A DNA stretch of 64,000 nucleotides, from the NCBI GenBank assembly GCA_963700175.1, contig CAVOWN010000015.1, positions 275,475-339,474 on the forward strand. The letters run 5' to 3'. The translations under genes were made by a program, and so were the position numbers. Positions 1-64,000 of this stretch are shown here, piece by piece (the stretch's first letter is position 1; the number at the start of each line of letters is the position of its first letter). A model generated the notes under the pieces. It did no database searches and had not been told where the DNA came from. It saw only the letters and a list, made by a program, of their open reading frames with translations. Source of the DNA: Terriglobales bacterium. GTDB taxonomy: Bacteria > Acidobacteriota > Terriglobia > Terriglobales > Acidobacteriaceae.

Positions 1-924
1 CCGGCTGCGGAGATCAACGAAATGGCGGAAAAATATCGCAGACAGTTGCTCGGTCCGCGCGATGTGGTGGAGACGCAGAACTCGAATGGCAGCCGGCTTT
101 TCGACTTGCTGGTCGGACCTGCCGCACCCGCTCCGGGCCGCGACTCTCGCGTGGTCATCATTCCGGATGGAAGCCTGAACAATCTTAATTTTGAGACGTT
201 GTTGGTTGCCGCGCCCAAGTCTCACTATTGGATTGAAGACGTCACCGTCGTGAATGCCAGCTCCTTGCGTCTGCTTGCCGCCTCGCATCGAACGTCACCC
301 ACCAATGTGCGAAGGCTCCTGCTGATGGGCGACGCGGTGCCTGCGAGTCACGAATACCAGGAACTGCCGGAGGCTGGACTCGAGGTCACGAACATCGCGA
401 AGCACTTTACGTCGACCACCCGCAGTGTTTACACGCGTGCGGACGCGACCCCGCCCGCCTATTTAGCAAGCGCTCCTGAGCGCTTTGACTTTATTCACTT
501 CGTCGCGCACGGCACCAGCACGCGTCTCAGCCCTCTTGACTCTGCCGTCATCTTGTCGAAGGCTTCGGCTGACGAAGAATCCTTCAAGCTGTATGCGCGC
601 GATATCGTTCAGCATCCGTTGCACGCCGAACTGGTGACGATTTCAACCTGTTACGGGGCGGGAACGCGCTCCTACGCCGGGGAGGGTTTGGTCGGACTTT
701 CCTGGGCATTTCTTCGCACCGGGGCCCATAACGTGATCGGCGCATTGTGGGAGGTCAGCGATACTTCGACCCCCCACCTGATGGACGAACTTTACAGCGA
801 ACTGCAAGCGGGTCGAAGTCCGGAGGTGGCGCTCCGTTCCGCCAAGCTTGCTCTTTTGCACTCCAACAGCGTATTCCGCAAGCCTTTCTATTGGGCACCT
901 TTCCAACTCTATAGCGGGTCGTAA
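1..924 (+). CDS. CHAT domain (caspase-like) protein, C-terminal part; 5' end lies outside the window
   Basis: The frame is open from base 1 with no stop before the first listed Met at 22. It has a His box HFVAHG and a Cys box ISTCYGAG, the caspase-like dyad of CHAT domains. The C-terminal FYWAPFQLYSG is typical of CHAT proteins. Confidence 0.75.
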   Translation, partial: PAAEINEMAEKYRRQLLGPRDVVETQNSNGSRLFDLLVGPAAPAPGRDSRVVIIPDGSLNNLNFETLLVAAPKSHYWIEDVTVVNASSLRLLAASHRTSPTNVRRLLLMGDAVPASHEYQELPEAGLEVTNIAKHFTSTTRSVYTRADATPPAYLASAPERFDFIHFVAHGTSTRLSPLDSAVILSKASADEESFKLYARDIVQHPLHAELVTISTCYGAGTRSYAGEGLVGLSWAFLRTGAHNVIGALWEVSDTSTPHLMDELYSELQAGRSPEVALRSAKLALLHSNSVFRKPFYWAPFQLYSGS

Positions 925-1022
925 CCGGGCGTGTTTCGGAAAATCGTTGTGCTCTGATGAAACGCGCATCGACCTGCCCGCACTATTCCAGCAGTGGCTA
1001 ACCAGCCCTCAGTGGGGATGAA

Positions 1023-1367
1023 ATGAACGCAGTGCGAGCGGAAAGAAATTACTTTGCCGGCGGAGAAAACGATTCCAGCGAGATGCCGGGGGAAAGCATC
1101 GACCTAACTGCGCAGTTCGGCTCGTCCGAACCACTGTGGGTCAATTCGGACTCGTTTCACGAAGCCGCAACGCCCAGGCTCCGCCAGCCCGTCGCGCTCG
1201 CGGCCCGGATGACGGTTGAGCTTGAGTATGTCGGTTCAGGAGCGCTCAAAGCCTTGGGAAACCGCACCGGCCGTCGTTACTGCTTTGGGGGGCCTGGCGC
1301 ACGCGTGGCCGTCGATGCGCGCGACCGTCCGGCGCTAGCCGCGGTCGCCAGCCTGCGCGAAGTATAG
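1023..1367 (+). CDS. hypothetical protein (114 aa; a shorter start is possible)
   Basis: It is the only long ORF between the CHAT gene and the ECF sigma gene, on the same strand, with coding-like GC content. I recognise no motif in it. Confidence 0.25.
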   Translation: MNAVRAERNYFAGGENDSSEMPGESIDLTAQFGSSEPLWVNSDSFHEAATPRLRQPVALAARMTVELEYVGSGALKALGNRTGRRYCFGGPGARVAVDARDRPALAAVASLREV

Positions 1368-1636
1368 GGCTGAGTTTCGCCGAGAAGACCTGGATTCCTC
1401 AGATACTTAGAGTTCCACGAGTTTGAAGGTCGCCAATTTCGCCTCCTTTTGCCGGGGATAGAAGCGTGACCACCTGCCCCCGCCGATGTGCAGATCTCTG
1501 CATCCCATTGAACCCGCTTGCAGCCCCGAGCTACGCGCGAAAGTCCCTTTTTACTAACAAGTTAAATAGAAATAAATATTTCTATTGAAGCGTTTGAAAA
1601 GCCGTGTTTCAGTGTATATAGTTCTTTGTCCGGTAC

Positions 1637-2260
1637 GTGCCGCCGGGAACATCCCCTGGCGCGACTGTCAGCGTTCCGGCATCGGTTCCGAACATGGGGC
1701 AAGAAGGCATTTTTCATCTCTCCCAAGCTTTGGGTTTCGAGCAAGCGGAGAAGCATCGCAAGAGCCAGCATCTGGAGGAACAGGTGGTCGAGCTGTATGC
1801 CACCATGCGTCCGCCGCTGTTGGGGTACGCGTATCACATCGTCGGTTCGAGTGGCGAGGCCGAGGACCTGGTTCAAAACGCATTCCTCAAACTCTTCGAT
1901 CAGTTAAGCCGAGACGCCAAGATCCTGAACTTGCGCAGCTGGTTGTATCGCGTGGTGCATAACTTGGCCATCGACCACTCCCGGCGGCGGGGTATCCAGG
2001 AGTCTTTGAACGCCGAATGGCTGTCACAAAAGATGATGAGCGACTCTCCCCGCTCAGCCGAAGACGATCTGATCCGCCGGCAACGGATCGCACTCTCCCT
2101 GAAAGCTCTGAATGAACGCGAAAGGCATTGCCTGATGTTGCGGGCCGAAGGCCTCAGCTACCTGGAGATTGGAGATGTTTTGGGAGTCAGTGAAAAATCC
2201 GTGAGCGTTTATCTGTCGCGGGGGCTCAAGAAATTCGAGGTGCGCCATGAGAGTGCCTAG
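1637..2260 (+). CDS. ECF-type RNA polymerase sigma factor (sigma-70 family, regions 2 and 4)
   Basis: Region 2 reads EDLVQNAFLKLF...WLYRVVHNLAIDHSRRR. The region 4 HTH reads LSYLEIGDVLGVSEKSVSVYLSRGLKKF. The true start is probably the ATG at 1694 (MGQEGIF...). The 3' end overlaps the anti-sigma start by 14 nt. Confidence 0.85.
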   Translation: MPPGTSPGATVSVPASVPNMGQEGIFHLSQALGFEQAEKHRKSQHLEEQVVELYATMRPPLLGYAYHIVGSSGEAEDLVQNAFLKLFDQLSRDAKILNLRSWLYRVVHNLAIDHSRRRGIQESLNAEWLSQKMMSDSPRSAEDDLIRRQRIALSLKALNERERHCLMLRAEGLSYLEIGDVLGVSEKSVSVYLSRGLKKFEVRHESA

Positions 2261-4157
2261 AAGGAACTCGCTGGTCGCACCCCACCTGAGCGATCCGCAT
2301 ATGGTTGCCTATCTTGACGGCGAATTGGCACGCCTCGAAATGGACGTGGCGCGAGCCCATCTGGAGAGCTGTTGGAGTTGCCGCAGCCGCATGGGAGAGA
2401 TTCAGGGGCAGATCGACGGCTTTCTCCGTGCCCGGCCCATCCTGATGCCGAAACCCGCGGCATTCCCTGACAACCGGGTCGAACAATTCCGCCAGCGGCT
2501 TGCCCGCCACGCCGGTGAAAGCGAATCCCTGGGCGTGCCCTTGCCGGAGCGAGTTGCCAGGTGGAGTTCCCGCTTTCGCGACGCCCTCGCGCCCGTTTCT
2601 CAATATCGCCGGGCCATCATCGCAACCGCTGTGTCTGCTTGCTTGCTGATCGTCATGTTCAGCGACGTGCTGAATACGCGAGTCTCGGCAGACACTGTTC
2701 TTCGCCAGGCGGAAAGCTATGAATCTACGCATCTGCCGCTCACCGGACAGGTCACCCGGACGTCCGTCCGCATCGACAAGTTTGAGCACGGGAGCAGCGT
2801 CGCCAGACAGCTCGGTACCGTAACTCTTGTGCGGGATTCCATGGGGACTGCCGCGTACGTTAGCGCTCAATCCGTATCAGGTCGAAGCCATACCGCAACC
2901 TTCAAGGATGCACACGAAATCTCCGAACCTCTGCTTGGAACCGTGATGTCTGACGACGGAGGCAATCCGGCGGTCGCACACTTCCTCAGCGAAAAGGAAT
3001 GGGTTCCGGATCTTTCGGTGCGCGAATTTCGAAAACTCATCGACACGCGCGGTAACAGCCCGGTCTCGGCGCGGCGCACCCACGGTGTCTTCGAACTGCG
3101 GTATCCGTTCGCACCAGGAAGCGCTTCTGGAATCTCAGAAACGCTCCTTCGAGTCGACGCCACCAACTATGCGACAACCAGCCTGAGCATTTTCACCGCC
3201 GCCGCAAATGGTGGCGACGAATACCGTTTCACCCGTGACTCGTTCTCTTTCGAGCCGCGCACCGCCGAGGTGGCGGCAATCTTCGATCCCATCGAATCCT
3301 CCAGCCTTTCTTCCGGGGCGGCGCGGTCCTTGCCGCAAGTCAGCAAACCGGTTCCGCTGTCTTACGGAAACTCAATGGCAACCGACGCGGAAGTTTCCCT
3401 CGCCGAGGCGTTGCACCAACTCGATTCCTGCCTGGGCGAAGAAGTTTATATTTTCCCCATGTCCGACGGCTCGTTGTTGGTGCAAGGATTGGTAGACAAC
3501 GCCGCGCGCCGTGATGCGATCCGGCAGAGCTTGCGAGCGGTCGGCGGTAGCTTCCGGGTTGAAATCTACATCCCTCGCGAGGTCAAAAGCGGGTCTGAGC
3601 TATATCGACCCCCGGATCGAGCTGAGGACCTGGCGACTTCCGCCCATAATTCCGCTCCCGATACGCTGGCCGATCTTTCCGGAACGAGCGTCCCGCTGCA
3701 TGACTTGCTCTACCAGCATTTTTTCAAACCCGGGGCCTCGGCGGAAGATACCAACAAACAGGTGGCGTTGTTCTCTGACGAGGTTGTCACCCTGGCGCGG
3801 CAGACCTTCCTCCATGCCTGGGCGTTGAAGCGTCTGGAGCGGGAGTTTTCCACCGCGCGTTCCGCGAATCTATCACCTGCCGTTCTGCTCAGCGTGGCAC
3901 AGATGCGGGAAGACCATCGGCACTGGATTTCGACCATCGCAAATCGTCAAGCTGAAATGCTGGAGCCTTTGGCCGGAGCGGAAGCAACCGCTCGCGCGGC
4001 AGAAATGGCAAACCTCCCGGACAGCGACACGCTGCTGCGTCTGGCCCAGGAACAGAATGATCTGGTTCGTTCGCTATTCACCATCTCCCCGCAAAGCCCA
4101 GCGACGGCATCGAGCCTGTCCCGCCTGATTACCGTTCTCAAACGAATGGGTGCCTAA
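2247..4157 (+). CDS. anti-sigma factor, zf-HC2 type, single-pass membrane protein with a large extracytoplasmic domain (636 aa)
   Basis: The N-terminus YLDGEL...AHLESCWSCRS carries the H-x3-C-x2-C zinc-finger anti-sigma motif. One TM segment follows (AIIATAVSACLLIVMF). The gene overlaps the 3' end of the sigma gene. Confidence 0.7.
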   Translation: MRVPRRNSLVAPHLSDPHMVAYLDGELARLEMDVARAHLESCWSCRSRMGEIQGQIDGFLRARPILMPKPAAFPDNRVEQFRQRLARHAGESESLGVPLPERVARWSSRFRDALAPVSQYRRAIIATAVSACLLIVMFSDVLNTRVSADTVLRQAESYESTHLPLTGQVTRTSVRIDKFEHGSSVARQLGTVTLVRDSMGTAAYVSAQSVSGRSHTATFKDAHEISEPLLGTVMSDDGGNPAVAHFLSEKEWVPDLSVREFRKLIDTRGNSPVSARRTHGVFELRYPFAPGSASGISETLLRVDATNYATTSLSIFTAAANGGDEYRFTRDSFSFEPRTAEVAAIFDPIESSSLSSGAARSLPQVSKPVPLSYGNSMATDAEVSLAEALHQLDSCLGEEVYIFPMSDGSLLVQGLVDNAARRDAIRQSLRAVGGSFRVEIYIPREVKSGSELYRPPDRAEDLATSAHNSAPDTLADLSGTSVPLHDLLYQHFFKPGASAEDTNKQVALFSDEVVTLARQTFLHAWALKRLEREFSTARSANLSPAVLLSVAQMREDHRHWISTIANRQAEMLEPLAGAEATARAAEMANLPDSDTLLRLAQEQNDLVRSLFTISPQSPATASSLSRLITVLKRMGA

Positions 4158-4278
4158 GCCTATCGCCAGAAACCACGAAAACCACGCCGTTGCCCACACT
4201 TCCATCCAACCTGAATATGCAGACAGGTGCTATGCTTTCGGACTTGTAGATTTGCTTTGCCTGGTTTCCGTTTAATCG

Positions 4279-7200
4279 ATGAAACAGCCGCTAAAGTCCA
4301 GAACATGGCGCGTAGTCCCAATTCTCCTGGTTTGTCTCGGGCTGCCCGCGATTGTGTCCGCGCAACGGGCAACTTTATTGGGTACGGTCGACGACCCCAA
4401 TGGAGCGGTGATTCCGGGTGTGAACATTACCCTGCTGAATCTTGACCAGGGTCTGGAGCGCTCAGCCACTACCAGCGAGAACGGTTACTACACTGTGCCG
4501 TTACTTCAGCCGGGAAGGTATGTAGTGACGGCGCAGAAGACGGGTTTCGCTATCGCTGAGATCAGAGACATCATCCTTCACGTAGGAGACGTTCGCGTTT
4601 TAAACGTGAAACTCCAGGTGGGAGCCGTACCGGTTTCCGTTCAAGTTTCCGAAAAGTCGCAAACCGTCGAAACCGCCAGTTCAGCCCTGGGCGAAGTGGT
4701 GACTGGAGACGTGATCCGAGACGCGCCCCTCAATGGCCGTTATGTTCCGGATTTGGCCTTGCTTCAGCCGGGAGTAACGCCGGTTGACCCAGACGACCGC
4801 GGCCCCGGCAACTTCAATGTGGCCGGCAACCGAGAGGACTCGGTTGTCTACTTATTGGACGGTGGACTCAACAACGACCTCATCGATAATCGCGTGGTCT
4901 ACACTCCGAACCCGGATACCATTGCCGAATTCCGCGTACTGAGCAGCAACTATCCCGCCGAGTACGGTCGCAATTCGGGCGGCGTAATCACCATGGCCAC
5001 CAGGTCCGGCAGCAACCAATTGCATGGCAGCGTGTTCGACTTCCTGCGCAACGACGCCTTGGATGCCAACAGCTTTTTCAATAAAAACTCCGGCCTGCCG
5101 CGTGACGACCTGAAAAGAAACCAGTACGGTGGGACTCTAGGCGGCCCGGTGACCATTCCCGGACTTGTGGCCGGGAAGGACCATTACTTCTTTTTTGTGG
5201 GCTACCAGGGAGAACGGCAAGTCAACGTCCAATCCGTGCACAATGCTTCGACCTTTACCCCAACCGAGTTGAATGGAAATTTCTCCCAATCCGGCCCGAA
5301 CGGAGGGCCTGACCCCGGAGTGGCCAGCCTTTCTCCAGCAGTATCCGTTCTTCCAGCCGAACGCTTCGCTGGCCGCGCAAGCCATTATCGATCCCAATCG
5401 CATCAACCCGGTATCTCAGAATTACATTAAGTACGGACTCATTCCCACCTCGCCGACCGGTCTGCTGAGCTGGCAGGGACGGAACACCTACGATTACGAC
5501 GAATTGACTACCAGACTTGATTTGGACTTCAGCCCTAAAGACAAGCTGGCAGCTACGCTAGGCGTGGACTGGCTTAATGCCTTGACCCCACTCAATGGTT
5601 CCGGAGCCACGGTCCCCGGATACTCGGAGAATTCCAGCGAGAAAGATTATTTTGCGAATTTCAACTACATTCACATTTTCTCGCCAACCCTACTGAACGA
5701 ATTCCGCGTGACTGTCGAGCGCAGCAATGATCAGGCGCTGAATCCCACAACTCAATTGCCCGGCCCCTCCGCCCTGGGGATCAGCGTCACCCCCGACTTA
5801 ACCACGGGCCCAACCAATCTGGTATTCGACACGGGATTGGAAATCGGCTTCAGCACCCAGGGCCCGCAGCGCATCAGGGACAACACATACAGCTTCGGCG
5901 ACACACTCACATGGATCCGGGGGAAGCACAATCTCAAGTTCGGCGGAGGCTTCTCCGATTTTCAAAACAACACCTTCTTCGCATTCACCGTCGACGGTCA
6001 ATTCGAATACCTGGGAGCCGGTGGCATTGGCTCGCAAAACTCCTACGCCGACTTTCTTTTGGGATTACCGCTGGAATACACGCAATCGTCCGCCGCTCCC
6101 TCGAACGTGCGCAGCAAGTTTACTTACGGATTCGCCCAGGATGAATGGCGCTTCCGTTCGAACCTGGTGTTGACCGCAGGTTTGCGATATGAGTACAGCA
6201 CCCCAAAGCTGGATACCGAAGGGCGAACTTTCTCGATCATTCCCGGAGACCAGTCTCACGTCTTCATCAATGCACCCGTGGGGATGGTTTTTCCTGGAGA
6301 TCCCGGCGCACCGCGGGGAGTGAATTTTCCCGACAAGAACAACTGGGCGCCACGCCTCGGATTCGCATGGGACCCCCGTGGAGACGGCAAAACCAGCTTG
6401 CGCGGAGCGTTCGGCGTCTTTTACGACATCCTGAAAGCCGAGGACAATTTACAGTTCAACGGGCAGCCGCCATTCTATGCCAGCGCCGGTCTGTTCTATT
6501 CACCTCCGTCGGGTCCTGAGCCGAATTACATGTCGCAGCCATTCGTCGCCGCAGGAGCGGAAAATCCATTTCCCTCCGGCCATGCCCCTCCAAATCTTAA
6601 CTTTGGGGCCGCCGGATATTTGCCGATCGGCGCCTCCACCAGCGTGTTCGTGGTCGACCCTCACCTGCGCACGCCTTACACCTATCAATATCATCTGACC
6701 CTGCAACATGAGATAGCCAAGGAAACCATCGTTGAAGCGAGTTATGTGGGCAGCAGTTCTCACGGGCTCACCGCCTTGCAGGACGTAAATCCTTTTGTGC
6801 TTGGGACCTACAACCGTGTGCTGAACCTGACGCCCGGCAACCAGACCTGCACCGTAGAGGATGCCAGTGCGTGCAGCTTTGCCAGCTTGTACGAATTCCG
6901 CAATGTGAGCGCAGCTGACTACAACGGTTTGCTCACCAGCCTGCAGAAGCAACTCTCGGGCGATGGGCCTTTCGGACGGTCCTATTTCACGCTCGCGTAT
7001 ACCTTCTCGCACGACATCGACAATGCCTCCGGATTCGTAAATCGCAACAATGTTGTCCCTTCGTACCAGACGGGGCTACTCCGGGCTTCCGCCGACATGG
7101 ATCTGCGCCACCGCGTCGTCTTCAGCGGAGGGTGGGAACTTCCGTTCGACCGCCTGTCGATGTCCGCATCGAAAAAGCTGACCCGTGGGTGGAAGTTGTT

Positions 7201-7753
7201 TCCGATTGTGAGTTGGCGCAGCGGCTACCCACTGGACGTATTCGCCAACATTCCCGCCGATTTCAACTTTGCCAGCCCGGGCCCGTCCGCCGCGGGTGAC
7301 GCGGGACTGGTGCGTGCCAACTTGATCGGGCGCATCGGCAGTTATGATCCGCATAACGCGCAGACTATTGCAGGAGTGAGCGGCTACTACTGGTTTAATC
7401 CCACCAGCTTTTCCACGGCGCAGTGCCCGCCCGCTCCCACCAACTGCCAGCCCAGTTCCAGCGTCTTTCCTAATGACGCGCAGGCGGTAAGCGATCCGTC
7501 TGTTCGCACCTACGGCACGCTACCGCGGAATTATTTCCGCGGGCCGGGCGTTTATAACATCAATCTGGCATTCTCCAAAACAACCCAGCTTTCGGACCGC
7601 TGGAAAATGGAGATTCGGGCCGACATCTTCAATCTGCTGAATAATGCTCAGTTCGAGAATCCTGATACCAACATCGGCAGTCCGACATTCGGTCAGGAGC
7701 TGAATACATACGATCCGCGGATCATCCAGCTTGCGTTGCGCTTGAGCTTCTGA
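4279..7753 (+). pseudogene. TonB-dependent receptor with N-terminal carboxypeptidase-regulatory-like domain, interrupted by a +1 nt frameshift near 5326-5330
   Basis: It has a signal peptide, a CarboxypepD_reg-like segment (GTVDDPNGAVIPGVNITL...GYYTVPLLQPGRYVV), a plug region, and a long beta-barrel ending in LALRLSF. The coding sequence is split between ORF 4279..5430 (frame 1) and ORF 5273..7753 (frame 2). The sensible protein continuity ...GPDPGVA / FLQQYPFFQPNASLAAQ switches frame at gccagcctttctc. Confidence 0.8.
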
Positions 7754-7792
7754 AACTTGCGACTGCCTATGCAAGGGTGCTTCGTGCTAGAA

Positions 7793-7907
7793 CTGGTCTC
7801 ATGAGTGATTTGGGTAGGTTGCCTCTTTAGCCGTTTTAGGACTCGGTCTGGTCTCATCAATGACTTTGTGGAAGGGCACGGCTTTAGCCGTGCCGTTTAG
7901 GACCAAT
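7793..7907. repeat. imperfect tandem direct repeat, two units of about 55-60 bp
   Basis: Both units start with ctggtctcat (7793 and 7848) and end with tttagccg(tgcc)gttttaggac. I estimate about 70% identity by eye. Confidence 0.4.
7875..7900 (+). terminator. candidate intrinsic terminator downstream of the TonB receptor gene
   Basis: The stem ggcacggc (7875-7882), loop ttta and stem gccgtgcc (7887-7894) give a perfect 8-bp GC-rich stem. It is followed by gtttag, a weak T tract. Confidence 0.4.
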
Positions 7908-7960
7908 AAAAACGCGGGCTTCAGCCCCCGGGGCTGGACCGCCTGTTCGACAAACTATTT

Positions 7961-8359
7961 ATGAGACCAACTCTAGTCGTTCGAAAGAGTGCGATTCAAG
8001 GCTCGGGACTCTTCACCGACGCCGCGATAAAGGCCCGGAGCAAGCTGGGGGAGTTTACCGGCGAGCGCATCTCCGTGAGGGAAGCACGACGCCGTGCCAA
8101 AGGTGCCAAACGGATTTCGATTGTCGAACTCAGTTCGACGCAGGCCGTAGACGGTGGCGTTGGCGGTGGGCCTTTTCAATTCGTGAACCATTCCTGCGAG
8201 CCGAGCACGTTCATCCGCATTGCATATGGACGCATTGAGTTTTATGCCCTCAGAGACCTGCGCCCGGGCGATGAAATCACCTGCGATTACGGAGACTCCC
8301 ATCACAACGGAAAACTTCCCTGTGGCTGCGGTTCGGCCAGATGCCGCAAATTTATCTAG
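7961..8359 (+). CDS. minimal SET-domain protein (putative protein lysine methyltransferase, 132 aa)
   Basis: SET motifs are present: GSGLF, FVNHSCEPS (NHSCxPN-like) and DEITCDYG (ELxxDY-like). A post-SET Cys cluster CGCGSARC sits at the C-terminus. Confidence 0.85.
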   Translation: MRPTLVVRKSAIQGSGLFTDAAIKARSKLGEFTGERISVREARRRAKGAKRISIVELSSTQAVDGGVGGGPFQFVNHSCEPSTFIRIAYGRIEFYALRDLRPGDEITCDYGDSHHNGKLPCGCGSARCRKFI

Positions 8360-8714
8360 CGCCCTGATTTTAGCTATGGGGCGACCAGTTCCGGGGGCAA
8401 ATGCAGGGACACACGGAACTGACCCCAATGCCCAGCCAAGTCAATCGGAGCCAGAGTCGTGCGATTTCGCCTCAGCGGTCGGCCCCACACGGCCCCTTCC
8501 TGATCGTACCCAGCTTTCGGATAAACGAGAACCAGATCAATTCCGCACCGGAACGCGTGAACGGTCTGCCGTAAGGCCCTCCTTCGTGTGAGCTTGTCTT
8601 CTTCTCACTAAGCTTCAACTTGACCAAGTTGCTTTCTATCGGCGCTACACACCGATAGATCAAAGAATTCCCCGAATTCCATGAATCCTCCTCGCCGAAT
8701 ACTACTCTAAAGTT

Positions 8715-8735
8715 GTGGTATGGTGGTATGACCAC
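8715..8735. promoter_or_regulatory. candidate GntR/FadR-type operator upstream of the aldehyde dehydrogenase gene
   Basis: The sequence GTGGTATG GTGGTATG ACCAC contains the perfect palindrome GTGGT-ATG-ACCAC (8723-8735). This fits the t.GT-N-AC.a pattern known for GntR-family operators. It lies about 70 nt upstream of the ATG at 8806, in an AT-rich intergenic region. Confidence 0.35.
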
Positions 8736-8805
8736 TTTAGGTTTCAAGCTCTTATTCCGCCCGTATATCCGTAAGTCATAGATCAAACGGAGGTTCTACT
8801 TCGAA

Positions 8806-10176
8806 ATGGCGATTGCAACCACTAACCCGGCCACCGGAAAAGTCGAAAAGAAATTCGATGCCCTAACCGACGCGCAGATCGAGCAAAAGCTTCAACTGGC
8901 CGCCAAGACTTTCTCCACCTATCGAAACGTCCCGTTCGCGGAGCGGGCACGGCTCATGTTGAAGGCTGCGGATCTTTTTGAAGCTGAGAAAGAACAGAAT
9001 GCTCGCAAAATGACGACCGAAATGGGAAAAACTTACCGGTCGGCATTGGATGAAGCCGCCAAATGCGCCCTTGCCTGCCGCTACTATGCCGAAAACGCCG
9101 AGAAATTTCTGGCCGATGAAATCGTAAACACCTCCGCCAAGAAGAGCTTCATTCGCTATCAGCCGATCGGCGTCATTCTCGCGGTCATGCCCTGGAATTT
9201 CCCATTTTGGCAAGTCGTGCGCTTTGCCGCGCCGGCACTCATGGCGGGAAATATTGGGCTGCTGAAACATGCCTCGAATGTTCCGCAATGCGCTCTCGCC
9301 ATTGAAGATACCTTCCGCCGCGCCGGTTTCCCGGAAGGCGCATTTCAGACCTTGCTCATAGGAGCCGACAAAGTTGACGGCATCCTGAACGATCCGCGGG
9401 TTGTCGCCGCCACGCTTACGGGCAGCGAACAAGCGGGTATCAAAGTGGGAATTGGCGCGGCGCAGCGCATCAAGAAGGTCGTCCTGGAGCTCGGCGGAAG
9501 CGATCCGTTCATCGTGATGCCGAGTGCGAACCTGGACGAAGCCATTGCCACCGCCGTCAAAGCGAGGATCTTCAACAATGGACAATCCTGCATAGCGGCT
9601 AAGCGCTTTATTGTGGCGGAGTCGATTGCGAAGGAATTTACCGGCAAGTTTGTCAGCAAGATGGCGGCGCTGAAGGTGGGCGATCCGTTTGATGAAAAGA
9701 CTGAACTTGGGCCGCTGGCAACCAAGGACGGTGTGGCGGACCTTGACCGAGATGTGAAGAGAACCGTTGCCGAGGGAGCGAAAGTGCTCACCGGAGGCAA
9801 ACCGTTGGAGGGCGACGGATTTTACTATGCGCCGACCGTGCTGGCGAACATCCCGAAAACATCTCCGGCCTACCGGGAGGAGTTATTTGGACCGGTGGCG
9901 AGCATCTTCGTGGTGAAAAATGTCGACGAAGCCATTCAGACTGCCAATGACAGCCGTTTTGGCCTGGGCGCCAGCGCCTGGACGAATGACGACAAGGAGC
10001 GCGACCGGTTCATCAACGAACTCGAATCTGGGATGGTTTTTATTAACAAGATGGTATCTTCCGACCCCAGGCTGCCGTTTGGGGGGGTAAAGCAATCGGG
10101 CCATGGCCGAGAGTTGGGGCCCTTTGGAATCAGAGAATTCACGAATATCAAGACGATTTGGATTGAGTCGAATTAG
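8806..10176 (+). CDS. NAD(P)-dependent aldehyde dehydrogenase, succinate-semialdehyde dehydrogenase-like (456 aa)
   Basis: It shows the aldehyde dehydrogenase fold, with catalytic Glu in VLELGGSDP and catalytic Cys in NNGQSCIAAKRF. The size and N-terminus (TTNPATG...) match the short SSADH subgroup. A GGAGG Shine-Dalgarno precedes the ATG. Confidence 0.8.
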   Translation: MAIATTNPATGKVEKKFDALTDAQIEQKLQLAAKTFSTYRNVPFAERARLMLKAADLFEAEKEQNARKMTTEMGKTYRSALDEAAKCALACRYYAENAEKFLADEIVNTSAKKSFIRYQPIGVILAVMPWNFPFWQVVRFAAPALMAGNIGLLKHASNVPQCALAIEDTFRRAGFPEGAFQTLLIGADKVDGILNDPRVVAATLTGSEQAGIKVGIGAAQRIKKVVLELGGSDPFIVMPSANLDEAIATAVKARIFNNGQSCIAAKRFIVAESIAKEFTGKFVSKMAALKVGDPFDEKTELGPLATKDGVADLDRDVKRTVAEGAKVLTGGKPLEGDGFYYAPTVLANIPKTSPAYREELFGPVASIFVVKNVDEAIQTANDSRFGLGASAWTNDDKERDRFINELESGMVFINKMVSSDPRLPFGGVKQSGHGRELGPFGIREFTNIKTIWIESN

Positions 10177-10184
10177 CTGAGTCG

Positions 10185-10211
10185 TGGTACTATGGTTTGG
10201 CCATCATACCA
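10185..10211. promoter_or_regulatory. candidate autoregulatory GntR operator (inverted repeat)
   Basis: TGGTACTATGG-tttgg-CCATCATACCA matches in 9 of 11 arm positions. It shares the TGGTAT/ATACCA core with the 8715-8735 site and lies 26 nt upstream of the GntR start codon. Confidence 0.35.
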
Positions 10212-10236
10212 ATGATCCACTTTTGAGGTTTCTCTA

Positions 10237-10959
10237 GTGTATAAAGCTGTCCGCACGTCGCGGCTGTATGAACAAATCGTGCAGCAGATCGAAGAGTCGA
10301 TCATGAATGGGACCCTGAAACCGGGGGATCAATTGCCTGCGGAGCGGGAGCTGGCGGAGAAATTTGGAGTCAGCCGGACGGCGGTCCGGGAAGCGGTGAA
10401 GGCCCTGCGCGAGCGAGGTCTGGTGGAGGCATTTTCCGGGCGGGGCACTTTCATCACCAACGGCACTGGTCAGGCCATCCGACAATCATTGGATTTTATG
10501 ATCCGAAGCGACGTGATCGATGGCTCGGCGAACCTGGCGGAACTGCGGGCGATCCTGGAACCGGAGATTGCGGGCCTTGCGGCAATGCGCGCGGACGAGG
10601 GACATCTGGCGGGAATGCGGGAAGCTTTCTCGGTGATGGAAACTTCGGGCAACGACTCGGAGGCGTTCATTGAGGCCGATTTGGATTTTCATCTGACGCT
10701 CGCGGAAGCGGCGGCGAATCCTCTGGTGCTGTCTCTGATTGATTCTATTGTGGGATTGCTTCGCGAGCAGCGCATACAGATTTACCACGTTGAAGGCGGC
10801 GCCGAGCGTGGGCAATTTCATCACCGACGTATTCTGGAAGCAATCGCAGCAAAAGACGCAATCCGGGCCCGCGCGGCGATGCGGGCGCATCTCGACCAGA
10901 TTCGAGAGGACTATAAGGCAAGCCAGGAGCAAGGCGAACTGACGAAGGCGAATTCTTGA
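10237..10959 (+). CDS. GntR family transcriptional regulator, FadR subfamily (winged HTH + FCD domain)
   Basis: The N-terminal HTH reads LPAERELAEKFGVSRTAVREAVKAL. An all-helical C-terminal FCD-like domain carries His residues (DLDFHLTLAEAA ... FHHRRILEAI). The start codon is GTG. Confidence 0.85.
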   Translation: MYKAVRTSRLYEQIVQQIEESIMNGTLKPGDQLPAERELAEKFGVSRTAVREAVKALRERGLVEAFSGRGTFITNGTGQAIRQSLDFMIRSDVIDGSANLAELRAILEPEIAGLAAMRADEGHLAGMREAFSVMETSGNDSEAFIEADLDFHLTLAEAAANPLVLSLIDSIVGLLREQRIQIYHVEGGAERGQFHHRRILEAIAAKDAIRARAAMRAHLDQIREDYKASQEQGELTKANS

Positions 10960-10960
10960 T

Positions 10961-11124
10961 AGTGGTGCAGTTTGGAAGAGGGAGCGAGCAAACGCGCGTC
11001 TGTCGTTTCGCAAAGAACGCGAAACCTCGCACGGCTCGCCCAGATTCCTTCGAGTGCGCTCAGGACAGGCTCTTCATTTCGCAAAAAAGCGCTCGTTTGA
11101 GGCTGACAACCAAACTGCACCACT
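10961..11124. repeat. 164-nt intergenic element closed by a perfect 15-bp long-range inverted repeat
   Basis: AGTGGTGCAGTTTGG (10961-10975) is the exact reverse complement of CCAAACTGCACCACT (11110-11124). An internal hairpin is present (gtttcgc-aaagaac-gcgaaac). The motif tttcgcaaa.aa.gcg occurs twice. Confidence 0.5.
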
Positions 11125-11138
11125 GAAAGCGAGGAACA

Positions 11139-12020
11139 GTGGCCAAAATAGGATTCATTGGTCTGGGAACGATGGGCGGGAACATGGTGGCGCGGCTGTT
11201 GAGCAAGGGCCACAGCGTGACCGGCTACAACCGGACCCGTGCCAAAGCGCGATCATTGGTCGATAAGGGCATGACGCTGGCGGAGACGCCACGCGCCGTC
11301 GCGGAGGTATCGGATTTTGTTTTTTCGATGGTGACCAATTCGGCCGCGCTCACGGCGGTGACTGACGGTCCGGACGGGTTGTTGGCCGGCTTGAACAAGG
11401 GAAAGCTGTACATCGACATGAGCACGGTGAGTCCGGCGGTAAGTCGGGCGCTGGCTGAAAAAGTCCGCGCCAAAGGGGCGGACATGGTCGACGCTCCGGT
11501 CTCGGGCAGCGTGATCACGCTCCAAGAAGGCAAACTGTCGGTGATGGTGGGCGGTAGCAAGGAAACGTTTGAGAGGGTGAAGCCCATTCTTTTGGATATC
11601 GGCCCGAAAGTGACACACGTTGGCGACAATGGGCTGGCCTTGGCGATGAAGATCGGCGTGAACCTGGCGCTGGCGGTGCAGATGCTGGCATTTTCAGAAG
11701 GCGTTCTGCTCGCCGAGAAAAGTGGCATCAAGCGCGAAACGGCGGTGGACGTAATGATCCACAGCGCGGTGGCTTCTCCGATGATTGTTTATCGCGGACC
11801 GTTCATTCTTCAGCAACCGGAAGAGGCTTGGTTCGACGTGAACATGATGCAGAAAGACATGCTGCTGGCGATGGAACTGGGTCGCCAATTAGATGTGCCG
11901 GTGCCCACGACCGCGGTAACGAACGAATTCCTCACTGCAGCGCGGGGAATGGGAATGGCGAAGCTGGATTTTGCCTGCGTGTTCGATGTCCTGGCGCAGA
12001 TGTCGGGAGTTAAGAAATGA
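11139..12020 (+). CDS. NAD(P)-dependent beta-hydroxyacid dehydrogenase (3-hydroxyisobutyrate / 2-hydroxy-3-oxopropionate reductase family)
   Basis: It has the N-terminal Rossmann motif IGFIGLGTMGGNM and the expected length of 293 aa. The start is GTG preceded by gagga. The stop overlaps the next gene as ATGA. Confidence 0.8.
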   Translation: MAKIGFIGLGTMGGNMVARLLSKGHSVTGYNRTRAKARSLVDKGMTLAETPRAVAEVSDFVFSMVTNSAALTAVTDGPDGLLAGLNKGKLYIDMSTVSPAVSRALAEKVRAKGADMVDAPVSGSVITLQEGKLSVMVGGSKETFERVKPILLDIGPKVTHVGDNGLALAMKIGVNLALAVQMLAFSEGVLLAEKSGIKRETAVDVMIHSAVASPMIVYRGPFILQQPEEAWFDVNMMQKDMLLAMELGRQLDVPVPTTAVTNEFLTAARGMGMAKLDFACVFDVLAQMSGVKK

Positions 12021-13015
12021 ACACTGCGGTTGACCGAACCGGGGCGAATTCTGGGGTCGATCCCCAAAAGTGGCTGCGGATTTACCGGCAGATGTTGAGC
12101 ATCCGGTTGTTCGAAGAGCACGTGAACGATCTCTACACACGAGCGCTGATGCCGGGCTTGGCCCATCTTTACATTGGGCAAGAGGCGGTCGCAGTCGGCG
12201 TTTGTGAGGCGTTGCGAAAAGACGATTACATTACCAGCACGCATCGCGGGCATGGTCACTGTCTAGCGAAAGGTGCGGCCCCGGACCGCATGTTCGCCGA
12301 ATTGCTGGGCAAAGAAGCGGGGTATTGCAAGGGCAAGGGCGGCTCGATGCACATTGCCGATCCGGCTACAGGGAATTTGGGCGCGAATGCGATTGTAGGC
12401 GGCAGCCTGGGAATTGCGACCGGCGCGGCGTTGGCAGCGAAGCGTGTGGGTACAGACCGCGTGGCTGTCTCCTTTTTTGGAGAAGGCGCGCTGGGTCAGG
12501 GGTTGCTGTATGAAGTGATGAATCTGGCGACCCTGTGGAAGCTTCCGGTCATATACGTCTGCGAAAACAATCAATACAACGAGTACACACATTTTTCCGA
12601 AACGACCGCGGGCGACATCGCCGCGCGCGCAACGGCTTTTGGAGTGCACGCCGAGACGGTGGATGGCCAGGACGTTCGCGCAGTTCATGCGGTCGCGTCG
12701 AAGCTAGTGCAGCGAGCCCGTAGCGGCGGGGGTCCGGCGTTCCTGTTGTGCAATACATATCGTTATCACGGCCACCACGTTGGCGATATCAATCGCGAAT
12801 ATTACCGGACCAAGAAAGAAGAACAGCTTTGGAAGATCGACCGCGACCCGGTAAAGCTTTTTGCAGCGTGGATGCTTGAGCAGGCAATAGCGGACGCAAA
12901 AGCGCTGGAAACCGTGCAGACTGAGGTTCAATCGGAAATGGATGCAGCCGTACAATTTGCAGTTTCGGCGGCTTATCCGAAAGTGGAGGAAGTGGACCAG
13001 GATGTCTACGCCTGA
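12017..13015 (+). CDS. thiamine-diphosphate-dependent 2-oxoacid/acetoin dehydrogenase E1 component, alpha subunit
   Basis: The TPP-binding motif reads FFGEGALGQG...VIYVCENNQY, and the length is 332 aa. The gene is translationally coupled to both neighbours. Confidence 0.85.
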   Translation: MNTAVDRTGANSGVDPQKWLRIYRQMLSIRLFEEHVNDLYTRALMPGLAHLYIGQEAVAVGVCEALRKDDYITSTHRGHGHCLAKGAAPDRMFAELLGKEAGYCKGKGGSMHIADPATGNLGANAIVGGSLGIATGAALAAKRVGTDRVAVSFFGEGALGQGLLYEVMNLATLWKLPVIYVCENNQYNEYTHFSETTAGDIAARATAFGVHAETVDGQDVRAVHAVASKLVQRARSGGGPAFLLCNTYRYHGHHVGDINREYYRTKKEEQLWKIDRDPVKLFAAWMLEQAIADAKALETVQTEVQSEMDAAVQFAVSAAYPKVEEVDQDVYA

Positions 13016-14003
13016 TTCGAAGCATCGCGAACTGACATTCGCGCAGGCCATTCGCGAGGCGCTAGCGGAAGAGATGCGCCGGGATGCGCGCGTCTGCATT
13101 TTTGGGGAAGATGTAGCGGAAGCGGGAACGCCATTCAAAGTATTGAGCGGATTAGTGGAGGAGTTTGGCGTCGATCGCGTGATGGATACGCCGATTTCGG
13201 AAGCGGGCTTTACCGGGATTGGCGTAGGCGCTGCGATGACCGGGCTGCGACCGGTGGTCGACATCATGTTTGGAGATTTCATCACACTGACGATGGACCA
13301 GATGGTGAACCAGGCCGCGAAGGTGCACTACATGTCGGGCGGAACGTGGAAGGTCCCGATGGTGATGCGCACGACGCTGGGCGCCACTCGGCGTTCCGCG
13401 GCGCAACATTCGCAATCTCTGCATGCCTGGTTCAGTCATGTGCCGGGATTGAAGGTCGTTATGCCCTCGACCCCTTACGATGCCAAGGGCCTGCTGAAGA
13501 CTGCGATTCGGGATGACAATCCGGTGGTCTTCTTCGAAGACAAGATGATGTACAAGTTGAAGGGGCCGGTACCAGAGGGAGAATATACGATTCCCCTGGG
13601 GCTGGCTGACGTGAAGCGCGAAGGCGATGACATTACGCTGGTCGCCACAAGCAGCATGGTGCAAGTGGCGCTGGGCGCGGCGGATATGCTGGCAGGAGAT
13701 GGCATCAGCGCGGAAGTGGTTGATCCGCGCACCATGTGGCCGCTGGACGAGAAGACGATGATCGATTCGGCGAAGAAGACATCCCGAGTTATCGTCCTGG
13801 ATGAAGGATATGAGCGGTATGGAGTGACGGCAGAGATTGCCGCAGTGATCGCCAGCGGCGCCTTCTACGATTTGGATGCTCCCGTGAAACGGATGGGAGC
13901 TATGCATGTTCCGATTCCGTTTTCGCCGCCGTTAGAGGATGTAACGGTGCCGACGGAAAAAACTGTATTCGAGGCGGCCCGCAAACTTTGCGGCCGCTCT
14001 TAA
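13002..14003 (+). CDS. 2-oxoacid/acetoin dehydrogenase E1 component, beta subunit (transketolase-like)
   Basis: MSTPDSKHRELTFAQAIREALAEEM...DTPISEAGFTGIGVGAA is a typical E1 beta N-terminus. I chose the ATG at 13002, which overlaps the E1 alpha stop. The track ORF starts at 12942. Confidence 0.85.
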   Translation: MSTPDSKHRELTFAQAIREALAEEMRRDARVCIFGEDVAEAGTPFKVLSGLVEEFGVDRVMDTPISEAGFTGIGVGAAMTGLRPVVDIMFGDFITLTMDQMVNQAAKVHYMSGGTWKVPMVMRTTLGATRRSAAQHSQSLHAWFSHVPGLKVVMPSTPYDAKGLLKTAIRDDNPVVFFEDKMMYKLKGPVPEGEYTIPLGLADVKREGDDITLVATSSMVQVALGAADMLAGDGISAEVVDPRTMWPLDEKTMIDSAKKTSRVIVLDEGYERYGVTAEIAAVIASGAFYDLDAPVKRMGAMHVPIPFSPPLEDVTVPTEKTVFEAARKLCGRS

Positions 14004-14018
14004 CGAATCTGGAGGTGA

Positions 14019-15368
14019 GTGATGGCTCTGCCGACTTATGGAACGATGGCGGTGGATTGGGAGCAGCGGATCGACTTCGATCGACTGCGGCGTGAGCGCC
14101 TGGCGCGGGCTAAAGAGCTGCTGGCAAAATCCGAGATGGGCGCGCTGCTTTGCTTCGACATGAACAATGTGCGCTATCTGACGGCCACGCACATCGGCAC
14201 ATGGGCGCAGGACAAGGCGAACCGCTTCACTCTGCTGCCGCAAAATGACGAACCGATTTTGTGGGACTTCGGATCGGCGGCCAAGCATCACCAATTACAT
14301 TGTCCGTGGTTGGGAGACCGGTCGCGTCCTGGGATCTCGATGCTGCGCGGGACGATGTCGCCGGAGATGGGCCGGGCGGAAGATGTGGCGAAGAAAATCC
14401 GCATTGAACTCGAAATGCGCGGCCTGCACAAAGAACCTGTTGGCATCGACATTGTTGAGTTGCCAGTGTTATTTGCTTTACAGAAGGAAGGCATCACGGT
14501 GGTCGACGGGCAGCAATTAATGTCCGAAGCACGGGTCATCAAGACGCGGGATGAAATCGCTCTGCTCAACCAATCAGCGTCGATGGTGGATGCCGCTTAC
14601 GACGAACTCTATCGCGCAATGAAGCCCGGAATGCGCGAAAACGAAGCGGTGGGACTGGTGAGCAAGGTGCTTTACGATCTGGGGTCGGAGTATGTGGAAG
14701 CTGTGAATGCGATTTCCGGGGAGCGTTGTAATCCGCACCCACACGTATTTTCGGACCGCATTCTGCGTCCGGGCGATCCGGTGTACTACGACATTTTGCA
14801 CTCCTACATGGGATACCGCACTTGCTACTACCGTTGCTTCACCATCGGCTACGGCTCGCACGCGATGGTGGACGCGTACAAGCGGTGCCGGGAATATCTG
14901 GACGCGGCGATCGAACTGGTGCGACCGGGACGTACCACGGCAGAAATCGCAGCGGTATGGCCGAAGGCGCAGGATTTTGGCTTTCCGAATGAGGAAGCTT
15001 GTTTTGCTTTGCAATACGGTCATGGCATTGGGCTGGCAATTTGGGAGAAGCCGGTCATCAGTCGGCTGGTGTCGTTCGAGCATCCGCAGGAAATCAAGCC
15101 GGGCATGGTATTTGCGCTGGAGACGTTCTGGCCTTCGACGGATGGATGGAGCGCGGCGCGAATTGAAGAAGAGATCGTGGTGACAGAAACCGGGCACGAA
15201 GTGATTACACGCTTCCCGGCGGAAGAGCTGTTGGTAGCGGGAGCCCACTACTTCACAGTGAATGGGCCGCTGGCAACGACGCGAGAAACGGAGAACGCTC
15301 CCAGCCAGCGCGTGGTGGAGATGATTGAAGAAAGTTCGAAGAAGGAAAGGGTAGGAGTGTCAGATTAA
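14019..15368 (+). CDS. M24-family (creatinase/prolidase/DddP-like pita-bread fold) hydrolase, 449 aa
   Basis: It has a creatinase/prolidase-type N-domain and a C-terminal pita-bread domain with GDPVYYD, YGHGIGL, FALETF and RIEEEIVVTE motifs. The start is GTG 14019 or ATG 14022, after GGAGG. Confidence 0.75.
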   Translation: MMALPTYGTMAVDWEQRIDFDRLRRERLARAKELLAKSEMGALLCFDMNNVRYLTATHIGTWAQDKANRFTLLPQNDEPILWDFGSAAKHHQLHCPWLGDRSRPGISMLRGTMSPEMGRAEDVAKKIRIELEMRGLHKEPVGIDIVELPVLFALQKEGITVVDGQQLMSEARVIKTRDEIALLNQSASMVDAAYDELYRAMKPGMRENEAVGLVSKVLYDLGSEYVEAVNAISGERCNPHPHVFSDRILRPGDPVYYDILHSYMGYRTCYYRCFTIGYGSHAMVDAYKRCREYLDAAIELVRPGRTTAEIAAVWPKAQDFGFPNEEACFALQYGHGIGLAIWEKPVISRLVSFEHPQEIKPGMVFALETFWPSTDGWSAARIEEEIVVTETGHEVITRFPAEELLVAGAHYFTVNGPLATTRETENAPSQRVVEMIEESSKKERVGVSD

Positions 15369-15483
15369 TTTGGCACGCAACCTGGGAAGTTTTGTGGGCA
15401 GGGGTAAAGCGGTGGGCGGTTTCCCGCCGTCGTTGATTCATTTCAGAACGCAGTCGACATTCGATGAAAGAGTTCAGCTAACT

Positions 15484-16668
15484 ATGGCTTTCAGTGTAGT
15501 CATGCCTGCCCTGGAGATGGCGCAGGAGACAGGCAAACTGGTGTCGTGGATGAAGAAGGAAGGCGATGCGGTTGCCAAAGGCGAGCCCTTGCTCGAGATT
15601 GAAACCGACAAGGCTGTCATGGAGATTGAATCGCCTGCGGATGGAATTCTAGCGGGGGTGAAGGCACAGCCTGGCGCTGTGGTACCGGTTGGGCAAACGA
15701 TTGCGTGGATTGTGCGGCCGGGCGAAGCGCCTCCAGTGGAATCGACAGCGCCCGCAGAGACTGGCCGATATCAGAGCGAAACTAAGCAGTCCGCGGTGGC
15801 GGCGGAGGTGCGGCGGACAGAACCAGTGGCGTCGACCGAGGCAAGAATCTCTCCTAAGGCGCGGCGGCTTGCGAAGGAGCACGGGGTTGATATCGCGACA
15901 TTGAATGGTTCCGGAGCGGAGGGGGAGATTGTAGCGTCCGACATTCTGGCGGCGGCTGAGCTAGAACGAGCCGAGGCGGCAGTCGGCAGTGAAGCTCCGA
16001 GTGCGATTGGCCGGCTGATGGCGGAGCGTACGACGCAGAGCTGGACAACTGTCCCACATTTTTTTGTCACACGAGATGTCGATGCAAGCGCACTTCTGAA
16101 AGCCCGCGAATTGGAACTGGAGAAAATCGAGAAATCACATGCGGTGCGAGTGACGCATACGGACCTGCTGGTTGCGCTGATTGCGAAGGCTCTGAGTGGA
16201 AATCCGCAACTTAATAGCAGCTGGGTGGACGGGAAGGTGCGGACCAATCCGGCGGTTAACATTGGGATCGCGATGGCCGTCGATGACGGGGTGGTCGCGC
16301 CGGTCATTCCGAATGCAGACAAGATTTTACTGGCGGAAATCGCGATTCAGCGGCATGAATTGAGTGAGCGAGCGCGGTCGGGACGATTGCGTCCTGCGGA
16401 CATCTCCGGGGGGACTTTCACCATCAGCAATCTTGGCATGTTCGATGTCGACGCTTTCACGGCGATTATTAGTCCGCCGCAGGTTGCGATTCTGGCGGTG
16501 GGAGCGATAGCGGAGCGAGTGATCGCGGTGAACGGCCAGCCTGTAGTTCGACCGATGATGAGCATTACACTCTCCAGCGACCATCGCGTAGTCGATGGCG
16601 CGCGCGCGGCAGCTTTTCTGCGGGATGTTGTAAAAAATCTTCGCGAGCCGGAGAAATGGCTGCGATGA
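15484..16668 (+). CDS. dihydrolipoamide acyltransferase (E2) of a 2-oxoacid/acetoin dehydrogenase complex
   Basis: It has one lipoyl domain (LEIETDKAVMEIESP) and a subunit-binding domain (ISPKARRLAKEHGVDI). The catalytic domain carries the SSDHRVVDGA motif. I chose the ATG at 15484; the ORF is open from 15370. Confidence 0.85.
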   Translation: MAFSVVMPALEMAQETGKLVSWMKKEGDAVAKGEPLLEIETDKAVMEIESPADGILAGVKAQPGAVVPVGQTIAWIVRPGEAPPVESTAPAETGRYQSETKQSAVAAEVRRTEPVASTEARISPKARRLAKEHGVDIATLNGSGAEGEIVASDILAAAELERAEAAVGSEAPSAIGRLMAERTTQSWTTVPHFFVTRDVDASALLKARELELEKIEKSHAVRVTHTDLLVALIAKALSGNPQLNSSWVDGKVRTNPAVNIGIAMAVDDGVVAPVIPNADKILLAEIAIQRHELSERARSGRLRPADISGGTFTISNLGMFDVDAFTAIISPPQVAILAVGAIAERVIAVNGQPVVRPMMSITLSSDHRVVDGARAAAFLRDVVKNLREPEKWLR

Positions 16669-16707
16669 CGATGCCGGCGCAACGGTGCGCGTGTGCGCCG
16701 GCATCGT
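16668..16707. terminator. strong hairpin between convergent genes (candidate bidirectional terminator)
   Basis: Perfect 14-bp arms acgatgccggcgca / tgcgccggcatcgt flank a 12-nt loop. The hairpin starts at the E2 stop codon and lies about 45 nt from the stop of the convergent DUF4340 gene. There is no clean U tract. Confidence 0.55.
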
Positions 16708-16751
16708 ATATCGACTTGTGAACCTTGCCGCAGCGGCGGGATACTCGCGCG

Positions 16752-18092
16752 TTACTTTGAAGGGGCTGCTGCCGCAGGCTTGAGGCCATCCGCAGCGGTT
16801 TGCAACGCCTTGATCGGGTCATCGTCGATCCAGTAGAGCGCAGTGTCACCTTCGCGCTTGGCAATGTAATCCTCGCCCGATTTCGCCATTGATATTTTCT
16901 CGACTCGCTTGCCTTTGCCGGAAGTGACGACGATCTCTATCGTGGGCGACGTGAATCCGGTGGTGACAAACTTTGTCGCGGAGAGGTCGCGGACCGCGGA
17001 TAGCAAAGTATCGGCGGTATCTGGGTCCAACTTCTTGCCGTCGGCGCCCCACCAGTCTTCCCCACCCTTAGTGAGAAAATACTTCTTGCCACCGCTTTGA
17101 AGTTCTATTTTGTCAGGATCGTCGAAGCCAAAATCGAAAAGCTTTTTGTTTCGGAAGGTATCGACGTCTTTGTCCAGCGATTCAGGGAGGTCGGCGGCGA
17201 TTTTGTAGACTCCTGCTATGACGCTCGATTTCGCGTAGTAGGTGTCTTTGTTCCTGCGGAGTTCGAGTTGCTGCGTCCCGTTGGGTTCGGTGATCTTGGC
17301 GACAACTATAGGAGAACCGGCGGAAAAAGCAGCGGCCGTTTTACTCGGGTCGGCGTCGGTGCCGCTTAAGTCCATTTGGGCTTGTGCCAACTTCCTCACG
17401 AGTTGGTCGACGCCATAATCATCGGCGCGAGCGGGAACGGGTTTCAGTATCTGCCATTCGTCTTTACTGCGACCAAAAACGATATTTTCTTTCTTCCTAA
17501 GAAGCTCGACCTGGCTGATCTTTTCCGGACTCGCAGACAGCAAGCGCTTATCGCGAAGGTCGTTAGGGGTTTTGTCGAGGCTGGTCCTTTGGAAGCTGGC
17601 AACCAGGTAAATCTCGGGACTATCGCCAATCTTGGCGTACAGGCTGTTCCCGGTGGGGGCCTCGTCGCCGAGAAGAAATTGGTGCGTTTTTCCGGACTTC
17701 TCAGTCATGTCGATCTCAAACGGGGGTGCGCTCAACCCGTATTGGTCGAGATTTGTTGCCTTCTGCTCCACCACGCGCTGCGAAGTGAAAGTTGAAAAAG
17801 TTCCCAGCAAGCTGATCACCGCGCTCTGGTCGATAGGCAACGGCTGCGGAGCAGTCATCTGCCATTTTCCGGAGCCATCGCGCTGCAAGGACACCTCGGC
17901 TGCGCCCTTCCTTTTCAGGTCGAACTTTACTATGTCGGCTTCTTTGAGCGAGAAAATCGTCGGTCCGGCCTCCGACTCGGCGTCGGCTGGATTCTTGGCT
18001 TTGTCCGCTTCGGGATGCTTATTTGACCAGTAGAGCGCGCCCGAAAGGGCCGCAAGAATCACGCCAGCAACAATCAAACCACGCAGTTTCAT
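16752..18092 (-). CDS. DUF4340-like protein, N-terminally membrane anchored (446 aa)
   Basis: It has a single N-terminal TM segment (LIVAGVILAALSGALYW) and repeated beta-rich modules. It is the last gene of the GldA/F/G-like ABC operon, the usual position of DUF4340. Confidence 0.6.
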   Translation of the reverse strand: MKLRGLIVAGVILAALSGALYWSNKHPEADKAKNPADAESEAGPTIFSLKEADIVKFDLKRKGAAEVSLQRDGSGKWQMTAPQPLPIDQSAVISLLGTFSTFTSQRVVEQKATNLDQYGLSAPPFEIDMTEKSGKTHQFLLGDEAPTGNSLYAKIGDSPEIYLVASFQRTSLDKTPNDLRDKRLLSASPEKISQVELLRKKENIVFGRSKDEWQILKPVPARADDYGVDQLVRKLAQAQMDLSGTDADPSKTAAAFSAGSPIVVAKITEPNGTQQLELRRNKDTYYAKSSVIAGVYKIAADLPESLDKDVDTFRNKKLFDFGFDDPDKIELQSGGKKYFLTKGGEDWWGADGKKLDPDTADTLLSAVRDLSATKFVTTGFTSPTIEIVVTSGKGKRVEKISMAKSGEDYIAKREGDTALYWIDDDPIKALQTAADGLKPAAAAPSK

Positions 18093-18124
18093 CTTCAGGA
18101 TTTCCTAACGTCGCGACGATTCGC

Positions 18125-19501
18125 CTATCTTCTTTTCCACCACACGGAGAAACCTAGAAAGACCACCGCCATGGGCAGCAGAAATTGACTGACACTTCGT
18201 ACCATGGACAATTGGCTGCGCGTCATCGTAAGTTTGCGTTCATCCGGCGCCTTGGGACGAATCGAGATAAGGTCCTCGGCCGAAGCCAGCCAGTCAACCG
18301 CATTGAGCGCCAGGTCGCTGTTCCCGTTGAAGGGAAGGAAGGAATTCGCGGCCCACGATGAACTGCCCACCACGACAAACCGCCCTTGCGAATCTTGCTT
18401 GCCGGTGTTGTATGTGCCGGCAGCAGCGATGGTCAAAGGGCCTTTCTTGTTATTCGGATCGCCGGTATTGACCGAAGCGGAGCTTAGGTTCGTCGTCGCC
18501 ATGCTGCTGGCAGATGAACTGAACAAGGCTTGCGGCGTCGCCTTGTCACCGGCCTTGATTTCCAAAGAGCGGGCCAGCGGAAATCCGGTGGCGGTGCCTT
18601 TGAGTTCGCTCACGATGGGATGCGACTCGTAGCTTGAAACCAGCGTCACCGTAGGGCCAACTCCCAAAAGTTGGCCCATGGGATTGAGGTCAAGCACCAG
18701 GTCCTTTTGCGGCGTGACGCCCCAGCTTTGCAGAAGAGCGGTGAAAGCAGAATTGTCGGAGGTTTCGGATTTCCCGATTTTCAACGGAGGATCGACCATG
18801 ACGAGCGCGCGGCCGCCGTCTTCCACGTATTGTTTGATGGCATCTACTTCCGGCTGCTGATAGTCATGGGTGGGGCCGGCAATGATCAACACCGTGCAAT
18901 CCGGCGGCACCGCGGCACTCTGGAGCAGATCGATAGACTTGGTCTCGTAATTTTCTTTGGTCAACATGCCCCTAAATTGCGAATAGCCGGTGCGACCGGA
19001 ATCGTCAATTTGATGCTCACCGCTGCCAGAGGCGAAGCAAGCCGTGCGGGTGGTTTGCTTCAAATCGCGGATGAAGGCGCCGGTGATTCCCTCTTCCGTC
19101 ATGCTCTTGGCTTCTTCTTTCTTGTCTCCAATTTGAACGATGGCAGTCCCGTAATTCTTGATGCCGGCCTCGCGCGCTTCCTGGGGCTTCTTATCGGGAT
19201 CCACGTACTCGATGTGGACCCTGGAGGAAAGATTTGTGTATTGATCGAGCAGGTCGTGCGCGTGCAGAAACCGCGAGGCCTGATCGAAATAAGCGATGGT
19301 TGCGTCTTGTTTCAATCCCTTCACGACTTTGGCGGTCTGTTCGGAGAGGCTGTAGCGCTTGTTCGCGGTTGCGTCAAAAGACTTGTCGTGGCGATTGGCA
19401 AGCACATTCACAATGGCGAGCGCCGCGATTACCACAAGAATGTAGACCGTGGCGTAGGCGGTATATTTCGTCTGTCGGGCTTGCAGCAACTTCGTATTCA
19501 C
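18125..19501 (-). CDS. GldG-like ABC transporter auxiliary component (ABC_transp_aux family)
   Basis: It has N- and C-terminal TM anchors flanking a large extracytoplasmic domain. It abuts the ABC-2 permease gene directly (19501/19502). Confidence 0.7.
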   Translation of the reverse strand: MNTKLLQARQTKYTAYATVYILVVIAALAIVNVLANRHDKSFDATANKRYSLSEQTAKVVKGLKQDATIAYFDQASRFLHAHDLLDQYTNLSSRVHIEYVDPDKKPQEAREAGIKNYGTAIVQIGDKKEEAKSMTEEGITGAFIRDLKQTTRTACFASGSGEHQIDDSGRTGYSQFRGMLTKENYETKSIDLLQSAAVPPDCTVLIIAGPTHDYQQPEVDAIKQYVEDGGRALVMVDPPLKIGKSETSDNSAFTALLQSWGVTPQKDLVLDLNPMGQLLGVGPTVTLVSSYESHPIVSELKGTATGFPLARSLEIKAGDKATPQALFSSSASSMATTNLSSASVNTGDPNNKKGPLTIAAAGTYNTGKQDSQGRFVVVGSSSWAANSFLPFNGNSDLALNAVDWLASAEDLISIRPKAPDERKLTMTRSQLSMVRSVSQFLLPMAVVFLGFSVWWKRR

Positions 19502-20272
19502 TTACGACCTCCAGCGCAGAGATTCCATGGACCGGGCTGTCAGGAAGAGTCCAAAGAAAATCAGCGATAAGTAGAAGATTGCGTCTTTGACATCGAGCAC
19601 GCCTTTGGCAAACGATTCAAAGTGCGTGACTACGGAGAGATAAGCGAGAACCTGCGCCCAGGTTGCGGTTTCGGACCCACTGATCCATTCCAAGACCCAG
19701 AGCAGCAAACATACGCCGAAGGTGACGGCCCCCGCGATGATCTGGTTCTTGGTCAAAGTTGAGATGAAGATACCAATCGCCAGCAAAGCTCCCGCTTGCA
19801 GCAGCAGGCCCAGGTATCCGATGGCCAAGGGCTTCCAGTCAGGATTGCCGTACTTGAACAGAAAGGCAAAATTCAGGGCGGTGAAAAGCAGCATGCAAGC
19901 ATAAAGAGTAAGCGCGGCCAGCCACTTGCCGAGAATGATCTCAATATCGCGGACCGGCGAAGTTGTAAGCAGTTCGATGGTACCGGTGCGCTTTTCTTCA
20001 GCAAACAAGCGCATGGTAATCATGGGAATAAAGAAGAGGCCGATCACGCCGGCGTTTGAGAGCAACGGACGAATGACCTCCTCGTTTAGATTCATGGGCG
20101 TCGACTGGCCACGCATCTGCATTTCCATGCCATAGACCACGAAATTGGCGAGCATGATCCAGAAGAAATATCCGAAGATGAGCGCAAACATGGCCAACAG
20201 GATGTAGGCGATGGGCGATACAAAATAGCTGCTCAGCTCTTTGCGGCAGATCGTCCAAATATTCCGCATCAC
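19502..20272 (-). CDS. ABC-2 type transporter permease (GldF-like)
   Basis: It is a polytopic membrane protein of 256 aa with about 6 hydrophobic segments. It overlaps the ATPase gene by 4 nt. Confidence 0.8.
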   Translation of the reverse strand: MMRNIWTICRKELSSYFVSPIAYILLAMFALIFGYFFWIMLANFVVYGMEMQMRGQSTPMNLNEEVIRPLLSNAGVIGLFFIPMITMRLFAEEKRTGTIELLTTSPVRDIEIILGKWLAALTLYACMLLFTALNFAFLFKYGNPDWKPLAIGYLGLLLQAGALLAIGIFISTLTKNQIIAGAVTFGVCLLLWVLEWISGSETATWAQVLAYLSVVTHFESFAKGVLDVKDAIFYLSLIFFGLFLTARSMESLRWRS

Positions 20273-21252
20273 TGGACTCCTTTCACGGCGATCTCTTGTG
20301 GTTCGCCCGGTTGCTTGCCGGTGAGTTGCAAGAAGACCTCTTCCAGGCTCATGGCCGAAGATCGAAGTTCATTCAGGTCCCATCCAGCTTGCACAACCGC
20401 GCGCGCCAGGTCTCCGCGCACGAAGCCTTTTTGGCCTTCAATCTCAAGCGTAGTTCCGGTAGGACGGACCTGCCGCAAAGTGACCTGGCTGATGCCTCCG
20501 ACCTGCCGCAACCGGTTCTGAACTTCGGTGGCGTCTAAGGCGCCATTGCGTCCGGCGATTTCGATGACCATCGATTCCGCGCCACGCGCTCGCTTTTGAA
20601 GGTTTTCGACGGAGTCGGTCGTGACCAGCTTACCTTTGTTGATGATGACAACCTGTTGGCAGGTCTGCTCGACCTCAGGCAGGATGTGCGTGCTGAGAAT
20701 AATGGTATGGTCGCCGGCCAGACCTTTGATCAGATCGCGGGTTTCATTGATCTGTTTCGGATCAAGTCCGGCAGTTGGCTCGTCAAGAATCAGCACCTCG
20801 GGGTTGTGAATAATCGCTTGCGCAAGCCCCACCCGCTGCCGATATCCCTTGGACAGCTTTCCTAGAAGCTTGTTCTTTACATCGGCCACCGAGCAGCGCT
20901 CGCAAACGTAATCCACACGTTTGCGCAATTCCGGCCCGGAGAGTCCCTTGAGCTTACCGACATAGGTCAAATACTCAGAGGTTTCCATTTCCGGATAGAG
21001 CGGCGGCGTCTCCGGCAAATAGCCGATGCGTTTCTTGACTTCGAGAGGCTGTTCCAGCACGTCGAATCCGGCGACGGTCGCGGTCCCCGAACTCGGTGGC
21101 ATGAAGCAGGTCAACATCCGCATGGTCGTGGTCTTGCCGGCGCCGTTGGGGCCCAGAAATCCGACGATCTGCCCGCGCTGGACCTCGAAAGAGACATGAT
21201 CGACAGCGGTATTACGAGCGTATCTCTTGGTAAGCTCTTGAACGGTAATCAT
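20269..21252 (-). CDS. ABC transporter ATP-binding protein (GldA-like)
   Basis: It has Walker A GPNGAGKTT, the ABC signature LSKGYRQR and Walker B LILDEPTAGLD. Confidence 0.9.
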   Translation of the reverse strand: MITVQELTKRYARNTAVDHVSFEVQRGQIVGFLGPNGAGKTTTMRMLTCFMPPSSGTATVAGFDVLEQPLEVKKRIGYLPETPPLYPEMETSEYLTYVGKLKGLSGPELRKRVDYVCERCSVADVKNKLLGKLSKGYRQRVGLAQAIIHNPEVLILDEPTAGLDPKQINETRDLIKGLAGDHTIILSTHILPEVEQTCQQVVIINKGKLVTTDSVENLQKRARGAESMVIEIAGRNGALDATEVQNRLRQVGGISQVTLRQVRPTGTTLEIEGQKGFVRGDLARAVVQAGWDLNELRSSAMSLEEVFLQLTGKQPGEPQEIAVKGVQ

Positions 21253-21401
21253 AAATTTTTCTTAAGGGAAGAAAGGTAACAACCCACACATTACGATGCG
21301 TTCCGTCCTTGTGCGCAATATCGCTTGAGGTTAACTCTCTATGTTAGAAATCTGAAGGAAGCATGTCAAACGCGTGAGCCCCGGTTCTAGAGAGGAAATC
21401 G

Positions 21402-22373
21402 ATGAACTATCGCAGGTTTGGCCGCACAGATTTTCAGGTCAGTGACATTGCCCACGGCTTGTGGGGCATGAGTGGATGGCCCGATTCCGACGATCGCCAG
21501 TCGTTGGAAGCGTTACAGCTTGCGGTGGATATGGGCTGCAATTTCTTCGATACCGCCTGGGCATACGGCGACGGCCGAAGCGACGGCTTGCTCGGCCAGA
21601 TCCTGGCCCAAAACCGAGGGCGACGGCTGTATGCGGCGTCTAAGGTGCCTCCGATGAATCGCCGGTGGCCTGCGTCGCCGCAGGACAAGTACGCGGACGC
21701 CTTTCCGGCAGGGCATGTTTTTGAGCACGCGAAGCTGATCCGCGAAAAACTCGGTGTCGATTGCATCGATCTTCTTCAATTTCACGTTTGGGATGATAGC
21801 TGGACGGACGAGCCTGAATTCCGCGAAACCGTGGAACGATTAAAGAGCGAAGGATGGATTCGTTTCTTCGGACTGAGCTTGAACCGGTGGGAGCCGGAAA
21901 ACGGAATCAAGGCCATCCGAACCGGGCTGGTGGACGCCGTGCAGGTGATCTATAACGTTTTCGACCAGTCTCCGGAAGATAAGCTTTTAGCGGTCTGCCG
22001 GGAGTTTGATGTGGGCGTTATCGCCCGGGTTCCGCTCGATGAAGGCAGCTTAGGCGGAAGACTAACGCTGGACACGAAATTTGCGTGGGATGACTGGCGC
22101 GCCAAGTACTTTGGTCCAGAAAACTTGACGCAGACGGTGGAGCGGGTAGAAAGATTGAAGGCCGGCCTTCCAGCGGGAATGAGCCTGCCGGAGCTGGCCC
22201 TGCGCTTTATTCTATCGAATCCGGTGGTCAGTACGACGATTGCTGGGATGCGAAAGGTGGACCACGTCCGGCAAAATCTGGCGATCAGCGATGCCGGGCC
22301 TTTGGATGCCGTTTTGTTGCAGAAACTGAAAGGCCACCGCTGGGACCGTACTCCGCAACCGTGGTCTGACTGA
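21402..22373 (+). CDS. aldo/keto reductase family oxidoreductase
   Basis: AKR motifs are present: FFDTAWAYGDGRSD, LLQFHVWD and GVIARVPLDEGSL. The length is 323 aa. Confidence 0.85.
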   Translation: MNYRRFGRTDFQVSDIAHGLWGMSGWPDSDDRQSLEALQLAVDMGCNFFDTAWAYGDGRSDGLLGQILAQNRGRRLYAASKVPPMNRRWPASPQDKYADAFPAGHVFEHAKLIREKLGVDCIDLLQFHVWDDSWTDEPEFRETVERLKSEGWIRFFGLSLNRWEPENGIKAIRTGLVDAVQVIYNVFDQSPEDKLLAVCREFDVGVIARVPLDEGSLGGRLTLDTKFAWDDWRAKYFGPENLTQTVERVERLKAGLPAGMSLPELALRFILSNPVVSTTIAGMRKVDHVRQNLAISDAGPLDAVLLQKLKGHRWDRTPQPWSD

Positions 22374-22394
22374 GCGAACGGCGCCTGTAGCGCA

Positions 22395-22592
22395 TCAGGC
22401 AGCAGGTGCTTGGTCATCCACGGTGTGCAGCGGATCAGTCGCGATTCGGCTTACCTTGCAAATCTCGTCGGCAACCTTGGCTGCAGCTTCTCCGCGATTG
22501 GCTTGGGCTGACATTACCGAGCTTGCCGCCAAAGTGAAGTGCAAAGCATCCTGCTCCGAGTCGAAATAAAGGACCACCTGACTTGCCGACAT
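22395..22592 (-). CDS. hypothetical small protein (65 aa)
   Basis: This is an ORF only, with no recognisable motif. It lies convergent to the AKR gene. Confidence 0.25.
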   Translation of the reverse strand: MSASQVVLYFDSEQDALHFTLAASSVMSAQANRGEAAAKVADEICKVSRIATDPLHTVDDQAPAA

Positions 22593-22833
22593 AGACTACC
22601 CCGTAGAAAAGGATTCGTTCTCTGGAGCATAGGACGAACCGCGGCCATTTTTAGGTGTCTTTCTTGGTACGGCGTCACTCGGAAGGGCAATTCATCTGAG
22701 AGTCCTACAGGATTTTCTGTAGGGCGATTTTTCGAAGTCGCGAAAGACGGGTTTCGAACGGCCAACCTTTATTACTGCGCTGACCCACCACGACTTAGAC
22801 GTGGCATTGGTTTTGCTCATCCAAGTCCCGCGA

Positions 22834-23202
22834 ATGAAGACACTGGGCATTTTGGGTTGGCTGCTGATGGCGGGAGTTGCGGTTGCGCAGGATGGCGGCC
22901 GCTCCCCACTATTCACTTCGGACTTGATTGCCTGGAGCAGCATGTTCGACCCACAACCCTTACCGCAGACCGCGGGAGCGCAGGGCTCGGACACTTCGAC
23001 GAACCCGCCCACGAAAAGTTTTTCGGGGACCATCTTGAAGCATGGCCAGGATTACTTTCTGCACATCTCCTCTTCGACTTCTTACCAGCTCGATCACCCA
23101 GAGGTTGCCCGCCTGTACGAGGGCAGGCAGGTTCTGGTGTTGGGAGCACTGGATGCTGTGGGAAGGCAGATCCGGATCCGGAAAATCGTGCCCGTGTTCT
23201 GA
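22834..23202 (+). CDS. hypothetical secreted protein (122 aa)
   Basis: The ATG at 22834 gives a clean signal peptide, MKTLGILGWLLMAGVAVAQ. No known domain is recognised. Confidence 0.45.
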   Translation: MKTLGILGWLLMAGVAVAQDGGRSPLFTSDLIAWSSMFDPQPLPQTAGAQGSDTSTNPPTKSFSGTILKHGQDYFLHISSSTSYQLDHPEVARLYEGRQVLVLGALDAVGRQIRIRKIVPVF

Positions 23203-23341
23203 CAAACCCGGTCGTCCTCCATGGGCCGGTTAACCACGGGCCTTTCCCCTGATGCGCCACCTCCAAGTCCGAAGCCGCAATGGCCTGTCAGTGAGCGTCA
23301 TCACAATGGGTGCGGCCTGAAGATGTTAAATTTAATGATTC

Positions 23342-24388
23342 ATGTCTGCCCCTAATTCACGCTTCGTAAGAGCTTGCAAGGCGCAACCGGTCGACCGGAC
23401 ACCAGTTTGGTTCATGCGCCAAGCCGGCCGCTATATGGCCGAGTATCGCGCGGTTCGCAAACAGTACTCGCTTATCGAGATCTGCAAAAAACCGGCGGTC
23501 GCGGCGGAAGTGACAATCACGGCCGCCGAGTTTCTTGGCGTCGATGCCGCCATTATCTTCGCCGACCTGTTGCTGCCTTTGGAAGTGATGGGTCTGCCGT
23601 TTCATTTCACCGCAGGAGAGGGTCCGGTCATTGAGAAGCCGGTCCGCAGCAAAGAAGACATCGATCAGCTTCGCGTCGACCGCGCCTCTGAACTGGGATA
23701 TGTGGCTGAAGCGGTCGGCCTGGTGGCGAAACACTTTGGCGCTAAGCTCCCGGTGATCGGATTCTGCGGCGCGCCGTTTACCCTAGCCAGCTACATGATT
23801 GAAGGCGGTGGCTCGCGGAATTACGTTCACGCCAAGAAAATGATGTACTCGTCTCCTGCGGCATGGGACCAGCTGCTCAGAAAGCTGGTGGCAGTCACCT
23901 CCGCGTACGCCACAGAACAGGCGAGAGCCGGTGCGGACGCGATCCAGGTTTTCGATAGCTGGGTTGGATGTTTAAGCGTGGACGACTACCGCCGCTACGT
24001 GTTGCCGCGCACTACCGAACTGGTGAAATCCTTGCAAAAGAGCACCGGAGTCCCGATCATTTATTTCGGCACCGATAGTTCGACGTTGTTGCCGTCGATG
24101 CAGGAAACGGGAGCCGAGGTGATCGGCCTCGACTGGCGCATTCCGCTGGACGACGGCTGGCGAACCTTAGGGTTGAAAGGCGCCGTGCAGGGAAATCTTG
24201 ATCCGGTTGTCTTGTTCGCTGACTGGAAGACGGTGAAGGCGCGCTCCGAAGACATCTTGCTCCGCGCCGCTGCCCGCCCTGGACATATTTTTAACTTGGG
24301 CCACGGAATTTTACCCGAGACCCCGGTGGACAACGTGAGAGACTTGGCGAAGTTCGTGCAAGAATACTCGGCGGTAACGAAAAAGTGA
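23342..24388 (+). CDS. hemE: uroporphyrinogen decarboxylase
   Basis: The N-terminal motif PVWFMRQAGRYMAEYR is diagnostic of HemE. The length is 348 aa. Confidence 0.92.
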   Translation: MSAPNSRFVRACKAQPVDRTPVWFMRQAGRYMAEYRAVRKQYSLIEICKKPAVAAEVTITAAEFLGVDAAIIFADLLLPLEVMGLPFHFTAGEGPVIEKPVRSKEDIDQLRVDRASELGYVAEAVGLVAKHFGAKLPVIGFCGAPFTLASYMIEGGGSRNYVHAKKMMYSSPAAWDQLLRKLVAVTSAYATEQARAGADAIQVFDSWVGCLSVDDYRRYVLPRTTELVKSLQKSTGVPIIYFGTDSSTLLPSMQETGAEVIGLDWRIPLDDGWRTLGLKGAVQGNLDPVVLFADWKTVKARSEDILLRAAARPGHIFNLGHGILPETPVDNVRDLAKFVQEYSAVTKK

Positions 24389-25305
24389 TCGATCCATCCA
24401 GTTCGGGCAAGAATGCCGTATTGTTACTGGCGCACGGCAGCCCCGCCGCGGTTGAAGATATTCCAGAGTTTCTGCTTCAAGTTACAAACGGGCGGGCGCT
24501 TCCCGACGCAGTCGTCAAAGAAGTACAACATCGCTATAGCTTGATTGGTGCATCCCCGCTGACTTGTTGGAGCTTTGAGCAACGCGATCTCCTCGCCGGT
24601 GAGTTGGGAATTCCGGTCTACGTTGGCATGAGGAATTGGAAGCCTTTCATCAAAGAAGCACTTCTGGCAATGGCAGGCGACGGTATCGAACATGCCGTTG
24701 TGATTTGCCTGGCCCCGCAGAACTCCCGTACCAGTGTCGGTCTTTACCGCTCCGCGCTGACGGCCAATGGGCCGTCCTGCACATTTGATTTTGTGGAATC
24801 CTGGCACGATCATCCGAAGCTGATTCAGGCCTTTGCCGAGAAATTACGAACCCGGCTCCCGATAGCCGAGCGGGAAATGGGCGACAAGCTACCGATCATT
24901 TTCACTGCGCATAGCGTTCCGCAACGAACAATCTCGGAAGGCGATCCCTATGAGATACAGGCCCGTGAGACCGCCGCGCTGGTTGCAAAGCAAGTTGGAT
25001 TGAAGCCTGGCGATTGGGTCTTCGCTTTTCAGAGCCAAGGGATGTCAGGCGGCGCGTGGCTCGGACCCACTGTGGAAGATACGATCCTGGAGCTGAAAGC
25101 GAAGGGTCATCGCGGCGTTTTTATCCAGACCATCGGCTTTCTGTGCGATCACGTCGAAATTCTCTATGACATCGATATCGGATTCAAGCAATTCACCGAA
25201 AAGCAAGGCATGCGTTTGTGGCGAACGGAATCTCTGAATAGCTCATCCCTGCTTACGCAAGCTTTGGCCAACATTGCGAGTGCCCGGCTGCTGAAAGCCG
25301 CATGA
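24385..25305 (+). CDS. hemH: ferrochelatase (protoporphyrin or coproporphyrin ferrochelatase)
   Basis: It has a ferrochelatase fold, with LLLAHGSP near the N-terminus and HSVP ... FQSQ ... motifs. The GTG start overlaps the hemE stop. There is no C-terminal Cys-cluster extension. Confidence 0.88.
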   Translation: MIDPSSSGKNAVLLLAHGSPAAVEDIPEFLLQVTNGRALPDAVVKEVQHRYSLIGASPLTCWSFEQRDLLAGELGIPVYVGMRNWKPFIKEALLAMAGDGIEHAVVICLAPQNSRTSVGLYRSALTANGPSCTFDFVESWHDHPKLIQAFAEKLRTRLPIAEREMGDKLPIIFTAHSVPQRTISEGDPYEIQARETAALVAKQVGLKPGDWVFAFQSQGMSGGAWLGPTVEDTILELKAKGHRGVFIQTIGFLCDHVEILYDIDIGFKQFTEKQGMRLWRTESLNSSSLLTQALANIASARLLKAA

Positions 25306-26729
25306 AACGGATTGCCATCATCGGGGGCGGCATCTCGGGGCTGTCCGCCGCATACGCTTTGGAAAAACAACGAGGCGCCGGGTCGGCAATCTGGTACGAA
25401 CTCTTCGAATCCAGCCCTCGCCTTGGCGGCGTATTGGTCACCGATCAGGTTGATGGATGCCAAATCGAGGCTGGCCCCGATTCGTTCCTCACGGAGAAAC
25501 CGTGGGCCAGCGATTTATGTCGCGAGCTTGGCCTGGGCGATCAACTGGTCGGTTCCAACGATGCCGATCGAAAAACTTACATTCTGGTCAAAGGACGGCT
25601 GGTCGAAATTCCCGACGGGCTCATGTTCATGGTCCCCACCAAGATCTTGCCGACGCTATTGTCGCCGCTATTTTCGCCAGCGACTAAATTAAAGATGGCG
25701 CAGGAGTGGTTTCATCCGCCGCGAAAAGGCGAAGCAGACGAAACAGTCGCTTCGTTGGTGGAGAGGCACTACGGTGCGGAAATGGTTGACCGTTTGGCCG
25801 ATCCGTTACTGTCTGGCGTCTATGGCGGGGAAGCAACCCAACTCAGCGTGCGCGCCGTACTACCTCGCTTCGCCGAGATGGAGGCCAAGTACGGTAGCCT
25901 AGGACGTGCCATGCTCGCCGCACGCCGTAAGACCCCGCAAGCCACCAAGGGCGCCGCACGACCGCTGTTCACATCGCTGAAGGGCGGGATGCAGCAGATG
26001 GTGGACACCATTGTTTCCAGATTGCCCGGCTCCGTACTCCACACTGGCACGCCGGTCCAAGCAATCCAACAACGAGATGGCGGATGGCTGGTCTCCGCCG
26101 GCTTTCACTCTGATCACTTTGACGCGGTTATTGTCGCCGTCCCAACGCCAGTCGCCTCGGGGCTGATTCGAATGACCGTTCCCGAACTTGCCACCGAGCT
26201 TGACGGCGTCGATTACACCTCTTCAGTCACGATGAATCTGGGTTACGATGGCAGCCTGCGCTCTGCGCTGCCACCGGGCTTCGGATTTCTGGTTCCGCGC
26301 AGCGAAGGCAAGCGCATGATGGCAGCTACATTTGTGCACAACAAGTTTCCGCACCGCGCTTCGGTACAGCGTGCGCTTTTGCGATGTTTCATCGGAGGCG
26401 CTCGCAACGAAGCCTTAATGCAGGCTCCCGACGAGGAAATTGTGAGGGTGATCTGTGACGAACTTCGGCAAATTATTGGATTGAAGGCCGAGCCTCTGTT
26501 CACACGTATTTACCGATGGAATGGCGCGATGGCCCAGTACCGCGTGGGCCATCTGGAACGCTTGCAGCGGATCGATCAACTGCTGGCCGGCCTTCCCGGC
26601 CTTGCTTTGGCCGGTAACGGATACCGCGGAATCGGTGTTCCCGACTGCGTTCGCTCTGGCACGGAAGCATCCAGGAAGTGCCTAACTGCGGTTGGATTGG
26701 ACGTCGAGAAACTCCCGACTAGCACCTAA
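25302..26729 (+). CDS. hemY: FAD-dependent protoporphyrinogen/coproporphyrinogen III oxidase (HemY family)
   Basis: It has the N-terminal dinucleotide fold IAIIGGGISGLSAAY and the expected length of 475 aa. The start overlaps the hemH stop as ATGA. Confidence 0.85.
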   Translation: MKRIAIIGGGISGLSAAYALEKQRGAGSAIWYELFESSPRLGGVLVTDQVDGCQIEAGPDSFLTEKPWASDLCRELGLGDQLVGSNDADRKTYILVKGRLVEIPDGLMFMVPTKILPTLLSPLFSPATKLKMAQEWFHPPRKGEADETVASLVERHYGAEMVDRLADPLLSGVYGGEATQLSVRAVLPRFAEMEAKYGSLGRAMLAARRKTPQATKGAARPLFTSLKGGMQQMVDTIVSRLPGSVLHTGTPVQAIQQRDGGWLVSAGFHSDHFDAVIVAVPTPVASGLIRMTVPELATELDGVDYTSSVTMNLGYDGSLRSALPPGFGFLVPRSEGKRMMAATFVHNKFPHRASVQRALLRCFIGGARNEALMQAPDEEIVRVICDELRQIIGLKAEPLFTRIYRWNGAMAQYRVGHLERLQRIDQLLAGLPGLALAGNGYRGIGVPDCVRSGTEASRKCLTAVGLDVEKLPTST

Positions 26730-26827
26730 ACTGGTCCCCCGATTACTCCGGTAATCCTCGGTAACCGCTCAACCGTTGCAGAAACTCACCGCAACGGGCA
26801 GGGTTATAACCTTAGGGAGAAAGTGCC

Positions 26828-27622
26828 ATGACAAAACATCTTTTAGCTGCCGCGCTGTTAGCTGTTTGCCCGTTCGTCTTTGCGCAACAATCGAAACCGC
26901 AGAGCGATATGTCGAACATGGATATGTCGGGCCAAGCCGCGTCCAATGCAAAGCCCTCTGACATGCACGACATGCCAGGAATGAACGATGGCACCGCGCA
27001 TGCCATGCAATCCATGGAAAGCCGCCATATGGACATGGGCGCGCACATGAAGATGACCACTTTGCGCGGTCCTCAACCCGGCGATCAGCAAAAGGCGGAC
27101 CAAGTTGTCGCCGCGGCAAAAAAGGCTGCGGCGAAATATACGGATTACAAAGTCGCACTCGCGGACGGCTACAAAATTTTCATGCCGAATGTTCCCCAAA
27201 AACAGTATCACTTCACCAATTACGCCTATGCCTTCGAGGCGCGCCTGCGTTTCAATCCCGAGCATCCCACATCCTTGCTTTATCAAAAGCAAGGTGACGG
27301 CTACATACTCATCGGCGTCATGTATACAGCGCAGAAAGATGCGAGCGAAGACGAACTGAATTCGCGTGTCCCGCTGAGCATCGCGCAATGGCATGCCCAC
27401 GTGAACTTGTGTTTACCTCCAGCGGAGAAAAGGGGGGAGATGCGAACGGAGCATCCGCAGTTCGGCTTACACGGATCGATTGTGACCAAAGAACAGTGCG
27501 ACGCTGCCGGGGGCAGGTTTATGCCGCAGATCTTCGGATGGATGGTCCATGTCTATCCCTTCGAACAGAAGCCGGAGGACATTTGGTCGGTGGAGCGGCA
27601 GGGCGAGAAGCACATGGATTAA
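26828..27622 (+). CDS. secreted protein with Met/His-rich N-terminal region (putative metal-binding), otherwise unknown
   Basis: The signal peptide is MTKHLLAAALLAVCPFVFAQQ. A 57-residue stretch follows with 12 Met and 4 His (DMSNMDMSG...DMHDMPGM...HAMQSMESRHMDMGAHMKM). Confidence 0.6.
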   Translation: MTKHLLAAALLAVCPFVFAQQSKPQSDMSNMDMSGQAASNAKPSDMHDMPGMNDGTAHAMQSMESRHMDMGAHMKMTTLRGPQPGDQQKADQVVAAAKKAAAKYTDYKVALADGYKIFMPNVPQKQYHFTNYAYAFEARLRFNPEHPTSLLYQKQGDGYILIGVMYTAQKDASEDELNSRVPLSIAQWHAHVNLCLPPAEKRGEMRTEHPQFGLHGSIVTKEQCDAAGGRFMPQIFGWMVHVYPFEQKPEDIWSVERQGEKHMD

Positions 27623-29001
27623 TGAGTCTGAGTAGAAGCCGCCTGGATTGCGCCGGCCAACTCTCCGACAGCCCATTGGATCTGTTCTCGGGTGATAACT
27701 GCAGGCGGAGCAATCAAAATATGGTCCCCCGCGGTCCCGTCCGCACACCCCTGCATGGGATAGACCAGCAAGCCGCGCTCGGTTGCCGCCTGCGCAACAC
27801 TCCCCGCAAAATTGCTCTCTGAAGCAAATGGTTGACTGCTTTTCTTGTCGGCGACGAATTCGACCGCCCACAGTAATCCGATTCCGCGCACATCGCCAAC
27901 CGCTGCAAGGTCTTTTAGAGAGCGGAGTGAATCACGCAGTTCGAAGGCCGGGGAGCCGTTCATTTCAGAATCGGCTGCCCGCACCAGATTTCGGTGTTGC
28001 ACATATCGAAGCACTGCGCGCCCCGCCGCCACGGAGATGGGATGGGAGTTGTAAGTGAAGCCATGGAGAAACGCTCCCGAACCTTCGGCAATCGCATCTG
28101 CAACTTTCTTCGTAACGATGACGGCGCCTAACGGGGCGTATCCGCTGGAGAGTCCCTTGGCGGTCACCAGAATATCCGGCGCGACCTCCCAATGCTCGAC
28201 GGCGAAGTTGCGCCCGGTGCGCCCCATACCGGTCATCACTTCGTCGGCAATCAGCAGGACGTCATTTCGACGGCAGATGCCGGAAATGCTGTGCAAATAT
28301 CCCGGGGGTGGCACTACCGCGCCAAGCGTCGCGCCACTGACCGGTTCGACGATGAAGGCAGCGGTTTCGCCATTTGAGGCGCGGATGGCCATTTCCAATT
28401 CGGTTGCATATTCCTGGCCGCAGATACGGCAACCATCCGTACAGTCGTAAGCGCAGCGGTAGCAGTTCGGAAATCCGACATGGGTGGATTTTCCGACCAT
28501 TGGCAGGTACATTTCTCTGCGGCGCTTATTTCCTGAAACCGCTAACGCACCGAGAGTTGAGCCATGGTAACTCTGGCCCCGGCTGATGACATGATGGCGC
28601 GCAGGGTGGCCAATCTCCACCTGATATTGGCGCGCCAGCTTTAACGCAGTCTCAATGGCTTCGGACCCTCCGCAAGTGAAGTACACGCAACCACCCGCGA
28701 AGTTGCTTCCTGCAAAGCTCAGCAATTCTTCCGCAAACTCTTCCGCAACCGGCGTGGTGAACTGGCTGCTATGGACAAATTCAAGATTCCGCGCCTGTTC
28801 TGCCATTGCCGATCCGATTTCAGTCACGCCGTGACCAATGAAGTTGACTGCCGCGGAGCCCGAGAAATCCAGGTACTGCTTGCCGTGGGCGTCCCAGAGG
28901 TAGACACCCTCGCCGCGGACGGCGGGCGGGAAAGTCTTGCGAAATGAGCGACGCATGAGGGCGGAACGAGCGGAAGACGACGCAGGACGGAACCCAGACA
29001 C
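27619..29001 (-). CDS. class III pyridoxal-phosphate-dependent aminotransferase (omega-aminotransferase-like)
   Basis: It has a class III fold with LIADEVMTGMGRTG and the Schiff-base Lys in DILVTAKGLSSGY. The length is 460 aa. Confidence 0.85.
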   Translation of the reverse strand: MSGFRPASSSARSALMRRSFRKTFPPAVRGEGVYLWDAHGKQYLDFSGSAAVNFIGHGVTEIGSAMAEQARNLEFVHSSQFTTPVAEEFAEELLSFAGSNFAGGCVYFTCGGSEAIETALKLARQYQVEIGHPARHHVISRGQSYHGSTLGALAVSGNKRRREMYLPMVGKSTHVGFPNCYRCAYDCTDGCRICGQEYATELEMAIRASNGETAAFIVEPVSGATLGAVVPPPGYLHSISGICRRNDVLLIADEVMTGMGRTGRNFAVEHWEVAPDILVTAKGLSSGYAPLGAVIVTKKVADAIAEGSGAFLHGFTYNSHPISVAAGRAVLRYVQHRNLVRAADSEMNGSPAFELRDSLRSLKDLAAVGDVRGIGLLWAVEFVADKKSSQPFASESNFAGSVAQAATERGLLVYPMQGCADGTAGDHILIAPPAVITREQIQWAVGELAGAIQAASTQTH

Positions 29002-29110
29002 GACTCGGATTATCCGGCGCGAAGCAGTGTGCTGTCAAAACGCATGGCTAGCCGCGGTGAACCATTGCGTCTAACCAACCGCCACAAGCTTCCGTGTAAA
29101 ATCGCGCTGG

Positions 29111-30760
29111 ATGCCGAATCCCGATACGCCCGCCGCCAGTCCGCGTGGCAACTTCTTGCGTCTACTGCGACCCTCTCACCAGCACAGCGCTTTTTCTGCG
29201 ACTGTGCTGCTGATGACGGCGGTCATGCTGTCGCGGATCATCGGCTATGTTCGCGAAGCTTACATCGCGTGGGCATTTGGCGCGGGGCCCCAGACCGACG
29301 CGTACGTTGCTGGTTTTACGATCCCCGATTGGCTGAATTACATCGTTGCCGGAGGGACGGCTTCGATCACTTTTGTATCCATCTATACGCGCTTTCTCGC
29401 CGCGGGGAAAGAAGAGGACGCGCAGAAGACATTTTCTGTGATTATCACCGTCATGACGGTGATGCTCACTTTCGGCGTACTGATCGCCGAGATCTTCACG
29501 CCGCAGATGACACGCTATTTTTTTAACGGATTCAGCGCACAGCAGGTCGACCTTTGCGTGCACCTTACGCGGATCCTTCTTCCCGCGCAGATTTTCTTTT
29601 ATGTGGGCGGGGTGGTTTCAGCAGTGCTGTTGTCGCGACGGCTGTTTCTGTTTCCAGCCTTTGGTCCCTTGCTCTACAACGCCTTCATCATTCTCGGCGG
29701 AATCGTTCTTTCTCACAGGCTGGGAATCGCTTCCCTGGCATACGGCGCGCTGATCGGGAGCATGGTTGGACCTTTTCTGATCAATGCGATCGGCGCTGCG
29801 AAGATTGGGACCGGCTATCGGCCGTCTTTCGATGTCCGCAATCCAGCATTTCGCGAATGGGTCCGGCTGTCGATTCCATTGATGCTTGGGGTTTCGCTGG
29901 TTACCGCCGACGACTGGATTCTTCGCCACTTTGCATCGAACGGCGTGGGAGAGATCACACGGCTGAACTATGCGAAAAGATTGTTCGCGGTTCCCATGGC
30001 GGTACTGGGGCAAGCCGCAGGTCAGGCTTCCCTGCCATTTTTCGCCCGCCTGTTCGGCGAAAAGCGCATGCGCGAATTTTCCGGTGTGGTCAGCGCTTCG
30101 ATTTTTCGCATCAGCGCTACCTCACTGCTGGCCAGCAGCCTGATGATGATCACCGCCTTGCCACTTATCGATCTGGTGTATCGGCGGGGCCGCTTCCACT
30201 TTTACGACTCACAAGCGACGGCGATTTATTTTTTCTGGTTTTCTATTTCCCTCGCCTTCTGGGCTGCACAAGCCTTGTATGCGCGCGCTTTCTATGCGGC
30301 CGGCAACACGCTCACTCCTATGATTGCCAGCAGCATCGTTACGCTTGCGTCTTTGCCCATGTACGCGGCGTTGTATCGAAGCTTTTCTACGGTTGGCCTC
30401 GCCATGGCCTCAGACCTCGGAATCATCGCTAACACCTTGGCATTGGCCATCCTGCTGCATTATCGAAAATTAGTTCCACTGAATGAACTCCCGTGGAACG
30501 AACTCGGCAAGGTTGGAATAAGCGCGGTTGTCGCGGGAGTAGTCGGGTATCGGGTTGCGCGCTTGGTCACTCCCGGAGACCGCATCGCCGATCTGGAAAC
30601 CATTGGTCTTGCCACCGTTACCTGGGGAGCAACCGCTGCGCTCGGACTATGGCTGACCCGCTCCCAACTTGCGCAGGAGTTACGCAGGCGGAAAGGGACA
30701 ACCTATCCCCGAGTAGCGGAAAAGCAGGCCGAAGACGTTAGCCGAGGAATTGAGCCTTAA
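29111..30760 (+). CDS. murJ: lipid II flippase MurJ (MviN family)
   Basis: The N-terminus LLMTAVMLSRIIGYVREAYIAWAFGAG...TDAY is typical of MurJ. It has about 14 hydrophobic segments and is 549 aa long. Confidence 0.85.
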   Translation: MPNPDTPAASPRGNFLRLLRPSHQHSAFSATVLLMTAVMLSRIIGYVREAYIAWAFGAGPQTDAYVAGFTIPDWLNYIVAGGTASITFVSIYTRFLAAGKEEDAQKTFSVIITVMTVMLTFGVLIAEIFTPQMTRYFFNGFSAQQVDLCVHLTRILLPAQIFFYVGGVVSAVLLSRRLFLFPAFGPLLYNAFIILGGIVLSHRLGIASLAYGALIGSMVGPFLINAIGAAKIGTGYRPSFDVRNPAFREWVRLSIPLMLGVSLVTADDWILRHFASNGVGEITRLNYAKRLFAVPMAVLGQAAGQASLPFFARLFGEKRMREFSGVVSASIFRISATSLLASSLMMITALPLIDLVYRRGRFHFYDSQATAIYFFWFSISLAFWAAQALYARAFYAAGNTLTPMIASSIVTLASLPMYAALYRSFSTVGLAMASDLGIIANTLALAILLHYRKLVPLNELPWNELGKVGISAVVAGVVGYRVARLVTPGDRIADLETIGLATVTWGATAALGLWLTRSQLAQELRRRKGTTYPRVAEKQAEDVSRGIEP

Positions 30761-30863
30761 GAGTTTTGCGGTTTCGGGTCCTATCGCGGAGTGTCCTTCA
30801 ACAGACAAAAATTGAACTGTTGGATGGCCCGATAGCACTTACAAGCAGACTTATCCTCGGAAT

Positions 30864-31679
30864 TTACTTCAGCCCCAATCCGCCATTGAGGTTCTGCACT
30901 ACGTCGTAGCATTCGCAGGCCGAGGCTTCGAGTTGTTTGCGGTTTACGATTTTGATTGTCCCGCGCTGATTCTCAATTGCCCCCGCTCGCTCCAAAGCGC
31001 CGACAGCAATGCTGACCGTGGGACGGCCACTGCCCAACATCTGGGCCAGGAATTCATGGGTTAGCCCCAAACTCGCCGAGTCGACCCTGTCCTGGCACAT
31101 GAGGAGCCAGCGCGCCAGGCGCTCTTCAATCTCATGCAGCCGATTGCAGGCCGCGATTTGCCCGACCTGGAGCCCATGCAGCAGGGTGTAACGGCTCAAT
31201 TCCTGCCGCAGTACGGGAGCGATACTCAAAGACTCTTCCAATACTTCAGAACGAATTCTCATTCCTTGTCCGCTAATCTGCATAATGGCCCGGAAGGTGC
31301 CACGCTGCAAACCAACCGCTAAGGGAGCTCCAACCATGCCTTCGCGGCCCACCAACCCAACTTCGACACTGCGACCGTCACCGGTAAGAACCACGAGCGA
31401 AGTCATGCCGTCATTGGGAAAGTACGCGTATTGAATCCGCTCCCCGGGCTCGTGCAGGATCAATTGTCGAGGCAGGTCGACCGCGTCAAGCTCGGGCCGC
31501 AACAAGTTGTATTCCTGATCCGGTAAGGACAAAAGGATCACATTCTTGACTGCGCCTCCGGTGATATCGGTGCGAGCGCCGGGTGGTAGTGCCGCCGGTT
31601 TGGACAATTTAGGCGTTCTATTAACGGCAAGGTTAACGTCGGCGATCCCCATGAGCGAAGCCTCCCCAAATGAAGCCAC
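30864..31679 (-). CDS. Crp/Fnr family transcriptional regulator
   Basis: It has a cNMP-binding-like beta-barrel followed by a C-terminal HTH (THEFLAQMLGSGRPTVSIAVGALERAGAI). The start may be the internal Met in MGIADV. Confidence 0.8.
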   Translation of the reverse strand: MASFGEASLMGIADVNLAVNRTPKLSKPAALPPGARTDITGGAVKNVILLSLPDQEYNLLRPELDAVDLPRQLILHEPGERIQYAYFPNDGMTSLVVLTGDGRSVEVGLVGREGMVGAPLAVGLQRGTFRAIMQISGQGMRIRSEVLEESLSIAPVLRQELSRYTLLHGLQVGQIAACNRLHEIEERLARWLLMCQDRVDSASLGLTHEFLAQMLGSGRPTVSIAVGALERAGAIENQRGTIKIVNRKQLEASACECYDVVQNLNGGLGLK

Positions 31680-31832
31680 TCAAAAGATGTCAGACGAGGG
31701 AAGTCGGTTGGCGTAAAGAGGCAGAGGAGCTCAATTTATTGGGCAAAACGGCAGAAACTGATGTGAGACCAAGTATTGAAAGCGGGACTCGGTGGATGGG
31801 CGAGTCCCGCCTACGTGAAAGTCCGTCCAAAG

Positions 31833-32366
31833 CTAGGCGCGAGCGGCCGCAACTTCGGGCGTGACCGTCGCTGGGCTTGTCTTCACTTCTTCGCCATTGG
31901 GCTTCTGACCACCCTTGCGGATGTCGATGCCGCCCTTGAAGAAGGCGCCGTCTTCGATGGAAATGCGCGCAGCTACGACATCTCCGGTCAAAGAGCCGTC
32001 ACTGCGAATGTCAACCCGGTCGCTCGCCGTCAAGTTCCCGCGGACCTTCCCGAGAACCACGATTTCACGGGCATTGATGTTGGCCGAAACTACGCCATTG
32101 CGCCCGACAGTGACGCGGTTTCCCGCCAGATTGATCGAGCCTTCCACGCGGCCGTCGATATAGAGCGATTCCGACCCGGTTACTTCGCCCTTAATGACCA
32201 ACGACTTTCCGATGGTGGCTTGGTCTGCCGTGCTGGTCGGTGCGGCGGTAGGGCGCGGCGTGGTGCTCAACTCTGGGGTCGATGTCACCGGGGTAGGCAT
32301 TGCGGGACGCTCCGGCTCATTGGGCCGGGTAGGAGTCGTCGAAGGCTGATTTGTGGGTTTCCACAT
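31833..32366 (-). CDS. bactofilin family cytoskeletal protein
   Basis: The bactofilin (DUF583) beta-helix repeats read IKGEVTGSESLYIDGRVEGSINLAGNRVTVGRNGVVSANINAREIVVLGKVRGNL...GDVVAARISIEDGAFFKGGIDI. A Pro/Thr-rich N-terminal tail precedes them. Confidence 0.85.
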   Translation of the reverse strand: MWKPTNQPSTTPTRPNEPERPAMPTPVTSTPELSTTPRPTAAPTSTADQATIGKSLVIKGEVTGSESLYIDGRVEGSINLAGNRVTVGRNGVVSANINAREIVVLGKVRGNLTASDRVDIRSDGSLTGDVVAARISIEDGAFFKGGIDIRKGGQKPNGEEVKTSPATVTPEVAAARA

Positions 32367-32606
32367 GAGGCAAAAGTCCTTTCCTGTACAACTGGATTAA
32401 GGGTCGACCCGCATTTCGGTGACCAAACGCATTCTACTCCGCACCGAGGCGCAAGTCTTGTGGAAATTGCGTTGATTCTGTGGTTTCCCCAGTGTGGTTC
32501 GAACTTCTTGCGCGGTGCCACGGCCGACTCAATCGTGTAAATAGCTCACGAGGGGAGAAGTTTTGAACCGTGTTTTCTAGCTGTTTCCCCGACCTACCTA
32601 GCTCGA

Positions 32607-33452
32607 CTAGAACAGGGCCGTGGGACGCCGTTTCCAAGGCTTGCCCTTTTCCTGGGAGACTTTCTCCATGTCTGCGACGTAAGCGCCAGCCTGGGTCAAA
32701 ACGTGGTGCAAGTCGTTGCCCACGCTGATGAAGGTGAATCCCTTTTCGAGGAATTCGCCGACACGGGCGGTGCCGAACAGGAAGAGCCCGAGAATGACGT
32801 TGTTCTTGCGGGCGTGGTCGATCAACTTCTTGGTGGCGGCGTCAAGTTCGGGCGAGGTGTACATGTGAGGGAACTCGTATTTGTTGTAGAGGCCCATCGA
32901 CATGCAGAGATCGTTCTGGCCGAGGAAGAGAATGTCGACGCCGGGTACGGCGGCGATTTCGGCGATATTTTCGATGCAGGACGCAGTCTCGACCTGCAGC
33001 GCGACGATGCCGTCGTTGTTATAGTTGCCGGCATACCCGAGCAATCCCGCTTTGTTCATGCTGCGTTGGGGAAAATAGACCGAGCGCGTGCCGACGGTCG
33101 GATATTTCGTGCAACTGACGGCTTGAAGTGCCTCTTCGGCGGTGTTGATGTACGGGACGAGAATGCCGTCGGCGCCGAGATCGAGCGCCTGCTGGATGCC
33201 GGGACGGTCATCGTATCCGCCAACGCGGACGAGGGACTTGGCGCCTCCATTGGCAATGCCGCTCAGCATGGCCGACAGTTTTTCAAAATTCATGGGCCCG
33301 TGCTGCGTGTCGACTAGCAGCCAGTCATAACCGCTGTGGGCGAGTTGCTCGGCGACGGTCGGGCTGTGTGCGTTAAGGAACAGGCCCATCTTCGGGCTTC
33401 CGGCACGCAGTTGTTTCTTGAACTCGGCGCCACAGAGGGCGGTTTCGGGCAT
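32607..33452 (-). CDS. HpcH/HpaI family aldolase (2-keto-3-deoxy-acid aldolase-like)
   Basis: It looks like a TIM-barrel aldolase of the HpcH family (WLLVDTQHGP, LVRVGGYD, ILVPYINTAEEA, ALQVET). The length is 281 aa. Confidence 0.75.
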   Translation of the reverse strand: MPETALCGAEFKKQLRAGSPKMGLFLNAHSPTVAEQLAHSGYDWLLVDTQHGPMNFEKLSAMLSGIANGGAKSLVRVGGYDDRPGIQQALDLGADGILVPYINTAEEALQAVSCTKYPTVGTRSVYFPQRSMNKAGLLGYAGNYNNDGIVALQVETASCIENIAEIAAVPGVDILFLGQNDLCMSMGLYNKYEFPHMYTSPELDAATKKLIDHARKNNVILGLFLFGTARVGEFLEKGFTFISVGNDLHHVLTQAGAYVADMEKVSQEKGKPWKRRPTALF

Positions 33453-33694
33453 GGCAAAGTTCTCCTGATTTCGATCTATGAAAGTTCCTTAGTTTAAATG
33501 AGAGGAACGGGGTTGTGCGGGCTTTTTTGGGACAGGCCACAAAGGTCCGTCAAGGACCGCGCCGGGCCGCGGCGCGAACAACAGTATCGGATTCATGAAA
33601 GCACTGCGCTAAGCAGCAGTAGTCCGCCGCTCATGCGCAGACAAGACGCTAGTTCGCGGTCTTGCCAGATTGCGGACTGGCACGGGGCCGGAGG

Positions 33695-34525
33695 TCAGGC
33701 AATGGCGAGGAAGGCCTTCATTGTGTCTTCGATCGACCGCGATTGCTGGTAGGCGCCTTCCAACGCGTCGGCATTCAAAATGAACTGGCGCATTTTTTCT
33801 GCCGGGTCTTCTCCGGCTGGTTCCCCCGTAAGTCCGCTAGGCCGGCCTTGAGCGGCCGCTACCTGTCCCTGCGCACCAAACGCCTCCATCGGTGAGACCT
33901 CGCCACTCGCCTTTTTGAGAGCGGTAATCAGTGATGCAGAGTCGTTGTCGATCCCGCTGAGCACTTTCACTCCTTTGCTGCCAACGACTACCAATCCCTG
34001 CACCTGCCCCGACTGCAGGTGGTCGGCCAGATATCGGATCAATTCCTTTCGTGCGTAAGCTTGATCGAGGAATGGAGTATTGATGGTATCGAGAGCGATC
34101 ATGGTGACGGCTCGCGGCGACTGCCCATCGGTGACTAGATTACTGAACGTCCCCGGACCGGGGGTGCGGTTTGCGGCGGGCGCGGCATTGCTTACGGTGA
34201 TCTCTTCGAAAGCGGCTATGCGCTCCGGCTTGCCATTCTCCAGGATCTTGAAATCATTCTTGCTCAGATTGTGAACATGATTGCCGGATTTATCCGTCAC
34301 TACGGCGGGTACTTGAACGAGCACCGTTTCCGACTTGAAGATAAGCCTACCTTCCTCGTCGGCATGATGAGAGTTCGAGGAGTCAATTTTGGGCATCGTG
34401 ACCGGTGGGGGTGGCGGGGGCCCGACAAAGACGTTACCACCTTGCTGGCCGATCTCCTGAGCTGCGAGGACCGGCGCGCATAATACGAGACTAAGGAACA
34501 GTGGGGCAGATAGTCCGCGATTCAT
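33695..34525 (-). CDS. VWA domain protein of the acidobacterial VWFA-related type (TIGR03436-like), secreted
   Basis: The ATG at 34525 gives the signal peptide MNRGLSAPLFLSLVLCAPVLAAQE. The segment FKSETVLVQVPAVVTDKSGNHVHNLSKNDFKILENGKPERIAAFEE is the hallmark N-domain. A VWA-like region follows (VTMIALDTINTPF...). Confidence 0.7.
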   Translation of the reverse strand: MNRGLSAPLFLSLVLCAPVLAAQEIGQQGGNVFVGPPPPPPVTMPKIDSSNSHHADEEGRLIFKSETVLVQVPAVVTDKSGNHVHNLSKNDFKILENGKPERIAAFEEITVSNAAPAANRTPGPGTFSNLVTDGQSPRAVTMIALDTINTPFLDQAYARKELIRYLADHLQSGQVQGLVVVGSKGVKVLSGIDNDSASLITALKKASGEVSPMEAFGAQGQVAAAQGRPSGLTGEPAGEDPAEKMRQFILNADALEGAYQQSRSIEDTMKAFLAIA

Positions 34526-35199
34526 CACGAATCCCCTCCTGGTCTTGGGTACTTCACCTGGCGCAACCACTTGGCGAAGAGAATCCACCAAATCAAAAAT
34601 ATGATGACATTGGGCCGGCCAGCTTCCACTCCAAATGGCATGCCCGTGGCCCACGCTGGGCCGTGGAAGCTTCCCTGGAACAAGTGGCCTTTGCCCATCA
34701 GACCGCTGCTCGGGACGCCGAAGACATACACTTCACCGTAATTCCATCCAGTGTGAAGTCCGATCGGCATCCAGAGATCGCCGGTTCGACGCAACAAAAG
34801 GCAGGCAATAAGTCCGAACCCAGCCACAGTTGTTAGGCCGAGCCAGGTCCAACCAGGATTGAAGTGGTGTACCCAGCCCATGAAAATGGAAGTTACGAAT
34901 GCGGCCGGCCAGAAACCGATGCCCGATGTCAGCGTGTACTGAAGGTAGCCGCGATAGAGAAATTCTTCGTAGATGGCCGCTATGATTACAGCCACAGCCC
35001 AGAGAAAAGCATTCGTCCAGATGGCTACGCGATGCAGTTGCAACGATCCAAATGAATAAGCTCCGGCAAGCCACAGCACAAACAGCAACACGGTCACCGA
35101 AACGAGACTTATAGCCCCTGCCTGCCAAAACTGTTTGCATAACACCCGCTGCCACGGCAGGCCGTAGTCGGCAACGCTTCGTCCCTCTATCTTTCCCAT
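34525..35199 (-). CDS. CPBP family intramembrane glutamic endopeptidase (CAAX protease / Abi family)
   Basis: It has motif 1 EEFLYRGYL and motif 2 FMGWVHHFN, with multiple TM segments. I chose the start at 35199 (MGKIEG...); the track ORF extends to 35307. The stop overlaps the VWA start by 1 nt (ATGA). Confidence 0.75.
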   Translation of the reverse strand: MGKIEGRSVADYGLPWQRVLCKQFWQAGAISLVSVTVLLFVLWLAGAYSFGSLQLHRVAIWTNAFLWAVAVIIAAIYEEFLYRGYLQYTLTSGIGFWPAAFVTSIFMGWVHHFNPGWTWLGLTTVAGFGLIACLLLRRTGDLWMPIGLHTGWNYGEVYVFGVPSSGLMGKGHLFQGSFHGPAWATGMPFGVEAGRPNVIIFLIWWILFAKWLRQVKYPRPGGDS

Positions 35200-35223
35200 G
35201 ATCTCAGAATTCCTTATGCCGAC

Positions 35224-36120
35224 ATGATGATGCTCGCCGAGCATGCAGCCAGGATGACGAAGGACGAGGCGTTCGGGCTCCACGTCGGCGAACGGGTGAA
35301 CCATCATGAGTATGGGGTGGTTGGATATTCGCTGCTGACCAGCTCAACTCTCGGCGAAGCCCTTCGAAGTCTGGTGCGATATCTGCCGATCTGGACGAAT
35401 GTCGGCGTGTTCAAATTGGAGGTCGAGGGACCGGTCGCGCATTTTCAGTGGGAATATTCGAACGCTTCACTGCCCGAGCCTCGGCACGATTGCGAGACAA
35501 CGATGGCCGCCCTGATGCGGCTCAACCGACTAACTGCTGGGCCTGCGTGGAGACCGCGAGAAGCCTGGTTTCGGCACGCAAAGCCCCGGGACACGGGCGA
35601 ACATGCGCGCATTTTTCGGGCTCCGGTACGTTTTGGAATGCCGACCAATGCACTGATTCTGGATCGCCGATTACTCGACGTGCCCTTGAAAAATGCTGAA
35701 CTTTATCCGCATTCTGCGATCACTGAAGTCGCGGAACGGTTATTAGCAAGAGCCACAGATGAGGCAAGCATTTCCCAGAGCGTCCTCAGCTTCGTAAGGC
35801 AAAGACTCAGCAGTGGAGATTTCGACCTGGACGCCGCCGCCCGGCACCTGCGTATGAGTCGGCGCACATTGCAAAGAAAGTTGAGGCAGGAGGCTTCTTC
35901 TTCCCACCGCAACCTGGTGCGGCAGGTCCGCCGGGAAATTTCGCAGCATCTACTTCTCGACACTCACATGACGGCCACGGATGCCGCGTATGCACTGGGA
36001 TACTCCGAGCCCAGCGTGTTCCACCGCGCTTTTTATAAGTGGAACGGGATGCCGCCGCGAGCGTACGGGCGTAGAGAGTTTCACGAGTTCGTGGCTCGCG
36101 CGCAACACGAAACTAGCTAG
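35224..36120 (+). CDS. AraC family transcriptional regulator (arabinose-binding-like N-domain + HTH_18)
   Basis: The C-terminal double HTH reads LRMSRRTLQRKLRQEASS...ATDAAYALGYSEPSVFHRAFYKWNGMPP. The N-terminus looks shorter than in typical family members. Confidence 0.8.
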   Translation: MMMLAEHAARMTKDEAFGLHVGERVNHHEYGVVGYSLLTSSTLGEALRSLVRYLPIWTNVGVFKLEVEGPVAHFQWEYSNASLPEPRHDCETTMAALMRLNRLTAGPAWRPREAWFRHAKPRDTGEHARIFRAPVRFGMPTNALILDRRLLDVPLKNAELYPHSAITEVAERLLARATDEASISQSVLSFVRQRLSSGDFDLDAAARHLRMSRRTLQRKLRQEASSSHRNLVRQVRREISQHLLLDTHMTATDAAYALGYSEPSVFHRAFYKWNGMPPRAYGRREFHEFVARAQHETS

Positions 36121-36162
36121 CGGTTTTGTCCAATCCAGACTTGCAGCGAACTGGTAGCCAGC

Positions 36163-36462
36163 TCACTTCAACTCGGCGTTTTTCCAAACGTAGAAATTCT
36201 TCTCATCGGCCAGAGTTTCAATGGAAATCCCTGCCGTTGAGGCCCCACGATGAATCGCCGAGCGCAGGTTGGCTAGGCCAATTCCACCGACATCGTCAAG
36301 CGGAATTTCGAGCGCCGACCCGGGTTGCGCCATATTGAGTTCCGCAAGAATTCCTTGCACTAGATCGTGATGTTTTCCTCGCCTGCCTTTATCGAGTTCT
36401 GCCACTTCCACGCGACGATATTTGAGTACCGATTGCGGTTGGGATTTCGGCTCTTTTCCCAT
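36163..36462 (-). CDS. hypothetical protein (99 aa)
   Basis: This is an ORF with coding-like composition and no recognised motif. Confidence 0.35.
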   Translation of the reverse strand: MGKEPKSQPQSVLKYRRVEVAELDKGRRGKHHDLVQGILAELNMAQPGSALEIPLDDVGGIGLANLRSAIHRGASTAGISIETLADEKNFYVWKNAELK

Positions 36463-36665
36463 GTTCTCTCACCCCCGAACGGAACCTTACCAAATCCATA
36501 AGTCTGCGTCAAGTATATTTTTATTATTCTTTAATGATGCGAATGTAGTGGACTAGATATGCGTCGGGGGCGGCTCCGCTCTGCGGCTACTTTTTCTTCT
36601 TTGCAGGTTCGATAGAGGAACCCAATATCTTCACCTTTTTTTAGTGGCGGAGGTATGCTCGAAAC

Positions 36666-36953
36666 ATGGAAGAACATGTGGTGTTGAAAATTACGCAATC
36701 GCATAACTGGCGTGAGCTATACGAGGCCGCTCTACTCGAAGTAAATCCGGCGGACTTGCAGAAGGGGATTGAACTAGCCTGCCAGGCAATGCGACAACGA
36801 AGTGACGACTTAACGCGCTCCTCCCAACCCGGCGCTCTTGACGAGCTGCGGGCAATCGCCGATGCTCTGCAAAATCTGAGAACCGTGCAACGAATCGAGT
36901 CGCGTTCGTCGATCGAGGCGGGCAGCCGTCCATTAAGCCAGTCCAGCACATAG
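36666..36953 (+). CDS. hypothetical small helical protein (95 aa)
   Basis: It is preceded by GGAGG, and the sequence is predicted helical (WRELYEAALLEVNPADLQKGIELA...). No known domain is recognised. Confidence 0.4.
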   Translation: MEEHVVLKITQSHNWRELYEAALLEVNPADLQKGIELACQAMRQRSDDLTRSSQPGALDELRAIADALQNLRTVQRIESRSSIEAGSRPLSQSST

Positions 36954-36968
36954 GTAAGGGGGTACACG

Positions 36969-37148
36969 ATGAGACATTCATGTCGCGAGTTAGCATTGCG
37001 GTCTTCGCGTAGACTGCACTTGACTTCGGGACTTTTGCGCCACGCGCGAATCGTCAGCGATCCGAAGAAGCTGGCACAGCTCTATGCCGAGGCAGAAAAG
37101 TGGAAGTGCTATGCGAGGGAAGAACGCATTAAAGCGGAGAGGCGCTAG
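36969..37148 (+). CDS. hypothetical small basic protein (59 aa), not in the supplied ORF track (below 60 aa)
   Basis: My own translation is MRHSCRELALRSSRRLHLTSGLLRHARIVSDPKKLAQLYAEAEKWKCYAREERIKAERR. An AAGGGGG Shine-Dalgarno sits 7 nt upstream, 15 nt after the stop of the preceding small ORF. Confidence 0.3.
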   Translation: MRHSCRELALRSSRRLHLTSGLLRHARIVSDPKKLAQLYAEAEKWKCYAREERIKAERR

Positions 37149-37174
37149 CCAGCTCTGCGCGAGAGTAGGGGTCA

Positions 37175-37750
37175 TTGAAGGTCCGAATCTTCAAGGATGC
37201 CGTCGAATTTCGCCGTTGGCTGGAGAGCAATCACGCTGCGGTTGAGGAATTCTGGGTCGGTTTCTACAATCAGCGCTCCAGGCAAACCAGCATGAGGTAT
37301 CCTGAGGCCGTCGACGAAGCCCTGTGTTTTGGCTGGATCGACGGTTTGCGCCAGAGCGTGAATGAGACGACCTACCGGGTGCGCTTCACGCCGCGCAAGG
37401 CTCGGAGCAACTGGAGCGCAGTCAACATCCGCCGCGTGCAAGAACTCAAGAGTCTGGGCCGGCTTGCTCCCGCGGGCCTGATAGCGTTCACGAAACGTCC
37501 CGAGAAGAAACTGTACTCTTACGAAACACGTCCGCAGCAATTCGAACAGGCCCAAGAAAAGCGGTTCACGGCAAATCCCGAGGCGTGGAAGTTCTTTCGG
37601 GCGCAGGCGCCTTGGTATCAGAGGACCGCGACGTATTGGGTGCTCAGTGCAAAGAAAGAAGAAACGCAGCAGAAACGGCTGGAGACTCTGATCGCCGATT
37701 CCGCGGCAGGCCAGCGACTTGGCGTGGTGAAGGCGAAGAAGTCGAAGTGA
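37175..37750 (+). CDS. YdeI/OmpD-associated family protein
   Basis: The sequence FRRWLESNH...FWVGFY...AVDEALCFGWIDGLRQSVNETTYRVRFTPRKARSNWSAVN ... YWVLSAKKEETQQKRLETLI matches the YdeI/OmdA family pattern. The start is TTG after AGGGG. Confidence 0.7.
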   Translation: MKVRIFKDAVEFRRWLESNHAAVEEFWVGFYNQRSRQTSMRYPEAVDEALCFGWIDGLRQSVNETTYRVRFTPRKARSNWSAVNIRRVQELKSLGRLAPAGLIAFTKRPEKKLYSYETRPQQFEQAQEKRFTANPEAWKFFRAQAPWYQRTATYWVLSAKKEETQQKRLETLIADSAAGQRLGVVKAKKSK

Positions 37751-37781
37751 TTTGGGCTTCGCTGAAGGCCGGTGGCGTGGC

Positions 37782-38438
37782 CTACTCGAACTGGCGTCGG
37801 AAGCTGGACAACTGCTGCTTGATGTCAGCCAGTTCCTGGCGCAACTCCGTTACTTTAGATTCCAGATAGGCAAGCCGGTCGTTGTTCGTATCGGCGGCGG
37901 AGTGCCGCGCGGGCGTATCGATTGCGACCACACCTTCCGCCACGTCGCCCGCGAGCAGGTGCGTATACCGCGCCTCCTTGGTTCCGGGCTGACGAGCGAG
38001 CATCTTTACCAGGACCGGGTCGCGCTGCATGAGTTTTTGCAGGGTGGACTGAACATCATCCAAGGTCTCAAAGCGGAACATGCGCTCGGTACGTCCGCGC
38101 AACTCGCCGGGAGTCTGCGGGCCGCGCAAGAGCAGGACGCAAAGCACAGCAATCTCGCGGCGGTCGAAGTTGAAGACCTCCTGTAAACGGTGCTCGTACT
38201 TGGTAACTCGGCTGTCCGCCCCACCAGCGGGACCGGCGAGGCGTTTTTCCTGGAGCGCGACAAGGGCGTCGCGGACGGCCTCGTCGTTGAGCGACATTAC
38301 CGGCTCACGATTATTCTTCTGATTGCAAGCATTGACCAGTGCATTCAATGAAAGCGGATAATAATCGGGCGTGGTGATGTCTTTTTCGATCAGCGACCCC
38401 AAAGCCCTGACCTCGATTTCATCGAGCAAAATGTCCAA
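37782..38438 (-). CDS. YceH-like protein (DUF480 / UPF0502)
   Basis: EIEVRALGSLIEKDITTPDYYPLSLNALVNACNQKNNREPVM closely parallels the E. coli YceH N-terminus. I place the start at the TTG at 38438, 7 nt after AGGAAGGGG. This gives about 218 aa rather than the 250 aa track ORF. Confidence 0.75.
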   Translation of the reverse strand: MDILLDEIEVRALGSLIEKDITTPDYYPLSLNALVNACNQKNNREPVMSLNDEAVRDALVALQEKRLAGPAGGADSRVTKYEHRLQEVFNFDRREIAVLCVLLLRGPQTPGELRGRTERMFRFETLDDVQSTLQKLMQRDPVLVKMLARQPGTKEARYTHLLAGDVAEGVVAIDTPARHSAADTNNDRLAYLESKVTELRQELADIKQQLSSFRRQFE

Positions 38439-38571
38439 TGCGGCGCCCCTTCCTTTAAGCGCGATATTTGCATTGTATAGGCGAATTCGCACCCCAAAAT
38501 GAACGGCGGTGTACTTTCGTTCTCCACACGTCACTGAGAAAATCCGTACCGGCTGTCATAATGATTGGCCT

Positions 38572-40272
38572 ATGTCTGTCGGGCCAAGTTCGAGTTTTGA
38601 TGAGCGCTGGCTTCCCAAGTCGGTGCTGTGCCTGCGCGACTACAATCTGAACAAATTTGGCCGGGATGTAATCGCCGGAGTAACGGTGGGTCTGGTGGCG
38701 CTGCCGCTGGCGATGGCGTTCTCCATCGCCTCCGGATTAACGCCACAGGCGGGCATTTACTGCGCGGTGGTCACCGGGTTCCTGGTTTCGGCGCTGGGCG
38801 GGTCGCGCACTCAGATCGGCGGTCCGACGGGTGCATTCGTGGTGGTGGTGGCTGGGATCGTGGCCGTGCATGGCGTGGATGGCTTGTTCATGTGTACCGT
38901 CATGGCAGGGATTTTACTAGTGATTCTGGGCCTGACCGGGATGGGGTCGGCGGTAAAGTTTATTCCGCGTCCAGTGGTCATTGGGTTTACCAATGGCATT
39001 GCAGTGTTGATTGCCAGCACGCAGATTAAAGACTTCTTCGGCCTGCATCTCGACAAAGTGCCGGGCGAATTCTACCAGCGCATGAAAGAGTTGCTGGCGG
39101 CAGCGCCCACATGGTCGCCGCGGGCAACGATTCTGGCGGCGGCTACGCTCGGAACCCTGCTGGTTTGCCGGGCGCTGTCAAATCGCATTCCCGGACCGAT
39201 TGTCGCCATGATCGGCGCAACCGTCGCAGTATTTGTCCTCAAGCTGCCGGTGGAGACGATCGGCACGCGCTTCGGTGGAATTCCCAGTGGGATGCCACAT
39301 CTGGTAATTCCGCGATTTCGTCCAGAACTGATTCATGGACTGCTGGGGCCCGCGTTCACAGTGGCCATGCTGGGGGCGATTGAGTCGCTGATGTCGGCGG
39401 TGGTGGCAGACCGCATGAGCAACGACCGGCACAATCCTAATGTGGAACTGATAGCGCAGGGGATTGCGAATGTGGCGTCCCCGATGTTTGGCGGACTGCC
39501 GGCGACCGGCGCGATTGCCCGCACCGCGACCAACATACGGGCCGGAGCGCAGACTCCGGTTGCCGGGATGATTCATGCGATCACGCTTTTATGCGTGCTT
39601 CTGTTCGCTGCGCCCCTGGCCAGTTACATTCCCATGGCGGCACTGGCCGGGATTCTGCTGGTGGTCGCATACAACATGGGCGAGTGGCGTGAGATTCCCC
39701 AGTTGTTGCGGCTGACCAAGACCGACATCAGCGTATGGCTGGTAACATTCGCTTTGACGGTGTTTGCCGACCTTACGGTAGCCGTCGAAGCTGGGATGAT
39801 CCTGGCGGCGCTACTGTTTATCGCGCGAGTTTCGAATACGACGACGGTTTCGCAAGTGACGGACGACTATGTCGAGGATGGGCGCGTGCACATCCTTCAG
39901 GACAAAGACATCCCATACTACGCAACGATTTTCAGGATCCATGGGCCGTTTCTGTTCGGGGCAACGGAAAAGGTCGAGAAAATCACTGAGAAGATCCACG
40001 AACTGCCGCCGATCGTCCTCATACGGTTGCGTAACATGACAGCGATCGATGCCACGGGGCTGTTCGCGCTGGAAGAAGTTGCGCGTCGACTCCACGCCAG
40101 CGGACGCACGTTGATCCTTTGCGGGGCACGCGAGCAGCCGGCACAGTTGATCCACCAGGCGGAGTTCGAAGAAGTGGTGGGACGCGAGAACATCTGCGCC
40201 AACGTACAGGAGGCCATCGATCGGGCCGAAGCAGTGTTCGAGCGGATCGAAGTGAAAGCGCCCGTGAAGTAG
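38572..40272 (+). CDS. SulP family inorganic anion transporter with C-terminal STAS domain
   Basis: It has the SulP motif GVTVGLVALPLAMAFSIASG, many TM segments and a C-terminal STAS domain (IVLIRLRNMTAIDATGLFALEEV). I chose the ATG at 38572. Confidence 0.85.
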   Translation: MSVGPSSSFDERWLPKSVLCLRDYNLNKFGRDVIAGVTVGLVALPLAMAFSIASGLTPQAGIYCAVVTGFLVSALGGSRTQIGGPTGAFVVVVAGIVAVHGVDGLFMCTVMAGILLVILGLTGMGSAVKFIPRPVVIGFTNGIAVLIASTQIKDFFGLHLDKVPGEFYQRMKELLAAAPTWSPRATILAAATLGTLLVCRALSNRIPGPIVAMIGATVAVFVLKLPVETIGTRFGGIPSGMPHLVIPRFRPELIHGLLGPAFTVAMLGAIESLMSAVVADRMSNDRHNPNVELIAQGIANVASPMFGGLPATGAIARTATNIRAGAQTPVAGMIHAITLLCVLLFAAPLASYIPMAALAGILLVVAYNMGEWREIPQLLRLTKTDISVWLVTFALTVFADLTVAVEAGMILAALLFIARVSNTTTVSQVTDDYVEDGRVHILQDKDIPYYATIFRIHGPFLFGATEKVEKITEKIHELPPIVLIRLRNMTAIDATGLFALEEVARRLHASGRTLILCGAREQPAQLIHQAEFEEVVGRENICANVQEAIDRAEAVFERIEVKAPVK

Positions 40273-40377
40273 CGGCGGGCGGGCGTCGAATCGAAATCGT
40301 TGCTGCCTCGGCGCCCGAGACTGAACTCTTCTGCTGCCCCCTGCCCATCTGCCTCAGCAAGCCGCATCCTCTTTGAG

Positions 40378-40386
40378 TGGTAGAAT
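40378..40386 (+). promoter_or_regulatory. candidate extended -10 promoter element for tdh
   Basis: TGgTAGAAT has the extended -10 form TGnTAnAAT and lies about 40 nt upstream of the tdh start. No good -35 hexamer is present. Confidence 0.3.
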
Positions 40387-40424
40387 CTAGGGTTTTCGTC
40401 TCCATTCTGCAATATATAAGGTGA

Positions 40425-41480
40425 TTGATGGCAAATACCATGATGGCGGTTGTGAAGCCGGAGTCCGCTCCGGGGATGGAAGTACGCGAGGTAAAGGTGC
40501 CCGCCTACGGGCGTACGGACGTGCTGGTGAAGGTGAAAGTCGCATCCATTTGCGGCACCGACTTGCACATTTTCGAATGGGACCGCTGGGCGCAAGGGCG
40601 CATTCATCCTCCGCTGATTCCGGGGCACGAGTTCTGCGGCGAAGTCGTTGCATATGGCGATGAAGTCACCAGTGTGAAGGAAGGCGACTTTGTTTCGGCG
40701 GAGATGCACGTGGCCTGCGGAAAGTGTTTTCAATGCCGCACTGGCGAGGCGCATATCTGCCAGAACGTGAAAATTATCGGCGTGGACGCCGACGGAGCGT
40801 TTGCGGAGTACGTGGTGATTCCCGAGTCGAATATATGGAAGCTCGATTCGGCGATTCCCATGGAGTACGCATCGATTCTCGACCCGCTTGGTAATGCAGT
40901 ACACACGGTGCTGGCGGGCGAGATCGCTGCTCGTACAGTGGCGATTACCGGCTGCGGGCCCATTGGATTATTTGCCATCGCCGTAGCGAGAGCGGTCGGC
41001 GCGGCACAGGTGTTTGCGATCGAGGTGAACGAGCACCGGCGAAATATCGCCAAACAGATGAAGGCGGATGTTGTGATAGATCCCTCGAAGGAGAATGCGA
41101 CGGAAGTCATCATGCAGCATACCGGCGGGCTGGGAGTCGACGTGGTGCTCGAAATGGCCGGCCATCCGGATGCGATCCGGACTGCGTTCGATTCGGTGCG
41201 ACGCGGGGGCCGAATTTCCTTGCTGGGGCTCACATCGAAGCCGATCTCTTTGAACTTTTCTGAGGACATCATCTTTAAGGGAATTACCGTGCAGGGCATC
41301 AACGGCCGGCGTATGTACCAGACCTGGTATCAGATGACGGCGCTACTGAAGGCGGGCCGGCTCGACTTGCATCCGGTGATTACCGATCGGATTGCCATGA
41401 AGGACTTTTCCAAGGCAATGGAGCGCCTGAAGACCGGGGAGTCGAGCAAGATTCTGGTTTATCCGAATGGTGTGAAATAG
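40425..41480 (+). CDS. tdh: L-threonine 3-dehydrogenase (zinc-dependent MDR family)
   Basis: ASICGTDLHIFEWDRWAQGRI..PLIPGHEFCGEV plus the structural-zinc Cys cluster CGKCFQCRTGEAHIC is typical of Tdh. The length is 351 aa. Confidence 0.88.
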   Translation: MMANTMMAVVKPESAPGMEVREVKVPAYGRTDVLVKVKVASICGTDLHIFEWDRWAQGRIHPPLIPGHEFCGEVVAYGDEVTSVKEGDFVSAEMHVACGKCFQCRTGEAHICQNVKIIGVDADGAFAEYVVIPESNIWKLDSAIPMEYASILDPLGNAVHTVLAGEIAARTVAITGCGPIGLFAIAVARAVGAAQVFAIEVNEHRRNIAKQMKADVVIDPSKENATEVIMQHTGGLGVDVVLEMAGHPDAIRTAFDSVRRGGRISLLGLTSKPISLNFSEDIIFKGITVQGINGRRMYQTWYQMTALLKAGRLDLHPVITDRIAMKDFSKAMERLKTGESSKILVYPNGVK

Positions 41481-41666
41481 ATGATGCTGCGGGCGAGGGG
41501 TGCAGCGGGATTCGTCGCCCCTCCTCGCTTCGCTGGTTGAACGGCCAAGGGCGGCTGTAGTTGCGTCAAGTGCGATGACCCCGATTTTCGCCAGAGCCTC
41601 TCCGAAATTTGATGTAAAATTGGTGGCCTCGAAGGACTCCATTCCATCGCTTTAGGAGAAACTTCC

Positions 41667-42467
41667 ATGAACCGCAACCGGTCCTTACCCTTACTGCTCG
41701 TACTCACGACCTTGTTCGCCGCCTATACTCCTGCGCAAGAATCCTCGCCGCCCCTGATGATTCACCCGGCGCCCAAGCCAGTTATTGAGGATTCCCGACA
41801 GCCAGGCGCCAAACTGGTGAAAGCTGTGCTGGTGAAATCCTGGGGAGCCAGTCCGGTTTGGCCGGATCTGACCCAAAATTGGGCCAAGTACGGAACGATC
41901 CCACTTTCTGTCGACGACAAGTCTTTAATTAGCGGTGACTTCACCTACTTCCAACTGGTCGCTTCCCAGGCAGACGTAATCGTCATCAGCGATGCCGCGG
42001 GGGGAGACAAACAATACTCCGCCACCGAGTTTGCCGCCATTGCCAAGTATGCAGCCCATGGCCACACCATCGTGGGGACTTACGCCACGCTGCAAAGCGG
42101 CCAGTATGACAATCGTGGACTAGCTCCGGTTTTCGGATTTGACCCGACCATCGAGTATGCTACGATCCAAATATCGAACCAGTTTGACAAGGTTGCTCAC
42201 GGCTGCCTGCTGAATGGAATCCCCGGAAGTTCGTGGCAATCCGCCGGGTACGACTATAGCCAATTGCCCGCGAATAACCCATGGAACCAATCTCTAGATT
42301 ATGCAAAAGCCATAGCCCAATCGGACAGTTACAACGGGTTGGTGAGCTTGTATCACGGCAACAACCACACTGGCATTTATATTACGAACATGCCCGAGTA
42401 TGAGGTGACGGGCGGGGTCGACGAGCAACTGCTCTACAACGCCTTGACCTGTTACGTGAAGAAGTAA
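41667..42467 (+). CDS. hypothetical secreted protein (266 aa)
   Basis: It has the signal peptide MNRNRSLPLLLVLTTLFAAYTPAQE and no recognised domain. Confidence 0.5.
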   Translation: MNRNRSLPLLLVLTTLFAAYTPAQESSPPLMIHPAPKPVIEDSRQPGAKLVKAVLVKSWGASPVWPDLTQNWAKYGTIPLSVDDKSLISGDFTYFQLVASQADVIVISDAAGGDKQYSATEFAAIAKYAAHGHTIVGTYATLQSGQYDNRGLAPVFGFDPTIEYATIQISNQFDKVAHGCLLNGIPGSSWQSAGYDYSQLPANNPWNQSLDYAKAIAQSDSYNGLVSLYHGNNHTGIYITNMPEYEVTGGVDEQLLYNALTCYVKK

Positions 42468-42546
42468 CATCGCTGCATGTTCGCGGAAAACAGACCTCCT
42501 CTGCGGGTGGCATTCCGCGTTGCTTCCCCGGCGCATTTCGATTCGG

Positions 42547-43191
42547 CTAGGTGGGCATTCCTACGATCTTTTTCTGGATGGCGTAGGTGACCAACTGCGC
42601 TTTGTTGTGGATGTCGAGCTTGCGCATCAGATTGAATTTGTGGGCTTCGACGGTTTTGATGCTCAAGCCCAGTAGCAGTGCGATTTCTCTTACCGAGTTA
42701 CCTTCAGCGATCATTTTTACCACTTCGCGTTCCCGGGGAGTAAGGTTGGCTCCCCGGGCCTGACCGCGCGGCGCCTGGGAGCGGGCGCGGAAGTCATCCA
42801 CCAACTTGCCGAGAATCTGCGGACTCAGGTATTTGCGGCCCTGAGAAACGTCGCGGACGGCGCCGATGAGCTTGGAGGCGGGAGCATCTTTCAAAATGTA
42901 ACCAGAAGCGCCAACATCCAAGCATCGCAGCAGGTACTCTTCATCCTCATACATGGAAAGAAATATCAGACGGCTGCTGGGCGAATCACGTTGCATGATA
43001 TGGGCGGCCTCAAAACTCATGCCAATTCCCATAAGGACGACGTTAGGTCGAAGATCGCGAACCCGCTCAATGGCGCCAGTCGCATCGGCAGCCTCGCCCA
43101 CAACTTGCAGGTCGGACTCACTCTCCAGAATACGGCGCAGTCCGTCGCGAGCCAGCATATGGTCGTCGACGATGAGGCAGGTAATGGCCAT
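42547..43191 (-). CDS. NarL/LuxR-type response regulator with degenerate (Asp-less) receiver domain
   Basis: The receiver fold has the acidic pair VDDH, a Ser in FLSM and a Lys in ILKD. The phospho-acceptor position reads VVLMGIGM, with Gly where the family has LMD. The C-terminal LuxR HTH reads LTPREREVVKMIAEGNSVREIALLLGLSIKTVEAHK. Confidence 0.85.
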   Translation of the reverse strand: MAITCLIVDDHMLARDGLRRILESESDLQVVGEAADATGAIERVRDLRPNVVLMGIGMSFEAAHIMQRDSPSSRLIFLSMYEDEEYLLRCLDVGASGYILKDAPASKLIGAVRDVSQGRKYLSPQILGKLVDDFRARSQAPRGQARGANLTPREREVVKMIAEGNSVREIALLLGLSIKTVEAHKFNLMRKLDIHNKAQLVTYAIQKKIVGMPT

Positions 43192-43336
43192 AGTTGTCTT
43201 GTCAGCTCCAGTTGCGGAGAAACCCCGCTCACTGGTCCCACGGCGCGTCCGCCATGCCTATTGTCAGCGCCGAGTTAGATGGGGATTGCCGCTGCCGGGT
43301 TTGCCTGACCTATCAGATACAATCGCAAGAGAGAGA

Positions 43337-44509
43337 ATGTTGCGCTATTACACTGCGGGGGAGTCGCACGGCGAAGCGCTGACGGCATTCCTCTCCGGTC
43401 TGCCTGCCGGGTTGAAAATAGAGCAGGCATTTCTTGATCGCGAACTGTGGCGGCGACAGCAGGGCTACGGCCGCGGCGGCCGCATGAAGATTGAGCGCGA
43501 TAGCGCCCACATTCTGTCGGGAGTGCGCCACGGAGCTACGATCGGATCGCCGATTGCCGTACTTCTGGAAAACAAAGACTGGAAGAATTGGACCGAGTCG
43601 CTTCCCGTGGAAGAGGGCGATCCGGCGAAACACAAGAGAGTAGCGTCGCCTCGGCCTGGGCATGCGGACCTGGCGGGGGCCTTAAAATACAATTTCGCTG
43701 AAGCGCGCTATGTCCTGGAGCGGGCCTCGGCGCGAGAGAGTGCGGCGCGGGTGGCGATTGGCGCTCTTGCAAAATTATTTCTGCAACAGCTGGGTATTGA
43801 AGTCCTCAGCCATGTAGTCGCAGTCGGCGCCGTGACTGCCTCACGGGCAGTCAGCTGGGAAGAAATTGCGGCATGCTGCAAACGAGAAGAAGTGCTATTG
43901 AACTGCGCGGATGCATCGGTCGAAGATCGCATGAAAGAAGAAGTCGATCGCGTGCTGAAGTCGGGTGACTCTGTTGGTGGCGTCTTTGAAGCGGTCGCGC
44001 ACGGCGTGCCGCCCGGATTAGGGACTTACGCGCAGTGGGACGAGCGTCTCGACGCCAAACTGGCCGGCGCTGTCATGTCGTTGCAGGCGGTGAAAGCCGT
44101 CGAAATCGGCGCAGGCGTAACCGCGGCCGCTTCGCCGGGTTCCACGGTGCACGATGAAATCGCTTACGACAAGACGACCGGCTTCAGCGGATTTACTCGG
44201 CCACGAAACAATGCCGGTGGAATCGAAGGCGGTGTTTCCAACGGCGAGGAGATCCGTGTACGCGGCTATCTGAAGCCGATCTCGACCCTGCGGCGTCCGT
44301 TGCAGTCGGTGGATTTCGCCAGCCGCGAACCGGTCAAAGCCGCCTATGAACGCTCCGACGTTTGCGTCGTTCCGGCCGCTGGAGTGGCGGCAGAGGCGAT
44401 GGTTGCGCTGACGCTGGCGGCCTGCGCGCTGGAGAAGTTCGGTGGCGATTCGATGATCGAAGTACGGCGCAATTATGATGGATACCTAACACAACTGAAA
44501 AATTACTGA
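43337..44509 (+). CDS. aroC: chorismate synthase
   Basis: MLRYYTAGESHGEAL...RRQQGYGRGGRM... is the canonical AroC N-terminus. I chose the ATG at 43337; the track ORF from 42953 runs antisense through the response regulator gene. Confidence 0.92.
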   Translation: MLRYYTAGESHGEALTAFLSGLPAGLKIEQAFLDRELWRRQQGYGRGGRMKIERDSAHILSGVRHGATIGSPIAVLLENKDWKNWTESLPVEEGDPAKHKRVASPRPGHADLAGALKYNFAEARYVLERASARESAARVAIGALAKLFLQQLGIEVLSHVVAVGAVTASRAVSWEEIAACCKREEVLLNCADASVEDRMKEEVDRVLKSGDSVGGVFEAVAHGVPPGLGTYAQWDERLDAKLAGAVMSLQAVKAVEIGAGVTAAASPGSTVHDEIAYDKTTGFSGFTRPRNNAGGIEGGVSNGEEIRVRGYLKPISTLRRPLQSVDFASREPVKAAYERSDVCVVPAAGVAAEAMVALTLAACALEKFGGDSMIEVRRNYDGYLTQLKNY

Positions 44510-44535
44510 CTCCAAGGTACCGGCCGAACACAAAA

Positions 44536-45045
44536 ATGATCTATCCTATCGTGAAATTTGGCGACCCTGTTCTGGAAACTCCGGCCCAACCGGTCACCGT
44601 GTTTGATGATGAACTCAAAAAGCTGGTCGAAGATATGTTTGAGTCGATGTACGAAGCCCGCGGTGTGGGATTGGCAGCGCCGCAGATCGGCATATCAAAG
44701 CGATTGGCAGTCATCGACGTGACTTTCAAAGAAGATCCCGAGGCGAAACTGGTACTGGCGAACCCGCAGATCATTCGCACTGAAGGCAGGCACCGGCAAT
44801 CGGAAGGCTGCCTGAGCATTCCCGAGTTTCGTGAAGAAGTAACGCGTGCGAAAAAAGTTACGGTCCGCGCGCAGGATGTGAACGGAAAGTGGTACGAAGA
44901 GACCGGCGAAGAATTGTTGGCCCGTGCGTTTCTGCATGAAACCGACCACTTGAACGGCAAGTTGTACATCAGCCACATAAGCGCGCTGAAACGGGACTTG
45001 ATGAAACGCAGAATCAAGAAGCTGGTAAAAGCGGGAGAATGGTAG
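44536..45045 (+). CDS. def: peptide deformylase
   Basis: The three Def motifs are present: GVGLAAPQ, EGCLS and HETDH. Confidence 0.93.
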   Translation: MIYPIVKFGDPVLETPAQPVTVFDDELKKLVEDMFESMYEARGVGLAAPQIGISKRLAVIDVTFKEDPEAKLVLANPQIIRTEGRHRQSEGCLSIPEFREEVTRAKKVTVRAQDVNGKWYEETGEELLARAFLHETDHLNGKLYISHISALKRDLMKRRIKKLVKAGEW

Positions 45046-45107
45046 AAAGAACGGGAGATCGGCTCGTCTGGTTGAACTGCCTGATGACTGGATCGACCGA
45101 TCAACCG

Positions 45108-46046
45108 ATGACTCGATCTCTCAATCTTGTGTTTTGCGGTACGCCCGGCTTCGCCGTCCCCACGCTGACGGCGCTGGTCGATGCCGGTTTTCGCGTGCCT
45201 CTGGTAGTTACGCAACCGGACCGACCCCGCGACCGTGGTATGGACCTCGCGGCTTCTCCGGTAAAACAAGAGGCTCTGCGCCTAGGCCTTCCTGTCATCC
45301 AGCCTGAGAAAGTCAAGAACAATGAAGAGCTTCGGACGCAACTTGCGGCCATTCGGCCTGATGCAATCATTGTGGTCGGCTACGGACGAATTATTCCGCA
45401 ATGGATGATCGACCTGCCGCGACTGGGGAACCTGAATCTGCATGCCTCACTGCTGCCGAAGTATCGCGGCGCCGCGCCGATTCAGTGGGCGATTGCGAAC
45501 GGCGAATCGCTTACGGGCGCGACCACAATGCGCATCGATGCCGGGTTGGATACCGGAGATATTTTGCTGCAGGAGGAGATGCCGATTGAACCGCAAGACA
45601 CGGCGCTGACCCTCGGCCCTCGCTTGGCGCAGATCGGCGCCGCGCTGATGGTGCTAACACTGCAAGAATTAGCAGCGGGCACGGTTCAATCCCGGCCACA
45701 AAATCACTCTCGCGCCAGTCTGGCACCGATTCTGAAAAGAGGAGACGGCCGAATTGATTTCGAGCGGACTGCTGCCGAGATTTCCAATCGTCTGCGCGGA
45801 TTTCAGCCGTGGCCGGGAGCATTTACGACCTTTCGCGGGAAAACACTAAACGTATGGCAAGCCCGGCCTGTGAACAGATTAGTCGCGCCCGGAGAGTTGT
45901 TGGTTGAACCGGAAAGCATGATTGTCGGTTGCACGAACGCCACCGCACTCGAACTCCTGGAGCTACAACCCGAGGGGAGGAAGCGCATGCCCACCAAGGC
46001 ATTCGTCTCGGGATATCGTCCGCTGAGCGGCGAGAAGTTGGGCTGA
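45108..46046 (+). CDS. fmt: methionyl-tRNA formyltransferase
   Basis: LVFCGTPGFAVPTL ... VVTQPDRP ... NLHASLLPKYRGAAPIQWAI are present. I chose the ATG at 45108. The stop overlaps the rsmB start. Confidence 0.9.
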   Translation: MTRSLNLVFCGTPGFAVPTLTALVDAGFRVPLVVTQPDRPRDRGMDLAASPVKQEALRLGLPVIQPEKVKNNEELRTQLAAIRPDAIIVVGYGRIIPQWMIDLPRLGNLNLHASLLPKYRGAAPIQWAIANGESLTGATTMRIDAGLDTGDILLQEEMPIEPQDTALTLGPRLAQIGAALMVLTLQELAAGTVQSRPQNHSRASLAPILKRGDGRIDFERTAAEISNRLRGFQPWPGAFTTFRGKTLNVWQARPVNRLVAPGELLVEPESMIVGCTNATALELLELQPEGRKRMPTKAFVSGYRPLSGEKLG

Positions 46047-47383
46047 TGGCGGTTTCTCCGGCACGTGTCGCGGCCTACGAAATCCTGCTCAGGGTTGAAC
46101 GCGAAGACTCCTATGCAGCCGAACTGCTGCATTCAGTGCAATATCAAAAACTCTCGACCGCAAACCACGGGCTGGCAACGGAACTCGTGATGGGGGTGTT
46201 GCGCTGGCGGTTGTTGATCGATTCGCGCATCGCCGAATCCTCCTCGCAGAAGATCAACAAACTGGATCGCGAAGTCCTGACCGCATTGCGGATCGCTGCT
46301 TATCAGTTGTTGTTTCTCGACCGTGTTCCCCAACATGCGGCGGTGCATGAAAGCGTGGAACTGGTGAAGCGCGGGCGAAAGCGGTCGGCCGTGCCGTTTG
46401 CCAATGCAGTGTTGAGAAAGTTAATTGGCGCAGGAAGTCTGCCCACGGCGACGATTGAGCGAGCAACCAACGCGGCAGAATTGTCCGAAGCCTCGTCCCA
46501 TCCGCTTTGGATCATTGATCGATGGATATCGGCATTTGGGCTGGAAACCATAAAGGAAATTTGCGCACACAATCAGCGCCCGCCGGAAACCTCGGTGCGA
46601 ATCTGCGACGCAGTGGCGGAAGAATCTCTCGCGAACCATGGAATCCAGCTTGCACCTGGAACGATGTTGACCACCTCGCGGCGCGTTTTGTCTGGTGACA
46701 TCACCCACGCGAGCGCTTACCGGGCAGGCCAAGTCTTCATTCAAGACGAAGCATCACAGTTGGTTGCGTTGCTTGTGGGATACGGTGCGAACATTCTCGA
46801 CTGCTGCGCCGCTCCGGGTGGAAAGACGCGCGTCATGGCGCAACGAAATCCAGATTCGAATGTGATTGCTGTCGAGTTACATCCGCGCCGGGCGCAACTA
46901 GTGCGCGATCTGGTGAAGGAGTCCAATGTTCGCGTCATCAGCGCAGACGCGCGCAGCCTTCCATTCCGGTCGTATTTCGAATGCGTGTTGACTGACGTGC
47001 CATGCTCCGGCACCGGCACGCTTGCGAAAAATCCCGAGATCAAGTGGCGGCTAAAGCCGGAAGATCTGTTCGACCTGCAAGACCGTCAATTATCGATTCT
47101 GCAATCTGGAATGCAACATGTGGCGTCCGGCGGAAGGCTCATCTACTCGACATGCTCGCTGGAGCGCGAAGAGAATGAAGATGTCATTCAGAAAGCGCTT
47201 GCTGACGCACCTTCTTTCGAACTGGTAAGTTGCAGTGGGGAACTTGAGCGTCTGCGAGATGAAGGAGTCCTTACAGCGAATCCGGATTCGTTGATGAACG
47301 GTCCATTCTTGCGAACGATTCCCGGCGTCCATCACGGCGATGGATTTTTCGCCGCCATTCTCAAGAGAAAGCCTGCCGGCTAA
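46046..47383 (+). CDS. rsmB: 16S rRNA (cytosine967-C5)-methyltransferase RsmB (NusB-like N-domain + SAM MTase)
   Basis: It has a NusB-like N-domain, the SAM-binding motif LDCCAAPGGKT, and catalytic Cys motifs DVPCSGTG and YSTCS. The start overlaps the fmt stop as TGATG. Confidence 0.88.
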   Translation: MAVSPARVAAYEILLRVEREDSYAAELLHSVQYQKLSTANHGLATELVMGVLRWRLLIDSRIAESSSQKINKLDREVLTALRIAAYQLLFLDRVPQHAAVHESVELVKRGRKRSAVPFANAVLRKLIGAGSLPTATIERATNAAELSEASSHPLWIIDRWISAFGLETIKEICAHNQRPPETSVRICDAVAEESLANHGIQLAPGTMLTTSRRVLSGDITHASAYRAGQVFIQDEASQLVALLVGYGANILDCCAAPGGKTRVMAQRNPDSNVIAVELHPRRAQLVRDLVKESNVRVISADARSLPFRSYFECVLTDVPCSGTGTLAKNPEIKWRLKPEDLFDLQDRQLSILQSGMQHVASGGRLIYSTCSLEREENEDVIQKALADAPSFELVSCSGELERLRDEGVLTANPDSLMNGPFLRTIPGVHHGDGFFAAILKRKPAG

Positions 47384-47414
47384 CGGCAGGGATCCTGTCT
47401 CAACCGTCCGCGCC

Positions 47415-48200
47415 TCATTTCACTTCGAGACTTATCGCCGCACCCTCTGTAATCTTCCATCCTGCGGGCGGATTCTGCGAGACGATGACACTGGCCGTTG
47501 TTGGTAATGACACGGGTATTGACACAGGCGGTGTCGTAGGCGCCGGCTGAAGTGGCGCGGAATTCGGTGAGGTAGGACTCGCTGGCGGTGGAACAACGCT
47601 CACTTTCCCCAGCTGGAATCCGGCACTTTTCAGAGTATTCGTGGCATTCCCTAGTTGTTGGCCGATGAAGCTCGGCATAACGAGCGCTTTCGGTGGCGCG
47701 GGCTCACCGGTCAGCAAACTGATCTTCGGAGCAGCGACTCCGCTGGCATTGGCCGGCGGATCCTGGGCGATTACCTGATCGGCGGTCGCCCCCGGAACAG
47801 CAATCTCTGCCATTGCCCCCACGTCAAGTCCGCGCCGCTTGATGTTGATTTCGGCAGCGCGCTCGCTTTCGCCAATCGCATTCGGAATTTGTACGCGTTG
47901 CGGGCCAAGACTTTCCGCAGCGCGAAGCTGCCAACCCCTGCGAGTCAGTGTACCGGCCTCGGGAAGTTGCGAGAGAATCCGTCCCTCCGGCACCGTCGCG
48001 CTGTAATACTGCCGTTCGACTTCCAGATCGAAGCCGTTGGCGTCGGCAATCCGCCGAGCTTCCGCAGGTGTTTTCCCAACCAGGTCGGGCACCTTGGTTT
48101 CGCGACCATGAATGGCGAAACGCATTGCGGTGAGCGCGGAGAGCAGTGCAACCACCAGCAGAACCAGCCCCAGCAAGGCGAAACGGAAAAACGATTTCAT
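47415..48200 (-). CDS. membrane-anchored protein made only of three PASTA repeats
   Basis: An N-terminal TM segment is followed by three repeats of the PASTA pattern: VPDLVGKTPAEARRIADANGF...ILSQLPEAG, IPNAIGESERAAEINIKRRGL...VIAQDPPA and MPSFIGQQLGNATNTLKSAGF...VSQNPPAG. There is no kinase or transpeptidase domain. Confidence 0.8.
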   Translation of the reverse strand: MKSFFRFALLGLVLLVVALLSALTAMRFAIHGRETKVPDLVGKTPAEARRIADANGFDLEVERQYYSATVPEGRILSQLPEAGTLTRRGWQLRAAESLGPQRVQIPNAIGESERAAEINIKRRGLDVGAMAEIAVPGATADQVIAQDPPANASGVAAPKISLLTGEPAPPKALVMPSFIGQQLGNATNTLKSAGFQLGKVSVVPPPASPTSPNSAPLQPAPTTPPVSIPVSLPTTASVIVSQNPPAGWKITEGAAISLEVK

Positions 48201-48251
48201 CGGATGCCACGATTATAGTCTTCCCGCCGTGGAACTCAGACACACAGCGGC

Positions 48252-50198
48252 GTGTGCCATCGCACGCAGGTGGAGCGCGGCACACTTATACTGAAGACAG
48301 TGGCAGAATCGGCAGCCGAAAACGAAATTCACCAAGCTCTGCGGCGCTATTGGGGCTACACCTCCTTCCGGCCCATGCAGGAACGGATCGTGCACAGCCT
48401 GCTCGCCGGCCACGATACTTGTGTCATCATGCCCACCGGCGGAGGAAAATCGCTCTGCTATCAGTTGCCCGCGTTGGTTTCTGGCAAGACGGCCATTGTG
48501 ATCTCTCCACTGATTGCGCTGATGCAGGACCAAGCCATGCAACTGGCGCAGATGGGTATTCCCGCGGCGGTGCTCAACAGTTTCCTATCGCAATCGGAGC
48601 AGAATGCCGTCATGCGAAAGTCGCGCGCCGGAGAATACCGTCTTCTTTATCTTTCTCCAGAGCGACTGGCGCGGGCTGACACGGTTGCCTGGCTCAGGAG
48701 CGTGCCCATAGCGTTTTTCGCGATTGACGAGGCGCACTGCATCTCCGAGTGGGGGCATGAGTTTCGACCGGAGTACCGAAATCTAAACACGCTGCGAGCG
48801 AATTTTCCCGATCGTCCAATTGCGGCTTTCACGGCCAGCGCCACCAAGATTGTGCGTCATGACATTCTGAAGCAGTTGCAACTCCGCGACCCGCACCGCT
48901 ACATCGCCAGCTTCCATCGCTCGAACCTACGCTACATGGTCCGCGAATGTGAATCCGAGCCCGCCCAGTCCGCGTTGCTCATACGCGCGCTGCGGCATCA
49001 TTCCGCGAGCAACGTGATCGTCTATGCTCCGACCATCAAGCGAGTCGAGGAAACGGTCGACTTTCTGGAAGAGAGTGGAATCGCCGCCATTCCCTACCAC
49101 GGCAAGATGGACGGCGACGCGCGCCGGCGCAATCAGGAGAAGTGGACGTCGGATGAAGTGCGTGTTCTGGTCGGCACTATCGCCTTTGGGCTCGGGATCA
49201 ACAAGGCGGACGTTCGCGCGGTCATCCATCTCTCGCTGCCGAAGTCGATTGAACAGTACTATCAGGAGGCCGGACGCGCGGGACGCGATGGTAATCCGGC
49301 GGATTGCCTTCTTCTATGGCAGCCCCGAGACGCAGGCCTGTTGGGATTTTTCAATAATCAGATCAGCGATCCGCAAGAAAAAGATCGGGCATGGCAGCGT
49401 TATCACGCGGTGCGCCGCTTCGTGGACGCGAGGGAATGCCGGCATCACCAGATTTGCATGCACTTCGGCGAGACTCCCAAGTGGAGCACCTGTGGGTCGT
49501 GTGACGTCTGCGGCTGCGACTCGGACTGGCTCGCCAAGCCAGTTCGCACGCCGCGCTCCGGGAAGCGAGGCTCGGCGGAGCTTCCACTGCCCCCCATGCA
49601 GTCACCCGCCAATGTTCCGGCCGAACTTTACGCGGACGCCGCGTTGCGCGAATATATGCGGGAGTGGCGGCGTCTCAAGGCCCGCGAACAGGGCGTCTCG
49701 GCGTTCATTGTAATGTATGACACGACGCTCGAAGCCGTCTGCCGGCTTCGTCCGAAATCGCTGGGAGACCTGCGCGAAATTCCCGGGTTTGGTGAGCGCA
49801 AGACCGAAACCTACGGCCGCGAAGTTCTAAAGGCGTTGCAACGTTTTGAAGATGGCGCCAGAGCAGCCGACCCGCCACTCAAAATCACCAAGCCGGCAGC
49901 TGAGACGTTGCGCCTGCTGGCCGCCGGAAATACGTTCGAGCAGATTGCTGCCATGCGCGGACGGCAAATTTCCACTGTCATCAGTGCGGTGGCGGATCTG
50001 GTCGAAAAAGGCGAAGTCGAATTCCAGGAAGCCTGGGTCGATAAAGACAGGGTGGCAATCATTGAAGCGGCCTGCGCAAACTTGGGGACTGAGCGTTTAA
50101 GCCCATTGAAAGAAGCGCTCCCGCCGGAGTTTACTTATGACGAGATTCGGCTGGTGACAGCGCGCTTGCGCCGGTCGCAGCAACCGAAAACAGCCTAG
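48252..50198 (+). CDS. recQ: ATP-dependent DNA helicase RecQ
   Basis: Helicase motifs are present: FRPMQERIV, MPTGGGKSLCYQLPA and the DEAH box FAIDEAHCISEWGHEFRPEY. A Zn-binding Cys cluster, an HRDC-like region and a C-terminal HTH follow. The start may be the GTG at 48300. Confidence 0.9.
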   Translation: MCHRTQVERGTLILKTVAESAAENEIHQALRRYWGYTSFRPMQERIVHSLLAGHDTCVIMPTGGGKSLCYQLPALVSGKTAIVISPLIALMQDQAMQLAQMGIPAAVLNSFLSQSEQNAVMRKSRAGEYRLLYLSPERLARADTVAWLRSVPIAFFAIDEAHCISEWGHEFRPEYRNLNTLRANFPDRPIAAFTASATKIVRHDILKQLQLRDPHRYIASFHRSNLRYMVRECESEPAQSALLIRALRHHSASNVIVYAPTIKRVEETVDFLEESGIAAIPYHGKMDGDARRRNQEKWTSDEVRVLVGTIAFGLGINKADVRAVIHLSLPKSIEQYYQEAGRAGRDGNPADCLLLWQPRDAGLLGFFNNQISDPQEKDRAWQRYHAVRRFVDARECRHHQICMHFGETPKWSTCGSCDVCGCDSDWLAKPVRTPRSGKRGSAELPLPPMQSPANVPAELYADAALREYMREWRRLKAREQGVSAFIVMYDTTLEAVCRLRPKSLGDLREIPGFGERKTETYGREVLKALQRFEDGARAADPPLKITKPAAETLRLLAAGNTFEQIAAMRGRQISTVISAVADLVEKGEVEFQEAWVDKDRVAIIEAACANLGTERLSPLKEALPPEFTYDEIRLVTARLRRSQQPKTA

Positions 50199-50301
50199 CG
50201 ACGCCGCAGTCCAAATGCCTCAAACCCGCGTACGTGCTACCCTTTTCTGTTGTTCGCCGTCTAATTAGGTCGCTTGTGCATCAGCCGCAGCAGACCCTGG
50301 A

Positions 50302-52395
50302 GTGCAATCTATGAAACCCGGCTTTAAATTCTCGAAGTCCCTACTTACCTTTGCCGCAATTTGCGGCCTTATCTCTGCCTTCTCACTCGTAGTCATCGCG
50401 CAAGACGCGCCCAAGCAAGAAAGCCACGGCATCGCAGCCGCCAACATGGACACCTCGGTCAAGCCGGGGGATGACTTCTACCAATACGCCAACGGCTCCT
50501 GGATCAAGCGCACCGAGATTCCCGCCGACCGACGTGGTATCGGCGTATTTTCCACGCTTGCCGATCTCAGTGAGAAGCGCACCTCTGGCCTGATTGAAGA
50601 AGCGGCCAAAGAAAACGCGCCCGCCGGCTCAGGCGCTCGCCGCATCGCAGATCTCTACAACTCGTTCATGGATGAATCCGGCATTGAGGCCAAAGGACTC
50701 GCTCCCCTGCGCCTGCATCTGGATGCAATCTCGGCCATCCACGACAAACGCGCACTTGCCCGCGTACTCGGTGAGAGCTTGCGCGCCGACGTCGACGCTC
50801 TGAACAACACCAACTTCCATACCCCAAATCTTTTCGGCCTTTGGGTCGCGCCCGGATTCAATGACTCTGAGCACTATGCCGCCTACCTTCTGCAAGGCGG
50901 CGTGCAACTGCCGGACCGTGAATACTATCTTTCCGACACCGAGCGCATGAAGAACATTCGCAGCCAGTATCAGGTGCACGTCTCCACCATGCTGAAGCTT
51001 GCAGGGTTCACCGACACCGACGCCCGCGCCGCACGGATCGTAGAGTTAGAGCACTCCATTGCCGAAAGACATCTCAGTCTGGCGGACAGTGAAAACATTC
51101 AGAAGGCCAACAATACCTGGACGCAGGCGGACTTCGCCGCCAAAGCCCCCGGTCTAGACTGGAAGGAATACTTTCAAGGAGCCGGTCTCGGCAAGCAGGC
51201 AAGTTTCATCGTGTGGCAGCCGACCGCCTTCACCGGGGAATCTGCCCTGGTGGCCTCAACCGACCTCGAGACATGGAAGGACTGGCTCGCATTCCACCTG
51301 ATCGAAGCCTACGCTGGAGTCCTTCCCAAGGCAGTGGCCGACGCACAGTTCGATTTCTTTGGCAAGACCCTTTCCGGGGTAACGGAGCAGCGTCCTCGCT
51401 GGAAGCGCGGCGTGGCGTTCGTCAATTTGCTGATCGGCGACGATGTCGGACAGATCTACGCCCAGCGCTACTTCCCGGCCGAGGCCAAAGAGCAAGCGCA
51501 AGCCATGGTTGCCAACATCATTGCATCCTTCCGCCAGCGGATCGAGGCGCTCTCCTGGATGGACGCTTCCACCAAAGCGGAGGCCGAGGCCAAACTCTCG
51601 ACTTTGTATGTCGGCATCGGCTACACCGACACCTGGAAAGATTATTCAAGCTACGAAGTGAAAGCCGATGACATGTTCGGGAACCTGTGGCGCGGACGGC
51701 TCTTTGACTATCACCACGATGTCGGACGCCTCGGCAAGCAGATTGATCGCAAGGAATGGTCGATGACCCCGCAGACGGTAAACGCGGTGAATCTCCCCTT
51801 GCAGAATGCGCTGAACTTCCCCGCCGCCATCCTGCAACCGCCGTTCTTCGATCCGCAGGCTCCCGCCGCCGCCAATTATGGCGCGATTGGCTCCGTGATC
51901 GGACACGAGATCAGCCACACTTTTGACACGGAAGGCGCCGCATTCGATTCCAAGGGCCGTGTGCGCAACTGGTGGACTCCTGCCGACTTCGCGCACTTCG
52001 AAGCAGCCACGGCGAAACTGGCAGCTCAGTACGACACCTACAAGCCTTTCCCGGATATTTCCGTAAACGGCAAGCAAACACTCGGGGAGAACATTGCCGA
52101 TGTCGCGGGCATCTCCGCGGCGTACGACGGCTATCACGCATCCCTTGGTGGCAAGCCCGCGCCCGTTCAGGATGGATTCACCGGTGACCAGCAATTCTTC
52201 ATCGCCTTCGCCCAGAATTGGGGATCGAAGACACGCGAAGCATCGCTTCGCCAGCAGGTCATGACCGACCCTCACGCACCGGCAGAGTTCCGCGCTGCCA
52301 CCGTCCGCAACATCGACGCGTGGTATCCCTCGTTTAATATTCAGCCCGGAGATGGGCTCTACCTGGCCCCTGCCGAACGCGTGCGCATCTGGTAG
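50302..52395 (+). CDS. M13 family zinc metallopeptidase (PepO / endothelin-converting-enzyme-like), secreted
   Basis: It has a signal peptide, the zinc motif VIGHEISHTFD, the downstream GENIADVAG motif and the C-terminal RVRIW typical of M13. Confidence 0.88.
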   Translation: MQSMKPGFKFSKSLLTFAAICGLISAFSLVVIAQDAPKQESHGIAAANMDTSVKPGDDFYQYANGSWIKRTEIPADRRGIGVFSTLADLSEKRTSGLIEEAAKENAPAGSGARRIADLYNSFMDESGIEAKGLAPLRLHLDAISAIHDKRALARVLGESLRADVDALNNTNFHTPNLFGLWVAPGFNDSEHYAAYLLQGGVQLPDREYYLSDTERMKNIRSQYQVHVSTMLKLAGFTDTDARAARIVELEHSIAERHLSLADSENIQKANNTWTQADFAAKAPGLDWKEYFQGAGLGKQASFIVWQPTAFTGESALVASTDLETWKDWLAFHLIEAYAGVLPKAVADAQFDFFGKTLSGVTEQRPRWKRGVAFVNLLIGDDVGQIYAQRYFPAEAKEQAQAMVANIIASFRQRIEALSWMDASTKAEAEAKLSTLYVGIGYTDTWKDYSSYEVKADDMFGNLWRGRLFDYHHDVGRLGKQIDRKEWSMTPQTVNAVNLPLQNALNFPAAILQPPFFDPQAPAAANYGAIGSVIGHEISHTFDTEGAAFDSKGRVRNWWTPADFAHFEAATAKLAAQYDTYKPFPDISVNGKQTLGENIADVAGISAAYDGYHASLGGKPAPVQDGFTGDQQFFIAFAQNWGSKTREASLRQQVMTDPHAPAEFRAATVRNIDAWYPSFNIQPGDGLYLAPAERVRIW

Positions 52396-52548
52396 AAGTT
52401 TGCTGTAAGGGTGCAACACGAGGCTGGGGCCGGCGTGCGACGAATAGACCGTCGGCTCTTTGCTATCAAGGAGACGTCCGCATTCCTAAATTTTTTCTGA
52501 AATAAGCTCGGGAGTTGGCGGCTTCCGACTCGTGGATCGGGGACTGTA

Positions 52549-53097
52549 TTAGAACTTTACGGCTACCGGCTCACGGTCGGCCTCCGCCACTTCAAAGAAC
52601 TGCCGCAGTTGGAAGCCAAACATTCCAGCCAACATGTTTGTGGGGAAAACTTGGATCTTGGTATTTAAATCTCGAACCACAGCGTTGTAGTATCGCCGCG
52701 CATTTTGGATGGTATCTTCGGTCTGGCTGAGTGAGGCTTGTAATTGCAGGAACTGGTCGTTCGCCTTCAGTTCCGGATAGTTCTCCGCCACCGCAAACAG
52801 GCTCTTAAGCGCGCCTGTCAACTGATTTTCGGCAACCGCTTTGTCTGCCGGCGTCGTCGCCTGCATGGCCATCGATCGAAACTTGGCGATGTTTTCGAAG
52901 GTGCCTTTTTCGTGAGCGGCGTATCCCTTCGCAGTCTCGACGAGGTTCGGAATCAGATCGTGACGCCGCTTCAGTTGGACGTCAATGTCGGACCAGGCCG
53001 AATCTGTGCGCACGCGCAATTGCACCAGATTGTTGTACATTCCGACCAGAACGAAGCCGATGACCACCAGAACCACTACTACGATCCAGCCCACCAT
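52549..53097 (-). CDS. lemA: LemA family protein
   Basis: An N-terminal TM segment is followed by YNNLVQLR...VDVQLKRRHDLIPNLVETAKGYAAHE...RRYYNAVVRDLN, the canonical LemA pattern. Confidence 0.88.
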   Translation of the reverse strand: MVGWIVVVVLVVIGFVLVGMYNNLVQLRVRTDSAWSDIDVQLKRRHDLIPNLVETAKGYAAHEKGTFENIAKFRSMAMQATTPADKAVAENQLTGALKSLFAVAENYPELKANDQFLQLQASLSQTEDTIQNARRYYNAVVRDLNTKIQVFPTNMLAGMFGFQLRQFFEVAEADREPVAVKF

Positions 53098-53323
53098 GAA
53101 CGGCCCCTCTCGCCTGCAGTAGATTTCAGAAGGACGGTAACATACGCGGGCCAGCGGCGCAATTGACCCAGGTCATTCTGCCGACATCACAACCAGTAAT
53201 TTTAGAGTGTAAAATTCAAAGTGACCCAAGTGTTCGCAGTCATTGCAGCCCGCATCGCTGAATAGGCATCGTAGAAGACTTGTGGAAACCGTGCCGAAGC
53301 ATTGTCATTCGGGAGATCTATCA

Positions 53324-54343
53324 ATGAAGGTATTTCGCAAAAGTCTGGTTTATTCCATGGCTGGAGCGGCTTTTGCCTTTTTTCTGTGCATCTTCTCTGG
53401 AATTGCCAGCGCGCAAACCTGCTACATGTCCGACGATATGGACGCGGCCACGCGAACCGCTTTGAGCAATGCAGGAAATCGTTATTTCGGAATGATGGCC
53501 AAAGGCGACTCAGTCTCCCTCAGGCAAAATGCCATTCCTGGATTGGCCTCCGATTTTTCCAACATCGAGACCGCGGTTGAAGACAACCAGCCGAACTTTG
53601 CGGCAGGGCAGGCGACGGCGAGACCGCCGTTTGAGTTGAAAGCCGAAGGCGCCGCTGCCCTGGCGCGAGCGGAGTTTCTCTGCGGCGTGTTTGGGGCCAA
53701 CGGTCAAACCTCCAACAGCGCCGAGTTCATTATCCCTAACTTGCCACCAGGCAATTATGGCGTTGTGATCGAAGATGTTTCAACCGCGAAGGGTCCCTAT
53801 TCCGTCACTTTCGTTCTTCAGCAACTGGGAACGGACTGGAAGCTCGGCGGCCTTTACGTCAAGAGCGGTCAAGTTGCAGGTCATGACGGCAAATGGTACG
53901 CCGATCAGGCCCGCGTGTATGGAAGCAAGAAGCAGAATCTCAACGCGTGGTTCTACTTCATGGAAGCCCGCGATCTGCTGGTTCCCGTATCGTTCATGTA
54001 TACCCAAGCCACCGACAAACTATACGACGAATCGCAAGTCGTGAAGCCGGCCGATCTTCCGACTTCAGAGAAGACCGTCGATCTTACTTCTGGTGCCAAG
54101 ACCTATAAGTTGATCGCACTTTTTTCTTTGGCGGTAGGTGCCGACCTCGATGTGGTTGTAAAGTATCAGGCAGCCGATGTTTCCGACACTGGCAAGACAT
54201 TTTCGGCGAATATGGAAGTGATGAAGGCGCTCATTGCGAAGTACCCAGAGCTTCGGGATGCCTTCGCTGGCGTTGTGGCCCGCGCGGTCGAGCCTTCTGG
54301 ACGCGACTACGGATCATTGATGCCAATGAAAGACATCAAGTGA
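53324..54343 (+). CDS. hypothetical secreted protein (339 aa)
   Basis: The ATG at 53324 gives the signal peptide MKVFRKSLVYSMAGAAFAFFLCIFSGIASAQ. No known domain is recognised. Confidence 0.5.
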   Translation: MKVFRKSLVYSMAGAAFAFFLCIFSGIASAQTCYMSDDMDAATRTALSNAGNRYFGMMAKGDSVSLRQNAIPGLASDFSNIETAVEDNQPNFAAGQATARPPFELKAEGAAALARAEFLCGVFGANGQTSNSAEFIIPNLPPGNYGVVIEDVSTAKGPYSVTFVLQQLGTDWKLGGLYVKSGQVAGHDGKWYADQARVYGSKKQNLNAWFYFMEARDLLVPVSFMYTQATDKLYDESQVVKPADLPTSEKTVDLTSGAKTYKLIALFSLAVGADLDVVVKYQAADVSDTGKTFSANMEVMKALIAKYPELRDAFAGVVARAVEPSGRDYGSLMPMKDIK

Positions 54344-54356
54344 GAAGGTTTCCCGG

Positions 54357-55337
54357 TTAACGTTTGTGGGGACCTTGTTCTGAAAACGTGCACTCTTTCG
54401 GATTTTTGTCTTTCCTCAGCCCAAGGTAAACCGGCGCCCGCAACTTTAACCCGCCTTCCCCCGTCTCATGTGTCCATTCAGTGAACCTGACTTCGGCAAC
54501 CCGCGAAGGTTTTACCCAGTGCACATTCTTCGCATCCACCCCGCCGTCAAAGGGGATACTTCTTGTTTCCAGCTTTTCCAGCACGTGGTAGACATTTTTC
54601 AAGGTCGCGTGGTCAAAACCTGTTCCGACTTGTCCGACATGAATGAGCCTGCGCTTGGCATCGTAAAGCCCCAGTACAAGCGATCCAAAGTATGGCCGTG
54701 TTCCTTCCGGATCGGTGTAACCTCCGATTACTGCATCGACCGTCTGCGTGACCTTTATCTTCAACCATTCCCGGCTGCGGCGTTCTTCGTAGCAGCTCTC
54801 ACGTCGCTTCGCCAGGATTCCCTCCAGCCCCTGCTGCTTGGCCGCGTTGAACAGTGCGTTGCCTTTTTCCGGAAAATGTTCGGAGTAGCGGACAAGTTCG
54901 TCGGTGATCAGAATCTGCGCAAGGATTTGCTTACGCTGCTCAAGCGTAACGCGCCGCAAGTCGTAGCCATCCACGTAAATCAGATCAAAGACGTAATAGG
55001 CAATTTGCACGTCCGACCGCCCCGCGACACGCCGTCCCCCGCTGCGGATTCCCGTGCGCTGCTGCATGAGGCTGAACGAGGATCGCCCATGTTCATCGAG
55101 GGCGACGATTTCGCCGTCCAGGATGGCGGTCTTGGCTTTTACATATTTCGGTAAAACTCCGAGTTCGACATACTGCCCCGTAAGGTCATTTTGATTGCGC
55201 GAGACGAATCGTACAGCGCCGCCCTCAAGGAAGGAGACCGCCCGGTAACCGTCCCACTTAATTTCGAACAACCATTCAGCGTCATCGAAAGGCTTTTCGA
55301 CCGGAGTCGCCAGCATGGGTGTGATCTTGGCTGGCAT
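54357..55337 (-). CDS. ATP-dependent DNA ligase, LigD ligase-domain type (NHEJ)
   Basis: The N-terminus is ITPMLAT. The adenylation motif I is EIKWDGYR (KxDG), and later nucleotidyltransferase/OB motifs are present (LDGEIV, EGILAKR, WLKIK). The length is 326 aa. Confidence 0.88.
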   Translation of the reverse strand: MPAKITPMLATPVEKPFDDAEWLFEIKWDGYRAVSFLEGGAVRFVSRNQNDLTGQYVELGVLPKYVKAKTAILDGEIVALDEHGRSSFSLMQQRTGIRSGGRRVAGRSDVQIAYYVFDLIYVDGYDLRRVTLEQRKQILAQILITDELVRYSEHFPEKGNALFNAAKQQGLEGILAKRRESCYEERRSREWLKIKVTQTVDAVIGGYTDPEGTRPYFGSLVLGLYDAKRRLIHVGQVGTGFDHATLKNVYHVLEKLETRSIPFDGGVDAKNVHWVKPSRVAEVRFTEWTHETGEGGLKLRAPVYLGLRKDKNPKECTFSEQGPHKR

Positions 55338-55447
55338 AGCGCGCCGGACAGGGCCTTTGACAGTCTTTAACAGCAGAGGAACTGAAGACGTAGAGAACTT
55401 CGAACCAGTAGATGCAGGCTCGTCGGAAGACCGTACCTCAGCATTCT

Positions 55448-56200
55448 TCAGTTTTTTTTTACTTTGCGTTCCTTTGTGTCCCCTGTGGCTGCCTGAGCTT
55501 TCGAATTATTCCTATCGAGTTTCGCCAGGGTCTCTGCAAGCCACGGCGCTTTGACTTTGCCTGACGCCGCTTTGCTACTTTTCCACTTGGCCGCATCTTC
55601 GGCGCCTGCGACCTGCGCCATGGTTTTTCTACTGAGCACCGAAGTATCGAATTTATCGATGTCATATCCCTCGACAACAAACTCATCGTGCTTCTTGATC
55701 AGCAACCACTCATTGCCTTTACTGCCCGGACGCCGCGCCTTGATGTGGATCATCGCGAAATCGCCGTTCAGCCGCTTCCCGTGCAGGCGTATCTTGAAGT
55801 CGCCCTTCTTCAGCATCGCTTCAGCCTCGGCATCCGTGCCGGCGACATACTTCCCTTTCGCCGGCTCCGGAGCTAGCGGTTCCCATGTCCCCACATCCCA
55901 AACCATCACCGTACCCGCACCGTAGTTGTCCTCGGGAATGATGCCTTCGAAATCGAAGTACGACACCGGATGGTCTTCCACCTGCATGGCGAGCCGCTTG
56001 TCGGCAGGGTCAAGCGAGGGGCCTTTCGGTACGGCCCACGACTTCAGAACACCATCCATTTCGAGGCGGAAGTCGTAATGCAGTCGGGTCGCACGATGCC
56101 TCTGCACCACGAAACGGTGTTTCGATTTTTTTTCGATTTTCGGTGGAGGCTCGGGAGTCTCGGCAAATCGGCGTTTGCGTTTATATTCCTCAAGGGCCAT
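55448..56200 (-). CDS. LigD 3'-phosphoesterase (PE) domain protein
   Basis: [19 protein letters not shown]...[14 protein letters not shown]...EDHP...[13 protein letters not shown] is the LigD PE signature. The Lys-rich C-terminus ends in an A9 run. Confidence 0.88.
55451..55460 (-). other. A9 homopolymer / A_AAA_AAC slippery heptamer directly before the PE stop codon
   Basis: The minus strand reads gta aaa aaa aac TGA, which is nine consecutive A (T9 on the plus strand, 55452-55460). In the zero frame the last seven form X_XXY_YYZ = A_AAA_AAC. Confidence 0.6.
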
Positions 56201-56357
56201 CGAAGCATTTTACCTGCACCGCCAAAGAACCGCCCGAGCGGGGGCTGTGAATGGAACGATGCCGCGCTTGCGGTATAATCCGCGCAAAAGAAGCAGAGAA
56301 GTTTTTGCTTCCTGCGATGACCTCATTCTTTGAATGTTCCAGTGGAAGAGCTAATTT

Positions 56358-56924
56358 ATGCCCCCAGACCAACAGTTCGTTACCCAACTCCTTCAGCAAT
56401 GGGGAGACGGTAACAAAGAGGCCCTCGACCAGTTGATGCCCGTGGTCTATGAGCAATTGCATCGGTTGGCATCGCACTGCCTGCGCGGCGAGCGTTCAGA
56501 CCACACCTTGCGCGCTACCGATCTGGTCCATGAAGCCTACGTGCGACTCGTGGACGCTGACGTTGCATGGCAAGACCGAGTACACTTCTTTGCGGTCTCG
56601 GCGCGGCTCCTCCGCCGTATCCTCGTCGATCACGCAAAGTCGCACAACCGCCAAAAACGAGGAGGCGGTGCCGAAAAAATCCCCCTCGACGAGGCGGTGA
56701 TGATTGGCCCCCAGGGAACGGGAGGCATCGTCGAGCTCGATGAAGCGCTACAGCGCCTGGCTGCGCTCGATCAACGCAAGAGCGAACTGATCGAGCTGCT
56801 GTTTTTCGGTGGCCTCACTTATGACGAGGCGGCGGCGGCACTGAAAATTTCTCCCGCCACGGTACACCGCGAATTGAAAATGGCCAAAGCATGGCTGCAT
56901 CACGAACTGGCCGAGCCCGCTTAG
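56358..56924 (+). CDS. ECF sigma factor of the TIGR02999-like type (N-terminal TQLLQQWGDGNKEALDQL motif)
   Basis: The N-terminus VTQLLQQWGDGNKEALDQLMPVVYEQLHRLA...LRATDLVHEAYVRL is characteristic of this ECF group. The region 4 HTH reads LTYDEAAAALKISPATVHRELKMAKAWL. Confidence 0.8.
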   Translation: MPPDQQFVTQLLQQWGDGNKEALDQLMPVVYEQLHRLASHCLRGERSDHTLRATDLVHEAYVRLVDADVAWQDRVHFFAVSARLLRRILVDHAKSHNRQKRGGGAEKIPLDEAVMIGPQGTGGIVELDEALQRLAALDQRKSELIELLFFGGLTYDEAAAALKISPATVHRELKMAKAWLHHELAEPA

Positions 56925-56936
56925 GGTTGTCGAAGC

Positions 56937-57380
56937 TCAGCGCGAATGGTACGCGGCGCGCAACAGGAACATCTCATCGACAGATTGCTGTTCCCGCCGA
57001 AGCTGTTCCCTTTGATTGGCTTCTCGTTGGTGGCGGAGTAGGGTTTCGACCATTTCGCGCGACTGCCGCGCCTGCAACAAGCATCGCATCTGTAGATTGC
57101 GTTGGATCACCTCCGCCGCAAGTTTCGCTTGCAGAATCCGGCCGTGCGCCGCCAGGGTAGATCGGCAAAGTTCATCAAAGTGTAGTTCCGAAGCTCGCAG
57201 GATGCCGGCTAGCTTTTCTCGCTCTTGATTCATGTGTCTTCTGAGTCGGCCTTCGATCTCAGAGATTCTCTCTTGTAAGCCTCCGACCCGTTGGTTCAGT
57301 TCCTGCAGCAGAAGTTCCTGCTGGCGCTCTTCGCTTAACCGTAATTTCTGAAGTGTTTCGAGTCCCGATCGAGGCGCCAT
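56937..57380 (-). CDS. fliJ: flagellar export chaperone FliJ-like coiled-coil protein
   Basis: It is 147 aa, highly charged and coiled-coil (Q/E/R-rich). It lies immediately downstream of fliI with a 2-nt gap, which is the canonical fliJ position. Confidence 0.6.
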   Translation of the reverse strand: MAPRSGLETLQKLRLSEERQQELLLQELNQRVGGLQERISEIEGRLRRHMNQEREKLAGILRASELHFDELCRSTLAAHGRILQAKLAAEVIQRNLQMRCLLQARQSREMVETLLRHQREANQREQLRREQQSVDEMFLLRAAYHSR

Positions 57381-57382
57381 TT

Positions 57383-58696
57383 CTAGACCGGAATCGCCAG
57401 AAGTTGATCGATATTCAGTTGCAGCGCGACCGCCTCGTTCGGGCCTTGTTCAAGAAACGCGTTTAGCCGGGGGAGCACTGCCAGCGCCTTGTCCAGAGTG
57501 GGATCGCTTCCTTTTTGATAAGCGCCAATCCGCACCAGGTCCTCCGACGCCGCGTAGGCAGCCAGCAGGCGACGCAATGCCTGGGCCCGTTGAAGATGTG
57601 GCGCAGAGCAAACCATTGGCATAAGCCGGCTAATGCTATCGAGAATTGCGATCGGAGGATAATGATTTTGCGCGGCCAGCCTTCGGTCCAGCATGATATG
57701 TCCGTCGAGCAGAGCCCGGGCTCCGTCGACCAGGGGATCCTGCTGATCGTCGCCTTCCATCAACACAGTATAAAAAGCTGTAATACTGCCGCTGTCGAAT
57801 TTTCCTGCCCGCTCAATCAGCCTGGCCATCATGGTGAATACCGAGGGAGTGTAGCCTTTGGCTGTCGGAGGTTCTCCTGCGGCCAATCCGATCTCGCGCT
57901 GCGCCATGGCAAGTCGCGTCAGCGAGTCGACTACCAGGAGTACGTTCTTGCCCTGCGAGGAAAAATATTCCGCAATGGTAGTCGCCGCCAGAGCCGCACG
58001 AATGCGCAAAAGCGGGGACTGGTCGGAAGTCGAAACCACGACCACGGTGCGCTTTCTTCCTTCCTCGCCCAGAGCCTCCTCCAAAAAGTGTCGCACCTCA
58101 CGGCCGCGCTCCCCGACCAGCGCCAGAACCGTGAGATCGGCGTTCGTATTACGGGCCATCATCCCGATCAGCGTGCTTTTGCCCACGCCGCTGCCGCCGA
58201 AAATTCCGATGCGTTGTCCGCGGCCACATGTCAGGAATCCGTCGACTGCCCGGATGCCGCAACCCAGCGCCTCATGAATCAAACTTCTTTCCAACGGCAA
58301 AGGTGCAGCGGTATCCAGCAAGCGGCGGGAGTTTCCGACGCGGGGATTAGAATCCAGCGGCTCCCCAACTCCGTCGATTACGCGTCCCAATAGCCCATCT
58401 CCCACGCGCAGCGTGGGACGCTCGCCCCAGGTTACCACCGAGTCTCCAAATCGAATTCCAGTTGGCCGCTCCAGTGGCATGGAGAGTACAGTCGTGCCAC
58501 GGAACCCGACAATTTCTCCCGGAAAGATGCGCCCCTCTGCATTGACAATTTCGCATTGTTCTCCTACCGAGCAGAAAGGGCCATCCGACTCGACCAGTTG
58601 TCCGGTGACTTGGCTGACTCGTCCGCGCCAGCGCAGGGCTGAACAGGCTGCCAAACGGTCGCGATAAGAAGAGAGCGAACTTGAGGGCGTCGTCAT
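57383..58696 (-). CDS. fliI: flagellum-specific type III secretion ATPase FliI
   Basis: It has Walker A GGSGVGKST, Walker B LLVVDSLTR and F1-ATPase-like architecture. The gene context is flagellar. Confidence 0.92.
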   Translation of the reverse strand: MTTPSSSLSSYRDRLAACSALRWRGRVSQVTGQLVESDGPFCSVGEQCEIVNAEGRIFPGEIVGFRGTTVLSMPLERPTGIRFGDSVVTWGERPTLRVGDGLLGRVIDGVGEPLDSNPRVGNSRRLLDTAAPLPLERSLIHEALGCGIRAVDGFLTCGRGQRIGIFGGSGVGKSTLIGMMARNTNADLTVLALVGERGREVRHFLEEALGEEGRKRTVVVVSTSDQSPLLRIRAALAATTIAEYFSSQGKNVLLVVDSLTRLAMAQREIGLAAGEPPTAKGYTPSVFTMMARLIERAGKFDSGSITAFYTVLMEGDDQQDPLVDGARALLDGHIMLDRRLAAQNHYPPIAILDSISRLMPMVCSAPHLQRAQALRRLLAAYAASEDLVRIGAYQKGSDPTLDKALAVLPRLNAFLEQGPNEAVALQLNIDQLLAIPV

Positions 58697-59358
58697 TTCG
58701 AGGCGTCCGGACGGCTAGCCAGCAGGTCGCACAGGCCCTGTTCGATTTCCTTCAATTGTGCGTTGATCCCGATCTCGGTAGTCCCGAGCGTGGTCTGCAA
58801 TACACAACATTCCTTCGCTACTGTCGCGTCTTCCAGCACCTCGAAAGTGTCTTGTGTCTCCATGTGATGGGCAAAATAGCTGCGAAACTCGGAAACCTGC
58901 TGCGGATGGACCCGCATTGTAGTTTTAGTACTAGACTCAATTCTCTGTAACGCCACGTGTACCATGCCCGCCAGCAATAGCGGATCCAATTGCGACTCGC
59001 GGTGCAAGACCTTGCGGGCGATGCTCAAAGCAAGCCGCACCACCTCACCTTCCACTTGCTGGAAATAGATTCGCCGTTCCGCGGCCAAGCTCGCCAGCGC
59101 GTCCCGCACGCTCGTCCGAATCTGGGTTAGTCGCGCTTCATACTCGGCCCGAGCCCGGCCTTCGCCCTCCTGGCGGGCTTGTTCCTTAATTGCTGAGTCC
59201 CGTCTCGAAGCCTCAGTCGCCAAGTCTTTTTCCGGAACTTGTGTTGATCGCGACCCCGCGTCGGTCGCCGCGGAGAGCGCTGGCAGTTCAGGATAGGGGA
59301 AGGAGTCCACACCTGGACTCGGCATCGGCTCGGGAGCCGGACTAGACGACGTATTCAT
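58693..59358 (-). CDS. fliH: flagellar assembly protein FliH
   Basis: It is 221 aa with a charged coiled-coil N-half and a C-terminal FliH/YscL-like domain. It lies between fliG and fliI and overlaps both. Confidence 0.7.
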   Translation of the reverse strand: MNTSSSPAPEPMPSPGVDSFPYPELPALSAATDAGSRSTQVPEKDLATEASRRDSAIKEQARQEGEGRARAEYEARLTQIRTSVRDALASLAAERRIYFQQVEGEVVRLALSIARKVLHRESQLDPLLLAGMVHVALQRIESSTKTTMRVHPQQVSEFRSYFAHHMETQDTFEVLEDATVAKECCVLQTTLGTTEIGINAQLKEIEQGLCDLLASRPDASK

Positions 59359-60364
59359 CCTCGTCTCCTCCGAGGCTAATCTTGCCCTCTGCTTCCAACT
59401 TACGCGCCACAGCGACAGCCTCCTGCTGCGCTTGATTCACATCCTTCGAGCGGACCGGACCAAGCACCTCCATGTCTTCCTTCAACATCTCGACTGCGCG
59501 CGATGACATCGATTTGAAGATATACGTCTTAAGATCTTCGCCCGCTCCCCGCAAAGCCATGGCTAGAGTTTTCTTGTCCAACTGGCCGAGCCATTCGCGA
59601 ATACCACTCTCCGGAACCCCGATCAGGTCCTGGAAAGTGAACATCAGATTGCGGATATTGAGTGCGACCTTGGGGTCGTCTTTTTCGATGGCCTCAAGAA
59701 TCACCTTGGTCTGATTGGGGTCCATACCATTCAGCAAATCCGCGACCCCTTGAAACCCTTCGTAGGCCCTGCGGTGCTGTTCGCCGAGGGCCGCCAGACG
59801 CTCATGCAACGCCAGCGACACCTTCTGTGCGATTTCCGGCGAGAACATCCGCAGCTGGGCCATACGTTTCACCGATTCTGCTCGCAAGTTTTCCGGAAGC
59901 TTCATCAGCAGGGCACAAGCCGGCTTGGCATCCAGGTGGGCGAGGATCAGCGCGATGGTTTGCGGGTGTTCAACCTCCAGAAATTTTGCCAACTGCTGCG
60001 GGTCGGCTTTTTGCAGCGAGTCGAGCTTGCCGGCGCTCATCTCGGCGGCTTGTGAAACCTGCTTCAGGAGTTGTTTTGCTCCGTCTTCACCGAATGCCTT
60101 CACCAGAAGTTTTCGCGCGTACTCCGTCCCGCCTTGCTGCACATAGTCTTGGGTGATTGCCATGCGATGGTATTCTTCCAGGACGTTCAGGGCCGTCTGC
60201 GGATCAATATGGTGCAGTTCCGCGATGGTCTGGGTCAACCGTTCCAGATCCTGTTCGGCGAGATGCCGGTAGATTTGGCTTGCCGTTTCCTCTCCCAGAA
60301 GCACTAGCAGGATCGCCGCTTTGGCTGTACCCGAGATGGCATGGCGCGCTGTAGACTCCGTCAT
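59342..60364 (-). CDS. fliG: flagellar motor switch protein FliG
   Basis: AKAAILLVLLGEETASQIYRHL ... MFTFQDL ... torque-helix region EDMEVLGPVR..DVNQAQQEAVAVARKLEAEG matches the FliG pattern. Confidence 0.9.
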   Translation of the reverse strand: MTESTARHAISGTAKAAILLVLLGEETASQIYRHLAEQDLERLTQTIAELHHIDPQTALNVLEEYHRMAITQDYVQQGGTEYARKLLVKAFGEDGAKQLLKQVSQAAEMSAGKLDSLQKADPQQLAKFLEVEHPQTIALILAHLDAKPACALLMKLPENLRAESVKRMAQLRMFSPEIAQKVSLALHERLAALGEQHRRAYEGFQGVADLLNGMDPNQTKVILEAIEKDDPKVALNIRNLMFTFQDLIGVPESGIREWLGQLDKKTLAMALRGAGEDLKTYIFKSMSSRAVEMLKEDMEVLGPVRSKDVNQAQQEAVAVARKLEAEGKISLGGDEDEYVV

Positions 60365-61959
60365 TTTGCGGTCTCGCGGATCCAGCCCTGCACCAGCCGG
60401 CTGGCAGCTTCTGGCTCAGATTTCACTTTTTCCGCCAGTTGCTTTTTCAGCGCTCCGGCGCGTCTAGCCTGCTCCGCACCCGCCGGCAATTCGACGTCGA
60501 CTGCGGCGCTTGCCCCAGCCAGATTGTTCACTCCACTCTTGCTGATCCGCGCAGGCAATTCGCGAAACGCGGTTAGGACCTGTTTTTTCAACGGACGCAG
60601 CATGAGGAAATACACGATCAAGAAGAGTGCGAAAATGCCCGCATAACGTAGTAGGCCCGACCACTGTACGAGCAGGCTCCGGGTTTTCTCGATCTTGGTT
60701 GGAGGGGCCAATTTCTCTACCGGTATTTCCCGGAAAGAAAGGTTCTGCACTGAGATCAAGTCTCCGCGCTGCGGGTCGGTTCCGATGGCCGCGGCGGTCA
60801 ATTGCTCGATCTGTTTCAGTTCCTCTGGAGTCCGCTTGCGGCGCGCCGCGTTCCCGGTCCCGGCATTTTCGACCGCATCGTCTACCAGCACGGCCGCGGT
60901 TATTCTCTTCACGTCCCCCGCCGGACGCACGACGTGATGCACCGTCTTGCTCACAGCGAAGGTTTCGCTTTCCGAACGAGTAGCCTGCGAATCGTTATTC
61001 GCGACTATCGTCTTGGCTGGGGTCGAGCCCGGAAGATTACTGGCGGTTCCGGGGATGCCTGCAGGCAAGGCCCCTCCTGCCGTCTCTTCTGATTTCTGTT
61101 GTGTAAGCGTCGCGCTCTTAGTGGGATCGTAAATCTCATCGGTATTTTCGCTGGTACTCAGTTCATAGTCCACATGCACGCTGGCTCGCACGTGCTCCGC
61201 CCCCACAACAGGCTCCAGCGTTCGCAAAACCGTCTTTTCGAGTTCCTGGTCGAGGTCTGAACCCGATCGTTGCCCACTGCGCCCCCCAGGATGCAGCAAG
61301 GGCGTGTTGGTGTCGGCGTCGATGACCGTGACATTCTCCGGGCGCAGTCCATCCACAGCACTCGCCACTAACTGTGGAATTGCCAGTTGTGCGTGCTCGG
61401 ACAGGTTTCCCCCGCGCGTCTTCAGAATCACCGCCGCCTTGGCCTCTCGTTCTTCCTCGGTGAACAGCGACTCCCGCGGCATCACCAGATGTACCCTCAC
61501 CGCCTCGACCTCGCTCATGGTTTGCAGCGTCCGCTCCAGTTCCCCTTCCAACGCGCGCTGATAATTTACCTTCTCAGTGAAATCAGAACCTGACCAGTTA
61601 GGCGTGTCGAAGATTTCGAACCCCAGGCGCGCATTGTGTGGCAGGCCCTGCGAGGCAGTCTCCAACCGGGCGGCGTCGAGTTGTTCGGAGGCCACCAGAA
61701 GGCTGCTGCCGTCCGGCGACAATTCATAAGCGATGCTTTTCGCAGCCAAGCGACTACCCATGGCCTGAGCGTCCGCGGGTTTCAGGCCCGAATAGAGGGT
61801 CGTCATTTTCGGTTTCCCGATCAGGTTTACGAAACCCCATAGCGTAATTCCGACCAGGGCGGCGCCAGCGGCCATCAGCATTCTCTGCTTGGTAGTGAGC
61901 CCGCGCAACATCTGCCCGGCCTGGTTCACCACATCGCCAAAAGTCTTGGGTGCTGCCAT
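60361..61959 (-). CDS. fliF: flagellar M-ring protein FliF
   Basis: It is 532 aa with an N-terminal TM segment, a periplasmic ring-building region (LYSGL...AQAMGSRLAAKSIAYEL...) and a second TM segment near the C-terminus. Confidence 0.9.
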   Translation of the reverse strand: MAAPKTFGDVVNQAGQMLRGLTTKQRMLMAAGAALVGITLWGFVNLIGKPKMTTLYSGLKPADAQAMGSRLAAKSIAYELSPDGSSLLVASEQLDAARLETASQGLPHNARLGFEIFDTPNWSGSDFTEKVNYQRALEGELERTLQTMSEVEAVRVHLVMPRESLFTEEEREAKAAVILKTRGGNLSEHAQLAIPQLVASAVDGLRPENVTVIDADTNTPLLHPGGRSGQRSGSDLDQELEKTVLRTLEPVVGAEHVRASVHVDYELSTSENTDEIYDPTKSATLTQQKSEETAGGALPAGIPGTASNLPGSTPAKTIVANNDSQATRSESETFAVSKTVHHVVRPAGDVKRITAAVLVDDAVENAGTGNAARRKRTPEELKQIEQLTAAAIGTDPQRGDLISVQNLSFREIPVEKLAPPTKIEKTRSLLVQWSGLLRYAGIFALFLIVYFLMLRPLKKQVLTAFRELPARISKSGVNNLAGASAAVDVELPAGAEQARRAGALKKQLAEKVKSEPEAASRLVQGWIRETAK

Positions 61960-61983
61960 GAAATTCTCCGCGCGGCTACGTCA

Positions 61984-62280
61984 TTAGAACTGCATACGCG
62001 AAATCTCCTGATACGCCGACACGATCTTATTGCGCACTTGCATCATCAACTGAAATGAAAGGTCCGCTTTTTCCACCGCAATCATGGCGGAGTGAACGTC
62101 CATCCCATTACCGTTTAACAAAGCTGAAACCTTGTTGTCCGCGGCTCCCTGCAACTGCTCCACTTGGTCCATCGCCCCGCGCAGGGTCTCAGTAAATCCC
62201 CATTCGCGCGGCGTCACCTTGGAAGATGCGACACCTGATTCGCTTGGCAGGATTCGCAGGCTCGAAACCGGGTCCGTCAT
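61984..62280 (-). CDS. fliE: flagellar hook-basal body complex protein FliE
   Basis: It is 98 aa. The C-terminus AMIAVEKADLSFQLMMQVRNKIVSAYQEISRMQF is the FliE signature. Confidence 0.88.
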   Translation of the reverse strand: MTDPVSSLRILPSESGVASSKVTPREWGFTETLRGAMDQVEQLQGAADNKVSALLNGNGMDVHSAMIAVEKADLSFQLMMQVRNKIVSAYQEISRMQF

Positions 62281-62322
62281 GTTCTTCTCCTTCTTGAACT
62301 GCTCCGCGTCGCTCCGGACTCG

Positions 62323-62766
62323 CTATCGCAACAGGTCCAGGGACTGCGAGATCATCGACTTGGTCGCCGCCACGGCCGATGCGTTCAGCTCATAAGCCCG
62401 TACCGCGCCCAGCAAGTCAGCCGTTTCCTCCACCGGATCGATCGCCGGATACGCGACATAGCCGTTGGCGTCCGCATCCGGATGGCCGGGCTGATAGCGT
62501 TGGACGGCGGGCCGCGGATCGGCGACCACCTGGTCGATGCTTACCCCGGTGGAGGCCCCGCCCGATGCCATTCCCGTCCCCGCCAGCATCATGCCAAAAT
62601 GTGGCATCCGCTGAGCGCGAAACACCACCAGTTGACGCTGATACGGCCCACCTTGTGGAGTGCGAGTAGTCTCCGCATTCGCCATGTTGCTGGTCACCAC
62701 CTCAGCCCGTTGCCGCTCCGCAGTCAGAGCCGACGCGCTTACGTCGAGCATGCCGAAAAGATTCAT
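62323..62766 (-). CDS. flgC: flagellar basal-body rod protein FlgC
   Basis: The N-terminus SASALTAERQRAEVVTSNMANAETTRT and the C-terminal rod motif YVAYPAIDPVEE...AYELN match FlgC. Confidence 0.9.
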   Translation of the reverse strand: MNLFGMLDVSASALTAERQRAEVVTSNMANAETTRTPQGGPYQRQLVVFRAQRMPHFGMMLAGTGMASGGASTGVSIDQVVADPRPAVQRYQPGHPDADANGYVAYPAIDPVEETADLLGAVRAYELNASAVAATKSMISQSLDLLR

Positions 62767-63119
62767 TGCGCGCTCCCTTCGTGAATGGCACTTGACAACA
62801 TTTTGAAACGGTCGCGTAGAAGTTGTACGCAGGCATTGAAGCGCAACTGCGTGTCAGCCAGCAGCATGCTTTCCCGCTCCAGGTTCACGTTGTTTCCGTC
62901 CGGGCGTTCGATCAGTCCGCCGATCTGACGCACCGCCGGGGTGAAGACCGCATCTTGGGGACCGCTCGCCGCTCGTTCCAACTCCTGACTGAAATTCAGG
63001 TCGCGGGTGCGATATCCGGGGGTATCGACATTCGCCATATTAGAGAGAATCAGACCGCTGCGAAATACGCTGACATCCAGAAATCGGCTCAACGCATCGA
63101 TTGAAGGATCATTCAACAT
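62763..63119 (-). CDS. flgB: flagellar basal-body rod protein FlgB
   Basis: I chose the ATG at 63119, preceded by [23 protein letters not shown] and the C-terminal [19 protein letters not shown] are FlgB motifs. The stop overlaps the flgC start. Confidence 0.85.
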
Positions 63120-64000
63120 GCAGGTAACTCCTTTTTGGAGGCAGTCCGTAGTCGCGGATTTTGTTGCGCACCGTCCGCAAGCTGATACCCAGCATCTCTG
63201 CTGTGCGTGAGCGATTGCCGGCAGTCGCATCGAGCGTCATTTCGAGCAGTTGCCGCTCCGCGGCTTCGAGCGAAACTCCAGCCCGAAGGCTTTCCGGCGG
63301 CCCGCTGGCCGTCGACGCGGCGGCCATCAGCTCTGAAGGTTCGAGGATGTCTAACCCGATCTCATCAGCGGATAAGGCCACGGCGCGGCGGATCAGATTG
63401 GCCAATTGCCGCACATTTCCCGGCCACGAATACTGCGTAAGGCGCGCCACGAAATCCGGACGCATTCGCGGCCGCGGACGGCCCACGGAATAAACTCCCG
63501 CAAAGTGTTCCGCCAGCGCCAGAATATCTTCCGGATGTTCGCGCAAGGCCGGCAGGCTGAGAGGAATCACGTTCAAACGGTAGTAGAGATCGGCGCGGAA
63601 AGTTCCTTCCCCGACCATCCGCTCTAGCGATCGGTTGGTGGTTGCGATGATGCGGAGGTCGACTTTTACCGGCCGGTTCGATCCCAGCCGATCGAATTCG
63701 CGCTCCTGCAACACTCGCAACAACTTTGGCTGCAGGGGCAATGGGATTTCGCCCACCTCATCCAACAGGAGTGTGCCTCCGTCGGCCAGTTCGAATTTCC
63801 CTGGCTTCGAACTCTGGGCGCCAGTAAACGCACCTTTTGTATAGCCGAACAATTCGCTTTCCAGAAGTTGCTCAGGAAAAGCCGCACAGTTGACCGCAAC
63901 CAGGGGACGATCACGGCGCAGGCTCAAACGGTGAATCATCCGCGCCAGCAGTTCCTTCCCGGTGCCGCTCTCCGCCTGAATAAGCACATCGGCATCGCTC
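63109..64000 (-). CDS. sigma-54-dependent transcriptional activator (bEBP; AAA+ and Fis-type HTH domains), 5' end outside the window
   Basis: It has Walker A ESGTGKE, the GAFTGA sigma-54 contact loop (KGAFTGA), Walker B LLLDEVGE and the C-terminal [22 protein letters not shown]. The frame stays open to the window edge; the listed Met at 63987 is a GTG inside ...DADVLIQ.... Confidence 0.88.
63177..63192 (-). promoter_or_regulatory. candidate sigma-54 (-24/-12) promoter for the flgB operon
   Basis: The minus strand reads cTGGgtatcagcTTGCg. The GG and GC dinucleotides have exactly the consensus TGGCAC-N5-TTGC spacing. The site is about 58 nt upstream of the flgB ATG and inside the 3' end of the sigma-54 activator gene. 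Confidence 0.35.

What the first reader, a model, noticed from the sequence alone, without database searches (positions are those of the whole stretch)
8806..16668. Uncharacterised catabolic cluster: M24 creatinase/prolidase-like hydrolase embedded inside an E1 alpha/E1 beta/E2 2-oxoacid (acetoin-type) dehydrogenase operon, with an SSADH-like dehydrogenase, a beta-hydroxyacid dehydrogenase and a GntR regulator
Seven same-strand genes are tightly packed:
- aldehyde dehydrogenase (8806)
- GntR/FadR regulator (10237)
- HIBADH-family dehydrogenase (11139)
- E1 alpha (12017), whose start overlaps the previous stop as ATGA
- E1 beta (13002), which overlaps E1 alpha
- an M24 hydrolase (14019), 15 nt after E1 beta
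- E2 with one lipoyl domain (15484)

A strong hairpin follows the last gene. No E3 (lipoamide dehydrogenase) gene is present. A pita-bread-fold hydrolase between E1 and E2 is not part of any 2-oxoacid dehydrogenase or acetoin operon that I know. The known M24 non-peptidase members are creatinase, ectoine hydrolase and DMSP lyase DddP, and all act on small amidino, cyclic or sulfonium osmolytes.

This combination suggests a pathway that hydrolyses a small N-containing compound and then oxidises a hydroxy acid to an oxo acid, an acyl-CoA and an aldehyde. One speculative example is a guanidino- or amidino-acid route feeding succinate semialdehyde. The substrate cannot be deduced from the sequence.
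Basis: partly seen in the sequence, partly recalled or inferred. Interest (0 to 1): 0.6.

Follow-up and report, generated by a model that had tools for sequence, protein, structure and literature searches.

The report
Peptidase-like enzyme inside dehydrogenase operon
A soil bacterium carries a real, widely shared but undescribed seven-gene breakdown operon in which a peptidase-like enzyme with an altered metal site sits inside a vitamin-B1/lipoate "pyruvate-dehydrogenase-like" complex; the best (still unproven) reading is that it opens the ring of a reduced plant polyphenol and splits the product into acetyl-CoA and succinate.

Summary
All seven genes are present and tightly packed, with intact catalytic motifs. 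E3 is supplied from elsewhere in the genome.

The M24 gene is not a chance insertion.
- In 40 relatives, M24 and the cluster-type E1 beta are present together (8 genomes) or absent together (32).
- The core HIBADH-E1a-E1b-M24-E2 recurs in at least eight phyla.
- M24 is the slowest-evolving gene of the module.

Earlier agents of this scan found the same module on other DNA and left the substrate open.

New here:
- M24 has the DddP fold but fails the DddP, prolidase and DoeA tests. Cys replaces the bridging Asp, and the DddP base is Ile.
- A distant clade of the same Cys-type family sits in SDR/3-hydroxyacyl-DH/BKACE operons. These match the published phloroglucinol pathway, with M24 in the place of the ring-opening cyclohydrolase.
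- A 63%-identical M24 lies directly beside the sulfonamide sad genes, whose product is 1,2,4-trihydroxybenzene.
- A DHPON-hydrolase-like C-C hydrolase, aldehyde oxidisers and NADPH-type reductase features recur around the module.

Best reading (about 0.35): hydroxyhydroquinone-type polyphenol -> NADPH reduction -> M24 retro-Claisen ring opening -> acyloin cleavage by E1/E2 -> acetyl-CoA plus succinate semialdehyde -> succinate. No step has been tested biochemically.

The parts
8715..8735 (.). Candidate GntR/FadR-type operator (palindrome TGGTATGACCA at 8724-8734), about 70 nt upstream of the ALDH start
   Evidence: Sequence. TGGT-N3-ACCA lies 30-110 nt upstream of ALDH in 5 of 6 relatives and upstream of GntR in 3. 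The motif is generic, with 103 copies in the genome.
8806..10176 (+). Aldehyde dehydrogenase, closest to NADP-dependent succinate-semialdehyde dehydrogenase. Proposed to oxidise the aldehyde released by E1/E2.
   Evidence: Pfam PF00171. NF006915 scores 698 bits against a 730 cut-off. Catalytic ELGG/GQSC motifs are present. It is an accessory member, found in 23 of 80 loci.
10185..10211 (.). Second candidate operator (TGGTA...TACCA) 26 nt upstream of the GntR gene
   Evidence: Sequence. Relatives carry TGGT-N3-ACCA upstream of GntR.
10237..10959 (+). GntR-family regulator with an FCD effector domain
   Evidence: PF00392 plus PF07729. Conserved at this position in 42 of 80 loci.
10961..11124 (.). 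164-nt spacer closed by a perfect 15-bp inverted repeat; role unknown
   Evidence: Sequence. No Rfam family matches. Related copies appear in peat RNA-library contigs.
11139..12020 (+). HIBADH-family (beta-hydroxyacid) dehydrogenase/reductase with an NADP-type NRT motif. Proposed dearomatising reductase, or dehydrogenase of the ring-opened hydroxy acid.
   Evidence: PF03446 plus PF14833. The closest solved structures are glyoxylate/succinic-semialdehyde reductases 3PEF, 3PDU, 3DOJ and 3CKY. The NRT(R/K) motif is conserved in 43 of the 44 cluster members read (the other has NRS).
12017..13015 (+). ThDP-dependent E1 alpha subunit
   Evidence: PF00676. TIGR03182 scores 345 bits, below the 394 cut-off. 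Closest to human PDH E1 alpha. ThDP motif present.
13002..14003 (+). E1 beta subunit
   Evidence: PF02779 plus PF02780. Start confirmed. Orthologues (84-92% identity) occur only in genomes that also carry the M24 gene.
14022..15368 (+). M24-fold enzyme of the Cys-for-Asp family (motif GYRTCYYR). Proposed retro-Claisen ring-opening hydrolase.
   Evidence: PF00557. Best PDB match is DddP, 87 bits. Model pLDDT 91.8 with TM 0.77-0.80 to DddP. C269 is nearly invariant across the family.
15484..16668 (+). E2 dihydrolipoyl acyltransferase with one lipoyl domain, an E3-binding domain and a catalytic domain
   Evidence: PF00364, PF02817 and PF00198. ETDKA and DHRVVDG motifs present.
16669..16705 (+). 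Terminator-like hairpin with a 12-bp perfect GC-rich stem
   Evidence: Sequence.

Best explanation
Shown: this is a GntR-controlled, horizontally mobile catabolic module. Its conserved core is a NADP-type HIBADH-family oxidoreductase, a heteromeric ThDP E1 (alpha/beta), an M24-fold enzyme with Cys in place of the bridging metal Asp, and a lipoyl E2. In this family of Acidobacteria an SSADH-like aldehyde dehydrogenase is added. E3 comes from elsewhere in the genome.

Inferred mechanism: the module degrades, without oxygenases, a trihydroxybenzene-type polyphenol, most likely hydroxyhydroquinone (1,2,4-benzenetriol).
1. NADPH-dependent dearomatising reduction gives a 4-hydroxycyclohexane-1,3-dione. 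The enzyme is the HIBADH-type protein here; an SDR, Zn-ADH or OYE enzyme is encoded next to M24 in other lineages.
2. The M24-Cys enzyme opens the ring by retro-Claisen hydrolysis to 4-hydroxy-5-oxohexanoate, an acyloin.
3. E1/E2(/E3) cleaves this as acetoin dehydrogenase cleaves acetoin, giving acetyl-CoA and succinate semialdehyde.
4. The ALDH oxidises succinate semialdehyde to succinate.

Upstream, a TonB-dependent receptor and a periplasmic DHPON-hydrolase-like C-C hydrolase would release the polyphenol from an acylated or esterified plant compound. These two genes are adjacent to the operon in most Acidobacteria but unlinked in this genome.
For: Module unity:
- The gene order is identical in 8 relatives.
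- M24 and orthologous E1 beta show perfect co-presence or co-absence in 41 genomes.
- The core occurs in at least 8 phyla, with M24 68-92% identical while E2 falls to 43-63%.

M24 is not a peptidase or DddP:
- D307 is replaced by Cys, D297 is missing and the base D377 is Ile.
- NCBIfam scores are far below cut-offs.

Template for the chemistry:
- Eight metagenome loci of a distant Cys-type clade carry 3HCDH-M24-SDR-BKACE operons.
- The BKACE there is closest to triacetate (3,5-dioxohexanoate) acetyl-CoA transferase, 356 bits against a 430 cut-off.
- Two loci add a DAPG/phloretin-hydrolase domain protein, a thiolase and a kinase.
- This is the C. scatologenes phloroglucinol pathway (PGR, DPGC, TfD, TAL, thiolase, kinases; PMC10470551), with M24 where the ring-opening cyclohydrolase should be.

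Link to hydroxyhydroquinone:
- On Paenarthrobacter sp. R1 plasmid NZ_CP127116.1, a 63%-identical M24 lies in RidA-M24-HIBADH-like-SDR-LpdA, directly beside the sadB-like monooxygenase gene and flavin reductase SulR/SadC.
- SadB makes 1,2,4-trihydroxybenzene (PMC5693940).
- A 42-kb Paenarthrobacter plasmid carries the module with an oxidoreductase that I take to be the plasmid-borne type II sadB of PMC10873849 (not checked), a flavin reductase, VOC and cupin genes.

Aldehyde product:
- SSADH-like ALDH occurs here and inside the Phaeobacter operon, whose E1a/E1b are 61/71% identical to the window's.
- ALDH or Mo-aldehyde oxidoreductase genes occur in other lineages.
- A true 2-oxoacid dehydrogenase releases CO2, not an aldehyde.

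Reductase role:
- The NRT NADP motif is conserved in 43 of the 44 cluster members read; the other has NRS.
- The nearest structures are NADPH-dependent semialdehyde reductases.

Upstream C-C hydrolase:
- The FrsA-like partner occurs in four lineages.
- Its best PDB match is 2,6-dihydroxy-pseudo-oxynicotine hydrolase, followed by AntI and Ayg1.
- In Acidobacteria it has a signal peptide.
- In this genome it lies next to pcaHG/B/DC.

Other support:
- Amidohydro_2 (the hydroxybenzoate-decarboxylase/lactonase family) recurs nearby.
- Near-identical fragments occur in peat and permafrost RNA libraries.
- From my own knowledge, not verified here: Desulfovibrio inopinatus reduces hydroxyhydroquinone with NADH to a dihydro compound that yields acetate plus an unidentified co-product (Reichenbecher et al. 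2000). Azoarcus anaerobius cleaves hydroxybenzoquinone with PDH-like components (Darley et al. 2007).
Against: - No enzyme assay, induction or knock-out data exist for any member.
- The characterised ring-opening enzyme of the phloroglucinol pathway belongs to the 'cyclase' family, not M24. The M24 role is inferred only from position in an operon.
- The DAPG-hydrolase link rests on two near-identical loci.
- Partners of the Paenarthrobacter M24 are only paralogues of the window's HIBADH and E1/E2 (28-36% identity), so the sad adjacency could be hitch-hiking on a mobile island.
- No HIBADH-family enzyme is known to me to reduce a phenol. It may instead oxidise the ring-opened hydroxy acid, which would leave the reductase unassigned in this operon.
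- The Phaeobacter version faces a sugar-type ABC importer and ThuA, suggesting a cyclitol or sugar-like substrate there.
- DctA after E2 in five loci, Liv-type ABC importers and RidA would also fit an amino- or dicarboxylic-acid substrate.
- 39 of 41 long loci of distant family members have no E1/E2, so the family is functionally diverse.
Confidence: 0.35

Rival explanations
1. The architecture is the same, but the substrate is non-aromatic. A cyclitol, sugar acid or vicinal-diol hydroxy acid is oxidised by the HIBADH/SDR enzyme to an acyloin or 2-oxoacid. The M24-Cys enzyme acts as a hydrolase, hydratase or lyase on that aliphatic or alicyclic intermediate, and E1/E2 gives acyl-CoA plus an aldehyde.
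For: - The Phaeobacter plasmid operon with orthologous E1a/E1b faces a sugar ABC importer, SDRs and ThuA.
- Other family members sit with Iso_dh/GFO, HMGL-like/2-Hacid_dh, and Tct transporter/PrpD.
- DctA follows E2 in five loci, and a TRAP DctP occurs in L107.
- The best NCBIfam hit of the HIBADH is tartronate-semialdehyde reductase.
Against: - It does not explain the recurrent DHPON-hydrolase-like C-C hydrolase, the Amidohydro_2 genes, the sad/flavin-monooxygenase neighbourhood or the pca adjacency.
- It offers no chemical role for M24 as specific as the phloroglucinol-operon analogy.
Confidence: 0.28
2. One reading: the M24 enzyme is a creatinase/DoeA-like C-N hydrolase acting on a small amidino, guanidino or amide compound. 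The carbon skeleton is then oxidised via hydroxy acid, oxo acid, acyl-CoA and succinate semialdehyde.
For: - All characterised non-peptidase M24 enzymes cleave C-N or C-S bonds.
- RidA lies next to M24 in three lineages.
- Amidase and Liv-type amino-acid-like ABC importers occur nearby.
- An aminotransferase occurs in L091.
Against: - No conserved urease, urea-carboxylase, transaminase or deaminase partner is found across the 80 loci.
- DoeA and PepQ models score 66-67 bits against cut-offs above 600, and the best creatinase match in the PDB is 34.7 bits.
- The bridging Asp is lost.
- RidA beside the sad genes is explained by quinone-imine chemistry.
Confidence: 0.12
3. The M24-Cys protein is not a pathway enzyme. 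It is an accessory or structural subunit of the E1/E2 complex, for example docking to E2, or handling the lipoyl arm as a lipoamidase or lipoyl transferase using the conserved Cys.
For: - M24 is the most conserved gene of the module: 84% identity between phyla where E2 is 47%.
- It always sits next to E1 beta or E2.
Against: - 39 of 41 long loci of distant family members have no E1/E2 nearby.
- In several loci of the same clade no E1/E2 was detected next to M24 (with HIBADH only in L056 and L086; with only paralogue-level E1 several kb away in L067, and a 34%-identical HIBADH-like gene in L096), and it occurs in BKACE operons.
- A full metal-binding set (D, H, E, E) and a substrate tunnel-type fold are kept.
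Confidence: 0.07

Closest known systems
DddP, the M24-fold DMSP lyase (PDB 4S00, 4RZY, 4B28)
   Same: - It is the best sequence match in the PDB (87 bits) and the best fold match (TM 0.77-0.80, 22-23% identity), over the full length including the N-terminal domain.
- His and both Glu ligands and the first Asp are kept.
   Different: - Asp297 is absent and Asp307 is Cys.
- The proposed base Asp377 is Ile and Tyr366 is not kept.
- The NCBIfam DddP model scores 116 bits against a 600 cut-off.
- The habitats are terrestrial peat and soil, and the partners are E1/E2 rather than acrylate-handling genes.
Acetoin dehydrogenase enzyme system (AcoA/AcoB/AcoC/AcoL) and heteromeric PDH
   Same: - It has a heteromeric ThDP E1 alpha/beta and a lipoyl E2 with an E3-binding domain.
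- A dehydrogenase gene lies upstream.
- An aldehyde dehydrogenase is linked, as expected if an acyloin is split into acyl-CoA plus an aldehyde.
   Different: - E1 alpha and E2 score below the PDH equivalog cut-offs.
- There is no E3 in the operon.
- An M24 gene lies between E1 beta and E2, which no described aco, pdh or bkd operon known to me has.
- The regulator is GntR, not AcoR.
Anaerobic phloroglucinol pathway of Clostridium scatologenes (PGR, DPGC, TfD, TAL; PMC10470551)
   Same: - The logic is the same: NADPH-dependent dearomatising reduction, hydrolytic retro-Claisen ring opening by a divalent-metal enzyme, oxidation of the hydroxy-oxo acid, then a second C-C cleavage that yields acyl-CoA.
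- A sister clade of the M24-Cys family sits in operons with SDR, 3HCDH and TAL-like BKACE genes.
   Different: - The window cluster has none of PGR, DPGC ('cyclase' family), TfD or TAL.
- It uses a HIBADH-type enzyme, an M24-Cys enzyme and an E1/E2 complex, and it ends in an aldehyde. This fits a 1,2,4-substituted ring better than a 1,3,5-substituted one.
sad gene cluster of sulfonamide-degrading Microbacterium/Paenarthrobacter (SadA, SadB, SadC)
   Same: A 63%-identical M24, with a HIBADH-like gene, an SDR and LpdA, lies directly beside the sadB-like monooxygenase gene and sulR/sadC on plasmid NZ_CP127116.1. SadB yields 1,2,4-trihydroxybenzene.
   Different: - The window has no sad genes.
- The neighbours of sadABC are described only as genes without proven function.
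- The Paenarthrobacter E1/E2 and HIBADH-like genes are paralogues (28-36% identity) of the window's.

Membership tests
DddP DMSP lyase | Six invariant metal ligands: Asp295, Asp297, Asp307, His371, Glu406 and Glu421 (PMC4108388) | tested here: not met
   The alignment to 4S00, read, gives D258=Asp295, no counterpart of Asp297, C269 in place of Asp307, and H335, E368 and E383 kept.
DddP DMSP lyase | Invariant Tyr366 and catalytic base Asp377 | tested here: not met
   Asp377 aligns with Ile341. Tyr366 aligns with Glu326 in a gapped stretch.
DddP DMSP lyase | Score above the NCBIfam equivalog cut-off (NF043017, 600 bits) | tested here: not met
   116.5 bits.
M24B Xaa-Pro peptidase / prolidase | Pita-bread catalytic domain (PF00557) | tested here: met
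   124 bits over residues 182-390. The fold search returns prolidases at TM 0.65-0.70.
M24B Xaa-Pro peptidase / prolidase | Complete Asp, Asp, His, Glu, Glu dinuclear metal site | tested here: not met
   The second (bridging) Asp is Cys269 in the motif GYRTCYYR. It is nearly invariant in 34 aligned family members and in most of 80 metagenome loci.
Ectoine hydrolase DoeA / creatinase | Score above the equivalog cut-off (TIGR02993, 613 bits; NF038259, 575 bits) or close similarity to solved creatinases | tested here: not met
   66 and 62 bits. DoeA structures score 46 bits and creatinase 35 bits.
2-oxoacid / acetoin dehydrogenase complex | E1 alpha with ThDP motif, E1 beta, and E2 with lipoyl Lys, E3-binding domain and DHRxxDG | tested here: met
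2-oxoacid / acetoin dehydrogenase complex | Dedicated or shared E3 (lipoamide dehydrogenase) | tested here: met
   None in the operon. Two genes above the TIGR01350 cut-off lie elsewhere in the genome. LpdA is inside the operon in Phaeobacter and beside M24 in Paenarthrobacter.
Pyruvate dehydrogenase proper | E1 alpha and E2 above the PDH equivalog cut-offs | tested here: not met
   TIGR03182 scores 345 against 394; TIGR01349 scores 283 against 445. The genome has other E1 sets.
Acetoin dehydrogenase system | Substrate is an acyloin, split into acyl-CoA plus an aldehyde | not testable with these tools
   Support is indirect only: an SSADH-like or other aldehyde oxidiser is linked in several lineages.
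Phloroglucinol pathway (PGR/DPGC/TfD/TAL) | SDR reductase, 'cyclase'-family cyclohydrolase, 3HCDH-type dehydrogenase and BKACE lyase in one cluster | tested here: not met
   None of the four families is in the window cluster. They occur, minus the cyclase, around a distant M24-Cys clade.
Succinate-semialdehyde dehydrogenase | Score above the equivalog cut-off (NF006915, 730 bits) | tested here: inconclusive
   697.9 bits, just below the cut-off and well above all other ALDH models.
GntR/FadR subfamily regulator | N-terminal GntR wHTH plus C-terminal FCD domain, and a TGT-N3-ACA-type palindromic operator | tested here: met
   PF00392 and PF07729. TGGTATGACCA lies upstream of the ALDH and is conserved in relatives. 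Binding was not tested.

The most novel reading that the evidence does not exclude
The Cys-for-Asp M24 family is an unrecognised second family of metal-dependent retro-Claisen ring-opening hydrolases for reduced polyphenols.

The HIBADH-E1ab-M24-E2(-ALDH) module would then be the missing gene set of the reductive hydroxyhydroquinone pathway, known only as enzyme activities (dihydro-hydroxyhydroquinone to acetate plus a C4 product). That would give peat and permafrost Acidobacteria, Chloroflexota and others an oxygen-independent route from flavonoid- or tannin-derived phenols to acetyl-CoA and succinate.

The same module would also finish the mineralisation of the benzene ring in sulfonamide degraders.
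Probability: 0.3. Interest if true: 0.85.

Novelty: new variant of a known kind. Interest (0 to 1): 0.68.

Why it matters
- **Carbon storage.** Polyphenols are thought to lock up carbon in anoxic peat (the "enzyme latch"). An oxygenase-free route for a trihydroxybenzene, encoded by abundant peat and permafrost Acidobacteria and found in RNA libraries from those sites, would bear directly on that question.
- **Enzyme chemistry.** C-C bond hydrolysis would be a new chemistry for the pita-bread (M24) fold. It would also give a function to a very large, highly conserved protein family now annotated everywhere as "Xaa-Pro aminopeptidase".
- **Antibiotic degradation.** It would suggest what the unexplained genes next to the sulfonamide-degradation (sad) genes do.
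- **If the polyphenol reading is wrong.** The module is still a five-gene unit shared by at least eight phyla with no described function, and it is now linked to cultured, tractable hosts.

Tried and rejected
- **DMSP lyase.** Rejected on residues and HMM score.
- **Pantothenate catabolism** (pantothenase, pantoate 4-dehydrogenase, aldopantoate dehydrogenase, ketoisovalerate dehydrogenase). Attractive for the acidobacterial seven-gene form. However, the ALDH is not part of the conserved core, no Iso_dh-type dimethylmalate dehydrogenase is linked, and E1 is PDH-like rather than BCKDH-like. No literature support was found.
- **Sulfolactate/sulfopyruvate route.** No sulfite exporter or desulfonating partner appears among the recurrent neighbours.
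- **Tartrate/oxaloglycolate and hydroxyadipate schemes.** Chemically possible, but nothing specific supports them.
- **Lipoyl-arm processing by M24.** Weakened by the census of 41 long metagenome loci, of which only two had an E1 gene next to M24.
- **Regulon search with TGGT-N3-ACCA.** There are 103 copies genome-wide, and none lies directly upstream of the unlinked TBDR/FrsA pair, so it is not informative.
- **Rfam on the cluster.** No match.
- **Short metagenome contigs for the nearest 50%-cluster representatives.** These gave no context.
- **My recollection that the published dihydrophloroglucinol cyclohydrolase is an M24 protein.** This was wrong; it is a 'cyclase'-family enzyme. The argument was rebuilt as a non-orthologous replacement hypothesis.
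- **Darley et al. 2007.** Could not be read.
- **Flavin 'amine oxidase' neighbours.** They turned out to be CrtO/phytoene-desaturase-like and are probably unrelated.

Full report
**1. Observation**

- ALDH, 8806-10176. Its best model is NADP-dependent succinate-semialdehyde dehydrogenase, at 698 bits against a 730 cut-off.
- GntR/FCD regulator, 10237-10959.
- HIBADH-family enzyme, 11139-12020.
- E1 alpha, 12017-13015, with the ATGA overlap.
- E1 beta, from ATG 13002 to 14003.
- M24 protein. It is called from GTG 14019, but orthologues start at the next codon, ATG 14022.
- E2, from ATG 15484 to 16668.

A perfect 12-bp hairpin follows E2. The lipoyl Lys, DHRVVDG, the ThDP motif and the ALDH catalytic Cys are intact. 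No E3 is in the cluster, but two lipoamide dehydrogenase genes above cut-off lie elsewhere in the genome. The genome also has three further E1 sets, so this is an extra complex.

**2. The M24 gene is an integral member**

Among 40 relatives, 8 genomes from 7 genera have an M24 orthologue (90-96% identity). In seven the gene order is ALDH-GntR-HIBADH-E1a-E1b-M24-E2; in the eighth (L015) no ALDH was detected and the order is otherwise the same. Flanks differ.

Searching the same genomes with E1 beta gives orthologues (84-92% identity) in exactly those 8 genomes. The other 32 have only 39-50% identical paralogues. This tally includes one unpublished genome, G006, which contributes only a 'no orthologue' count.

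In an even sample of 300 high-quality genomes of the phylum, only 7 besides this one carry the gene. It is a sparse accessory trait.

**3. Wider distribution**

A scan of one genome per species returned 80 loci. Most carry the core HIBADH-E1a-E1b-M24-E2. They come from:

- Acidobacteriota (Terriglobia, Vicinamibacteria, Bryobacteraceae)
- Chloroflexota
- Dormibacterota
- Rokubacteria
- Actinomycetota
- Deinococcota
- delta-proteobacteria
- a Sysuimicrobiota MAG
- Alicyclobacillus sp. ALC3

M24 is the slowest-evolving gene. Against a Chloroflexi locus (L073) the identities are: M24 84%, E1b 78%, HIBADH 69%, E1a 66%, GntR 56%, E2 47%.

Earlier agents of this scan reached the same point on other genomes, describing a widespread five-gene module of unknown substrate.

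**4. Recurrent accessory genes**

- A FrsA-like alpha/beta hydrolase occurs in four lineages. It is adjacent to a TonB-dependent receptor in Acidobacteria and lies at the end of the operon in Chloroflexi and Alicyclobacillus.
- Uptake systems vary: Liv-type ABC importers, DctA directly after E2 in five loci, a TRAP system, or an MFS transporter.
- Aldehyde oxidisers recur: ALDH in 23 loci and Mo-aldehyde oxidoreductase in 6.
- Amidohydro_2, Zn-ADH, an OYE reductase, VOC and cupin proteins, a second creatinase-like M24 and RidA also recur.

The FrsA-like protein is closest to 2,6-dihydroxy-pseudo-oxynicotine hydrolase (2JBW, E 3e-41), then AntI and Ayg1. All are C-C hydrolases that release a polyhydroxy-aromatic ring. 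The acidobacterial form has a signal peptide.

In the window's genome the receptor/hydrolase pair is unlinked. It lies on contig C3, directly after pcaHG, pcaB and pcaDC-type genes.

**5. What the M24 protein is**

The best PDB sequence match is DddP (87 bits). A confident model (pLDDT 91.8) matches DddP best (TM 0.77-0.80), followed by prolidases, DoeA and creatinase.

Read against the DddP structure paper, the protein keeps Asp295, His371, Glu406 and Glu421. It lacks Asp297, has Cys269 for Asp307 and has Ile for the proposed base Asp377. NCBIfam scores are 116 (DddP, cut-off 600) and 62-67 for the DoeA and PepQ models (cut-offs 575-630), as shown.

The Cys sits in the motif GY[RK][TS]CYYR. 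It is nearly invariant across a very large family: 640 50%-cluster representatives at E<1e-30. The protein is therefore neither DddP nor a prolidase, but a member of an uncharacterised Cys-type M24 family.

**6. Clues from distant family members**

Contexts are diverse, but they nearly always involve hydroxy- or oxo-acid chemistry:

| Context |
|---|
| GFO/Iso_dh |
| M24-E1a-E1b-E2 with CoA-transferases |
| HMGL-like/2-Hacid_dh |
| 3HCDH |
| Cupin, GcvH, LipA |
| Tct/PrpD |
| A ThDP enzyme, an oxidoreductase and a cupin on Haloferax volcanii pHV4 |

In 41 long metagenome loci only two had E1 next to M24. That argues against a lipoyl-specific role.

Eight loci carry compact 3HCDH-M24-SDR-BKACE operons. 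Their BKACE is closest to 3,5-dioxohexanoate (triacetate):acetyl-CoA transferase, at 356 bits against a 430 cut-off. Two loci add a DAPG/phloretin-hydrolase-domain protein, a thiolase and an acetate-kinase-like gene.

This is the gene set of the Clostridium scatologenes phloroglucinol pathway:

- SDR reductase PGR
- ring-opening cyclohydrolase DPGC
- 3-hydroxy-5-oxohexanoate dehydrogenase TfD
- BKACE lyase TAL
- thiolase and kinases

The one difference is that the published DPGC is a 'cyclase'-family Mn enzyme, whereas here an M24-Cys gene holds that place. I infer a non-orthologous replacement. On this reading the M24-Cys scaffold can catalyse hydrolytic retro-Claisen opening of a reduced phenolic ring.

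**7. Cultured hosts and the hydroxyhydroquinone link**

Plasmid searches found orthologues in cultured bacteria.

- *Paenarthrobacter sp. R1, plasmid NZ_CP127116.1.* The order is: acyl-CoA-dehydrogenase-family monooxygenase, flavin reductase SulR/SadC, ECH, regulator, RidA, M24 (63% identity), HIBADH-like gene, SDR, LpdA. SadB converts 4-aminophenol to 1,2,4-trihydroxybenzene before mineralisation, and the neighbouring genes have no proven function.
- *42-kb Paenarthrobacter plasmids.* Their only catabolic cargo is E2, a fused E1ab, VOC, an oxidoreductase that I take to be the plasmid-borne type II sadB of PMC10873849 (not checked), an amidase, a Liv ABC importer, a broken alpha/beta hydrolase, RidA, a cupin, ECH, a HIBADH-like gene, M24 and a flavin reductase.
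- *Phaeobacter inhibens pP92_e.* It has SDR-M24-E1a-E1b-lipoyl protein-SSADH-like ALDH-E2-LpdA, facing a sugar-type ABC importer. Its E1a and E1b are 61% and 71% identical to the window's.

**8. Proposed mechanism (inferred)**

1. Hydroxyhydroquinone has meta-hydroxyls, and so can be reduced like phloroglucinol, giving 4-hydroxycyclohexane-1,3-dione.
2. Retro-Claisen hydrolysis gives 4-hydroxy-5-oxohexanoate. This is an acyloin of the acetoin type, CH3-CO-CHOH-R.
3. An acetoin-type E1/E2/E3 would give acetyl-CoA plus succinate semialdehyde.
4. The SSADH-like ALDH would give succinate.

This uses every enzyme of the operon. It also explains three features:

- An aldehyde dehydrogenase closest to SSADH travels with an E1/E2.
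- The HIBADH-type enzyme is nearest to NADPH-dependent semialdehyde reductases.
- That enzyme keeps an NADP-type NRT motif in 43 of the 44 cluster members read; the other has NRS (the motif reading rests on established knowledge of the 6PGDH/beta-HAD family).

It also matches older physiology that I recall but could not read here:

- Desulfovibrio inopinatus reduces hydroxyhydroquinone with NADH, then forms acetate plus an unidentified product.
- Azoarcus anaerobius uses PDH-like components in hydroxybenzoquinone cleavage.

The general principle, dearomatisation followed by retro-Claisen cleavage, is stated in PMC10470551.

**9. Weak points**

- Nothing has been assayed.
- The M24 role rests on operon position.
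- The sad adjacency may be hitch-hiking.
- The HIBADH may act after ring opening instead of before it.
- The Phaeobacter context suggests a cyclitol-like substrate.
- DctA, Liv importers and RidA keep an acid or amino-acid substrate possible.

**10. Regulation and expression**

TGGTATGACCA lies about 70 nt upstream of the ALDH. The same TGGT-N3-ACCA type lies upstream of ALDH and/or GntR in relatives, which fits FadR-class GntR operators. The motif is common in the genome.

Contigs from permafrost and peat RNA libraries match HIBADH, E1a and M24 with 0-2 mismatches over 145-240 nt. This is consistent with in-situ transcription but does not prove it, because DNA carry-over is possible.

**11. 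Verdict**

The module is already known to this scan but not to the literature searched. The new contribution is a concrete, testable mechanism and a set of cultured hosts.

Noticed in passing
window 10961-11124: The GntR-HIBADH spacer is closed by a perfect 15-bp inverted repeat. Peat and permafrost RNA-library contigs cover 10960-11045 at higher depth (12.7 and 59.8) with 4-6 mismatches and run on into unrelated sequence. This suggests a dispersed repeat family rather than an operon-specific element. No Rfam family matches.
   Followed up: partly
G000 contig C3:110230-115062 (L119:7207-12096): The TonB-dependent receptor and the signal-peptide-bearing FrsA-like hydrolase flank the operon in most Acidobacteria. 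Here they are unlinked and lie directly after an IclR regulator and pcaH/G, pcaB and pcaD-pcaC fusion genes (protocatechuate branch of the beta-ketoadipate pathway).
   Followed up: partly
L014 (G003:C3) 7672-8722: In one same-genus relative the cluster's E1 beta is split (residues 6-215 and 210-352, with an in-frame TAG). This is either a pseudogene or an assembly error in an 84%-complete genome.
   Followed up: no
L050, L064, L066 (MAGs labelled Dormibacterota / Cybelea): Contigs binned to other phyla carry the cluster with M24 82-90% identical to the window's (L050 and L064 also carry GntR and HIBADH; L064 also ALDH; L066 has only E1a-E1b-M24-E2). This is either mis-binning or recent transfer.
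   Followed up: no
window 4279-7753: Two overlapping ORFs (383 aa and 826 aa) both match the CarboxypepD_reg / OMP_b-brl_4 TonB-dependent receptor architecture. This is consistent with a frameshifted receptor gene upstream of the cluster.
   Followed up: partly
L204 (Haloferax volcanii pHV4 531441-541791): A 35%-identical Cys-type M24 gene in a model archaeon lies with a single-chain ThDP enzyme, an NAD(P) oxidoreductase, a cupin, EthD proteins and hydantoinase A/B genes under an IclR regulator. This is a tractable system for the wider family.
   Followed up: no
L202 (Paenarthrobacter ureafaciens SD-1 plasmid) 14635-15964: The 42-kb plasmid that carries the M24 island also carries a Pycsar-type defence pair (a nucleotide cyclase and an effector) and a zeta toxin gene.
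   Followed up: no
L030-L060, about 12.6-14.0 kb: In several acidobacterial loci a DctA C4-dicarboxylate transporter (612 bits, above cut-off) or a Zn-dependent alcohol dehydrogenase directly follows E2. Neither is present after E2 in the window, where a DUF4340/GldG-like ABC module lies on the opposite strand.
   Followed up: partly

Follow-up and report, generated by a model that had tools for sequence, protein, structure and literature searches.

Organization of the ligD locus

The minus strand of the window (the whole 64-kb stretch of DNA analyzed here, with the GC content of 57%) carries two ORFs encoding consecutive parts of a LigD protein, the 3'-phosphoesterase (PE) and the ATP-dependent ligase (Lig) (Table 1). 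The PE ORF ends with cgc aaa gta aaa aaa aac TGA, where the C that follows the run of nine adenines (A9) occupies position 55451; this is the ending given in an earlier note on the same DNA. The distance from the stop codon to the ATG of the ligase ORF (position 55337) is 110 nt, and the 114-nt spacer that follows the run contains no ATG, GTG or TTG before 55337. The ligase frame is free of stop codons from position 55505 (56 codons before the ATG), and the A9 run falls where the two open frames overlap, as is expected of the junction in a gene decoded by realignment. The passage into the ligase ORF, described in the earlier note as free of stop codons and exactly in frame after a -1 slip or one extra A, is reproduced identically by our translation, and one added A gives a protein of 614 aa, close to the PE-linker-Lig product of about 610 aa proposed there.

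Table 1. Features of the ligD locus, in coordinates of the window.
Feature	Coordinates	Strand	Remarks
Whole ligD unit (PE, A9 linker and ligase)	54357..56200	-	Predicted 614-aa PE-Lig after one additional A in mRNA or a -1 ribosomal slip (fusion translation)
PE ORF, zero frame: LigD 3'-phosphoesterase and N-terminal part of the linker, 250 aa	55448..56200	-	Product of standard decoding; matches to PF13298, TIGR02777, PRK05972
A9 homopolymer (T9 on the plus strand), proposed slippage site	55452..55460	-	Run count and comparison of orthologs
A_AAA_AAC heptamer, phase correct for -1 ribosomal frameshifting	55451..55457	-	A_AAA_AAA one codon upstream also in phase
Zero-frame stop codon TGA, directly 3' of the slippery run, terminating the PE-only product	55448..55450	-	
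114-nt spacer, C-terminal part of the PE-Lig linker	55338..55451	-	Coding only in the ligase (-1) frame
Ligase ORF: LigD ATP-dependent ligase domain, 326 aa, -1 relative to PE	54357..55337	-	Match to TIGR02779

Profile matches agree with the earlier assignment of both ORFs to LigD. The PE domain matches PF13298 (LigD_N; 3e-44, 150 bits, cut-off 31.1) and TIGR02777 (1.2e-62, 210 bits, cut-off 144), which places it in the LigD PE family. The ligase is recognized as an NHEJ ATP-dependent ligase by TIGR02779 (6.4e-93, 311 bits, cut-off 227.75), and its adenylation and OB domains match PF01068 (9.7e-34) and PF04679 (7.6e-26), respectively. In PRK05972, a profile of full-length LigD, PE aligns with positions 5-233 and the ligase with the adjoining stretch, 240-546. 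The 120 best matches of the 614-aa fusion in a collection of 5.8 billion proteins are fused PE-Lig proteins without exception; they are 593-640 aa long and share 70-76% identity with it at 99-100% coverage. As in the canonical Pseudomonas-type LigD (PE-Lig-Pol), there are bona fide PE and ligase modules in the PE-then-Lig order, but, unlike in that protein, no Pol domain is attached; neither Ku nor Pol genes were seen among the immediate neighbors of the locus.

Apart from the A9 run and a second run of this gene, A8, the 64-kb window has no homopolymers of at least 8 nt, so that A9 is the only one of at least 9 nt, consistent with the earlier remark that such a run is unusual at this GC content. 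The A8 run, placed by the earlier note at 56125-56132, actually occupies positions 56126-56133. As a second slippery site it was rejected, since this conserved N-terminal site, which served as a negative control, retains A8 in only 3/65 orthologs despite the common EKK peptide.

Poly-A runs in orthologous loci

The survey comprises 79 orthologous Terriglobales loci from the best 80 GTDB hits (about 370 further hits lie outside this sample); 46 loci come from Nanopore assemblies, and the sequencing type of 33 was judged by their short-read-style contig names. PE and Lig are in one frame in 56 loci, 21 loci need a -1 shift, and two need a +1 shift. Runs of 9-11 adenines are present in the PE-Lig linker of 72/79 loci (50/56 in-frame, 20/21 -1, and 2/2 +1 loci). 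These are 34 A9 and 16 A10 runs in the in-frame loci, 15 A9, four A10 and one A11 in the -1 loci, and one A9 and one A10 in the +1 loci. No runs of at least 9 nt are found in 530 kb of DNA flanking the orthologous loci. Codon resampling on the real linker peptides predicts A9 or longer runs in 5.3 of 53 in-frame loci, versus 47 of 53 observed. In the catalytic domains, Lys is encoded by AAA in just 40% of cases, and KKK is encoded as AAAAAAAAA in 0/13 cases. The run is thus kept beyond the needs of the protein and its codon usage, as expected for a gene expressed with realignment.

Among the orthologs, the run occupies at least three different positions in the linker and all three codon phases (0, 1, and 2). 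Since both position and phase vary, selection seems to act on having a run, and not on the peptide. The run length stays at 9-10 nt in either frame state, and no shifted locus has A8, though A9 is the commonest class among the in-frame loci. Closely related pairs that differ in frame are distinguished by a 10-nt indel beside A10, by the loss of a T beside A9, or by A10 versus A9, the run being retained. On the tree, in-frame and shifted loci are interspersed, and the state has changed independently many times.

Of the 21 -1 loci, 20 have the run precisely at the junction of the frames, the exception being L070, which has no run of at least 9 nt; the same is true of one of the two +1 loci (L018; the frame of L004 cannot be repaired at its run). 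Six in-frame loci also lack A9 or longer runs, five of them having nothing above A6 and one having A8. Given these loci and L070, the tract is not indispensable.

Nanopore homopolymer error was rejected as the source of the shifted loci, because they constitute 9/33 of the short-read-style-named loci versus 14/46 of the Nanopore ones, and several frame changes have occurred without a change in run length. All nine shifted loci with short-read-style contig names need a -1 shift. Extra frame breaks are found in a few Nanopore loci (L068, L070, L075, and L078), and homopolymer miscalls may be present in some of the Nanopore loci. The bias in direction (21 -1 versus two +1 loci) agrees with the published tendency of slippage, which chiefly adds adenines (PMC5009743); part of the excess of -1 loci could come from mutation biased towards deletions.

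A run of this kind is not a general feature of LigD. In three LigD genes from proteobacterial plasmids (61-62% GC), homopolymers of the PE-Lig region do not exceed 6 nt, and the Legionella LigD gene (36% GC) has no run of at least 9 nt and none in the linker. By this comparison, the predicted slippery linker is confined to the acidobacterial clade studied here.

The spacer and the ligase as coding regions

When read in the ligase frame, the spacer aligns with the linker motif of the in-frame orthologs, ...SSVSSVV-KDLxGAVKRP-MP. This frame is open in 21/21 shifted loci repairable at the run, while alternative frames are open in just 3/130 cases, which answers the caveat of the earlier note that 37 open codons might occur by chance. 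The DNA 3' of the run is thus protein-coding in the shifted frame, as expected under realignment, and recoding withstands the comparison with orthologs, in which the homopolymer is conserved and the spacer lacks stop codons in the fusion frame. The spacer is weakly constrained (pN/pS about 0.6), with the values of 0.62 for shifted and 0.61 for in-frame pairs.

All 21 repairable shifted loci have an intact ligase ORF. Its pN/pS is 0.11-0.17 at pS 0.38-0.71 within the all-shifted clade to which the window belongs, and 0.05-0.27 in the other shifted pairs tested; these values, like those of the spacer, are crude NG86 counts from protein-guided alignments, with pS near saturation. Neither the relaxed constraint nor the further disruptions characteristic of pseudogenes are observed, and the substitution pattern indicates that the ligase is under purifying selection in the shifted lineages.

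A Met codon at the position of ATG 55337 is present in 42/44 in-frame and 17/20 -1 loci, being absent from shifted L019, L034, and L059. Due to this conservation, the ligase could also be produced by independent initiation. The Shine-Dalgarno sequences of both the PE and ligase starts are weak, as are those of about half of the ORF starts in the window, the starts being uncurated. A crude scan of the minus strand of the spacer revealed no internal sigma-70-like site that could drive a ligase-only transcript.

Conservation in the species and clade of the window

The A9 run is present in three further independent assemblies of the same species (from ENA, Logan, and JGI; 99.6-99.98% identical), the JGI contig differing from the window by 19 SNPs and no gaps. 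In the window's own lineage, the run is A9 in L081, L082, and L087, the latter having five SNPs in the ligase compared to the window, too few to inform on selection. Four more lineages of the clade, represented by short-read metagenomes (82-90% ligase identity), all have A9 and the -1 layout. The arrangement GTA AAA AAA AAC T(G/A)A is common to 4/5 clade lineages, with TGA or TAA at the equivalent stop position in L089, L090/L091, and L093/L094. The distances from the run to the ATG in the five lineages are 114, 111, 114, 117, and 108 nt, each a multiple of three, and the frame is open in 5/5. No fused allele with identity above 76% is found among the 120 best matches in the protein collection.

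The earlier note had proposed three readings of the locus, two of which are affected by these data. A homopolymer sequencing error hiding a fused ligD is contradicted by the repeated observation of A9 in the ENA, Logan, and JGI assemblies and in the four sister lineages. As for a recent mutation that split ligD, a historical frameshift is supported by the fused orthologs being the majority, but neither its recency nor degeneration of the ligase is compatible with the low ligase pN/pS and with the clade being entirely shifted. Sequence comparison indicates that the ligD split is old and maintained.

Proposed decoding of ligD

The best explanation of these observations seems to be that the PE and ligase ORFs form one ligD gene with a selected slippery A9 tract in the linker, yielding both PE and PE-Lig; we estimate the probability of this reading at about 0.65. 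It corresponds to the third reading of the earlier note, genuine recoding, favored here by the comparative evidence (conserved run, stop-free spacer). Standard decoding of the window allele would end at the TGA right after the tract, producing a stand-alone PE of about 28 kDa, and in some expression events a -1 shift inside the tract would lead via the 38-codon remainder of the linker into the ligase, producing PE-Lig. The shifting step would most likely be the realignment of RNA polymerase (transcriptional slippage) with the addition of one A, as the tract occupies the full length of the RNA:DNA hybrid (9-10 bp); in vivo, RNA polymerase (RNAP) slippage is efficient at runs of nine A or nine T (PMC5009743). 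Ribosomal -1 frameshifting on A_AAA_AAA / A_AAA_AAC may contribute, RNAP slippage, programmed ribosomal frameshifting (PRF) and ribosome sliding on poly(A) being indistinguishable by sequence. In the in-frame relatives, which form the majority, slippage would have the reverse effect, giving mostly PE-Lig and some truncated PE. As the tract would give both products from either layout, lineages could switch between the in-frame and -1 states without losing the ligase.

For the order Terriglobales as a whole, the comparison leans slightly towards a joint reading, in which LigD is a previously unrecognized recoded gene, slippage at A9-10 sets the ratio of free PE to PE-ligase in each cell, and, with the tract acting as a buffer, genomes pass freely from in-frame to -1 and back. 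One may also speculate that, by way of the tract, the amount of the mutagenic NHEJ ligase follows the growth state, slippage depending on transcription conditions.

Alternative explanations

If the shift were made by the ribosome, the transcripts would be faithful, and the same two products would result from -1 PRF on A_AAA_AAA / A_AAA_AAC, aided by the adjacent stop codon, or from sliding on AAA codons. Both heptamers are in phase in the window, AAA AAC followed by TGA or TAA is present in 4/5 clade lineages, and -1 is needed in 21/23 shifted loci. Moreover, A_AAA_AAC is indeed a known -1 PRF site, as the earlier note had stated, being a proven motif without a known stimulator in an IS cluster (PMC4066793). 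However, the presence of the heptamer is non-discriminating, as every A9 holds one in phase. PRF requires just 7 nt in a fixed phase, while the run keeps a length of 9-10 nt but neither a constant phase, all three being found, nor a constant place in the linker; within the clade of the window, the phase of the run and the adjacent stop codon are conserved, which leaves room for a contribution of PRF. No stimulatory fold was found in the 117 nt 3' of the run (z = 0.05, no better than shuffles), in agreement with the earlier note, which had seen no strong downstream hairpin, and there is no Rfam match in 55000-56400. A shift of this kind would not restore the frame of the +1 locus L018, though it comes from a Nanopore assembly, and efficient slippage of bacterial RNAP at 9-A runs is reported anyway (PMC5009743). 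We regard the ribosome as an unlikely agent of the main shift.

Less probable still are two ordinary genes produced by an old indel in ligD, with the ligase translated from ATG 55337 and the A-run persisting as a tolerated Lys-rich leftover. In favor of this, the ligase domain begins at a conserved ATG, separate PE and Lig genes are recognized among the non-conventional NHEJ layouts (PMC7719229), and many Lig-only proteins of 313-350 aa have been annotated by gene callers. This reading would leave unexplained why the run is kept far above the codon-usage expectation in 72/79 species including the in-frame ones, why the spacer is stop-free in the ligase frame in all repairable shifted loci and has only indels that are multiples of 3, and why the linker motif 5' of the ATG is maintained at the level of fused genes, with equal pN/pS; besides, the Met is missing in three shifted loci. 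A DNA-level phase-variation (contingency) locus, in which replication slippage would toggle the ligase between ON (fused) and OFF (split), the window being OFF, seems more doubtful than two genes. It is consistent with a homopolymer at the frame junction, with the scattered frame states and many independent switches, with A9 versus A10 between some close relatives, and with the slippage of DNA polymerase on poly-A/T tracts (PMC3711429). The expected variation is not seen, however: A9 with the -1 layout is the only state in the window, in the three other assemblies of its species and throughout the five clade lineages, whose pS reaches 0.7, and no fused allele is found above 76% identity among the 120 best matches. 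Strong purifying selection acts on the ligase of the supposedly OFF lineages, several frame switches involve no change in run length, and A8 is absent from the shifted loci. An artifact or decay, that is, a miscounted A10 hiding a fused ligD or a recent frameshift leaving a ligase pseudogene, is very improbable. Fused genes are the majority (56/79), Nanopore assemblies struggle with homopolymers of at least 10 nt (PMC9262707), and four Nanopore loci have extra frame breaks, but this is contradicted by the same A9 in three other assemblies and in short-read contigs of four sister lineages, by the shifted state of 9/33 short-read-style-named loci, and by the intact ligase ORFs of the 21 repairable shifted loci, with pN/pS of 0.05-0.27 in the tested pairs.

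Comparison with known recoded genes

We found nothing in the open-access literature on transcriptional slippage in LigD or ATP-dependent DNA ligases. Judging by titles and abstracts, open-access publications on LigD with homopolymers or frameshifts describe no LigD recoding, and LigD is not mentioned in the 2016 recoding review or in the GeneTack paper with its supplements. The main established non-mobile bacterial case of programmed slippage is dnaX, and, if confirmed, a chromosomal DNA-repair enzyme would join the short list of such genes. Its evolutionary signature is unusually clear, with dozens of species, both frame states, a run that persists at varying positions, and an entire clade in which the split state is fixed. 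If the recoding is real, annotation pipelines that call such loci pseudogenes or two genes misjudge the NHEJ capacity of abundant soil Acidobacteria, and the natural co-production of free PE and PE-Lig would make the division of labor of the PE domain testable. The LigD family would also provide a natural experiment on the buffering of indels by slippery tracts.

In dnaX of Thermus thermophilus, transcriptional slippage at an A9 run leads to a mixed mRNA pool encoding tau and gamma, no RNA stimulator being needed (PMC5009743). As there, the A9 run of ligD lies in the coding region between functional modules, and a long and a C-terminally truncated protein would originate from one gene; the layout of the in-frame LigD orthologs with A9 or A10 is exactly that of the Thermus gene. 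The differences are that dnaX encodes a clamp loader and LigD is an NHEJ repair enzyme, that standard decoding of the window gives the short product, and that slippage here is proposed from sequence. The closest match to the layout of the window is, by analogy, the two-ORF dnaX of Chlorobi, in which the ORFs are joined at A10 and programmed transcriptional realignment has been predicted (PMC3711429). In both families, split members require a shift of frame at a conserved 9-10-nt poly-A run to yield a full-length product, and in-frame members occur alongside them. Unlike in Chlorobi dnaX, a different gene from a different phylum, the run in LigD varies in its place in the linker, and a single order shows many changes between the in-frame and -1 states.

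The insA-insB' genes of IS1 and the IS3-family transposases use -1 PRF or transcriptional realignment on A6C, A6G or A7 (PMC4066793). The heptamer A_AAA_AAC is the IS1 shift motif, and there, as proposed here, a low-frequency fusion of two ORFs creates an active longer protein. However, these genes belong to mobile elements, their runs are shorter and constant in phase, and a downstream structure is often present, whereas LigD is a chromosomal repair gene with 9-10 adenines in variable phase and no structure. Finally, as cited in PMC5009743, poly(A)-tract genes of insect endosymbionts and mxiE of Shigella (T9) are out-of-frame genes expressed via RNAP infidelity at runs of at least 9 nt. The endosymbiont cases come from AT-rich decaying genomes with many tracts, while the LigD run is the sole one of at least 9 nt in 64 kb of DNA with 57% GC and is conserved across species.

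Organization of the ligD locus

Both ORFs of the locus are, by their profile matches (PF13298, TIGR02777, PF01068, PF04679, TIGR02779), genuine LigD modules, the 3'-phosphoesterase (PE) and the ATP-dependent ligase (Lig), and they cover neighbouring stretches 5-233 and 240-546 of the full-length LigD profile PRK05972. The ligase ORF lies 110 nt downstream of the PE ORF, which ends with ...CGC AAA GTA AAA AAA AAC TGA on the minus strand. The ligase frame is stop-free from 55505, across the nine-adenine run (A9), up to the ligase stop, and in silico translation with one A added to the run yields a 614-aa protein. The earlier note thus described the PE end, the run, the frame and the spacer correctly, and its PE-linker-Lig product of about 610 aa agrees with this length. 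It also held A9 to be unusual for such a genome; indeed, at 57% GC, the A9 and A8 runs of the ligD gene are the only homopolymers of at least 8 nt in the window. The A8 run is present as well, but had been placed one nucleotide off, at 56125-56132.

Features of the ligD locus (coordinates in the window)
Feature	Position	Strand	Remarks
PE ORF	55448-56200	minus	250 aa
A9 run	55452-55460	minus	T9 on the plus strand
Ligase ORF	54357-55337	minus	326 aa, -1 frame relative to PE
Ligase-domain Met	55335-55337	minus	RP-MP-xxIxPMLAT
A8 run	56126-56133	minus	EKK, PE codons 23-25
Terminator-like hairpin	56104-56133	plus	antisense to PE 5' end
Segment just upstream of PE ATG	56201-56216	minus	GCAGGTAAAATGCTTCG-ATG
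Neighbourhood kept in the clade	56358-59358, 52549-54343		L081, L090, L093

The EKK peptide at the conserved site near the N-terminus is common among orthologues, although its A8 is rarely kept (A8 in 3/65, A7 or longer in 6/65). By this comparison the A8 run is not conserved and looks ordinary, and the site serves as an internal control for conservation of the linker run. On the plus strand, the complement of A8 forms the T-tail of the terminator-like hairpin.

Frame states and adenine runs in orthologues

The hypothetical fusion was used as a query against a collection of 5.8 billion proteins. The best 120 matches are all single PE-Lig proteins (593-640 aa, 70-76% identity, 99-100% query coverage), and thus the fused gene is the family norm; no fused allele above 76% identity was found among them. 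Loci were sampled as the best 80 of 453 GTDB matches (species-representative genomes, all Terriglobales or Terriglobia MAGs), and all frame counts rest on the 79 loci that include the PE part. PE and ligase share one frame in 56 loci, while 21 require a -1 shift and two a +1 shift. The linker contains A9, A10 or, once, A11 in 72/79 loci, regardless of the frame state, and in shifted loci the run falls precisely in the overlap of the two open frames. Homopolymers in the 530 kb flanking the orthologous genes never reach 9 nt, whichever the base, and just six reach 8 nt.

Linker runs by frame state
Frame state	A9	A10	A11	A9 or longer
In-frame	34	16	0	50/56
-1	15	4	1	20/21
+1	1	1	0	2/2

AAA makes up only 40% of the Lys codons in the catalytic domains of the orthologues, where KKK is never encoded as AAAAAAAAA (0/13). 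With the peptide of each in-frame linker fixed and codons drawn from the family usage, A9 or longer is expected in 5.3 of 53 loci, vs. 47 observed; even with the run-inflated codon usage of linkers the expectation is 13.7. Between species, synonymous sites are near saturation (pS 0.5-0.9), and hence inheritance alone cannot account for the run. Within the linker alignment it is found at three or more positions, and every codon phase is represented. Judging from these comparisons, selection on the linker run acts at the level of nucleotides, the conserved feature being the possession of a run rather than a peptide or a site. No comparable run is present in the proteobacterial plasmid LigDs examined. 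Three loci (L017, L035, L079) carry two A9-10 runs within one linker, and three (L020, L048, L057) A9/A10 plus an A8; such pairs are consistent with recurrent origin and replacement of runs, not with a single ancestral site.

Coding capacity of the spacer

The window's spacer has no ATG, GTG or TTG before 55337, and in the ligase frame it aligns with the conserved linker end of orthologues (consensus KDLAGAVKRP-MP). The fusion frame proposed in the earlier note also holds in orthologues: the run is conserved, and the ligase frame is open in 21/21 shifted loci repairable at the run, the alternative frames of this segment being open in 3/130 cases (two frames, all loci). Spacer pN/pS, a crude measure here (NG86 counts, protein-guided alignments, near-saturated pS), is 0.62 between shifted loci, 0.50 between shifted and in-frame loci, and 0.61 between in-frame loci; the motif preceding the ligase-domain Met agrees with the consensus at 66% in shifted and 71% in in-frame loci. 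These values are consistent despite the crude counts, and by these criteria the ligase frame of the spacer encodes protein.

The lineage of the window

The window's exact ligase protein was found on one ENA contig and one Logan contig, and a JGI contig, retrieved by a DNA pattern permitting A8-A12, is 99.6% identical to the window, with 19 SNPs and without gaps; A9 and the window's layout are common to the three contigs. In a ligase-only search, the nearest relatives, at 90, 89, 83 and 82% identity, are all Lig-only proteins. Their contigs (L089-L094, from JGI and ENA) have A9 and the -1 layout throughout, as well as the window's synteny (FliI-FliJ, a divergent ECF sigma factor, then PE and Lig). 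The sequence GTA AAA AAA AAC T(G/A)A occurs in four of the five lineages of this clade. The run and the ligase ATG are 114, 111, 114, 117 and 108 nt apart, each distance being divisible by three; all five lineages have a spacer free of stops in the ligase frame and retain ...LKTVKGxVRRA, and the ligase pN/pS is 0.11-0.17 at pS 0.38-0.71. Taken together, the clade-wide A9 and -1 layout, 3n spacing, open spacer and low pN/pS indicate that the split arose long ago, has been inherited and can coexist with a functional ligase. A recent frameshift mutation, one of the earlier readings, does not agree with a split common to all five lineages.

The conserved neighbours are flagellar or type III export genes (FliI ATPase, FliJ and an upstream ORF), the ECF sigma factor, divergently oriented and adjoining ligD, a protein of 339-366 aa that looks secreted and is uncharacterised (no Pfam match), LemA and an M13 peptidase; neither a Ku gene nor one for a LigD polymerase was seen among them. 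Clade members (also L090, L092, L093) are nearly identical just upstream of the PE ATG (GGTAAAATGCT(T/C)CG). A -10-like TAAAAT within this segment is separated from the start codon by only ~7 nt, suggesting a ligD mRNA with a very short leader or none at all.

Alternative explanations

A sequencing error in the homopolymer, hiding a fused ligD, had been considered earlier, but A9 and the same layout recur in the ENA, Logan and JGI contigs. More generally, shifted loci constitute 14/46 of Nanopore loci and 9/33 of loci with short-read-style contig names (every one of the latter -1), the platform being assigned from contig naming: MFD...bin loci are Nanopore assemblies (PMC12313526), and k141, k127 and NODE were taken as short-read assemblers. 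One short-read-style locus inspected by eye, L072, has two ORFs around ggtAAAAAAAAAc. The R10.4 consensus is reportedly reliable at homopolymers <11 (PMC9262707). Moreover, alignments of close pairs attribute the frame changes to different events with the run kept, namely a 10-nt indel directly 3' of A10 (L059 vs. L060), loss of the T preceding A9 (L021 vs. L023), and A9 vs. A10 (L008 vs. L025 and L027). Assembly error is thus contradicted by the short-read-style shifted loci, the frame changes not due to run length, and A9 in other assemblies, and pseudogenisation by the low ligase pN/pS of the clade and the spacer open in the ligase frame. Six loci with extra frame problems, all Nanopore assemblies by contig naming, were left out of the repaired alignment and may be assembly errors or real pseudogenes: in L004 (+1; 3874-3884) the PE stop TAA overlaps the A10 start, so that the frames are not joinable at the run; L068, L070, L075 and L078 have additional frame breaks within the PE region; and in L050 codon 229 is an in-frame stop.

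DNA-level phase variation at the run is disfavoured, as A9 and the -1 layout are fixed across strains and lineages at the assembly level. The ligase may well be initiated independently, in addition, at the ATG conserved at the start of its domain, but this leaves the run, the open spacer, the 3n indels and the linker motif unexplained. The ligase-domain Met is ATG in 42/44 in-frame and 17/20 -1 loci; translation could start internally at this residue and yield the ligase alone as a third product, or its role could be simply structural.

Possible mechanism of frame restoration

Bacterial RNA polymerase slips efficiently in vivo at runs of 9 A or T, and the RNA:DNA hybrid is 9-10 bp (PMC5009743). 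At the slippage run of Thermus dnaX, mRNAs have mainly extra A's, and the ratio of long to short product is ~1:1 (PMC5009743); the LigD runs are likewise 9-10 long. Chlorobi dnaX genes consist of two ORFs split at A10 (PMC3711429), as the window's ligD is split at A9. The LigD data fit transcriptional realignment, given the run length held at 9-10, the immaterial codon phase, the lack of a stimulatory structure, and the 21:2 preponderance of layouts that a single added A would rescue. Folding of the sequence 3' of the window's run revealed no downstream stimulatory RNA structure, in line with the earlier failure to see a strong hairpin there. In the window, polymerase realignment adding one A would restore the PE-Lig frame, while the same slippage in in-frame species would produce a truncated PE, since the alternative frames of in-frame loci end after 0-53 codons, mostly ~20 or fewer. 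In the clade of the window, which conserves A_AAA_AAC, a proven IS1-type motif (PMC4066793), with a stop following it, a contribution by the ribosome is plausible; transcriptional and ribosomal shifts are inseparable from sequence alone.

Programmed slippage as a class of mechanism is already known. No report of transcriptional slippage for LigD or an ATP-dependent DNA ligase was found in the open-access text searched; open-access titles and abstracts on LigD, homopolymers and frameshifts describe no LigD recoding; for Acidobacteria and slippage, the open-access literature yielded the GeneTack paper only; and LigD is mentioned neither in that paper with its supplements nor in the 2016 recoding review. 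As far as we can tell, three points are new: the gene family, conservation throughout the clade, and the recurrent switching between frame states. Among gene-caller products in the protein collection, Lig-only proteins of 313-350 aa are numerous (dozens of 90% clusters, several on contigs >100 kb), under the names 'bifunctional NHEJ protein LigD' or 'non-homologous end-joining DNA ligase'; public annotations thus widely contain the split layout without flagging it.
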